The notes beneath the pieces are model-generated. The model saw nothing but the letters and a program-made list of their open reading frames with translations, did not search any database and was not told the origin of the DNA. From a phage: DNA of 40,535 nucleotides. Below, piece by piece: positions 1 to 40,535 of this stretch. The DNA lies in the NCBI GenBank assembly GCA_032185465.1, contig GCA_032185465.1_4549.1. One strand, given 5' to 3'. The translations under genes were made by a program, and so were the position numbers. Every line of letters starts with the position of its first letter. Positions within the stretch are counted from its first letter, which is position 1.

Positions 1-40
1 AAAAAACCCCTCAAGCACCCGAAGGCACCCAAGGGGTTTC
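1..40 (-). terminator. T-phi-like rho-independent late terminator after the capsid gene
   Basis: Minus strand reads GAAACCCCTTGGGTGCCTTCGGGTGCTTGAGGGGTTTTTT: GC-rich hairpin with G-U pairs followed by T6, directly after the capsid ORFs. Closely resembles the T7 T-phi terminator as I recall it. Confidence 0.85.
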
Positions 41-42
41 AA

Positions 43-333
43 TTAGTTTGTGAACGAAACGTTGAATGACCTAACGGTAGACCCGTCATATCCAACAGTT
101 ACAAGACCTGTCACAGCATCGGTGGCCTTGAAGTAGAGACTTGAAGTTCTACGAGAGTAGCTCACACCATCCGGCATGGTTACATCCAGCAGAGACCAGT
201 CGGTCACATCTGCCAGCTCAGGGAAGTCAACCTTAATACTGACACCCACTGAGGACTCCAAGGTTTCCAAGGTAGGACCCTCAGTAGAGAGAGTCCTGAA
301 GGTCATTAACCCGCTGCTGCTGGACTGAAAACC
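43..333 (-). CDS. minor capsid protein 10B C-terminal extension, reached by -1 frameshift from gene 10A
   Basis: ORF 43..306 is in the -1 frame relative to 10A and stays open back to a GGTTTTC heptamer (plus 327-333) seven codons before the 10A stop. T7 makes 10B by -1 frameshifting at the end of 10A. The frameshift itself is inferred. Confidence 0.55.
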   Translation of the reverse strand, partial: GFQSSSSGLMTFRTLSTEGPTLETLESSVGVSIKVDFPELADVTDWSLLDVTMPDGVSYSRRTSSLYFKATDAVTGLVTVGYDGSTVRSFNVSFTN

Positions 334-1355
334 AGTGCGCCAGCCGCTTCAGGACGCAGACCACCGTGACCCATAGCGTATTTACCAACAATCAGGTCGC
401 CCTGAGCATCGACGTCACGGTCACGTTCCAGCGCCAAGTCACGCAGCTTAACAGTACCCACAGCAGAACGGTGAGAGAACAGGCCCACAACGTTGTCCAG
501 AGCAACTTTAACATCACCAGTAGCGGTAGCTGGGAATGCGTGCTTCTGACCAGTCGCAATAGTGATGCCATCAGCACCACGAGTTTCACCAGCACCGCCC
601 TGAGTCAGGTGTGGAACTTCAACAACAACAAAGCCCATTACGTTACGGATGTTACCAGTCTCCGGGTCAATCAGCGCAGCATAGTTAGCAGCATTCGGCA
701 TCAGAGCAGCGAGGATTGCAGAGTAGTTGTCAGGCGTGGTGTAGAAGTAACGGTCGCCAGCAGGAACGTAGTTGGAGGTCAGCTTCGCACGAGCAATGGT
801 AAGTTGCCCAATGATTGCTTCACCCAGTTTAGCCGGGGTGTTGAGGTCAGCTTTCTTGCCTACTTCAAGTACGGACGCAGTGCCAAGACCAGCAATATTC
901 TCGTTGGATGCAGCTGGTAGGTTACACAGGATAGCCATTTCAGCCAGAACAGCACCATCAGCAGCGATAGCCAGAGCTTCACCCAACTGATTGGAATATT
1001 CGCCAGCCACGTCATAGTGGTTCATCGCGTCTTCAATGTCGAAAATCATCACATCGGCAGTCAGCAGACCATCAATGGTAATCACTTTCTCGGTATGTTT
1101 GATACCTTTACGCTTATCGGACAGTCGCTCACCCGGAGCCAGATACACACCAGAGGTGCGACCCATGACCGGGAACTGAGCAGACTTACCGTTCTGAATG
1201 GTACGGACAATATGCTTGTCAGCAGTTACAGAGCGGCGAGTGAATGCGGTCAGGACTTCACCAGCAAATACCTTCAGGAACAACGCCAGAGCGTCGGAAC
1301 TGGATTTGCCTTTACCTTGGTCTGTACCAATTTTCTGACCCGGAACGTTTGCCAT
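306..1355 (-). CDS. major capsid protein (T7 gp10A-like)
   Basis: 349 aa; near full-length similarity to recalled T7 gp10A (KHTEKVITIDGLLTADV, AILAALMPNAANYAALIDPE, HRSAVGTVKLRDLALER, KYAMGHGGLRPEAAG). ATG at 1355. Confidence 0.97.
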   Translation of the reverse strand: MANVPGQKIGTDQGKGKSSSDALALFLKVFAGEVLTAFTRRSVTADKHIVRTIQNGKSAQFPVMGRTSGVYLAPGERLSDKRKGIKHTEKVITIDGLLTADVMIFDIEDAMNHYDVAGEYSNQLGEALAIAADGAVLAEMAILCNLPAASNENIAGLGTASVLEVGKKADLNTPAKLGEAIIGQLTIARAKLTSNYVPAGDRYFYTTPDNYSAILAALMPNAANYAALIDPETGNIRNVMGFVVVEVPHLTQGGAGETRGADGITIATGQKHAFPATATGDVKVALDNVVGLFSHRSAVGTVKLRDLALERDRDVDAQGDLIVGKYAMGHGGLRPEAAGALVFSPAAAG

Positions 1356-1457
1356 ATGATAATTCTCCTATTCAATTGAAAGATAAAGTTTATTACTTAC
1401 TGTATGCCCAATCCGTATGGACTGAAGTAATAGGGAAACCTTGAGTCTTTCTCTTGG

Positions 1458-1480
1458 TCTCCCTATAGTGATAGTTTAGT
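1458..1480 (-). promoter_or_regulatory. phage RNAP promoter (phi10-like): ACTAAACTATCACTATAGGGAGA
   Basis: Minus-strand 23-mer with T7-type CACTATAGGGAGA initiation region, directly upstream of the capsid gene. Confidence 0.85.
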
Positions 1481-1481
1481 C

Positions 1482-2366
1482 CTACAGGCTTGAGGCAGCT
1501 ACCTTAGCGCGAACTTCCATCGTGTATTTAGCGTCACGCAGGTATCGCGGGTCACTCATAGCCTTAATCATGTCAGCCTTGGAGCTGAATGCTTCGGTCT
1601 GAGGAGCCTTAGGTGCGACCACAGGTTTAGCCTGAGTGGTGATGGTACGCTGAGGTTTAACACCCACAGCTTTACTCAGAGTCTTGCCAGCCAGATTCAG
1701 CAGAGCTTTGGTAGTCGCAATGTCCTTACGAACGATGGCAGCTTCCAATGCTTCACGAGTTGACGGGTCGTTGGACTCAAGGTGTGACAGGATGCGATTA
1801 AACTGTTCAGCACCACCAGCGTAGCGAACCACACCAGCGGCATACTGTTCAGCCAGAGCTTCCTGACCACGGACAAACGAATCTACGAAACGCTTGGTGT
1901 AACCTGCTTCCTGCAACTTAGCGTAGGATGCGTCAGACAGCTTACCGTCCTTGGCGTATTCAGCCTTGATAGCGGTAATTTCATCAGCAGTGACCTTGCC
2001 AGCTTCTACAGCAGAAGACACCATGTCGTCAAATGCAGCTTCGTTTTCATCCAGAGCGGTGACACTTTCAGTCAGCTCTTTCGGTGCATCACCTAGTTCG
2101 ATGAACTCAGGCTGCTCACCATCGGTCTCAGACTCTTCGTCATCGGACTCGTGGTCTTCTTCACCTTCAGTCTCGTCGACGTTATCGTCTTCTTCGGTAG
2201 CCTCTTCGGTTTCAGCTTCCAGTTGCTTGAAGGTAATAGCATCGTCGCCATCACGAACCGATACGTCCTGTTCAAGCATAGACTTCTGGTGTTCGTTCAG
2301 GTCCTCAACGGAACCAGTGATTGCATTAGAGCTAACGCCGAACTCGGCATAAACTGATTGAGACAT
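1482..2366 (-). CDS. capsid assembly (scaffolding) protein, gp9-like
   Basis: 294 aa, highly acidic; conserved C-terminal KAMSDPRY and AKLQEAGYTK..FVDSFVRGQEALAEQY blocks as in T7 gp9; between portal and capsid. Confidence 0.9.
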   Translation of the reverse strand: MSQSVYAEFGVSSNAITGSVEDLNEHQKSMLEQDVSVRDGDDAITFKQLEAETEEATEEDDNVDETEGEEDHESDDEESETDGEQPEFIELGDAPKELTESVTALDENEAAFDDMVSSAVEAGKVTADEITAIKAEYAKDGKLSDASYAKLQEAGYTKRFVDSFVRGQEALAEQYAAGVVRYAGGAEQFNRILSHLESNDPSTREALEAAIVRKDIATTKALLNLAGKTLSKAVGVKPQRTITTQAKPVVAPKAPQTEAFSSKADMIKAMSDPRYLRDAKYTMEVRAKVAASSL

Positions 2367-2444
2367 TGAGTCATTCTCCTTTAAGTTGATGATAGGAACC
2401 GACCGGGAGTCTCACCCGGCCTAATGCTTTGTGAATCTTGTCTA

Positions 2445-2467
2445 AGTTCCTATAGTGATAGTTTAGG
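2445..2467 (-). promoter_or_regulatory. phage RNAP promoter (phi9-like): CCTAAACTATCACTATAGGAACT
   Basis: Consensus -17..-1 match; between portal stop and scaffold start. Confidence 0.8.
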
Positions 2468-4031
2468 CTTGAGCCATGTCCTCACCAGCTCCCTGACCTA
2501 CAGCAGCACCCATGTTAGCACCAGCAGCACTAGCACCTTGGACAACTGCCTGTTGAGACGACTGCTCAGCCATGCGCTGAATCTTCTCGTCTTGCGTCAG
2601 GAGTAGGCCAGCGGTGTCGATACCCAGAGCGTTCAGGAGTCGCAGCTTAAGGGTCGGCAAATTGATGTCCGGGTCCTGAGATAGCGGCTGAAGACCAGTC
2701 ATCATGTTAACCGCCTGAGTCAGCTTCTCCAAGTCCTGACCACGGCCCAGAGCTTCCAGACCAGTTGAGACAGTAGGCTCTACCGCTTCTTTCGGAAGGT
2801 CAGGAATCATGCCAGCAGACTGAAGTTGGTTCATCAGCACACGGACGATAGGTAACTGAAGCTCTTGGGATTGTACTGAGTACACGCCACCTAAGGTCGC
2901 CTCCAGTTCGCCAGCAACATAACGAATCTCTTCAGCAGTGACTCTCTCGGCATTACGCTGAACAGCACTATTAAGAAGGAAGGCCCAGCCTAAACGTTGC
3001 TCGATAGCATCAGCCACCGACTTGGCAATCGTAAAGTCCTGACCCTTAGTCAGTTGCAGGAAGTTGATGTCCTCAACGCGACCAGCAACGAACTCACCTG
3101 TAGCCGCCTTGTTCAGACGACGAGGTTGCGTGATACCGTTCGGGTTAACGAGGCCCACCACCTTGGAGGCTACCTTAGCCATTTTGGTGATAGCTTCTGT
3201 AATCGTCTCCAGCGAGTTCAGGTCCCCCAGATACTCCTCGCAGTAAGAACGACCATAGTCTTCACCATCCAGTCGAACCATTCGTACCGGGATGTATGGA
3301 CATGCAGTCAGTGGGTAGGAACCCTCTGTCCCTGCTACCTCAATGCCTTCCACTTCCTCATAACGTAGATACTCGTCGTCTTGACGGTAGATGTGCGTAT
3401 ATACTTCCAGCTCTGTGTCAGGCTCATAGTCGTCTGCGTTGAGTTGTGACTTAACGTCTTCCGGTAGAGCACTAAACGCTACCTTGTCGAGAGTCACAAT
3501 CTGCAAGATATTACCGAAAGCATCACGTTGAACAACGTAGGACACTAAGCGGTACATTCGCATAGGACTGTAAGTACCTTGTTCAGGCTCTGGAATGTAG
3601 AGCAGACAGTTACCGGAGACGATAAGCTGCTTCAGAGCTTCGAACAATGGGACACGGAAACTGTTAGTCTCCATGTAGGCCATCAACACACGCTCGACCA
3701 TAGCCAGCCCTTCGTCAACACGAGCAGCAGCCTCTGAGTCCTGACTCAAGGTCTTGGCCTCATATTCGGAGACTGTCAGTCGCATCCACGGTGACTGAGG
3801 GAATAATGCCAACATCAGCTTTGCAGCCAAGTTGTTCAAACAGCGAGCACCTACAGCTTGCCACGGAGTTGTGTACTCAGTAGACGAGTTGTCGGACTCC
3901 TTAGGAAACAGTGACGGGATAGTGACAGCAGCACAGTTCTGAGCGCGTGTCTCATATGGCTGTCTACCGTTCTTCAGTCGGTCATAAACCGCTTTGGCTC
4001 CTTCAGCAGCGAACCCTTCACGTTCAGCCAT
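2463..4031 (-). CDS. portal (head-tail connector) protein, gp8-like
   Basis: 522 aa; strong similarity to recalled T7 gp8 (YETRAQNCA, PWQAVGARCLNNLA, YRLVSYVVQRDAFGN, RLDGEDYGRSY). Confidence 0.97.
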   Translation of the reverse strand: MAEREGFAAEGAKAVYDRLKNGRQPYETRAQNCAAVTIPSLFPKESDNSSTEYTTPWQAVGARCLNNLAAKLMLALFPQSPWMRLTVSEYEAKTLSQDSEAAARVDEGLAMVERVLMAYMETNSFRVPLFEALKQLIVSGNCLLYIPEPEQGTYSPMRMYRLVSYVVQRDAFGNILQIVTLDKVAFSALPEDVKSQLNADDYEPDTELEVYTHIYRQDDEYLRYEEVEGIEVAGTEGSYPLTACPYIPVRMVRLDGEDYGRSYCEEYLGDLNSLETITEAITKMAKVASKVVGLVNPNGITQPRRLNKAATGEFVAGRVEDINFLQLTKGQDFTIAKSVADAIEQRLGWAFLLNSAVQRNAERVTAEEIRYVAGELEATLGGVYSVQSQELQLPIVRVLMNQLQSAGMIPDLPKEAVEPTVSTGLEALGRGQDLEKLTQAVNMMTGLQPLSQDPDINLPTLKLRLLNALGIDTAGLLLTQDEKIQRMAEQSSQQAVVQGASAAGANMGAAVGQGAGEDMAQA

Positions 4032-4042
4032 TCGTCACCTCC

Positions 4043-4291
4043 TTAAATAGAAATACCGCCACCAGAGGTGCGAGAGACCTGAAGGCTACGCTTACCGGAA
4101 CGCTTCACTTTCTTCTCATCAGATGCGGTTGCTTCAGTATCCACATCCTCCACTTTGTCGTTCGGTACTTCCACTGGTGCTGCTGGGGTCTTAGCCTCAA
4201 CAACCTTAGGCGCGTCATCAGAGCCAAGACCAACGGTCCCTAACGTACTTTTCACCACTTTCTTGAAGGCCTTACTGATTGATTTACCCAC
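4043..4291 (-). CDS. gp7.3-like virion (tail assembly/adsorption) protein
   Basis: 82 aa, MGKSISKAFKK...SGGGISI matches recalled T7 gp7.3 ends. GTG start with AAGGAG 7 nt upstream. Confidence 0.8.
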   Translation of the reverse strand: MGKSISKAFKKVVKSTLGTVGLGSDDAPKVVEAKTPAAPVEVPNDKVEDVDTEATASDEKKVKRSGKRSLQVSRTSGGGISI

Positions 4292-4688
4292 GATTAATCT
4301 CCTTAGTTGTTACGATGTCTACCGACCCGGAAACATGCTTGACACGAGAATACCAGCCAAGACCCCAACGCTTGCACTCTTCGTCTATGATATGTCTGAC
4401 AGTCTCAAGAACCTTGCGGGAGGACTGCGAGTCACGACGAATAGCGACTATTGAAAGGTCAAGACCGGGAGTCGGTCGGTGCCAAGATGCGGTAGCCAGC
4501 ATGTAGAGATACGCTACTGGTTGACCTGAGGCATCGTAGATTGTGTATTCTTCACCGTCGAACTCGTCAGCCATACGGTAAGTATGAGCCTTGAAGTCCT
4601 CGAATGACTTGAAGTTAGACTGCCCGTCTTCCCAGAGGCGACAAGCGCACATATGGCGACCTTCGCGTGAGTTGAGATATGGTAGCAT
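4284..4688 (-). CDS. gp7-like virion protein (start uncertain)
   Basis: 134 aa ORF in the gene 7 position; internal ATG at 4652 with a better Shine-Dalgarno is an alternative start. Homology is from weak recollection plus position. Confidence 0.6.
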   Translation of the reverse strand: MLPYLNSREGRHMCACRLWEDGQSNFKSFEDFKAHTYRMADEFDGEEYTIYDASGQPVAYLYMLATASWHRPTPGLDLSIVAIRRDSQSSRKVLETVRHIIDEECKRWGLGWYSRVKHVSGSVDIVTTKEINRG

Positions 4689-4692
4689 TGTC

Positions 4693-4917
4693 TTACCCCA
4701 TGTTGACGCCAGAGGCTCGCATGGCGCGGCTAACTGACGATTTATCTTTAGGTGCAGACTCCTTCTTGACCTTCAGGTCTTTGATACCTTTGGTCTCGTT
4801 GGTGTCCACATCTGATTCAGCCCCGATGTCAACTGACGCAACTTCCTCACTCAGAGGTGCTGGTTCAGGTGCTTGGACCGAAGGCTTCGGAGTGCTAATC
4901 TTCGGACTGAAACACAT
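4693..4917 (-). CDS. gp6.7-like small virion protein
   Basis: 74 aa starting MCFSPKI..., as recalled for T7 gp6.7; correct position. Confidence 0.8.
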   Translation of the reverse strand: MCFSPKISTPKPSVQAPEPAPLSEEVASVDIGAESDVDTNETKGIKDLKVKKESAPKDKSSVSRAMRASGVNMG

Positions 4918-4931
4918 AGTCCCTCCTACAG

Positions 4932-5204
4932 TTAATCGAACTGAACGGTATCTTTCAGCTCACGACGCATAGCAATCGCAGAGTCGAGAGTGTCAGAGCA
5001 ATACTGGAGACCCTTGATGAATCCGGCAATGAACGCATCGCTGTAGCCCTGCTGCTTGAGGAGACTAATAGCTCCCGTCTTCTCAGCGTAGCTTGCGTTG
5101 AACAATACGTGCAGGAACTGGATAGCAGACTGGGAGATGTTCGGGACATCGAGTCTTTCTTCCTGTAACTGCTTAACAACGTTTTCAATAGCATTAATAG
5201 CCAT
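4932..5204 (-). CDS. hypothetical protein (gene 6.5 position)
   Basis: 90 aa ORF with ATG, directly downstream of the phi6.5-like promoter; no sequence recognised. Confidence 0.55.
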   Translation of the reverse strand: MAINAIENVVKQLQEERLDVPNISQSAIQFLHVLFNASYAEKTGAISLLKQQGYSDAFIAGFIKGLQYCSDTLDSAIAMRRELKDTVQFD

Positions 5205-5265
5205 CTTGAATCTCCTCTTTAAGTTAAGACTAAAGTCTATCTTATAGTCATATCTTAGGTCCTAA

Positions 5266-5288
5266 AGTCCCTATAGTGATAGTTTAGT
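5266..5288 (-). promoter_or_regulatory. phage RNAP promoter (phi6.5-like): ACTAAACTATCACTATAGGGACT
   Basis: Full consensus match on minus strand upstream of 4932..5204. Confidence 0.85.
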
Positions 5289-5340
5289 GTTTCACCTATG
5301 GATGACTGTTGGATTGATAGGATATGACTATCGGCTAGAC

Positions 5341-5433
5341 TCAGTGTTTAGGACGGTTGTTCGACCCGAACCACTTGTACATGCAGTAAAGGGCCAGAAG
5401 TCCGACCCAGTAAATTACATGGATGGTGTCCAT
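5341..5433 (-). CDS. small hydrophobic peptide, 30 aa (gene 6.3 position)
   Basis: MDTIHVIYWVGLLALYCMYKWFGSNNRPKH; ATG preceded by AAGGAGGT; overlaps the exonuclease 3' end. Below the ORF-track length cutoff. Confidence 0.4.
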   Translation of the reverse strand: MDTIHVIYWVGLLALYCMYKWFGSNNRPKH

Positions 5434-6335
5434 AGGATGACCTCCTTGGACTTAGGGTCGTAGTCGGAGGCTCGGCAAATACGAGCGACCTGAGCTTGGA
5501 CCAGAAGTTCCTCCTCGGTCATCCCAGCTTTAGCAGCCAGAGTCACCATGCAGTCCCACAGCGTCATGTCGTCACGCTTTGGATACTTCTTCCACTCAGT
5601 CTTAATCTGGCCTTTGTTCTTACCAGTCTTAAGCTCACGGCTCTCCTGTACGAAGTAGTACGGCTCGTCAAGGAACGCGCGTGTAGTATCCTCACCCATC
5701 CCCGGAATGCCACCGTAGCCATCTGTGGTGTCACCCTTGATGGTTTGCTCCATGTGCCAGTAGTCTGCCTCAGCAGTCGTATGACTCAGGATTTCACCAG
5801 TGGTTAACCAGAAGAACTCACAGTTCGGGATGGTCTTGAAGTCCTTATCACAGGACACCAGAACAGCATGGTCACAGCCTACAATCTGAGGTCTGGTCCC
5901 GATGATACCCATACAGTCATCACCTTCAAGCGTAGGACGCAGGAAGCTGTTGAACCGTGGGTCAGCCATCACTTCGGCTACGAACTTCTTGTAACCTACA
6001 GGCTTGCGGGAACCTTTACGGTTGGCCTTATAGGTTGGCAGAACGTCCTTACGCCAGTTGTAATCGTCGGTGAAGCACATCACAATCTTAGCGTCTTTCC
6101 ACGCCTTGCGCTTCTTAACGATTTCAGCGATGGTGTTCTCAAGGATACGACGAGCCTTGGCGTGGTCGCAGATAATGGTCCAGATGTCATCACCCCAGTC
6201 TGTCTCGTCCTCGGCAGCAGCCATAGATGAAAACACTAAGTAGTCACCATCTAACACAAGAGCTATTTTCTTTTCGCTCACAGGCATCCTCCATGTTGGT
6301 TCAGGAACTTGGTGCCAGCAGCGGTAATCTCCCAC
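5415..6335 (-). CDS. 5'-3' exonuclease, gp6-like
   Basis: Strong similarity to recalled T7 gp6 (DGDYLVF, CDHAKARRILE, NWRKDVLPTYKANRK, SCDKDFKTIPNC, TLWDC...AKAGMTEEE). Track start 6335 is GTG; ATG at 6287 is an alternative. Confidence 0.93.
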   Translation of the reverse strand: MGDYRCWHQVPEPTWRMPVSEKKIALVLDGDYLVFSSMAAAEDETDWGDDIWTIICDHAKARRILENTIAEIVKKRKAWKDAKIVMCFTDDYNWRKDVLPTYKANRKGSRKPVGYKKFVAEVMADPRFNSFLRPTLEGDDCMGIIGTRPQIVGCDHAVLVSCDKDFKTIPNCEFFWLTTGEILSHTTAEADYWHMEQTIKGDTTDGYGGIPGMGEDTTRAFLDEPYYFVQESRELKTGKNKGQIKTEWKKYPKRDDMTLWDCMVTLAAKAGMTEEELLVQAQVARICRASDYDPKSKEVILWTPSM

Positions 6336-6487
6336 GCACCGTTGTTACGCCCGTCCATAGACAGACAGCTCAGATGTCCACGACTCGCAGCCTCAGCCAC
6401 CAGTGCCGCATTGTTGCGCACGTAGTTGGACTGGAAGGTCTTCGGGCAGGACTTAAGGGCCGCTAGGACCCGTAAGTATTCACTCAT
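6278..6487 (-). CDS. gp5.7-like protein
   Basis: 69 aa, MSEYLRVLAALKSCPKTFQSNYVRNNAALVAEAASRGH..., near-colinear with recalled T7 gp5.7. Confidence 0.85.
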   Translation of the reverse strand: MSEYLRVLAALKSCPKTFQSNYVRNNAALVAEAASRGHLSCLSMDGRNNGAWEITAAGTKFLNQHGGCL

Positions 6488-6768
6488 TGCTTGACCTCGA
6501 ATCGCAGGTTAGATACTCCGAACTGGTCATAACCAAAGTCGTCTACCAGCTCCTCCTTGATGGTCTTCTTGAGGCCAATTTCAAGGGCAGACTCAGGGCC
6601 TGACTCGATTGCGGTTTTGACCAGAGCCAACTGAAGACCATCCAGCTTCTCACCCTCAGCGTAGGCTTTAGTCATCTCAGCCAGTTGGCGACACATGGTA
6701 TCTTCTTCCTTTGAGTTAACAACCATCTTCAGATCAAAACTCACACGAATACGTTTAGTAATAGCCAT
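6484..6768 (-). CDS. gp5.5-like protein
   Basis: Starts MAITKRIRVSFD at ATG 6768, which overlaps the polymerase stop (TAATG); matches recalled T7 gp5.5 N-terminus. Track ORF extends to 6786. Confidence 0.8.
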   Translation of the reverse strand: MAITKRIRVSFDLKMVVNSKEEDTMCRQLAEMTKAYAEGEKLDGLQLALVKTAIESGPESALEIGLKKTIKEELVDDFGYDQFGVSNLRFEVKQ

Positions 6769-6923
6769 TAGTGACACTCCTTCCACGTTGGTCCAATCTT
6801 ACCTTCGGTATCAAGGACACATTTAAAGTTATAGAACTCACCCACCTTACGCATAGCAAGTTGAGCAATTTCTACTGTACGTTCTGCTATTTCTTGGGTA
6901 CGACAAGCAATCTGTAACTCATC
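6768..6923 (-). CDS. DNA polymerase, exon 2 (C-terminal 51 aa)
   Basis: Translates DELQIACRTQEIAERTVEIAQLAMRKVGEFYNFKCVLDTEGKIGPTWKECH, colinear with the T7 DNA polymerase C-terminus (HDEIQVGCRTEEIAQ...LLDTEGKMGPNWAICH). In frame to stop at 6768-6770. Confidence 0.8.
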   Translation of the reverse strand, partial: DELQIACRTQEIAERTVEIAQLAMRKVGEFYNFKCVLDTEGKIGPTWKECH

Positions 6924-7521
6924 CTTTCTGTATTCTCCCATTACTGGAAGTGTCGGACTATATCATCAGTCTTTGAGGTGACTGTCTGGCGCTTCGGGTT
7001 ACGTGGGAATCTCACCCACGGCCCTACTCCTTTCGGATAGTCTCTACGCCTTCCACTCTCTAATCCACCCACAGGCGGCTGAGAACGACACATTGAATAT
7101 TTCGGCTAACTTCGTTCCAGTACACCCAGTCTCTACCCAGTAGTCTCGTGCTTCTAGCTTCCTAGCAGCGTATCGCTCTTTGTTGGTCTTGACTAAGTGT
7201 GAGTCCCGGTCTAATACTTGTAGATGTTCGACGTTGCAACAAGCTCTATTACGACACTTGTGGTCTACTTCGAAACCGTCAGGTATTGGACCATTAGCTT
7301 TAATCCATACAGTTCTATGATACATCTCAAGGACACCGTTAGTCCTCTTTCGGAAGTATCCATCCTGATTCAATTTATGTGACGTAGGGATTATGCAGCC
7401 AGTCTCAGTGGCCTCAAGAATTAACTTCTTGCCTCTCATACATCCTCCCTATGGCTTGGCTCGGTATTGTCCCATTAGGAGTTCACCGAGTTCACCAGAT
7501 TTAATGTGCACCATGATGTTA
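6924..7521 (-). mobile_element. putative group I intron in the DNA polymerase gene, carrying an HNH homing endonuclease ORF
   Basis: 598 bp separating ...AYMAWVH (followed by in-frame TAA) from DELQIAC..., i.e. splitting the conserved HDE motif. Exon 1 ends in T and the insert ends in G, as expected for group I splice sites. Intron secondary structure not verified. Confidence 0.6.
7044..7439 (-). CDS. HNH homing endonuclease (inside the polymerase insertion)
   Basis: 131 aa with HNH motif HRTVWIKANGPIPDGFEVDHKCRNRACCNVEHLQVL; ATG at 7439. Confidence 0.85.
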   Translation of the reverse strand: MRGKKLILEATETGCIIPTSHKLNQDGYFRKRTNGVLEMYHRTVWIKANGPIPDGFEVDHKCRNRACCNVEHLQVLDRDSHLVKTNKERYAARKLEARDYWVETGCTGTKLAEIFNVSFSAACGWIREWKA

Positions 7522-17443: not shown

Positions 17444-20125
17444 TTAAGCGAATGCAAAGTCTGAAGACAAGATGTCTTCGATATTCAGTTTACCTTTCTT
17501 CGGAAGCTCAGGCAACTTGTCGCGCTGACTTTCATGAAGCTGGTATTCAAACTGCTCGTAGAAGTCAAGCAGCACATCGTTATCGCGGTAAGTCTCTACC
17601 ATCGTCTCACGGACGCCACGGAACAGATACTCAGCGTCAGCCGGGATGGTCCCGAAGCTATCGTGAATCACTGCGAATGACATCACGCCATACTTTCGGT
17701 GAGTGTGGACTACAGTCTTGCGGAGGTGGCTACCATCTTGTGAGTGGACGAAGTTCGGGCTAATGCCTGACTCCTGCTTGTGCTTGTCCAGCTCTTTCTT
17801 CGTACCTTTGTTGACCGTAGGTTGAAGGTTGAAGGACCCTAAGAACATCAGGTTCAGACGAGTGGTATCCTTCTTGCGGTATTCCTGCCAGACCGGGAAC
17901 CCATCAGGTGTGACCCAGTGTACCGGAAGGCATGGCTTCAGGATTTCACCAGTCTTCTTGTCCTTCACTTCAGCAGCCAGCAGCTTGGCGGCACCTTGAA
18001 GCCACTTCATCGCGTCAACCGCAGCAACTACTGTCACACTCACAGCTTCCCAAATCATCTTAGCCATGAAGCGAGACGCTTGGCTTGGCTCGGTGAACAT
18101 TGCTCCCTTACCGGAGTCAATCGCTGGCATCACGGTGTCTTCGAACACTTGGTCGGCGAACCCATACTCTTTCGACCCGTAGGCCAGAGTCATGACCGAG
18201 CGCTTAGTGACCGAGCGAGACATACCGAATTGCAGCCACTGACGCGCAAGACTCTTGGTCCCAAGCTTCAGGCGTTCGCTGATTTCCCCAGTCTTCTTGT
18301 CCTCTACGGTCACCAGCTCGTCGTCCGTACCGCTCAGTAATAGCTCTTTCAACTGGTCTGACACACGGTCTGAGACTATACGGTAGATGTCCTGCACCTG
18401 ACCAGACGGCGTTAAGTTCACTGCATGTCCGCCTACGTGGTCCCTCAGCATCGCGCTGAAGTGCTGAATCCCCGAACACGAGCCGTCGAAGGCAATCGGA
18501 AGTGAGCAATTGTAGGTCAAGCCATGGTTCATCACCCCAGAATACTCGAAGCAAGCCGCTAGGAAGCAGAAGGGGCTGTCCATACTCCCCCACCACTCGA
18601 TGCTGTCCATCGGTGATTTGGCTGCTGCCAGAATGTTCTCGTGATTGTCTTCCACCCATTTGATACGCTCCTCAAAGGTTACCTTATCGACACCCGCGCA
18701 GTTGGCGGTGTGGACTTTAAGCCATTTGAAACCATCCGCCCCGATAGGCTTTCCGACCGCCAGAGTCAGTAGACCCTTCTGCATGTCGTTACCCTGAGGG
18801 TTGAACATCGGGACAGCGTAGACACGACCTCGCCAATCCATGTTGTACGGGAACCAGATGGCCTTAAACTGTGAGAACTTGTTGGCCTGTGATACGATGA
18901 AACTCATGGACAATCTGCGTGACTGTCTGGCCTTCTCGCGGCGATAGATACCAGCAGCAGCCTTCTTCCATGCCTTGAGTTCCTCCTCGGTTTCACCAGA
19001 ATAGTCCTCAGGCTTCAGCGGTTCCATCTGAGGGATGTCATCAATAGGCGTGTTGTTCAGCTTCTCGACCATGTTCACCACGTCCAGAACCTTCTTGTTA
19101 ACTTTCCAAGGTGTATTCTGAATGATGTTCACAGCGTCATAGACTTCAGGCATGTATACGTCTTCATAACGTGCTACCGCAGACTTAGACCCTAAGCGAA
19201 TCAATGGTAACGGTCTGCGACCTTTGGCCCAGTACCCACCACCTACGACACCAGTCCACGGCTTAGGTGGAACGACGCAAGGCTGGTAGACTGGAGCGAT
19301 ACCCGCAAGGCTGAATCCTCGTTGTGCCATCTTCTTGACCCAGAAGTCTGACAGGTGGACCATCTCTACGTCAGCCGCTGCATTACCAGCACCGTACCGC
19401 TTAAGCTCGACCAGTTGTGTTGACTGGATGACAATCTCGAGCATCTTGATGCCAACGTGGACAGCCTCTGTAGGACTCCAAGTCCCCCATGCATCTTCCA
19501 GTTGGCCTTGCTCCAGCATGGACGCCTCGACCGCTTGCATGTAGGCTTTCTTGTAGGATGCCCCAGCTCGCTTGTTCAGGTTCTCAGCTATCGCCTTCTT
19601 GAAGTGCTCCTTCTCTTTGTCACGGATGCGACCGAAGCGGATTTCGTCCTCAAGTGTGCGACCTATCGCGGAGGCCATCGGTGTAATCGGTATCCCTTCA
19701 GGCTTGACCAGCTTGGAGAGTATGACCTTCAGTATGATAACCGCAGCGGACTCACAGGAGATGCGCATAGAGCGGTCCTTTACGGCCTTCTCTTCAGTGC
19801 TCAACATGGTGAACGCTACGCTAGGACGCGAGGTTGACAGCTTCCCGTCTAGGCCTTCGTGCCACTCCCTGACGGCTTGCGCAATCTTAGGGACCAGAGT
19901 CTGCATCAAAGGCTTGGCGACCTGATTGTCTGCCAGTTCCCCGCGCTCAGTCTGCCGCTCAAGGTTCTTGATGAAACGTCGCTCGCCTTCTGTATATGCC
20001 TCATGCTCAAGCTGAAGCTGTTTGACTGCAAGGTCTTGCCCGTAGTGGTCAGCCAGCAGGTTAAACGGCTCAATGGCGTTCGACACATCAGAGAAGTCGT
20101 GTTTGTCAATAGAGATGACGCTCAT
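17444..20125 (-). CDS. T7-type single-subunit DNA-directed RNA polymerase, gp1-like
   Basis: 893 aa; near full-length colinearity with T7 RNAP (KARKSRR, WFPYNMDWRGRVYA, LPLAFDGSCSGIQHFSAMLRD, VTKRSVMTLAYGSKEFGF, PNFVHSQDGSHLRKTVV, HDSFGT, C-terminal FAFA). Confidence 0.98.
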   Translation of the reverse strand: MSVISIDKHDFSDVSNAIEPFNLLADHYGQDLAVKQLQLEHEAYTEGERRFIKNLERQTERGELADNQVAKPLMQTLVPKIAQAVREWHEGLDGKLSTSRPSVAFTMLSTEEKAVKDRSMRISCESAAVIILKVILSKLVKPEGIPITPMASAIGRTLEDEIRFGRIRDKEKEHFKKAIAENLNKRAGASYKKAYMQAVEASMLEQGQLEDAWGTWSPTEAVHVGIKMLEIVIQSTQLVELKRYGAGNAAADVEMVHLSDFWVKKMAQRGFSLAGIAPVYQPCVVPPKPWTGVVGGGYWAKGRRPLPLIRLGSKSAVARYEDVYMPEVYDAVNIIQNTPWKVNKKVLDVVNMVEKLNNTPIDDIPQMEPLKPEDYSGETEEELKAWKKAAAGIYRREKARQSRRLSMSFIVSQANKFSQFKAIWFPYNMDWRGRVYAVPMFNPQGNDMQKGLLTLAVGKPIGADGFKWLKVHTANCAGVDKVTFEERIKWVEDNHENILAAAKSPMDSIEWWGSMDSPFCFLAACFEYSGVMNHGLTYNCSLPIAFDGSCSGIQHFSAMLRDHVGGHAVNLTPSGQVQDIYRIVSDRVSDQLKELLLSGTDDELVTVEDKKTGEISERLKLGTKSLARQWLQFGMSRSVTKRSVMTLAYGSKEYGFADQVFEDTVMPAIDSGKGAMFTEPSQASRFMAKMIWEAVSVTVVAAVDAMKWLQGAAKLLAAEVKDKKTGEILKPCLPVHWVTPDGFPVWQEYRKKDTTRLNLMFLGSFNLQPTVNKGTKKELDKHKQESGISPNFVHSQDGSHLRKTVVHTHRKYGVMSFAVIHDSFGTIPADAEYLFRGVRETMVETYRDNDVLLDFYEQFEYQLHESQRDKLPELPKKGKLNIEDILSSDFAFA

Positions 20126-20194
20126 ACTTAAAGTCCTTGTTATTAGTCTTTCACTTAGAGTCTCTTTGGTCTTTCACTTGGAGTCTTAGACCTT

Positions 20195-20217
20195 GAGTCC
20201 TATAGTGATAGTTAAGT
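20195..20217 (-). promoter_or_regulatory. phage RNAP promoter immediately upstream of the RNAP gene: ACTTAACTATCACTATAGGACTC
   Basis: Near-consensus promoter whose +1 lies about 75 nt upstream of the RNAP ATG; the leader carries a direct repeat gtctttcactt(a/g)gagtct. Confidence 0.7.
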
Positions 20218-20222
20218 CAGAA

Positions 20223-20549
20223 TTACTTGCATATCAGCGGGTTAGCGTGGAGATGACTGAAGTCACCATGAGTCGTGTGCTTGATGGTTGACCGTTGGTC
20301 TATCGCCTTCCAGCCTGAGACTAAAAGTTTACCATCGTCAGTGATTGGTCGTCCACCATACACCAGACACATCAGTTCGGACTTATGGCCCTCAGCCCGG
20401 AGTCTTGCTTGCAGTACCCGGTCCCGCTCCTGCTGTTGACGTGCGGAGTGACTTGACGTTCCGTGACGATACCCGGTAGCCAGTAGGCTTAACATTTGCA
20501 TGTCTGCGTCCATAGAGTGTACCAGATTAATCCCGTATGACTTGTTCAT
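20223..20549 (-). CDS. hypothetical early protein, 108 aa
   Basis: ATG-initiated ORF in the gene 0.7 position; no kinase motifs and no recognised homology. Confidence 0.55.
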   Translation of the reverse strand: MNKSYGINLVHSMDADMQMLSLLATGYRHGTSSHSARQQQERDRVLQARLRAEGHKSELMCLVYGGRPITDDGKLLVSGWKAIDQRSTIKHTTHGDFSHLHANPLICK

Positions 20550-20923
20550 TACAGTTTGCTCCCAAGTGTTGCTGTATCCCAGACGTTCGCTAAGTTACGC
20601 ATGAATCGTCCGTTAGGTTGACGTACAGTCCAGCTACCCAGACGTACATATTTGAATTTGTAGACTTTACGCGCTTTGTTGATGTCTCTCACCAGCACGT
20701 AGGCGATAAGTCCATAGCCTATGGCTATCAATAGTGCGATACTCATAGTCATAAGCCCCATAACAGTTGAGTAAGGACCGGTAGTTTGCAGACTAGAGTA
20801 AACATTCCCCACGCTACGAAGCCTGAGATAGTCCAGATGATTGCAGTGCTCATAGTTAACTCCTATCAATGTAAGTGGTAATCTTTGAGGCCACCTATCA
20901 GTCGATGACCTCTCGTCTATCAC
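20549..20923 (-). CDS. hypothetical early protein with one predicted transmembrane segment (start uncertain)
   Basis: Track ORF starts at GTG 20923; internal ATGs at 20761/20752/20746 precede hydrophobic MSIALLIAIGYGLIAYVLV. Stop overlaps the next ATG (TAATG). Confidence 0.45.
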   Translation of the reverse strand: MIDERSSTDRWPQRLPLTLIGVNYEHCNHLDYLRLRSVGNVYSSLQTTGPYSTVMGLMTMSIALLIAIGYGLIAYVLVRDINKARKVYKFKYVRLGSWTVRQPNGRFMRNLANVWDTATLGSKL

Positions 20924-20985
20924 TCAGTACCATCACGTCAGTGTTATGGTCAAGCTATGATTTGGTTCTCTCCTGTTTATTTAGG

Positions 20986-21213
20986 TTACTCGCCGTCTCC
21001 TTCTGTAAGGCTATCGTCTATTAATTCAAATTTACCGTTTGAGTGTTGGATAGCCTCTTGTCCGCAATGGTCGCAAACCACCAGTTTATCGAACCCGTCA
21101 AACTCGTCACCTGCTACGCAAGAAAGTACGAATTTATGATTGGTGCATACTTCTTGCGTTTCACCGAAAATTGCTCGAAAACCTTTGGTTATGGCACCAG
21201 TGATTGTGTTCAT
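20986..21213 (-). CDS. hypothetical early protein, 75 aa, putative zinc ribbon (C-X7-C ... C-X2-C)
   Basis: ATG at 21213, preceded by the duplicated 70-bp leader element; four Cys arranged as a possible zinc ribbon. Confidence 0.55.
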   Translation of the reverse strand: MNTITGAITKGFRAIFGETQEVCTNHKFVLSCVAGDEFDGFDKLVVCDHCGQEAIQHSNGKFELIDDSLTEGDGE

Positions 21214-21218
21214 ATCTT

Positions 21219-21289
21219 CCCTCTCAGTTGTTAATGACTATCAGTCAGGGCCTTCAGATGTAGACTCAAAGACCCTGTAGTTAATCACT
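21219..21289 (-). repeat. 70-bp conserved leader element, copy 2 (putative RNase III hairpin upstream of second early gene)
   Basis: 69/70 identical to 22041-22110; RNA folds with stem CAGGGUCUU/AAGGCCCUG. Confidence 0.6.
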
Positions 21290-21525
21290 ATCGCTAGCAA
21301 GTATCGCGCTTCATCATCTCGTAGCACCCGTCGTAGAACGCTTGTTCGCTGCTATAAGTTATCTGGTGCATTGTTGGTTATCCTCATCGTGTAAGCTGTC
21401 GTGTATACGCTTGCGGCCCTCGTAGACCGCTTTCAGGTGACGCATAGTCGCATCGTGGTTTAACTGCCCGGTCTTGACCATAAGTCGGGCGTTGGTGACG
21501 TGGTGCTGGCATAAACCGTAAGTTA

Positions 21526-22032
21526 TCATCGCTCGCAGTCCTCAGCCGCAGGGTCGAACACTACGTTATCATTGATGTCTTCCACCTTCAGGTGGCGACC
21601 TGCCGCATAGTTAACCTTGGCACATGCAGTAGCAACCTCAAGAGCTACAGCTTGCACAATTATTGCGCCTGTTTTAGCGTCAACTACCCAATATTCATCC
21701 TCTTCGTCTGCCTCTTCATCCTCAAACCAGACTACATCCAAGCCATTAGACACATCGTTATAAAGCGCCTCATAGATGCGAGCTTGTAGGATACGCGTTA
21801 CGTCCTTGGTTTCAGGCATCATCCCAGAGTCTTCGAACTCGTGGTCTATACCATCAGCAGCCATCACCGTAAAAATCTCGTGGTAATAGTGCGGAACTTG
21901 ACCGTCTACGGCCTCATGCAGCGCATCGCTGTAGTCATCATCTTGAGTCAGGTGGTAGTACTGAATACGCTCGATAAATGCCTCAACGGTTGCAGCCAGC
22001 AGCTCATAGTATGCGTTAGCGTTACGTTCCAT
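21526..22032 (-). CDS. ocr: Ocr-like anti-restriction DNA-mimic protein (gp0.3) with about 50-aa C-terminal extension
   Basis: 168 aa; [45 protein letters not shown] colinear with T7 Ocr, acidic stretch follows; first gene after the host-type promoters. Confidence 0.85.
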
Positions 22033-22040
22033 AGTTATAT

Positions 22041-22110
22041 CCTCTCAGTTGTTAGTGACTATCAGTCAGGGCCTTCAGATGTAGACTCAAAGACCCTGTA
22101 GTTAATCACT
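22041..22110 (-). repeat. 70-bp conserved leader element, copy 1 (R0.3-like hairpin upstream of ocr)
   Basis: Same element as 21219-21289; the preceding GCTCTTTAACAATCTGG block (minus strand) is conserved with the T7 early leader as I recall it. Confidence 0.6.
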
Positions 22111-22226
22111 GTCGGCGCACATTAAGAGTTTATCCAGATTGTTAAAGAGCATTCCCTTCAGTCAGAGGACTTCAGGTAGACCGTTTCAGTGTTGGTCGTC
22201 ACCGTTGTTTCGTGTTGATGTGGTAC

Positions 22227-22256
22227 ATACTACTTTAAGTCGGTACATCTTGTCAA
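22227..22256 (-). promoter_or_regulatory. host sigma70-type early promoter (T7 A2/A3-like): TTGACA-18-TAGTAT
   Basis: Minus strand TTGACAAGATGTACCGACTTAAAGTAGTATGTACCACAT; the -10/+1 context GTACCACAT matches recalled T7 A3. Confidence 0.55.
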
Positions 22257-22368
22257 CTACTTTCTGTCATCTGCCTGTTGTTCGTATGACTTATCAGGCT
22301 GTCTACTTAACCGGGATGACCCGGCGTCTTCACTATCCGGTTGTTGCCGTGTCGTGTTGACGGAAGCT

Positions 22369-22397
22369 ATTAAGCCATAGTCTGGACCTGTAGTCAA
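22369..22397 (-). promoter_or_regulatory. candidate host sigma70-type early promoter (A1 position): TTGACT-17-CTTAAT
   Basis: Perfect -35, weak -10; followed by CCGGTTAAGTAGACAGCCTGATAAGTC, nearly identical to the recalled T7 post-A1 region. Confidence 0.4.
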
Positions 22398-22554
22398 TAG
22401 GTAATCTTAAATAATATTGATTAAGCTATCGTCGGCCCCATAGTGACTAAGAGGATATAGTCTTTGACTAACATGTTTAAGACCTTAAGTCTATAGCTTT
22501 GTGTCTATTAACTGTGGGTCTATGACCGTAGGTGTTGGTGTCTTATGGTTGATA

Positions 22555-22645
22555 CTGTAGGTTAGTTAGACTGTAGGTTGTAGGACTGTAGGTTGTAGGA
22601 CTGTAGGTTGTAGGACTGTAGGTTGTAGGACTGTAGGTTGTAGGA
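22555..22645. repeat. tandem array: 5 perfect copies of 15-bp unit ctgtaggttgtagga plus one degenerate copy
   Basis: Direct reading of 22555-22645; lies just inside the left genome end, like the short repeats next to the T7 terminal repeat. Confidence 0.9.
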
Positions 22646-22649
22646 CCTA

Positions 22650-22867
22650 TGGTTATACAGATAGAGACTCAGAGACAGACCCATAGCCCCTACCTATCGT
22701 CCTGACCTCCAGCCATAGCCTAGACCTATCGTTGACCTAACGTCTTGACCATCGGTCCAACCTTATGATAGACTGGCTGTGACTGCAAGGAGTAGTAACG
22801 GGTAGGGCCTTTGGTCTTGACTTAAAGAGGGCCTATGGGGGAGACTTGAGGTTATTGAACTGTGAGA
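22650..22867 (-). repeat. candidate genome left terminus and direct terminal repeat (concatemer junction near 22867)
   Basis: Minus strand from 22867 reads TCTCACAGTTCAATAACCTCAAGTCTCCCCCATAGGCCCTCTTTAAG, matching the conserved T7/T3 left-end sequence as I recall it. Repeat length and inner boundary are not determinable here. Confidence 0.4.
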
Positions 22868-23106
22868 TGTGGTCTCAAACTTTTGGTCCAAAACTCATCG
22901 TCACTACTGTAGGCCACAGCTACTGTAGGTCAAGGACCGTAGGTCAGGCGACACTAGGATAGACCAATAAGTAGGATGACCCTAAGTGAGCTTCTATTAA
23001 GGTGTTACCTAAAGTCCTTGACTACAGTAGCTAAGGTCAGTAGAGTGAGTCTTTATCCACGTACTGACCTTAGGTCTTCCGCTCATGAATCGTTACCATG
23101 ATTGCG

Positions 23107-23265
23107 TTAATTACACTGAGACACCAGAGAACATACGAGAGTCTCGACCCACCCGACCCACTTACTTCCAGCAGTAACGCCAGCAGCAAGTAGAACAGCA
23201 GCAAGAAACCTGTATGTAGCTCGATTGGTCGCCAGAGCTTTAAGTACAGCTTTGGTCTTTGCCAT
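23107..23265 (-). CDS. small hydrophobic protein, 52 aa (gene 19.5 position)
   Basis: MAKTKAVLKALATNRATYRFLAAVLLAAGVTAGSKWVGWVETLVCSLVSQCN; ATG with GGAGGT upstream, downstream of the phiOR-like promoter. Below the ORF-track cutoff. Confidence 0.45.
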   Translation of the reverse strand: MAKTKAVLKALATNRATYRFLAAVLLAAGVTAGSKWVGWVETLVCSLVSQCN

Positions 23266-23445
23266 ATGCTACATACCTCCTGTATCTATGGTCGGTGACT
23301 ATCTATATTGGAGGGATTATGATTAATATCACCCTCCTTCCATCGGTGCAAGCCTTAGGTAAGAACTCGGAGTCTGCCTCCTAAGGTCTTGCATAAAGTC
23401 TGCATATGTATATTCACTACAGTAATACTATAAGTAACCGGGGGT

Positions 23446-23468
23446 CTTCCCTATAGTGATAGTTAAGT
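23446..23468 (-). promoter_or_regulatory. phage RNAP promoter near the right genome end (phiOR-like): ACTTAACTATCACTATAGGGAAG
   Basis: Consensus match about 100 bp after the large terminase stop. Confidence 0.8.
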
Positions 23469-23562
23469 CCAAACTCCTTATAAAACAGTAGGTTAGACTG
23501 GTAGTAACTATAGGTTACTAACTGCGTATTCATGCAGCTTTCACCCATAGTTATTCATTCAG

Positions 23563-25329
23563 CTAGTGGAACGTAACGTAGGACCCTAGTCCCAGCTCGT
23601 CGTCCGTATCGTGAGTTACCCGGACCCCATTGTCCCAGAACTCAGTGTGGATGGACTCGAAGCCTTTCCGTGGGTTCTCCATCTGTTCCTCCAGCCACTC
23701 CTCAGTGACTTCACGTTCGCCTTTGTTGGCATCCTTAGCCATAGACTCAACGAAGAACTGCACACCGATAGCCAGCGCATCAAGTCGGTCATCGTGTGCC
23801 AATGCTCCACGTTCACGAGAGATACGTGTCATCTGGTAGAAGAGAGAGTAGATAGGATTACGAACACCATCCTTATCAGAGGCAGACTGGTAATCTTGGA
23901 CGATAGCAGCAGCGTTAACGATAAGTCGGTGAGACCCCATGATAGGCTCCAGAACGTCACAGATGCGGAGTTCCTTCTGACCCTTACTCTTCACTTCAGT
24001 TACAGCAGCAGGATGAATACGGGAAGCTACAGGCTTGAATAGCTCAAGGTACATACCATCACCGAAGTTACCCTCAATGACGTATTCGTTGACCTTCCAC
24101 TTACGACCAATCTTAGCCAAGGCTTCCAGCGTAGAGTCTTCATAGCCACCTCGCATACCGCCAACTTCCATAGCGAAGATGTAGCCGTTTAGCTGGTACA
24201 GTACCGCATAACCAGTTTCATCCTTACCACGACCACTAGGGTCAATGACTAGAATCTTCTGGGTGTATGAGCTGAAGGCAGAACCTACAGTCTGATACGT
24301 GTGGTATGAGTCACCCATGAGTCCAACGTTAGGAACGTCCTCACGCTTGTTCTGAGGGTTAGGAAGCCATTGGTATATCATTGGGCTAGACGCTTGGTCC
24401 AAGTCTGCTACGATAAGGTCACGGAGCTTCAGAGGGTACTTCTCGGCATCACTCAGGTTAGGGTTAAGCATGAACTGTAGAGCGAAGCCAGCTTTGCCAT
24501 AGGACAACTCACGTTCCTTCAGGTCCGTATCATCGAATCGTACTTCATCGGTAGGACGCCAGTAGAAGGACTCAGGGTCCTCTTCCAGCTCTGCCTGAAG
24601 CATAGGAGCCAGACGGTCGCCGTAAGACTGCCAGTCCTTCTTATCACGTGGATAACGAGCAGGCCAGATAGTAGTGGTGTATCCACGGCCTTCCAGCTCA
24701 CGATACAAGGTCATCTCATTCTGAGGAGTACCCAGATAGATGATTGTACCTCCCGGCTTCAGGATAGCGTCGAACTCTTTCACAAGCTCTGACAGACGGT
24801 CTCGTGCGGCCTGAGTCGCTGAGTTGTTCGGAACCTCCACGTCATCAGCAATCAGGATGTCAGCACGACTACCAGTCAGCTGACCAGTGATACCAACGGA
24901 CTTAACCGAAGGTGAGTGGTCTGGCTTAGCTGGCCCAACGTCAAAGCTGATAACAGCATCTCGCTGCCCCTGCTTAGGTTTGAGTTCCTGAAGCTGAGGC
25001 ATGAGGTCGATGATTCGCTTGATGAAGATGGAGTTCGCATCGGCTCGTTCCTTTGAGGCCGACACAATCATGAACTTCAAGTCTGGGTTGTTCCATAGCT
25101 TCCAGACCACAAAGCCACAGGTCAGAAACGACTTGCCAATACCACGGAAAGCCTGAAGGATGAAGCGGCGATTATCACCAGCAGCCAGCTTCTTACACAT
25201 ATCTATCTGGCAGCGGGTTGGAACCGGAAGGCTTAGTGCTTTCCAGAGAACGAAGATGAAGAACACGAAGTCGTCCCTCATCCTTTGGGTCATTTCTGCC
25301 TGTCTTTCAGCAGGTGTTTTCTTAGACAT
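23563..25329 (-). CDS. terminase large subunit, gp19-like
   Basis: 588 aa; near full-length colinearity with T7 gp19 ([116 protein letters not shown]). Confidence 0.98.
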
Positions 25330-25759
25330 AGAGTCCCTCCAGCATTAGGTCCCGGACAGCGATAGCCTCCTCTAGAGTGGGACGTGTTGTGCGCATATAG
25401 ACATTCCCGCGTTTAACCTGAATCCTATAACCATTCTGGTGACGGGTAACGCACTTCACTCCAGTCTTAGAGTCATAATGGCTACCAGTATTCCAAGTGT
25501 TTTCGGCGGCAGTAACGAGCCGTAAGTTACTTAAGGTATTATTGATGGGGTTCCTGTCGATGTGGTCTATTTGCATACCATGCGGTATAGGACCATTGGT
25601 TAGTTCCCATATCACACGGTGTGCCCGCTTACTGCCTAGACTTCGTGTCTGTACTATCCAATATCCCATCCGACTTAATGTCCCCACAGGCTTTCCAGTC
25701 CTAACGGAGACCAGACCGGAGGGACTCGCCGGGTCCACTTTGTAGTAATCACTTAACAC
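25322..25759 (-). CDS. HNH homing endonuclease with C-terminal AP2-like DNA-binding domain
   Basis: 145 aa; [41 protein letters not shown] then [30 protein letters not shown] start; overlaps the Rz stop and the terminase start. No T7 gene lies between 18.5 and 19. Confidence 0.85.
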
Positions 25760-26186
25760 CTTGGAGCCTCCTTATTGTGTCCTGAAGCGCCTTCTCCTTA
25801 AGGTCTGCCTCCTGAGTTATTCGGATAAGACTTTTAGAAGTTTCTGGGTGTAGTTCGACTCTACCATTAGGGAAGCATCGACTGATATCCGACTCGGTGA
25901 GACCTGAGGTGTTGACTTTGACGCGCAGCCGCTTATTGTCAGACTGAAGGTCAGCAATAATCCTATCAGTGCTGCCTTCCAACGAGGACATTTCGTCCTG
26001 AAACCGTTTGGACACTTTGTTGACTTCAGCTTGGACAGCAAGCCTTGTATCTTCCGATGCCTTAAGATTCGAGGTGTATTCTGCATTGACCTTAGCCTCC
26101 CACTTATTGTTAGCGGTGTGGTAGCCACCAGCAAACATCACTGCTGCAAGTAACCACGGAGCCGCTCTCTTTAAAAATTCGAGCAT
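25749..26186 (-). CDS. i-spanin (Rz, gp18.5-like)
   Basis: 145 aa; N-terminal membrane anchor then coiled-coil-like charged region; after small terminase, with embedded Rz1. Confidence 0.85.
   Translation of the reverse strand: MLEFLKRAAPWLLAAVMFAGGYHTANNKWEAKVNAEYTSNLKASEDTRLAVQAEVNKVSKRFQDEMSSLEGSTDRIIADLQSDNKRLRVKVNTSGLTESDISRCFPNGRVELHPETSKSLIRITQEADLKEKALQDTIRRLQGVK
25817..26086 (-). CDS. o-spanin (Rz1, gp18.7-like) embedded out of frame in Rz
   Basis: PRWKAALIGLLLTFSLTISGCAS... with lipobox LTISGC and C-terminal SLMVE motif, colinear with recalled T7 gp18.7. Start set to ATG 26086; track ORF extends to 26134. Confidence 0.8.
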   Translation of the reverse strand: MQNTPRILRHRKIQGLLSKLKSTKCPNGFRTKCPRWKAALIGLLLTFSLTISGCASKSTPQVSPSRISVDASLMVESNYTQKLLKVLSE

Positions 26187-26244
26187 AGTTGCCCTCCCGG
26201 TTTATCAGATTTCACGTAGAGTTGCCTCCACTAGTTAGTGTTAA

Positions 26245-26285
26245 CCATAAAGGCCACTACATATAGTAATGACCTTGAGTCTAAC
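26245..26285 (-). promoter_or_regulatory. conserved RNA hairpin, putative RNase III site (R18.5 position)
   Basis: Third copy of the aaaggccac...tgaccttgagtct motif, in the 100-bp gap between small terminase and Rz. Confidence 0.5.
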
Positions 26286-26287
26286 AC

Positions 26288-26551
26288 TTATTGAACACCA
26301 TACCCGGTGTCATTATCCTCAGTCGCTGAAAGCACCTTATCGTACTCTGCGTTCAGGGCCTCCATATCAGCCAGCGTCTTCTCGTCCACAGACACCTTGC
26401 TTAACACAAAGTTGTGACGAGCCAGTAGCTTCTCAATGGCGTTGTAAAGCTGAGGTGAACGCTTAGTGTCATCCCGCAGGTCTTGCAGCATGAGTCGAGC
26501 ACGTTCAGTATCTAGCATTAAGAGGAACTTCTCTAAGCCCATCTGCGTCAT
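26288..26551 (-). CDS. terminase small subunit, gp18-like
   Basis: 87 aa; FLLMLDTERARLMLQDL..RSPQLYNAIEKLLARH colinear with recalled T7 gp18. Confidence 0.9.
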   Translation of the reverse strand: MTQMGLEKFLLMLDTERARLMLQDLRDDTKRSPQLYNAIEKLLARHNFVLSKVSVDEKTLADMEALNAEYDKVLSATEDNDTGYGVQ

Positions 26552-26742
26552 GTTTTACCACCTCCTTTAATCGTTTTGTAGACTAGCACACCAATCTGGA
26601 CAACGGTGTACGCGATAGCTGCAACGTAGAACCATTCGTTTAGTGTAAGTCCGAAGAAGAACCGACTGGCACCATCAGCCGCAGCGGTCCCGACGATAGG
26701 AGAGGCTTTAAGGACCTCATTCTTGAAGTCTAACTCAATCAT
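26548..26742 (-). CDS. holin, gp17.5-like
   Basis: 64 aa; ASPIVGTAAADGASRFFFGLTLNEWFYVAAIAYTVVQIG nearly identical in pattern to T7 gp17.5. Confidence 0.9.
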   Translation of the reverse strand: MIELDFKNEVLKASPIVGTAAADGASRFFFGLTLNEWFYVAAIAYTVVQIGVLVYKTIKGGGKT

Positions 26743-26873
26743 AAAACCTCCAGTTTAAAGCGGGTCGTCCGTGACCCAAAGTTGTTACATACGTTGGTTA
26801 GCGTGTAGTTAGTCTCTACCCTCGTCAGTGTGTTCAACGATTTCATTGTGCGAAAATGCCGTACCAGTATTAC

Positions 26874-29405
26874 TCACTTAGACATAACAGCTAATGCTTC
26901 CTGCATACGCTTAATAGTACGCCGCATCAACGCAGCCTCTAATATCAGTACTTCCTCGTAACGAATACCGTAGCGGGAACCTGCTGGTGTAATCAGTTTA
27001 CGAGAGCCATCGGCATCTTCCTCGTATACATCATCCCAACTGTCGAAGCACAGGAAGCCATAGCGATGTGCATCTATACCGTGACGTTCGAAGGCCTCCT
27101 TAGCTCGCTGTGCGATGATGCCGAAGTGCCATCTAGCTGAGTCTGCACCCTTCTCCTCAATTCGGTCCAAGTACTGAAACTGCACAAAGTCAACTTCAGA
27201 CCAAGCATCCAGTAAAGCATCTGAGATATTAAGGGGCTCTGTTTTATCCCTAGCATCTGAGACAACAGTGAATGCTGCTTGAGTAAAACCGCCAGACCAT
27301 GTTCGACTTGCGGAACCTAATGCGTATGTATTAGTACTATCTGGGGTCATTGCATTAGAACCTAACTGCAAATAACCTGTGCTACTGGTAGGAAGACGCA
27401 CGTTACCGTTGGTGAGTGATACTGTCCGAGAAGTACCATCAGAAGTAAATAGGCGAACTTGAGAAGAAGTACCCCCGCCTACAGCTAATGACACAGCACC
27501 ATCCCCAAGCATTCTGTACTTATCAGCCGAGGTAAGAACGCCTGACGGAAGTGACATGGACTTAATCCACCATTCGAACCTACCGGACATACTGCCTATG
27601 TACTGTCCTAATGCAGGAGCGTGCACTACGTTGCTATTACTAGTGCCGTCAATAGTAGCTGCATCGGTAATAGTACTAGCAGAGCTGAGAAGGTCATTTC
27701 TACTACCAGGGTGCTTTACCTCTACGAAGTTACGGGTAGAGCCGGATTCGAAAGTAATAACACCTGTAGCACTGTAGCTAGGAAATACAGACGCATAGTT
27801 GTTATTAGCTGTACCTATAAAGCGCGCAATTGTAGCAGTCTGCCCTTGTCCTAAAGAGTTAGTACCATCACATCCTGACATAAGCACATTATTTATGACG
27901 TTATCAGACCCCTCTACGGTAACACCATGAGCCTGTCTAGCATCAGAAGTTGAGTAATCTACTAGCACGTCTGAGATTAAGTTCGTACTTCCTTTGCCTG
28001 CAACAACCGCTGCATACTTAGGGTTATTAGCCATCACACCCTTGATAAGGTTATTAGAAGGAGCTATTGGCCCTTCAGTGCCGTTGTAAGTTACATGCTG
28101 GCAATCTGCCCCTATAACATTACTTACTATGTTATAACTGGCTGTACCTTTCAGCTCTACGGCTCCGAAATTAGGGTAGTTCTTAGCAATGACGTTATCT
28201 ATGAGGGAGTTAACTGAGGAGTTAGCAAGTACGCATCCGGCTGCCTTATTAGTAGCATAGCCGGAGTAGCTACCTCGAATGCCTTTAATCATAAGCCCAT
28301 TAGGTTGCGCACCATTAGGGTATGCTATTAAACTGAAACCAGTACCTTTAACGTTTGAGAAGTTAACGTCACTTACAGTAACATCACTGCCACCAGCAAG
28401 AGATACCTGCTGTCCCTGAGTAGTATCAGTCGCCTTATTACTTTCTACCGTAATATTACTTAAGCGACCTGCACGTAGATTGTTAAATACTAAGTAGTTA
28501 CCTGTACTGGAACGGTGACTTAGAACGCCACTACCCCTACCGTCTAAGTTACAGTAATTACTATTAATACCAGAACTAGAGAATACACCGTCTGATGCTA
28601 CGACAGCTTTTTGAGAATTTAGTGAAGCAGCTATATTCTCCGTACTATCTGTTACACCATCCCCTTTAGCACCCCAGCCTCGAACATCACCCTCATCACG
28701 CCATCTTGCCATCTGCAATTCCGGGTAGAGTATTGCACCTTCCGGGTTTGAAATCTGACTTCTTAAAGCAGCATCACCAACACTAACCCACGCACCTAAT
28801 CCAATCCCACCGGAAGTTTCAGGAGTTGAACCAGCAGGAACGTTCTTTGGAAGCGTACCATCCCAGCGGTAATAATCACCATCCTCTTCCCATAGCAGGA
28901 CCTCGCTCCATGTTGTAACGTTGTAGCCTTTCTCGAAGGAGCGACGGGTAATATAGCCAATTAGACCAGCTTCCCTGATACTCTCAGCGATTCGGCGTGC
29001 TTCGTCCTCGCTATCCTTAGCGTTGCCAGCAGAGCTACCAGCAGCATCGGCATATTCCTTCGCTAAGTCAACCGTTTGGTCTCGACCTTCTTCTGCAATA
29101 TGGATAGCCTGAAGCTCTGAATTGGTCAGGTCACTAGCTGTCAACACTGAGCCATTCCTGAAGTCTACCACTAAGTCAGTTCCAGTCTGACGGTGAATAC
29201 GAACGATGTCGAAACCTGATTGGTCAACCAACATCTCAATCATCGTTGGGTTAAGGAATCGGTAATCTCGACCAACTTCCAGTACACGGTTCAGGGTAGG
29301 GTTAGAGCTATTCACCAGCGTAACAACAACAAACGTTCTGGCTAGGTAGTCGAACTCAATCCTGTACTGAGTGTTTCCTGAAGGGAATTGTGTAATCGTG
29401 GACAT
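26874..29405 (-). CDS. tailspike: T7 gp17-type N-terminal adaptor, central enzymatic (beta-helix-like) domain, C-terminal self-cleaving chaperone
   Basis: 843 aa; N-terminal 150 aa colinear with T7 gp17 (FDYLARTFVVVTL, VDFRNGSVLTASDL, AIHIAEEGRD). Central region is Gly/Ser/Asn/Thr-rich as in depolymerase beta-helices. C-terminus has the SDARDK auto-cleavage motif of the peptidase S74 chaperone. Confidence 0.93.
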   Translation of the reverse strand: MSTITQFPSGNTQYRIEFDYLARTFVVVTLVNSSNPTLNRVLEVGRDYRFLNPTMIEMLVDQSGFDIVRIHRQTGTDLVVDFRNGSVLTASDLTNSELQAIHIAEEGRDQTVDLAKEYADAAGSSAGNAKDSEDEARRIAESIREAGLIGYITRRSFEKGYNVTTWSEVLLWEEDGDYYRWDGTLPKNVPAGSTPETSGGIGLGAWVSVGDAALRSQISNPEGAILYPELQMARWRDEGDVRGWGAKGDGVTDSTENIAASLNSQKAVVASDGVFSSSGINSNYCNLDGRGSGVLSHRSSTGNYLVFNNLRAGRLSNITVESNKATDTTQGQQVSLAGGSDVTVSDVNFSNVKGTGFSLIAYPNGAQPNGLMIKGIRGSYSGYATNKAAGCVLANSSVNSLIDNVIAKNYPNFGAVELKGTASYNIVSNVIGADCQHVTYNGTEGPIAPSNNLIKGVMANNPKYAAVVAGKGSTNLISDVLVDYSTSDARQAHGVTVEGSDNVINNVLMSGCDGTNSLGQGQTATIARFIGTANNNYASVFPSYSATGVITFESGSTRNFVEVKHPGSRNDLLSSASTITDAATIDGTSNSNVVHAPALGQYIGSMSGRFEWWIKSMSLPSGVLTSADKYRMLGDGAVSLAVGGGTSSQVRLFTSDGTSRTVSLTNGNVRLPTSSTGYLQLGSNAMTPDSTNTYALGSASRTWSGGFTQAAFTVVSDARDKTEPLNISDALLDAWSEVDFVQFQYLDRIEEKGADSARWHFGIIAQRAKEAFERHGIDAHRYGFLCFDSWDDVYEEDADGSRKLITPAGSRYGIRYEEVLILEAALMRRTIKRMQEALAVMSK

Positions 29406-29451
29406 TATGCCTCCTTTGTTATTTAAACGGAGACCTATGGTAGCGCCTCCC

Positions 29452-29474
29452 GTTTCCTATAGTGATAGTTTAGT
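29452..29474 (-). promoter_or_regulatory. phage RNAP promoter (phi17-like): ACTAAACTATCACTATAGGAAAC
   Basis: Consensus match overlapping the gp16 stop, upstream of the tailspike gene. Confidence 0.8.
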
Positions 29475-32400
29475 CCTTGATGTGGATACCTTGCTCCTCA
29501 AACGTTCCCAGTAGCAACTTCTGAGTAATCGGGTCGTTCGGAACCAGTTCACGGAACGTATTATACATCCCGGTCATGTAGTCACGCTCGTTGACACGAG
29601 TATCAGCCTTGAGGTAGCCAGCCAAGTTGTATGCCGAAGCGCCAACGTTAGCAGCATAGCCGAAAGCCGGGACCTGCTCCAAGAAGTTACCAACGACATT
29701 CATCACAGGGTCACTTGTAGCCGCACCATATGAGATGGCACGTTCGGGTTTCTCTGTAGGTGAACGCGGGAGGATAGACGAACGGAGCATCTTAGTGTCC
29801 TCATACCCAGCGATGCCACCTAGAATGTTAGCTACCCCAAGTGGTCCACCCAGATGTGAACTACGGGACAGGGCCGCATAGCCAATCATCGTTGGGTCCA
29901 GAGCTTGCTTGAGATAATCTCGGTCTCGACCGTCCTGCATAGCGTAAGCCTTGACGTGCGCCTGAGCCATGTAGTAGATACCAGCCAGACCCATAGACAT
30001 CACAGTAGACAGTGCAGCGTCCATCGCTCGGTTGTTCTTCGTGGCGTTATAGAATGTTCGCATGGTTCGACCATTGATGGACTTGATGACGAAGTTCTTA
30101 AACTGAAGGACAGTCTTAGCGAGAGGACCATAAGCCTTGGCGTTCATGTTGGACAGCTTATGAGGACGGAGTAACGTTTCATCTGCGATGGTGTCACCCA
30201 TACGCCACAGGTCCATAGCCCTTGGGTCCTGACTGAACGCCTTCTTATCCTTGATGGTGTACTTCCCGTCTGGACCACGAGTCACTGACTCACGGATGAG
30301 GGACTTAATGCCCTTCCACTGCTCGTCAGAGATACCAGCGGTCTTAAGCCAGCGGTCATCGAACTTACGCTTACTACCAGTCAGGCTATGCTCCACGATG
30401 TCAGACAGGAAGCCTTGACGTCCAGCATCTAACAGGTAGTTGGTCGTACCGTTGAGGACTTTAGTGAACGGAGAGCGTACTGCAAGTTCGCCAGTGTAAT
30501 ACTTGGCAGTCCCCAGAGCTGTAGCTGTACCACGACCGAGGTCACTGTAAGATCGCAGACGGTCAATGACATCCTGTTTAGACGGACGGATTGAGTCATC
30601 AAGTTCCTTACCGAAGAGAACATTGTGAAGGTCCTTAATCTCTGAGGCTCCGACCTTCTTGTTACGGAAGGCTAGGTCACGGAACATCGGGACTCCATGA
30701 AGCATTGCACGAACGTTACCGCGAGCCAGCATACCACCAATCTCCGTTAAGTTCTGAACACCCATATAGGCATTCTTAGCGAAGAACGCTAGGTCTGTCA
30801 TTGTGCGCATCACGGCAGCGAAGGCTGCATCGTCAGCCCCATCACGTCGAGCACGACCAGTTAGAATCTTCAGGGTGTCACGCAAGGTAGATACTTCACC
30901 TTTCAACTTACCGTCATCCCCAGCCTTGTTCATCATGGTCTCAACCAAGTCCTTCATGTCCTTCGTGGTTTTGCCTGTACCAGCCATGATAGCAATATCG
31001 CCATTAACTCGACGGTTGTAGGCCGGGACAATCTTGTCCATGTCCCACTCACGAAGGTTGTTGACACTGAAGGTCTGACCGTTAGGTAGGACGATTGACA
31101 TATCGCTATCGAACAGGTTACGAGCCTCAAGGAAGCTGTTGTTCTCCAGACCAACCAGACCGTTGATGTTCTCTTCCATTACGGATGAACGTTCGAACTG
31201 CTCGGTGTGGGAGATGCCGTAAGCCTTATCGTTGGCGTACTTATCGACCGCAGCCGCAAGTCCTTCTGGAGTCAACGTAGGGTCAGACTCTAAGAGTGCC
31301 TCGTCCACGCGTTTCTTGACTTCAGGTCGAGACGCATAGCTAGTCAACCATGACTTCTTGATGGCCTCCTGCAACGCCTCTGGACTCCCAAGCTCCTTGG
31401 TGTACAGCTCCTTCATCTGTTTGCTATACACATGAGGGACGTATGTTCCCTTGAAGCGGCTACCCGGAAAGATAGACTGAGCGTCTGGACGACCAAACAT
31501 AGCTGGGTTCTCCATCATCTCACGCTTGGCGTCAAACTGGTTCTTCAGCAGGTCATAGACTTTAAGTTCTCCCGGAGTCAGTTCAGCCTTCAGGTTTCCG
31601 CTGCCATCTTCGATAGCCATAGACACGCGCTGGTAGATGTCCTGACGGAATGCTCCAGAGTCTCGCCAGAATGCTGTCTGTAAGTACGGGTCCTTGAGCG
31701 CCTCAGTAACCGCATCGTCGATGTCGTTGTAGAACCGATGGTCCACAGCACGAAGTCTCTCGAATACGTCTGACGCAGTGGTCCCGATTTTACCTGAGGC
31801 CCCAGACTGCATACCAGTCGGTGAACGTACTAAGTCAGCAGCTACTCCACGAATCTCAGGGTTCTCAGACCGAAGCAGCTTCAGGCCAATCTCGGTAAGT
31901 CCACCAAGGTTTACACCAGCAGCGGCACGTTCTGGCTCAATCACTTCGTCAAAGACTTGACGTGTCTTAGGGTTCAGAGGGTTCTCACCAATCAGGATTG
32001 AACCATCTTCAAGTCGTACACTACCCGGCTCATTCGGAACGTCAGCGAACTTAACGCCTTGATGACTAAAGGTCTGCTCACCTTCCTGAATAGGTAGACG
32101 AGACAGGTCCTGACCATCAACGTTACGAGCAGTCTCACGAGCTTCCAGACGTGTAGCTGGACCAGCAAACTCATTAGTGTTGCGGCCTAAGGCTCTGCCT
32201 AACCCATCAGCGATGGCAGTCATACCACCACCAAAGAGAGCACCACCAAGGATAGCTTCAGACACATGAGCATCACCACCCGCCACTGAGGTACGGGCCA
32301 TCTCTGATACACCAGCAAGTGCTCCAGATTGAGCAGCCACGGTGAACATCTTGTTGACCAGCTTCGCACCTTTGCCAACCTGTCCAGCGATAGGAACGTA

Positions 32401-33357
32401 GGTCAGCGGGTCTACACCAGCACCAATCACACCAGCTGCTAACTGAGCACCAGTCCCAGCCTTGGCCTTCTCTTGGTCCAACTTCTGGTTCTCAAGCGCT
32501 AAGTTAATAAGCTCGGTCAGGTTCTGAGGGGAGCCACCAGTAATGACACCGTAATACTGAGGAAGAACCCCAGCGTTACGAATCTGGTCCAGCTCCTCGC
32601 GAGTCCACTTATGGTTGTTCCAGCGGGTCGGGTTGAACACATCGCCAATGACATCAAGTGAGTCCTCGGTCTGACCAGCGCGGATAGCCACGCCGACCAT
32701 AGAGTTCTTCACTTCAGCTTCTGTAGCCGAGCCGAAACCGAACCACGTAGAGCGATCCTCTCGTTCCTGCATGGTCTCGCCAGTAGACTTATAGAACATC
32801 TCACCGAACGATTCGTTGGGAGCTTCAGGTGCTTGACCCTCAATGTTTAGACCAGCAGCGGTCGGAAGGTTCTCACCCAGAGCTACTTTAGGTTTAGCCT
32901 TGAGTCCTTCCGTGAGTGCGTCAAATACGTTAGCGCTTACTGGTGGAGTCTTTGGGCTGATACCGTTGAGTGCTCTTGCGACTCCCTGCTGATAGACTTC
33001 AGGATTGTACCGGGAGCCTGTCTCATGGAAGCTAATAGCTTGCGCCAGAGCAGACAGGGTGTCCGGGTTCGATAGGTCGAGACTTTGGGTAGCTGGAATA
33101 CCAGTTGCAGCCACCACTGAGTCGATATAAGCCTTAGTGTCGTTCTCGTTAGGAGGTGCCCATCGGTTGATAATCTTCTCGATGGAGTCATAGCCTTGGC
33201 GACCGTAGGACAGCAGGTTTTTACCTAAAGCTCGGACGCCAGACTCTGGACTATCGAAGATAACGAAATCGCCATCATCACCTATAGCACCTTCCCATTG
33301 GTCTTTGGACTTACGGATGTTCCCGGGGTTTGAGTTCCTTACTCCACGTGTCGCCAT
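29470..33357 (-). CDS. internal virion protein D, gp16-like (ejection protein)
   Basis: 1295 aa; long colinear blocks with recalled T7 gp16 (GGSPENL, RLEARETARN, VRSPTGMQSGASGK, RREMMENPA, GTYVPHVY, EARNLFDSD, VNGDIAIMG, KILTGRARR, AMDLWR, LRPHK). N-terminal about 140 aa does not show the T7 SLT catalytic motif. Confidence 0.95.
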   Translation of the reverse strand: MATRGVRNSNPGNIRKSKDQWEGAIGDDGDFVIFDSPESGVRALGKNLLSYGRQGYDSIEKIINRWAPPNENDTKAYIDSVVAATGIPATQSLDLSNPDTLSALAQAISFHETGSRYNPEVYQQGVARALNGISPKTPPVSANVFDALTEGLKAKPKVALGENLPTAAGLNIEGQAPEAPNESFGEMFYKSTGETMQEREDRSTWFGFGSATEAEVKNSMVGVAIRAGQTEDSLDVIGDVFNPTRWNNHKWTREELDQIRNAGVLPQYYGVITGGSPQNLTELINLALENQKLDQEKAKAGTGAQLAAGVIGAGVDPLTYVPIAGQVGKGAKLVNKMFTVAAQSGALAGVSEMARTSVAGGDAHVSEAILGGALFGGGMTAIADGLGRALGRNTNEFAGPATRLEARETARNVDGQDLSRLPIQEGEQTFSHQGVKFADVPNEPGSVRLEDGSILIGENPLNPKTRQVFDEVIEPERAAAGVNLGGLTEIGLKLLRSENPEIRGVAADLVRSPTGMQSGASGKIGTTASDVFERLRAVDHRFYNDIDDAVTEALKDPYLQTAFWRDSGAFRQDIYQRVSMAIEDGSGNLKAELTPGELKVYDLLKNQFDAKREMMENPAMFGRPDAQSIFPGSRFKGTYVPHVYSKQMKELYTKELGSPEALQEAIKKSWLTSYASRPEVKKRVDEALLESDPTLTPEGLAAAVDKYANDKAYGISHTEQFERSSVMEENINGLVGLENNSFLEARNLFDSDMSIVLPNGQTFSVNNLREWDMDKIVPAYNRRVNGDIAIMAGTGKTTKDMKDLVETMMNKAGDDGKLKGEVSTLRDTLKILTGRARRDGADDAAFAAVMRTMTDLAFFAKNAYMGVQNLTEIGGMLARGNVRAMLHGVPMFRDLAFRNKKVGASEIKDLHNVLFGKELDDSIRPSKQDVIDRLRSYSDLGRGTATALGTAKYYTGELAVRSPFTKVLNGTTNYLLDAGRQGFLSDIVEHSLTGSKRKFDDRWLKTAGISDEQWKGIKSLIRESVTRGPDGKYTIKDKKAFSQDPRAMDLWRMGDTIADETLLRPHKLSNMNAKAYGPLAKTVLQFKNFVIKSINGRTMRTFYNATKNNRAMDAALSTVMSMGLAGIYYMAQAHVKAYAMQDGRDRDYLKQALDPTMIGYAALSRSSHLGGPLGVANILGGIAGYEDTKMLRSSILPRSPTEKPERAISYGAATSDPVMNVVGNFLEQVPAFGYAANVGASAYNLAGYLKADTRVNERDYMTGMYNTFRELVPNDPITQKLLLGTFEEQGIHIKD

Positions 33358-33788
33358 GTCTTTCTCCTCAAGATATTTCTAATAGAAACCGTACTCACTC
33401 CATAGCGTTCAGCCAAGAGTGAAACCTTTAGGTCGCTGGACCTTATGTCTCTAACAATGTCTTCCGTTAGTTTAGACACTCCGATTGAGCATCCGGCAGC
33501 TTGCCGACCTCTGGACACCTTATCTTTAATGTTGTCAGCTTGTGTGCCGACTTCAAGATGCTCAGGGTTTACACATGACGGGTTGTCACACTTATGGCGA
33601 ACAACATATCCATCCGGTATTGGACCATGAGCTAGCTCGTAGGCCAGCCTATGCGCTCCGTGTTTAACTCTATTTATCATAATACGACCATATCCGTTCT
33701 TCTCAACACTTCCTATGAAGCGAATACAGCCAGAGTCTTCAGCTACTGACAGTTCTGCCAGTCTCTCACTGGCTGTCCCGTTCTTCAT
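33339..33788 (-). CDS. HNH homing endonuclease between gp15 and gp16
   Basis: 149 aa; HRLAYELAHGPIPDGYVVRHKCDNPSCVNPEHLEVGTQADN; ATG 2 nt after gp15 stop; 3' end overlaps gp16 start. Same family as the intron-encoded HNH. Confidence 0.85.
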   Translation of the reverse strand: MKNGTASERLAELSVAEDSGCIRFIGSVEKNGYGRIMINRVKHGAHRLAYELAHGPIPDGYVVRHKCDNPSCVNPEHLEVGTQADNIKDKVSRGRQAAGCSIGVSKLTEDIVRDIRSSDLKVSLLAERYGVSTVSIRNILRRKTWRHVE

Positions 33789-33790
33789 GT

Positions 33791-36073
33791 TTACTCCTTA
33801 CCTATTAGTGCATTTGCGATACCCTCCAGTGAGACGTCATTGTACATCCCACCGCGCTTCTCGATGTTGGCCTCTCGGTCAGCTCGACGTTTGTCACCAG
33901 CAGCTTTAGTCCCGACGATACGCGCTCGCTTGTTAGCGTCACGTTCTGCCTGAGCATATGCAGCATCTTGTGCCTTCTGCTGTTGTTCGCGGTATAGTTT
34001 ACCTACAAGTTCTTTATCGTATCGAATACGAATAGTCCCTGTAGCGTCTTGGAGGAAGATAGAGCCGTTCTGTTCAACAACGGACAACTGAGAGTTCACT
34101 ACCCAAGGGTTGGCCTTAATGAGCTGCTTACGAGCGGTGTCGATAATGTCTCGACCCACCTGCCACGACTCTGGGTTATCCCCGACCATAAGCTGGTGCT
34201 TGGACACCATGCCGATGGACTTACCGTCAGAACCTTCAGACTGGAACGTTACGGTGTTCTCATTCAGCCAGCGTTGAGTCTGCTGAGTTGCAGCGTCAGC
34301 GTTACCTGTACGATAGTACCATGAGTCCCAGACCTTACGAGCACTTGCGTCCAGAGACGTAGGAAGACGCGAAAGGTCCTTATTCCGAGAGTCATTCTTC
34401 AACTCCTGCCACGCCTTGTCTGACTCCATGCGCATCTCACGGCTTTGACTTGCAGCTTGCTTATCAGCTTCAATCATCGTCTGAGGGTCCAGACCCATCT
34501 TGTCCATCTGGTCGAACGTAGAGAACAACTGAGCTTGGTCAGGATACAGAGCAGAAAAACTTGAAGGGTCCTGAGTGTAGGCACGACGAAGAGATTCGAA
34601 GCGTTGCATCTTGTCTGGGTCGTACTGCCCACGGATGACCGCAGCTTGCCACTCACCAGCAGCGTCCTGAGTCAGCGTCTGGAAGGCATTACGGAACGGA
34701 CCGTTGTTAGTGTCAGCTCTTAATAATGCAACCTTCTGTGCGTCCTTAGCAGCCTCAGGGATGTCCATCTGGTCAATCTGCTGTAGCTTAGCAGACGCAT
34801 AGTTGTTCATGTCTGAACGCTTGAACTCTCCTGTGGCTTCAGAGACCGGAAGGTCCTCATAGTTGGTGGACACGTTGTCTCCAGCCAGACGTCGCTGATA
34901 CACTTGGTCAATGACCAGTTGCTTGTTCTGGGTCTGGATTAACTTCGTGTTCTCCTTCGCCTGTTCAGCAGACTTACGCTTTACCGCTTCCAGTAAGCTG
35001 GCTTCGGCATTAATAAGCATCTGACGCTGAGGTGTGAGTTCTTCACCCGGTTGAAGCAGGTTGTTCTGCTCCTTGAGTTTTTGAATCTGGGCCAGACCGA
35101 TGGTTGGGTCGTCCTGAAGAATCGCAGACTGAACGCCTAACGCTAAGTCTTCCTGATACTTAGCCACCAGCTTGTACTCAGTTCCTTGTGCCTCAACAAT
35201 AGCAGCGTTGAAGACATCAGGTCCTACAATCTCTTCGACTGTAGCATCCACGCCGTTAAGGGTGATTCGCTCGCCTCGTACTTGCTGTAGGAAGTTTGAG
35301 CCGCCTGACTTCTGGATTGCGTCACGTACCGTCTGGGTAATGACATCACGCGCCCGCTGGTCCGAGGGGATAGCAGCAGTAGTCAGTCCATCACGAAGGT
35401 AGGCCATGAATGTCTTGCCAGACTCAGGTGAACGCATCAGGTCGCCATCGTTCAGGAATGAGTTCATCTCAATACGGGTGTTCAACATTGCTGTCTCTTC
35501 AGACTGCTTGCTGAAATACTTATTGAAAGACCCATAGATAGCGATGTTGCGGTCTGTGATGTTATCGTTGAACCCACGCTGGAAGAACTCGTCTGTAGGG
35601 TTAATACCCGCCTCTTCAGCATAGGACTTAGCGGCGTCCTGAAGTCGCTGGTGGCGATACTCTTCCATGTCCTGACGTGTACGGAACTCACCGTTCTGAA
35701 TCTTAACGTTAATCTCGTCGTCTACAGCAAAGGCAGCATTACGACCAGTCTTGACTCGAAGTGCTTCCATAGCGTAAGGGTCATCCTGATACAGCAATGT
35801 GCCGTTCTGGATAGCCTCACGTCTTTGCTGAGGTGTCAGTTTACGGATAATCTCGTTAGACCGCTCGTCAGCTCTGGTCTTCTCCTCGTCCTTGAACTGC
35901 TTGTACAATCCAGTCCCAGACTCAACGAAGTTGGTTAACGCACGAGCCAGACCGGAGTCCCCAGTCGGAGCCTGAACGTTGGCTGCTTGATAGTTGACGG
36001 CGATAGTTTTACCCGGCGCTCTGCCGCGACCCATAGTCCGATTAGCCAGAGCTGATTCAATATTACTAGCCAT
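33791..36073 (-). CDS. internal virion protein C, gp15-like
   Basis: 760 aa; ADERSNEIIRKLTPQQRREAIQNGTLLYQDDPYAMEALRVKTGRNAA and following blocks colinear with T7 gp15. Confidence 0.95.
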   Translation of the reverse strand: MASNIESALANRTMGRGRAPGKTIAVNYQAANVQAPTGDSGLARALTNFVESGTGLYKQFKDEEKTRADERSNEIIRKLTPQQRREAIQNGTLLYQDDPYAMEALRVKTGRNAAFAVDDEINVKIQNGEFRTRQDMEEYRHQRLQDAAKSYAEEAGINPTDEFFQRGFNDNITDRNIAIYGSFNKYFSKQSEETAMLNTRIEMNSFLNDGDLMRSPESGKTFMAYLRDGLTTAAIPSDQRARDVITQTVRDAIQKSGGSNFLQQVRGERITLNGVDATVEEIVGPDVFNAAIVEAQGTEYKLVAKYQEDLALGVQSAILQDDPTIGLAQIQKLKEQNNLLQPGEELTPQRQMLINAEASLLEAVKRKSAEQAKENTKLIQTQNKQLVIDQVYQRRLAGDNVSTNYEDLPVSEATGEFKRSDMNNYASAKLQQIDQMDIPEAAKDAQKVALLRADTNNGPFRNAFQTLTQDAAGEWQAAVIRGQYDPDKMQRFESLRRAYTQDPSSFSALYPDQAQLFSTFDQMDKMGLDPQTMIEADKQAASQSREMRMESDKAWQELKNDSRNKDLSRLPTSLDASARKVWDSWYYRTGNADAATQQTQRWLNENTVTFQSEGSDGKSIGMVSKHQLMVGDNPESWQVGRDIIDTARKQLIKANPWVVNSQLSVVEQNGSIFLQDATGTIRIRYDKELVGKLYREQQQKAQDAAYAQAERDANKRARIVGTKAAGDKRRADREANIEKRGGMYNDVSLEGIANALIGKE

Positions 36074-36084
36074 TAGTCCTCCTC

Positions 36085-36639
36085 TTAGCTATGACCTGTA
36101 GGTGTACCTTTAGCAGCACTAATTGGTGCAGCACCGCCAGAGCTGGACGCTCCAGAGATTGACTTACCAGCGGCGTAACCTTGCATCCCGGCGGTAGCAA
36201 CATTAAGTGCATGAGCCAGTGGGCTGGTCTTGATGATTTTACCCTGACCACGGATAGCAGACTTGGTGTTCTCAATGTTGGCGATACGGTTCCCGAAGAT
36301 AGCCGCATAGTCACGGTTGTAGCTTTCGGTAATCCCGGCTCTCTCCTTGACTGTGTCTCCCGCGACTTGACGTTCAATCCTGTCAATAGAGTTACCTTCC
36401 AGACCGGACTCAGCCACCGCAGCTCGGACCATACCCTGATTGCGGATACCGTTGAGCGTGGTCTCTGTCAGTTCAGCCATCTGCTGCTCCTTCAGGTCGC
36501 GCTCCTGCATCTTCAGGTTGGCGTCAGAGTAGTTCATCTGCTTAACCATTTCCTGAGACTGTCGGTTCTGAGCGTCAATTGCTGCACCTTCAGCCTTGGC
36601 CTGTTGGGATGCGGACATAGTGGCACCAGCTACAGACAT
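36085..36639 (-). CDS. internal virion protein B, gp14-like
   Basis: 184 aa; SYNRDYAAIF and C-terminal AAKGTPTGHS match recalled T7 gp14. Confidence 0.85.
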   Translation of the reverse strand: MSVAGATMSASQQAKAEGAAIDAQNRQSQEMVKQMNYSDANLKMQERDLKEQQMAELTETTLNGIRNQGMVRAAVAESGLEGNSIDRIERQVAGDTVKERAGITESYNRDYAAIFGNRIANIENTKSAIRGQGKIIKTSPLAHALNVATAGMQGYAAGKSISGASSSGGAAPISAAKGTPTGHS

Positions 36640-36675
36640 AATACCTAAACCGATTGAAATTGGTTCGCAAATTTC

Positions 36676-37062
36676 CTAATCCCCCTTCCGGCTTGTAGCC
36701 AGATACTCAGCAGCCTTACCATCGAAATCTTCGCATGTAGAGTGGTAGTTTCTACGGGTCAGCTTTAGGTTGCAGGTATGACATAGGATTCCTCGGACTT
36801 TCCCGGAGGTGTGACAGTGGTCAACGCATAATCCTCGGCTAGTTCCTAATGTCTTGCAGATTGCGCAGACCCCGCCCTGCTCTTTTAGGATGGAATCATA
36901 TTCTATCTGCGTAATGTGATACTTCTCGTATCCCTTGTTCTTGTGGCTCCGTCCATTATGACACAGCTTACAGGCAGAGCGTACACCACACTTAGAGTCT
37001 TTCCGTGGAGAGAACGCTTCTAGTGGCTTTTCAATTTTACAGACGGTACAGACCTTAGTCAC
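36676..37062 (-). CDS. endonuclease VII-type (HNH-like) nuclease inserted between gp13 and gp14
   Basis: [36 protein letters not shown] resembles the T4 endonuclease VII core. No ATG in the ORF; likely GTG 37062 overlapping the upstream stop (GTGA) with AAGGAGGA 5 nt upstream. Track start is GTG 37125. Confidence 0.75.
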
Positions 37063-37520
37063 GTGTCCTCCTTGGTGATTGTGAATAGAATGAATACTTC
37101 TCCAGTCACTGGACTTCTGGTCCACTTATCGTCGTGGAACTTAGCGCCTATTGACTTGAGAAACCGGATGTGAGACGTATTTCCTTCCCAGACGTAGTTC
37201 CATAGTACCGGATAGTCCTCCAGCATCTTGTCACGATACTCCATGATTCTCTCACGGAACTCTCGCTTACCTTTAGGCTGGAGACGCTCTGTCATTCTGG
37301 TAGTCAGGAACCAAACGTTGTCACCGTGGTTGCCACCATAGGCATATATCTCTCCAAGAGCGTTAGTCAAAACCACAGATGAAGACGTTAGGTGTGCTTG
37401 TAACCTTTCAGTGAGACCTTCAAGGGTCCCATAGTTGGCTTTACACTCCTCTAAGTCGTCATCTGTAAGTTGTGCAGCAGCGTACCAAACGTCTACATCT
37501 GTAGCCTTGCGAATATACAT
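37059..37520 (-). CDS. hypothetical protein in the gene 13 position (possible internal virion/assembly protein)
   Basis: 153 aa, ATG with AAGGAG upstream, directly after the phi13-like promoter. Assignment is positional only. Confidence 0.5.
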
Positions 37521-37549
37521 AAAGTCTCCTTATAACCTTAAGGGCCTAT

Positions 37550-37572
37550 AGTCCCTATAGTGATAGTTAAGG
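37550..37572 (-). promoter_or_regulatory. phage RNAP promoter (phi13-like): CCTTAACTATCACTATAGGGACT
   Basis: Consensus match between gp12 stop and the next gene; flanked by a perfect 12-bp inverted repeat. Confidence 0.85.
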
Positions 37573-37596
37573 TAAATCTATAGGCCCTTCAATAAG

Positions 37597-39954
37597 TTAG
37601 ACTGAACGAGCTTTCTTAGCGTATGACGCCTCCCAGCCACAGCCAACGATGGACACTGGGGTAGGATAATCTGACTCTAAGGTTAGACTCGTGGTTAATG
37701 CGTTACCATTCATAGCGAAGCGATACTGCCCGTCACCAATGTTAGTAGTCCCTATGGCTTGCTGACCAAGGGTGTACCCATTAAAGGTGTTAACGAACTC
37801 TCGCTCACCGTTTCTGACAATGAGTCTCAGAGCGCCAGTGTCCTTGTAGTTGACCCAAGCCCGACGAAGCTGTAGACGACCAGTGTCTTCAGACTGAGTG
37901 CCACTATCATCTTCAATCTTAATCAGGAACCGTGAGAACTTGTAGGACATCAGATAGGTCCGCCCGATGAACACTGTACGTCCTGACCAATCGCCGTTGA
38001 GGGTAATCACAGTAGAGATACTGGTCAAGTCCCCAAGGTCCAAATAAGCACCCTGACTGTCAATCAGATAGTACCGACCGGGAGACGGAGCATTACCACC
38101 ATAAGCAGAACCAATGTCAACCGTAGTCTTATAGGTGTCAGCGTTGTATGAGCCAATTGGTATTACCATAGACACCTTGGAGTCAACGTGGAGTCTATAT
38201 GGCTCTAACGGAAAGTCAGTTGCCTCCTTGATGAACTTAAGGTGCTCAAGGTCCACGCCGCCTTGGTGCTGACGAACAATGAACATGGTAGAGCCAATCG
38301 ACGCAGACGCCAGAATCTTATCAGCTTTAGGGAACTCCCAGTGCGACCAAGAGGCTTGAAGCTGTACGCCGTCCTTAAACAAGAACTTGTAGAGGTAGAT
38401 TCGGTTGTATGCACCTGTAGAGTTGACGCAGATGTAGTTCTCAGTCCCTGTCCCCTGAATGTCAAACACCCCGTTAGGGATGTAGGACAATACGTGACCG
38501 GTTGTATCATCAGCATCCTTCACATCAGACACATCAGCTACAGCGAAGTATCGCTTAATGCTGGTGAATGACCCACGAGGAGCTGAGAAGAAGACTGAGC
38601 GTCCTACAGCGAACGGTCTGGCATTATCTCCTAAAGCAAACTCTGAGCCTACATCAAGCTGGATAGACTTCGAGGTAAGGACCCCAGAGCTTGTCATCAC
38701 GAACTGCACCTCATCCGACCAAAGTAGTAGCTGCTCGCTAAACGGAACGGCATACTTAAGGATTGAGATTCGAGGGTGACTTACAGCTACATCAATAGGA
38801 TCAGCATCACTCAGTGTCGCCACACTCTTAGGGAAGAACGCAAAGTAGCTGGCTGAACGGCTCATGATTACGTTCTCACCCGACAAGAACCCTAGCCTGT
38901 TCCTGTAGAAGAACACATCATTAATCGCAGCATCCACGAAGCTAGGCATAGGGTTTGTGTCATCGTTACCAGCACCACGCTTGGACCAATCCAGAGTCTT
39001 GAACTCAAAGGAGCCGTCAGACTGTCTTACCAGAGCATGTGGCATTGTGGTGTTGTCGAACCCAGTGACAACTCCCGGCTCAACTGTCTCCTTCCACGTC
39101 TTAGTGTTGGAGTCATACATCACGTAGTATTCATCGGCGCTACTGTTTGTTTCACCTTGAATCTTAATGATATACCCATTAGGAGCGGCAAGAGGTAGTT
39201 TAGAGATTGTCTGCACAGTGTCTAGGACTGGGCTTATTAGCTGGTTAGCGTAGCCATCCTCCGTCTCCACTGAGTTAATGTCGGTCCCTGAAGGAGCTGT
39301 GATTAGCAGGAAGCCAGACCCAAGGTCAAACGTGAAGGTAGGGTAAGCAGCAACAAGAAGGACTCTCAGAGCTGCCCCAATGGCTTGAGCGTCCACCTTA
39401 GGTGGGTCATTCTCGGCATCATTACCTGCTGGTAGCTTATGCGAGACCTTAACGCCACCGTTGATTCCCACTTTAAGGGTTCGACCATACTGCCCACCAC
39501 GCAGGTTAATTAAAGCTCGTGCTTTGCGGTTATAACCAGAGTGTGACTTCTCGCTTCCACCTTTGACGACAACCTTACGGTTAACGACGAACGTATAGTC
39601 TGCCACGGTAACGACACGGATGTCATCTCGTGGGTTGGAGGACTTAACGTAGTCTACCGCACCGGACACTGAGTATTGATTACCGCTCAAGTCAACTACC
39701 TGAATGTTGGACCCATTGAACACTATATAGTACTGCTCCTGCTCGTCACGATTAATCAGGTGGAACTTAGGGTTGCTCCCAACGTCGATGTTAAGACGTC
39801 GCTTGAAGACTGTAGGTGGACGCTTCTGGAGGCCATCACTCTCTGATGACCAGCAGTTAACCTGTGACTCGCCTTGGTCTGAGAACCTCAGTATGTCAGG
39901 CTGTTGGCTAATGCCACCCTTAAGGTTCTTGATTGATTGAGTAATTAGTGGCAT
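37597..39954 (-). CDS. tail tubular protein B, gp12-like
   Basis: 785 aa; N-terminus SIKNLKGGISQQPDILR and many blocks (NRLGFLSGEN, PIDVAVS, LKYAVPFSEQLL, RAWVNY, IVGCGWE) colinear with T7 gp12. Confidence 0.97.
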   Translation of the reverse strand: MPLITQSIKNLKGGISQQPDILRFSDQGESQVNCWSSESDGLQKRPPTVFKRRLNIDVGSNPKFHLINRDEQEQYYIVFNGSNIQVVDLSGNQYSVSGAVDYVKSSNPRDDIRVVTVADYTFVVNRKVVVKGGSEKSHSGYNRKARALINLRGGQYGRTLKVGINGGVKVSHKLPAGNDAENDPPKVDAQAIGAALRVLLVAAYPTFTFDLGSGFLLITAPSGTDINSVETEDGYANQLISPVLDTVQTISKLPLAAPNGYIIKIQGETNSSADEYYVMYDSNTKTWKETVEPGVVTGFDNTTMPHALVRQSDGSFEFKTLDWSKRGAGNDDTNPMPSFVDAAINDVFFYRNRLGFLSGENVIMSRSASYFAFFPKSVATLSDADPIDVAVSHPRISILKYAVPFSEQLLLWSDEVQFVMTSSGVLTSKSIQLDVGSEFALGDNARPFAVGRSVFFSAPRGSFTSIKRYFAVADVSDVKDADDTTGHVLSYIPNGVFDIQGTGTENYICVNSTGAYNRIYLYKFLFKDGVQLQASWSHWEFPKADKILASASIGSTMFIVRQHQGGVDLEHLKFIKEATDFPLEPYRLHVDSKVSMVIPIGSYNADTYKTTVDIGSAYGGNAPSPGRYYLIDSQGAYLDLGDLTSISTVITLNGDWSGRTVFIGRTYLMSYKFSRFLIKIEDDSGTQSEDTGRLQLRRAWVNYKDTGALRLIVRNGEREFVNTFNGYTLGQQAIGTTNIGDGQYRFAMNGNALTTSLTLESDYPTPVSIVGCGWEASYAKKARSV

Positions 39955-40520
39955 TAGTCTCTCCCAATGTCGGACATCATGTTGTAGCGACCAGTATCCA
40001 TCTCGTATTCCATGACCTGCTGATAGAGTTCTGCTTCCTGCTCACGAAGGTACAGTTCAGACTCTGGGCTACCGAAGAACTTAGCGTTGAACTCACGGCT
40101 AGCTTTAGTGACGATGTAGTCCCTGAAGACCACAGGCATCTCTGAGAATGGCTTCATCTCCACAAGCTCTACCGTGATAGGGTCGGTGAAAGTGGTCGAC
40201 TGAGTGGACAGGTCGTACAGGTATCCACCCATGTTGCTGTAGTAGCTGGTGGCCCCAGCGGTCATTACACGAAGGTATGACGGCAAGAATCGAATCCTAT
40301 TGTCTTGGACATCAGGTGTCAGGACAGCAGCTTCGTTGATGTTAAAGTTCCAGCCTTTAGCTTGGACCTGACGATTGACACGATGCAGGATACGTTGAGC
40401 GTTCGAGACGTCAGCGTTCCCCTCGTCAAGCTGTAGGACTGCTGGTTCACCTATAGCAGCTAACATATCGTTGATGGCATCTAAGTCATCGTTAGCGTTC
40501 AGTGGAATGTATTGAGCCAT
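39954..40520 (-). CDS. tail tubular protein A, gp11-like
   Basis: 188 aa; AINDMLAAIGEPAV, ILHRVNRQVQAKGWNFN, FRDYIVTKASREFNAKFFG, MEYEMD colinear with T7 gp11. AAGGAGG upstream near the window end. Confidence 0.95.
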   Translation of the reverse strand: MAQYIPLNANDDLDAINDMLAAIGEPAVLQLDEGNADVSNAQRILHRVNRQVQAKGWNFNINEAAVLTPDVQDNRIRFLPSYLRVMTAGATSYYSNMGGYLYDLSTQSTTFTDPITVELVEMKPFSEMPVVFRDYIVTKASREFNAKFFGSPESELYLREQEAELYQQVMEYEMDTGRYNMMSDIGRD

Positions 40521-40535
40521 AGGCCCTCCTTAAGC

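Follow-up and report, generated by a model that had tools for sequence, protein, structure and literature searches.

The gene between genes 15 and 16 and its expression signals

The stretch of phage DNA analyzed here, referred to below as the window (40,535 nt; GenBank assembly GCA_032185465.1, contig GCA_032185465.1_4549.1), is a Kayfunavirus genome, i.e., K1F-like and of the T7 family. On its minus strand, an intact ORF for a 149-aa HNH protein (33339..33788, ATG start) lies between gene 15, which codes for internal virion protein C and is located immediately upstream (33791..36073, minus strand), and gene 16, which codes for internal virion protein D with its transglycosylase domain and is located downstream (29470..33357, minus strand). 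The two neighbors are named from their 95-99% nucleotide identity to genes 15.0 and 16.0 of K1F. Just 2 nt separate the TAA of gene 15 (33791-33793) from the ATG of the HNH gene (33786-33788), and the TAA of the latter (33339-33341) lies 19 nt within gene 16, whose ATG occupies 33355-33357. These coordinates, together with the ORF analysis and the match to Pfam HNH_3, bear out the preliminary description, which had placed a free-standing gene for a 149-aa HNH protein here, starting 2 nt past the gene 15 stop and overlapping the gene 16 start. We call the gene free-standing because a search with Rfam detected no group I intron or other RNA family around it, with no match to Intron_gpI at 33150-33950 even at E<=1. 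Rather than being intron encoded, the ORF runs from the end of gene 15 into the start of gene 16 and has its own Shine-Dalgarno sequence. Its assignment draws on the ORF itself, the Pfam HNH_3 and PHROG HNH families, its homologues, and an AlphaFold2 model.

The Shine-Dalgarno sequence in question, AAGGAG, is embedded in the last codons of gene 15 (33794..33799, minus strand) and was recognized from the sequence and the comparison of 20 junctions described below. In phages with an empty site it serves gene 16 (AAGGAGTAAcataATG), whereas here it serves the HNH gene (AAGGAGTAAacATG). A replacement gene 16 Shine-Dalgarno sequence, GAGGAG, is found in the 3' end of the HNH gene (33364..33369, minus strand; GAGGAGAAAGACATG) and is conserved in all genomes that carry the gene. 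The junction comparison shows the HNH gene to take over what is, as read from these motifs, the empty-site ribosome-binding site of gene 16 and to provide a new one from inside its own 3' end. Both this ribosome-binding site and the start codon of gene 16 constrain the final ~25 nt of the HNH ORF. The other end of the ORF is nearly invariant. Its first 33 nt, which contain a hairpin (33757..33773, minus strand; GCCAGTGAGAGACTGGC), are identical in 12 of 13 copies, the remaining copy, that of Ro45lw, having a single substitution at nt 12. The hairpin folds modestly better than shuffled versions (z=-2.2), and the stretch offers no variation for covariation; the conserved 5' end may be a cis element or may result from recombinational homogenization.

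A k-mer census of the window recovered a repeat resembling promoters of the phage RNA polymerase. One copy lies upstream of gene 13 (37548..37568, minus strand; AACTATCACTATAGG) and the next at ~29455-29473, with none between the copies near 37566 and 29468. Accordingly, a single late transcription unit appears to span genes 13 to 16 and, with them, the HNH gene. Scans for sigma-70 promoters and terminators near the HNH gene gave nothing above shuffled expectation for the former and no terminator, and the gene appears, from these scans, to have no promoter of its own.

Protein family, predicted fold, and related nucleases

The HNH protein matches Pfam HNH_3 with an E value of 1e-17 (63.9 bits, the cut-off being 24.8) and PHROG HNH families with E values down to 2e-38; as profile matches, these far exceed chance. 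The HNH core spans approximately residues 44-90 (H65, C67, D68, C72, N74, H77, and N86) and is followed by a predicted helix-turn-helix at approximately residues 106-140. Across the 72 homologues compared, H65, C67, D68, C72, H77, G81, N86, and W145 are invariant, and N74 is conserved in at least 90%. The sequence thus holds the catalytic histidine and the Asn/His metal ligands typical of HNH enzymes of the HNH_3/I-HmuI-like class. The invariance of H65, D68, H77, and N86, together with the Pfam scores of the three HNH_3 copies of the window (below), runs counter to the possibility, raised in the preliminary description, that the catalytic residues had been lost in all copies. A further observation concerns C21, H46, C67, and C72, a set of conserved Cys/His residues that resembles a possible zinc site and marks the protein off from I-HmuI.

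The AlphaFold2 model (pLDDT 92.1) consists of N-terminal strands forming a beta-sheet, a beta-beta-alpha-metal HNH core, and three C-terminal helices with the helix-turn-helix. Thus, DNA-binding modules are predicted to flank the nuclease core in a modular, sequence-reading architecture. The top PDB match of the model is I-HmuI (1U3E; probability 1.00, 151 aligned columns), the HNH nicking homing endonuclease of phage SPO1, followed by I-PpoI. The structural match to I-HmuI extends across all modules, at 18% identity and a TM-score of about 0.45; it emerged from fold comparison only, and a sequence search of the PDB with the HNH protein gave no match at E<=1. I-HmuI represents a broad class of phage HNH homing enzymes into which the window protein also fits (PMC3428280). 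The two differ in setting: I-HmuI is the product of a group I intron ORF and cuts alleles with and without the intron alike, whereas the gene in the window is free-standing.

The closest counterparts are orthologues at the same locus in related phages. These include gene 7.7C of CR44b (YP_009007181.1) and ORFs of PH1061, EFA-1, HC12, EPr2, and others, all of which encode 149-aa proteins with 86-91% amino-acid identity to that of the window (~83-86% at the nucleotide level) and have the same 15/16 junction and the same 19-nt overlap with gene 16. Their annotations are "predicted homing endonuclease" or "HNH endonuclease" and mention a helix-turn-helix motif, which in the CR44b 7.7C annotation is at aa 106-127. 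The window differs from them in allelic features only, in that its imported tract stops at approximately nt 98 of gene 16 and its gene 15 flank is K1F-like. More distantly, the protein belongs with T7 gp7.7 (NP_041994.1), itself annotated as an HNH endonuclease, to which it is 50% identical over 128 aa (E=4e-41). The likeness spans the HNH core and the C-terminal helix-turn-helix, including the terminal RKTWRH, with the window protein being ~20 residues longer at the N-terminus. The locations differ: in T7, the gp7.7 gene separates genes 7.3 and 8, whereas in the window the portal gene (2463..4031) comes directly after the gp7.3 homologue (4043..4291), leaving the T7-type 7.7 site empty. We know of no demonstration of homing by T7 gp7.7. 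In work by Bonocora and Shub from 2004 and 2009, I-TslI from the DNA polymerase intron of PhiI/W31 and the product of T3 gene 5.3 (F-TslI) reportedly promote homing; both are HNH endonucleases of the T7 group, the former intron encoded and the latter free-standing.

Three further nuclease genes, all on the minus strand, accompany the junction gene in the window. The first is an HNH_3 ORF (7044..7439; Pfam HNH_3) in a 598-nt intervening sequence of the DNA polymerase gene, a position equivalent to that of I-TslI, which is listed among phage HNH enzymes (PMC3428280). This insert (6924-7521) matches Intron_gpI with 35.8 bits and E=2e-7, under the gathering score of 50. The second is another HNH_3 ORF between the Rz and large terminase genes (25322..25759; Pfam HNH_3), and the third, from its family match, an Endonuclease_7 (Endo VII-like) ORF between genes 13 and 14 (36676..37125). 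Each of the three HNH_3 copies matches the Pfam model at 1e-16 to 1e-19, in agreement with the earlier suggestion that the junction and intron-encoded proteins are of one family. The latter two share 44% identity over the N-terminal region and HNH core; this likeness leaves out their C-termini, which differ, as do their target loci. A 164-aa ORF (12125..12619), considered as a fifth mobile nuclease, was rejected: it matches no nuclease family and occurs, in a long or short form, in every relative sampled. The preliminary description had spoken of four homing-type nucleases and an unusually high load. The count of four holds for His-Me-type nuclease ORFs of the homing kind, but the second part is unsupported because two of eight sampled relatives carry five: a tblastn search of eight whole Kayfunavirus genomes for the same nuclease types gave 5, 5, 3, 2, 1, 1, 1, and 1, against 4 in the window. 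In T7-like phages more generally, homologues of the gp3.8/gp5.3 type have been described as HNH or homing endonucleases (PMC4925675), and the extra genes of Hafnia phage Ca include an endonuclease, an endonuclease VII, and an HNH homing endonuclease (PMC8861465).

Occupied and empty junctions and the recoded start of gene 16

The presence/absence polymorphism that the preliminary description had proposed to look for is clear-cut. Among 218 matching phage records, 17 contain the full insert, with the others listed having the flanks only. The junction is occupied in about 10% of related genomes, and the remainder, including K1F, have an empty 4-nt junction. In the 20 genomes whose junctions were compared, with the stop codon of gene 15 and the ATG of gene 16 as explicit anchors, an empty site has the sequence TAAcataATGGCG; an occupied one shows TAAacATG, continues through the HNH gene, and closes with GAGGAGAAAGACATGGCG. 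Occupancy differs even between LNA5, which has the gene, and LM33P1, which lacks it, though both are filed under one species. Such sporadic presence at one exact site in otherwise collinear relatives is the distribution that a homing endonuclease gene would be expected to produce. This comparative work is based on GenBank phage records, as a scan of IMG/VR returned mostly distant HNH_3 proteins in unrelated contexts and the same junction in only three loci (CR44b, Ro45lw, and GA2A).

In the genomes compared, the HNH gene is always accompanied by a heavily recoded start of gene 16 of ~98 nt. In the window, this 5' end (nt 1-98; 33260..33357, minus strand), delimited by fixed differences and a breakpoint relative to HNH-less relatives, has 32 substitutions with respect to the nearest of them, including synonymous switches between codon families (Arg CGC to AGG and Ser AGT to TCC). 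Comparable switches, Ser AGT to TCN and Arg CGC to AGR, recur across the lineages with the HNH gene. The edge of the tract is sharp: against Emlis or LI10P1, the 32 mismatches are followed by none over 174 nt (33259 to 33086). More broadly, the window and the HNH-less genomes are 97-100% identical as far as the stop codon of gene 15; in gene 16, the first bin drops to 68-70%, and past about 33190 the value has returned to 99-100%. In a test with 10 genomes that have the HNH gene, which are not independent samples, and 7 that lack it, all 20 fixed differences fell within 33260-33349 (gene 16 nt 9-98), with zero in 2 kb of gene 15 or the remainder of the gene 16 sequence compared. Among the records listed, no HNH-less genome had the recoded type of gene 16 start.

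The pair LNA5 and LM33P1 provides a second case. The two diverge from about -300 to about +370 nt around the HNH gene and are 98-99% identical outside this region, which shows, to judge from the alignment, a gene-conversion tract around the gene. Thus, in at least two backgrounds (the window and LNA5 versus LM33P1), a short foreign tract lies between near-identical flanks, a pattern indicative of co-conversion and of a linked polymorphism at the target site. The recoded stretch of gene 16 is presumably both a cleavage-resistant allele and a co-conversion tract, with the matching stretch of the HNH-less genomes being the presumptive target. It could also be an old hitch-hiking allele with no part in immunity. 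For I-HmuI and I-HmuII, cutting of intron-plus and intron-less alleles alike has been reported (PMC3428280), and target immunity is therefore not obligatory in the I-HmuI-like family.

All 13 junction copies compared encode 149 aa. Their median pairwise dN/dS is 0.17, at dS values of 0.6 to >2, and the window copy compared with every other copy gives 0.08-0.25 along the whole ORF. These ratios show a gene that is intact and, by this measure, under purifying selection. The copies include two lineages with 56% amino-acid identity, both intact at the same junction. Among metagenome contigs, on the other hand, frameshifted copies are seen, at least 24 contigs lacking 1 nt and one lacking 2 nt, which fits the decay phase of the life cycle of a homing gene.

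Probable homing and its alternatives

Taken together, the comparative evidence is consistent with a free-standing homing endonuclease that is, or recently was, active, and we regard it as highly probable that the gene is a free-standing HNH homing endonuclease gene of the T7 gp7.7/I-HmuI-like HNH_3 family, resident at the Kayfunavirus 15/16 junction. In a mixed infection, the enzyme would nick or cut the conserved allele of an HNH-less relative close to where gene 16 begins, and recombinational repair from the genome with the HNH gene would copy the latter along with the adjacent recoded, cleavage-resistant segment of gene 16. The outcome would be homing with co-conversion, alias marker exclusion, with the roughly 32 substitutions in the segment protecting the carrier genome. 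Cleavage by the HNH protein, its cut site, and its strand specificity are all inferred. Intronless homing, co-conversion of flanking markers, and marker exclusion are established in T4 and the T-even phages (PMC2988022). As in the window, the T4 SegF, SegG, and MobE genes are intergenic nuclease genes that are present or absent among relatives and undergo co-conversion of their flanks. The differences are that the Seg proteins are GIY-YIG enzymes, that MobE, though an HNH enzyme, is not closely related to the window protein, and that the T4 activities were shown by experiment.

Strong purifying selection over such deep divergence somewhat exceeds what a purely selfish cycle of invasion and decay would predict, leaving room for a benefit to the phage. 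The two intact lineages, the recoded gene 16 starts, and the shared, near-invariant 33-nt 5' end with its hairpin lead us to a more speculative proposal, namely that the nuclease and its immune target form a long-lived cassette with which T7-like phages would shut out co-infecting relatives by cleaving the ejectosome gene 16 of the latter, the conserved 5' element keeping expression low. We offer this as a minority possibility. Less probable still is that the nuclease is domesticated or mutualistic, being kept because it benefits the phage by cutting gene 16 of co-infecting HNH-less relatives or through a role in DNA metabolism. The low dN/dS at dS up to >2, the persistence of two lineages at 56% identity at one junction, and the tidy fit of the gene in the late operon, where it brings gene 16 a new ribosome-binding site, are in line with such a benefit, as is the competitive effect, established for T-even phages, that homing endonucleases exert through marker exclusion (PMC2988022). 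However, absence from about 90% of related genomes, including K1F, marks the gene as dispensable, frameshifted copies circulate in the wild, and the competitive version is mechanistically the same as homing and hardly separable from it.

The frameshifted relatives (at least 24 contigs with the 1-nt deletion and one with the 2-nt deletion) could instead be taken as a sign that the gene is an inactive relic, formerly mobile and no longer cleaving, which persists as its deletion would disturb the translation of gene 16, whose ribosome-binding site and start codon constrain the last ~25 nt of the ORF. This is quite improbable for the window copy: it is full length and has kept every invariant residue of the catalytic and putative zinc sites, its dN/dS of 0.08-0.25 over the entire ORF cannot be reconciled with neutral decay, and the sharp-edged tracts with near-identical flanks in the window and LNA5 point to recent transfer. 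To our knowledge, T7-type packaging has no requirement for an HNH protein of the HK97 gp74 type. Such phage proteins are known and have been discussed for a Kayfunavirus (PMC8861465), but we reject, as having next to no likelihood, a terminase-assisting packaging factor of this kind on grounds of position and distribution, since the gene, with genes 15 and 16 as its neighbors, is separated from the large terminase gene (23563..25329) by about 8 kb, is missing in about 90% of relatives, which package normally, and encodes an HNH_3/I-HmuI-like protein with a predicted sequence-reading helix-turn-helix.

Both the kind of gene and the locus are already known, the same locus having been annotated in related phages since the CR44b record, a point that the preliminary description overlooked, as it did the minus-strand position of the gene. 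Free-standing HNH homing endonucleases are standard in T7-like and other lytic phages, and the gene therefore carries little weight alone. For a homing endonuclease gene, the comparative data confine the probable recognition region to the first ~100 nt of gene 16 in its HNH-less form, and a cleavage assay would be easy to design. More generally, such genes produce local mosaicism and marker exclusion around the ejectosome genes, effects that are relevant to the use of Kayfunavirus phages in therapeutic cocktails and to their recombination-based engineering.

The HNH gene at the gene 15/16 junction

All long ORFs of the window lie on the minus strand, and its DNA is 92-97% identical to that of K1F-like phages (genus Kayfunavirus; Autographiviridae, Studiervirinae), with no record identical to it in the phage collection searched. 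The window is circularly permuted, such that the sequence start falls between genes 10 and 11. An ATG-initiated ORF of 149 aa (33339..33788, minus strand) separates the internal virion protein genes 15 and 16, which were identified through their nearly identical K1F counterparts, genes 15.0 and 16.0. Its start codon (33786-33788) lies 2 bases past the TAA (33791-33793) of gene 15 (33791..36073, minus strand), and its own TAA (33339-33341) falls within gene 16, giving a 19-nt overlap with that gene, the ATG of which is at 33355-33357 on the same strand. The ORF, its Pfam assignment and the flanking genes thus bear out the coordinates, size, HNH family and junction geometry given in a preliminary description. 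The presence/absence polymorphism in related genomes that it proposed is also seen: the whole insert is found in 17 of the 218 phage records matching the junction region, and the other matches listed, K1F included, have the two flanks only, with no insert. The empty junction reads GGTAAGGAGTAAcataATGGCG and the occupied junction reads GGTAAGGAGTAAacATG[HNH ORF]...GAGGAGAAAGACATGGCG. Comparison of the two indicates that the insert captures the ribosome-binding site normally used by gene 16; the new gene 16 ribosome-binding site, GAGGAG, is inside the 3' end of the HNH ORF. The "cata" spacer is retained before the HNH ATG in PH1061 and ZH4.

The 149-aa protein clears the curated Pfam cut-off for HNH_3 by a wide margin (1e-17) and also matches several HNH families of PHROG, the best at 2e-38; T7 gp7.7 is 50% identical to it over the whole length (E=4e-41). 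Across an alignment of 72 homologues, H65, C67, D68, C72, H77, G81, N86, and W145 are invariant, and conservation reaches at least 90% at further positions, among them C21, H46, and N74. The AlphaFold2 model built from this alignment is confident (mean pLDDT, 92.1) and consists of a beta-sheet at the N terminus, the HNH core, and a bundle of three helices at the C terminus. Searched against the PDB with Foldseek, the model retrieved the nicking homing endonuclease I-HmuI (1U3E) as the top hit, over 151 columns, followed by I-PpoI; a PDB search by protein sequence alone gave no match. The ORF is a genuine and intact gene that stands free of any intron and belongs to the gp7.7 family of HNH homing endonucleases, with its nuclease activity predicted.

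Both the locus and this kind of element are already known. Several other phages have an annotated 149-aa ORF at this position that likewise overlaps gene 16 by 19 nt. Citrobacter phage CR44b lists it as gene 7.7C, a "predicted homing endonuclease", and gives it a helix-turn-helix motif (aa 106-127); PH1061 and EFA-1 label it "HNH endonuclease", and HC12 and ZH4 label it a hypothetical protein. The junction also hosts a second lineage of the HNH gene (about 56% identical), in TM1, GA2A, Ro45lw, and Ro103C3lw and, judging from its annotation, in Pipis.

Expression and maintenance of the HNH gene

A phage-promoter-like repeat (core CTATCACTATA; extended form ...AACTATCACTATAGG...) is present in nine copies on the coding strand. 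One copy precedes gene 13 (~37566) and another precedes gene 17 (~29468), and no copy falls in the stretch that separates the two; hence, the HNH gene is apparently a late gene transcribed together with genes 13-16. A scan near the HNH gene revealed neither a terminator nor an excess of sigma-70-like sites.

All 13 HNH copies extracted encode exactly 149 aa. Between pairs of copies, dN/dS ranges from 0.04 to 0.55 (median, 0.17; dS, 0.4 to >2), and such low values show that the gene is maintained as a protein rather than decaying in these genomes. Frameshifted versions do occur in metagenome Kayfunavirus contigs (loci L101/L102, 1201..1650; L103, 1201..1650): at least 24 contigs carry a 1-nt deletion after codon 90 that truncates the protein past residue 90, and a second version lacks 2 nt in the part encoding the C-terminal domain. 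In both, gene 16 still begins with the recoded stretch, i.e., its first ~98 nt, which are substituted relative to HNH-less phages.

The first 33 nt of the HNH ORF (33756..33788, minus strand), which contain the hairpin GCCAGTGAGAGACTGGC, are identical even at synonymous sites in 12 of the 13 copies, the exception being Ro45lw with one substitution at nt 12. The two lineages sharing this 5' end are otherwise only ~60% identical in nucleotide sequence. The identity could be due to recombinational homogenization or to a cis element.

Other nuclease genes and features of the window

Three further nuclease ORFs were found, and the count of four homing-type nuclease genes in the preliminary description is therefore right. 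The DNA polymerase ORF (7519..9573) ends after ...YMAWVH, and the remainder of the conserved motif (DELQIACR...) continues in 6768..6941; a 598-nt intervening sequence (6924..7521, minus strand) splits the gene between WVH and DE. LNA5 and PhiNW-B1 lack exactly these 598 nt, and PDP21P1 has the intervening sequence. In a local search it matched the whole Rfam Intron_gpI model with E=2e-7; the score of 35.8 bits falls short of the gathering score of 50. It encloses an HNH_3 ORF of 131 aa (7044..7439, minus strand). A putative group I intron with a homing endonuclease has been reported in the K1F polymerase gene (PMC4925675). The third HNH_3 ORF (25322..25759, minus strand; 145 aa, GTG start) is flanked by the Rz-like spanin and large terminase genes and overlaps both; Hafnia phage Ca has an ORF at the same position, a 397-bp HEG insert that is naturally polymorphic (PMC8861465). 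Finally, a 149-aa Endonuclease_7 (T4 endo VII-like) ORF (36676..37125, minus strand) is inserted between genes 13 and 14, which overlap directly, with nothing between them, in K1F, HC12, EFA-1, PH1061, TM1, R1, and ZH4. PDP21P1 has an Endo VII-like ORF that is 41% identical. The load is not, as had been proposed, unusually high: a tblastn census of the same nuclease types in eight whole Kayfunavirus genomes gave five each in PDP21P1 and T147P5, three in Emlis, two in PhiNW-B1, and one in each of the remaining four.

Emlis (OX460933), which is HNH-less at the junction, has an HNH_3 gene elsewhere (30469..30864; 52% identical) and a second partial copy of the 3' part of gene 15 (192 nt, 97%), ~650 nt from the real one (11114..11305 and 10357..10657). 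In the window, a tRNA-Thr (anticodon CGT; 11535..11613, minus strand), predicted by ARAGORN and the Rfam tRNA model (36.7 bits), sits between the amidase and primase/helicase genes and is notable in a 40-kb T7-like genome. A 164-aa ORF (12125..12619, minus strand; PHROG 16385) between gene 3 (endonuclease I) and gene 3.5 (amidase) occurs in relatives in the full form or as only the C-terminal ~70-84 aa. A non-coding tandem array (22554..22646) of the 15-nt unit ACTGTAGGTTGTAGG (plus strand; 6.1 copies, 96% matches) lies between the late-gene end and the early region, presumably near the genome ends.

Signatures of mobility in the flanking sequence

Identity between the window and HNH-less phages is 97-100% right up to the gene 15 stop, falls to 68-70% in the first bin of gene 16, and recovers to ~88% in the second and 99-100% beyond. 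We aligned 2 kb of gene 15 and ~2.5 kb of gene 16 from 10 genomes with and 7 without the HNH gene at the junction; all 20 positions at which the two groups share no allele fall in 33260-33349 (gene 16 nt 9-98). Against Emlis and LI10P1, the window shows 32 mismatches from 33349 to 33260 and then none over 174 nt, whereas against CR44b and HC12 the pattern is reversed, with 2 mismatches in this tract and many afterwards. These base-level patterns point to a clean recombination breakpoint at ~33254-33260. Among the matches listed for the first 130 nt of gene 16, only HNH-bearing records reach at least 87% full-length identity to the window, and HNH-less records are ~80% identical or align only from nt 32. 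The recoding includes synonymous codon-family switches requiring 2-3 base changes each (Arg CGC to AGG, Ser AGT to TCC), which may reflect selection for difference at the level of DNA.

Independently of this, LNA5 (with the HNH gene) and LM33P1 (without it) belong to one species in GenBank and are ~95-97% identical in long blocks on both sides of the junction. Identity drops to 73-89% within ~300 nt upstream and ~370 nt downstream of the HNH gene and is 98-99% just outside. Repeated gene-conversion events would leave tracts that differ in length from one background to another, as here, and the HNH-linked tracts match the intronless homing with co-conversion described in T4 (PMC2988022). Taken at the level of sequence comparison, these signatures indicate current or recent mobility of the HNH gene, and in relatives that lack it the beginning of gene 16 is the likely target.

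Follow-up and report, generated by a model that had tools for sequence, protein, structure and literature searches.

A likely free-standing homing endonuclease gene with the endonuclease VII motif between genes 13 and 14 of a Kayfunavirus phage, and its probable effect on the start codon of gene 14

The stretch of phage DNA analyzed here (40,535 nucleotides, GenBank assembly GCA_032185465.1; referred to below as the window) belongs to a coliphage of the genus Kayfunavirus in the T7 family. Between genes 13 and 14 it carries a small gene for an endonuclease VII-type protein which, judging from comparison with related phages, is likely to encode a homing endonuclease that is free-standing and belongs to the endonuclease VII-motif (DHHRN, beta-beta-alpha-metal) family. 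Alignments of the junctions indicate that this gene separates the start codon of gene 14 from its Shine-Dalgarno (SD) element and uses that element itself, and translation of gene 14 probably starts at an ATT codon in all phages carrying the same 3' end of the cassette.

Genomic context of the nuclease gene

A Megablast search with positions 36000-37700 matched 216 phage records, nearly all of them from Kayfunavirus, which corresponds to the K1F/EcoDS1 group within the T7 family. The top match was Escherichia phage PSK1 with 98.7% identity. Around the nuclease gene the window follows the T7 gene order on the minus strand, running from gp12 and gp13 through the candidate ORF to gp14 and gp15. 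The following features frame the analysis, together with a resolvase gene located elsewhere in the window:

37597-39954, minus strand: gp12, 785 amino acids
37550-37572, minus strand: phi13, a late promoter for the phage RNA polymerase
37059-37520, minus strand: gene 13, internal virion/scaffold protein, 153 amino acids (Pfam Phage_T7_Gp13, E=6.5e-36)
36676-37062, minus strand: endonuclease VII-type (DHHRN / beta-beta-alpha-Me) nuclease gene, 128 codons, GTG start, TAG stop
33791-36073, minus strand: gp15
12616-13068: endonuclease I, the T7-type resolvase (Pfam Phage_endo_I, E=7.7e-81)

Since phi13 is an exact 23/23 match to the annotated phi13 of EcoDS1, the nuclease ORF can be assigned to the late transcription unit that starts with gene 13, and the promoter is predicted to drive genes 13, 14, 15 and 16 along with the nuclease gene. 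In T7 itself genes 13 and 14 are separated by just 4 nt, in agreement with an earlier remark, made from the sequence of the window, that T7 has nothing between these two genes.

Reading frame, start codon and selection

The maximal ORF extends over positions 36676-37125 of the minus strand and contains neither an in-frame ATG nor an in-frame TTG, while in-frame GTG codons are limited to codon 1 (37125) and codon 22 (37062). The second of these, at 37062-37060, overlaps the gene 13 stop codon (TGA, 37061-37059) as GTGA and is preceded by an SD element that is encoded within the last codons of gene 13:

37066-37073, minus strand: SD element AAGGAGGA of the nuclease gene, duplex energy with the 16S 3' end -11.4 kcal/mol

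The corresponding energy was only -0.8 kcal/mol for GTG 37125, and gene 15 has an element of comparable strength (-12.0 kcal/mol). At the codon equivalent to GTG 37062 the orthologues of ST21, Penshu1, Esher7 and EcoDS1 have an ATG (protein start MTKVC...), and those of PSK1, U8, KM02 and CY1 have a GTG. Pairwise dN/dS values over the 128 codons of six orthologues ranged from 0.05 to 0.15, which argues that the frame is translated and its protein under selection; in combination with the orthologue ATG at the same codon, these values indicate that both the frame and the start are real. The comparative evidence is decisive for a predicted initiation at GTG 37062, and this is the correct start for the nuclease gene. 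The same 387-bp coding sequence, or an in-frame derivative of it, is annotated in the GenBank records of PSK1, U8, KM02 and pO91. GTG 37125 was considered as a start and rejected, as it has no SD element (-0.8 kcal/mol) and lies inside gene 13, and the orthologues begin at the 37062 codon. A tblastn search of the window revealed no second copy of the nuclease.

These results confirm a sequence-only reading of this DNA, which had described a nuclease ORF without ATG that starts at GTG 37062, overlaps the upstream stop codon as GTGA and has a strong SD element in front of it. The frame 36676-37125 is devoid of in-frame ATG codons, the orthologue ATGs and the SD energy point to the same start, and the SD element is AAGGAGGA at 37073-37066. 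The coordinates in that reading, 36676-37125, delimit an ORF that does exist, but the real gene covers only 36676-37062.

Motifs and predicted fold of the protein

The endonuclease VII-type core that had been recognized from the sequence alone was recovered in a formal HMM search, in which the protein matched Pfam Endonuclease_7 (PF02945) with E=1.3e-16 and 60.7 bits (cut-off 23.6). Among the PHROGs the match was phrog_2633 'endonuclease VII' (E=1.9e-26). The 128-amino-acid protein consists of an N-terminal CxxC...CxxC module, a helical linker and a C-terminal core:

36952-37062, minus strand: N-terminal CxxC...CxxC zinc-ribbon-like module, residues 1-37, with C5, C8, C31 and C34
36769-36867, minus strand: catalytic core, residues 66-98, with C66-x2-C69, D81 H82 C83 H84, R90, C94-x2-C97 and N98

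The zinc-ribbon-like module is presumed to be the DNA-binding part, and its residues C5, C8 and C31 are nearly invariant in an alignment of 46 sequences that includes 45 database homologues. The core residues C66, C69, D81, H82, H84, R90, C94, C97 and N98 are all present and invariant in the same alignment. They correspond to the zinc ligands and to the catalytic D40, H41, H43, R54 and N62 of T4 endonuclease VII, whose zinc-binding and catalytic residues are C23/C26, D40/H41/H43, R54, C58/C61 and N62 (PMC6083498). The published family motif, CX2-4C ... DH(D)H ... R ... CX2C-N, comprises four zinc ligands and the catalytic D, H, H, R and N (PMC6083498), and every one of these positions is occupied accordingly in the window protein.

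The AlphaFold2 model of the protein has a mean pLDDT of 86.9 and shows a small beta module and helices followed by a beta-beta-alpha unit at residues 78-102, with strands 78-82 and 89-94 and a helix at 95-102 as expected for the fold. The N-terminal module is modeled as beta strands with pLDDT values above 90. The top fold matches identified by Foldseek were Hpy99I, T4 endonuclease VII and HNH domains, with low TM-scores of about 0.3 that are probably due to the flexible linkage of the two modules. The fold search mainly confirms the family and adds little to the sequence evidence.

Insertion separating gene 14 from its ribosome-binding site

The cassette of approximately 390 bp lies exactly between the ribosome-binding site of gene 14 and its start codon. 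In relatives with an empty site, for example Salmonella phage ST66 and PRF-SP2, gene 13 is joined directly to gene 14. The ST66 junction reads ...ACTAAAGGAGGCTGAT ATG TGC GAA CCA... (also given as ...AAAGGAGGCTGATATGTGCGAACC...), that of PRF-SP2 ...AAGGAGGTGAACC GTG TGC GAG CCA... (also given as ...AAGGAGGTGAACCGTGTGCGAGCC...), and in the ST66 alignment AAAGGAGGCTGATATG leads into gene 14 at the empty site. The left junction of the window is ...ACCAAGGAGGACAC GTG ACT AAG ..., where the nuclease gene begins, and the right junction is ... CGG AAG GGG GAT TAG GAA ATT TGC GAA CCA.... The element AAGGAGGA thus serves gene 14 in the cassette-free relatives and the nuclease gene in the window. Gene 14 is provided with a replacement:

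36680-36687, minus strand: replacement SD element AAGGGGGA for gene 14, within the last nuclease codons (R K G D), -10.8 kcal/mol

This element lies 8 nt upstream of ATT 36672 and is conserved in all cassette-bearing genomes, decayed copies included. A comparable arrangement is found in the cassettes of kpssk3 and Tarrare, in which the C-terminal YLGGE-stop codons give rise to TAGGAGGTGA in front of the ATG of gene 14.

Distribution, mobility and decay of the cassette

Only 14 of the 216 related phage records covered 80% or more of the slot region, and a full-length copy of the window allele was present in just 11 of the 216. Together with the empty-site relatives, these counts indicate that the nuclease gene is dispensable. 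Its history appears to be independent of that of its flanks. The copy of U8 is 99% identical to that of the window, compared with just 61-74% identity for the adjacent gene 13, and the switch in similarity falls exactly at the SD element. In backbones of approximately 95% identity, the alleles of the window and of ST21/Penshu1 are separated by a dS of about 1.5. The same slot is also filled by the EcoDS1 13.5 type, which is 44% identical, and by a third type (Ro45lw). Related endonuclease VII-type genes occupy the 13/14 slot of Przondovirus kpssk3, with a GTG start, and of Teseptimavirus Tarrare. Other members of the family are located at or adjoining DNA polymerase genes of other T7-like phages, where the published members are group I intron-encoded (PMC6083498).

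Decayed copies were found as well. KM02, Esher6/7, Monomax, the metagenome contig SKEL01000564.1 and ZG49 carry deleted versions, while point damage affects ST21 (C94R, with loss of a zinc ligand) and pO91 (G87W). The cassette displays several features of a homing gene, with sporadic presence and precise empty sites, a flank-independent history and successive stages of gain, decay and loss. A scan of metagenomes yielded two real further examples plus one chance match (L020), and a pattern scan of IMG/VR for the 3' junction recovered nothing beyond the ZG49 and Ro45lw genomes again.

Homing endonuclease, resolvase or accessory nuclease

The sequence-only reading had left two roles open, a coupled, GTG-initiated homing nuclease or a junction-resolving enzyme recruited into the virion-protein module. 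The first gains support from the sporadic presence, the flank-independent history, the decayed copies and the presence of a separate endonuclease I. The second implies a Holliday-junction/branched-DNA resolvase of the T4 gene 49 type that clears branches before or during packaging, and we consider it very unlikely. The Pfam family is named for T4 endonuclease VII, the catalytic residues are common to both proteins, and the gene would be expressed late from phi13 alongside the virion genes, all of which would suit a resolvase. However, the phage already encodes the canonical T7 resolvase endonuclease I (E=7.7e-81), and most of its close relatives are viable without the nuclease gene, as are phages in which catalytically damaged or deleted copies persist. 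In addition, only residues 16-85 of the 157 residues of T4 endonuclease VII align (query residues 59-121), so that the C-terminal two-fifths of that enzyme are missing. The motif at residues 66-98 of 128 falls in the C-terminal half of the protein, which places it in the published 'endonuclease' rather than the 'resolvase' clade. The hallmark of this 'endonuclease clade' of Fang et al. 2018 is a catalytic motif in the C-terminal half; its podovirus members all carry endonuclease I, its one characterized member F-CphI is a homing endonuclease, and EcoDS1 gp13.5 appears in Table S1 as a C-terminal-motif protein (PMC6083498). Neither the N-terminal motif with a C-terminal part that typifies T4 gene 49 nor the role of the phage's own resolvase thus applies to the window protein.

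A nuclease that is kept for the benefit of the phage, for example by degrading DNA of the host or, as a means of excluding co-infecting relatives, of competitor phages without copying itself into the cut site, would be compatible with the strong purifying selection (dN/dS 0.05-0.15), and an attack on host DNA by endonuclease VII and HNH genes was the speculation of the authors of a study on a related phage (PMC8861465). A caveat to the homing interpretation itself is that ordinary recombination among co-infecting phages with a dispensable gene of some other benefit might also produce the sporadic presence and the incongruent similarity. We still regard the accessory role as unlikely, since the identical intergenic slot is used in three genera, the cassette boundaries are sharp at the SD element and at the gene 14 start, the similarity of the gene is incongruent with that of its flanks, repeated decay suits the gain-decay-loss cycle of homing genes, and relatives of the family are found within DNA polymerase genes of T7-like phages or beside them, the published ones being encoded in group I introns. 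Loss of the start codon from a remnant that is no longer translated or is decaying could also explain the missing ATG, but this is extremely improbable. The frame does lack an ATG and several relatives have deleted or point-damaged copies, but GTG 37062 is aligned with the orthologue ATG and preceded by an SD element of -11.4 kcal/mol, the kpssk3 relative likewise starts with GTG, the dN/dS values are low, and the window copy retains every invariant residue of the family.

Under the favored interpretation as a homing endonuclease gene, transcription would occur late from phi13 and translation would begin at GTG 37062 by means of the strong SD element that originally belonged to gene 14, with the GTGA overlap linking initiation to the termination of gene 13. 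During mixed infection the protein would most likely nick or cut the cassette-free 13/14 junction of related phages, and repair from the cassette-bearing genome would then copy the cassette into the cut site. The cassette-bearing genome itself is presumably immune, with its target site split by the insertion. The last codons of the cassette (R-K-G-D-stop) would provide gene 14 with a new SD element, and gene 14 would probably be AUU-initiated, possibly in a manner coupled to translation of the nuclease frame.

Start codon of gene 14

Gene 14 encodes internal virion protein B and is readily recognized (Pfam T7_gp14, E about 1e-42), while its 5' end differs between the comparative evidence and the database records:

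36670-36672, minus strand: ATT at the ancestral gene 14 start position according to the alignment; ATG or GTG in cassette-free relatives
36085-36672, minus strand: gene 14 with the probable ATT start, 195 codons
36085-36639, minus strand: gene 14 as annotated in databases, starting at the next ATG, 184 codons

The ATT codon follows 3 nt after the nuclease stop codon and is present in every genome with the 3' end of this cassette, amounting to 13 distinct junction sequences derived from 17 genomes of the phage collection and several metagenome/Logan contigs. The EcoDS1-type relatives, like the cassette-free ones, have ATG or GTG at the gene 14 start. In codons 2-11 (C-E-P-I-S-I-G-L-G-I) the amino acids are kept through 2-4 synonymous codons each, including TCN/AGC for serine, and replacements occur only among I, V, T, L and M. 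This purifying selection on codons 2-11 supports a translation start at the ATT. When the protein was read from the ATT, the Pfam T7_gp14 profile aligned from position 2 with 151.2 bits, compared with 143.6 bits and an alignment beginning only at position 11 when it was read from the annotated ATG. The SD element of ATG 36639 is weak (-4.7 kcal/mol, versus -10.8 kcal/mol for the ATT), in Monomax this downstream ATG is replaced by CTG, and the stretch from the in-frame TAG to the Cys codon offers no alternative start codon. Translation of gene 14 thus probably starts at ATT 36672-36670, even though recombination with phages that have the ATG could in principle renew the conserved codons 2-11. 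AUU start codons are rare in Escherichia coli, the classical cases being infC and pcnB.

In the databases gene 14 starts 7-18 codons downstream of the ATT, at positions that disagree with one another, and it is probably mis-annotated by this distance in all cassette-bearing Kayfunavirus records. The sequence-only reading had overlooked the consequence of the insertion for the gene 14 start codon. Readthrough of the TAG, which is in frame with gene 14, into a nuclease-gp14 fusion was also considered and judged unlikely, as one sequence (L027) has an additional TAA upstream and there is no sign of suppression.

In-frame remnants and a possible coupling of gene 14 translation

Each of four independent internal deletions of the cassette preserves the reading frame along with the original start codon and TAG:

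KM02: deleted cassette of 60 codons, in frame
Esher6/7: deleted cassette of 24 codons, in frame
Monomax: deleted cassette of the Ro45lw type, 29 codons, in frame
SKEL01000564.1 (metagenome contig): deleted cassette of 48 codons, in frame

The chance of this outcome for all four is about 1/81. In ZG49 the remnant shares its frame with a truncated gene 13, from which a TGA separates it, and in one Logan contig a premature TAA occurs four codons ahead of the usual TAG. In this small sample the pattern hints that ribosomes must reach a stop codon just upstream of the ATT for proper expression of gene 14 by termination-reinitiation coupling, a possibility that we put forward tentatively and regard as rather doubtful. 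An RNA structure that masks the gene 14 ribosome-binding site and thereby enforces such coupling was not found, the predicted fold being no better than that of shuffled sequences (z=+1.06); only a small hairpin of 7 bp was predicted upstream of the gene 14 SD element.

It is conceivable, if again doubtful, that the cassette is hard to lose after having taken the ribosome-binding site of gene 14 and left this essential gene with an AUU codon that is efficient only via ribosomes that terminate 3 nt upstream. Catalytically dead cassettes would then be kept as in-frame leader mini-ORFs of 24-60 codons instead of being deleted cleanly, a translational 'addiction' that would stabilize the selfish gene after homing has ended. 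Coupling of this kind would constitute a simple, testable case of a selfish gene that rewires an essential neighbor and persists after its own inactivation.

Comparison with known systems

The nuclease gene is not new as a sequence. The 'endonuclease VII' of PSK1 (XAO35742.1) has a coding sequence that is 100% identical over 387 bp, in the same slot and with the same GTG overlapping gene 13. The copies of ZCEC02, HC13, MirsaeidiM_Esher2 and vB_EcoP-U8 are 98.7-99.7% identical over 387 bp, also with the same slot and GTG start. No material difference separates the PSK1-group copies from that of the window, and they are known as database annotations, several of them as 'hypothetical protein', while the gene is left unannotated in CY1. 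Annotated relatives are further present in Penshu1 and in EcoDS1. Gene 13.5 of the latter (gp13.5, 'endonuclease VII'; also in Hafnia phage yong1/Ca and in vB_EcoP-101136BS1) shares the slot, the architecture and the N-terminus MTKVC..., but has 44% amino-acid identity and an ATG start. Its 3' junction differs as well, in that the 13.5 stop overlaps the start of gene 14, which keeps ATG or GTG and not ATT. The paper on the Hafnia Kayfunavirus lists its endonuclease VII gene merely as an extra gene (PMC8861465).

F-CphI of cyanophage S-PM2, the founding DHHRN homing endonuclease (PMC6083498), was compared by its published description. It is likewise free-standing and small, has the motif CX2C, DH.H, R, CX2C-N in its C-terminal half and is encoded by a phage with a separate resolvase. 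In contrast to the window gene, its cutting of psbA was shown experimentally and it works with a group I intron, whereas the probable target of the window protein is an intergenic junction of ribosome-binding site and start codon that involves no intron.

The best match among solved structures was Hpy99I (PDB 3FC3/3GOX; E=1.6e-4, query residues 3-105 versus residues 76-182, Foldseek probability 1.00), and it spans the zinc module as well as the beta-beta-alpha-Me core. Hpy99I has about 75 additional residues that form an N-terminal domain, as well as a methyltransferase partner in a bacterial genome (PMC6083498), and the TM-scores are low at about 0.3. T4 endonuclease VII (gene 49; PDB 1EN7, 2QNC) shares the zinc-binding and catalytic residues as well as the Pfam family, but its motif is N-terminal and followed by about 70 residues without a counterpart in the window protein, and the match is weaker than that to Hpy99I. 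Moreover, it is the resolvase of T4 itself, a role that falls to endonuclease I in the window phage.

A homing role for such podovirus genes was published as a family-level prediction in 2018 (PMC6083498), and the nuclease gene alone, as one more candidate for a free-standing homing endonuclease with the endonuclease VII motif, is of little weight. The takeover of the gene 14 ribosome-binding site, the conserved ATT initiator and the in-frame dead cassettes may be undescribed, as judged by a limited literature search that was not aimed at these points. The junction of genes 13 and 14 constitutes a recurrent insertion site in three genera of the Studiervirinae, which is useful for the engineering of these therapeutic phages.

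Gene 14 start codon and deletions of the nuclease gene

The following reading frame lies next to the nuclease gene at the 13/14 junction:

36085-36672, minus strand, gene 14, probable initiator ATT at 36670-36672

ATT occupied the gene 14 initiator position in every cassette-bearing genome compared, and codons 2-11 were conserved at the protein level in these genomes. Public annotations begin gene 14 at mutually inconsistent ATG codons located 7-18 codons downstream of the ATT. In four comparison sequences the nuclease gene had lost internal segments independently, and all four deletions were in frame, with both the original start and stop kept in each. What remains is in every case a mini-ORF, 24-60 codons long, that precedes the probable ATT start of gene 14.

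Nuclease genes with in-frame internal deletions
2139-2321, KM02 (L007)
about 1969-2042, Esher7 (L012)
about 1455-1543, Monomax (L015)
about 7176-7322, SKEL01000564.1 (L022)

Another form of loss was observed in ZG49 (L010), where through one deletion gene 13 lacks its 3' end and the nuclease gene its 5' half. The surviving catalytic half carries no annotation; it shares the reading frame of the truncated gene 13, and a single TGA stands between the two.

1596-2195, ZG49, gene 13/nuclease remnant

A small predicted hairpin, UCUGGCU-ACA-AGCCGGA (36688-36704, minus strand), is located immediately upstream of the gene 14 Shine-Dalgarno (SD) sequence. Among relatives its stem was conserved and its loop variable; in ZG49 and pO91 a G-to-A change in the stem converts a U:G into a U:A pair. 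The encoded amino acids (L-A-x-S-R) could explain this conservation.

Recombination and occupancy of the slot

Gene 13 was compared between the window and L004-L006, L008-L010 and L012:

37059-37520, minus strand, gene 13

Two allele classes with a mutual nucleotide identity of only about 61-63% were present in backbones that are about 95% identical. Since each class was found next to sites that hold the cassette, next to sites that hold the EcoDS1-type cassette and next to empty ones, recombination around the slot is frequent.

The 13/14 slot also holds Endo VII-type genes in two further genera:

901-1278, Klebsiella phage kpssk3 (L028), GTG start
898-1293, Escherichia phage Tarrare (L029)

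Both encode the gene 14 SD in the last codons of the nuclease (YLGGE-stop), and the gene 14 ATG is retained.

Other genes in the window

Two ORFs had no Pfam match at E<=0.01:

12125-12616, minus strand, 163 aa
4284-4688, minus strand, 134 aa

Two small HNH_3 endonuclease genes were detected, which are probably further free-standing homing endonuclease genes:

33339-33788, minus strand, between genes 15 and 16, E=1e-17
7044-7439, minus strand, E=9.4e-16

The former shares the virion-core module with the Endo VII-type nuclease gene.
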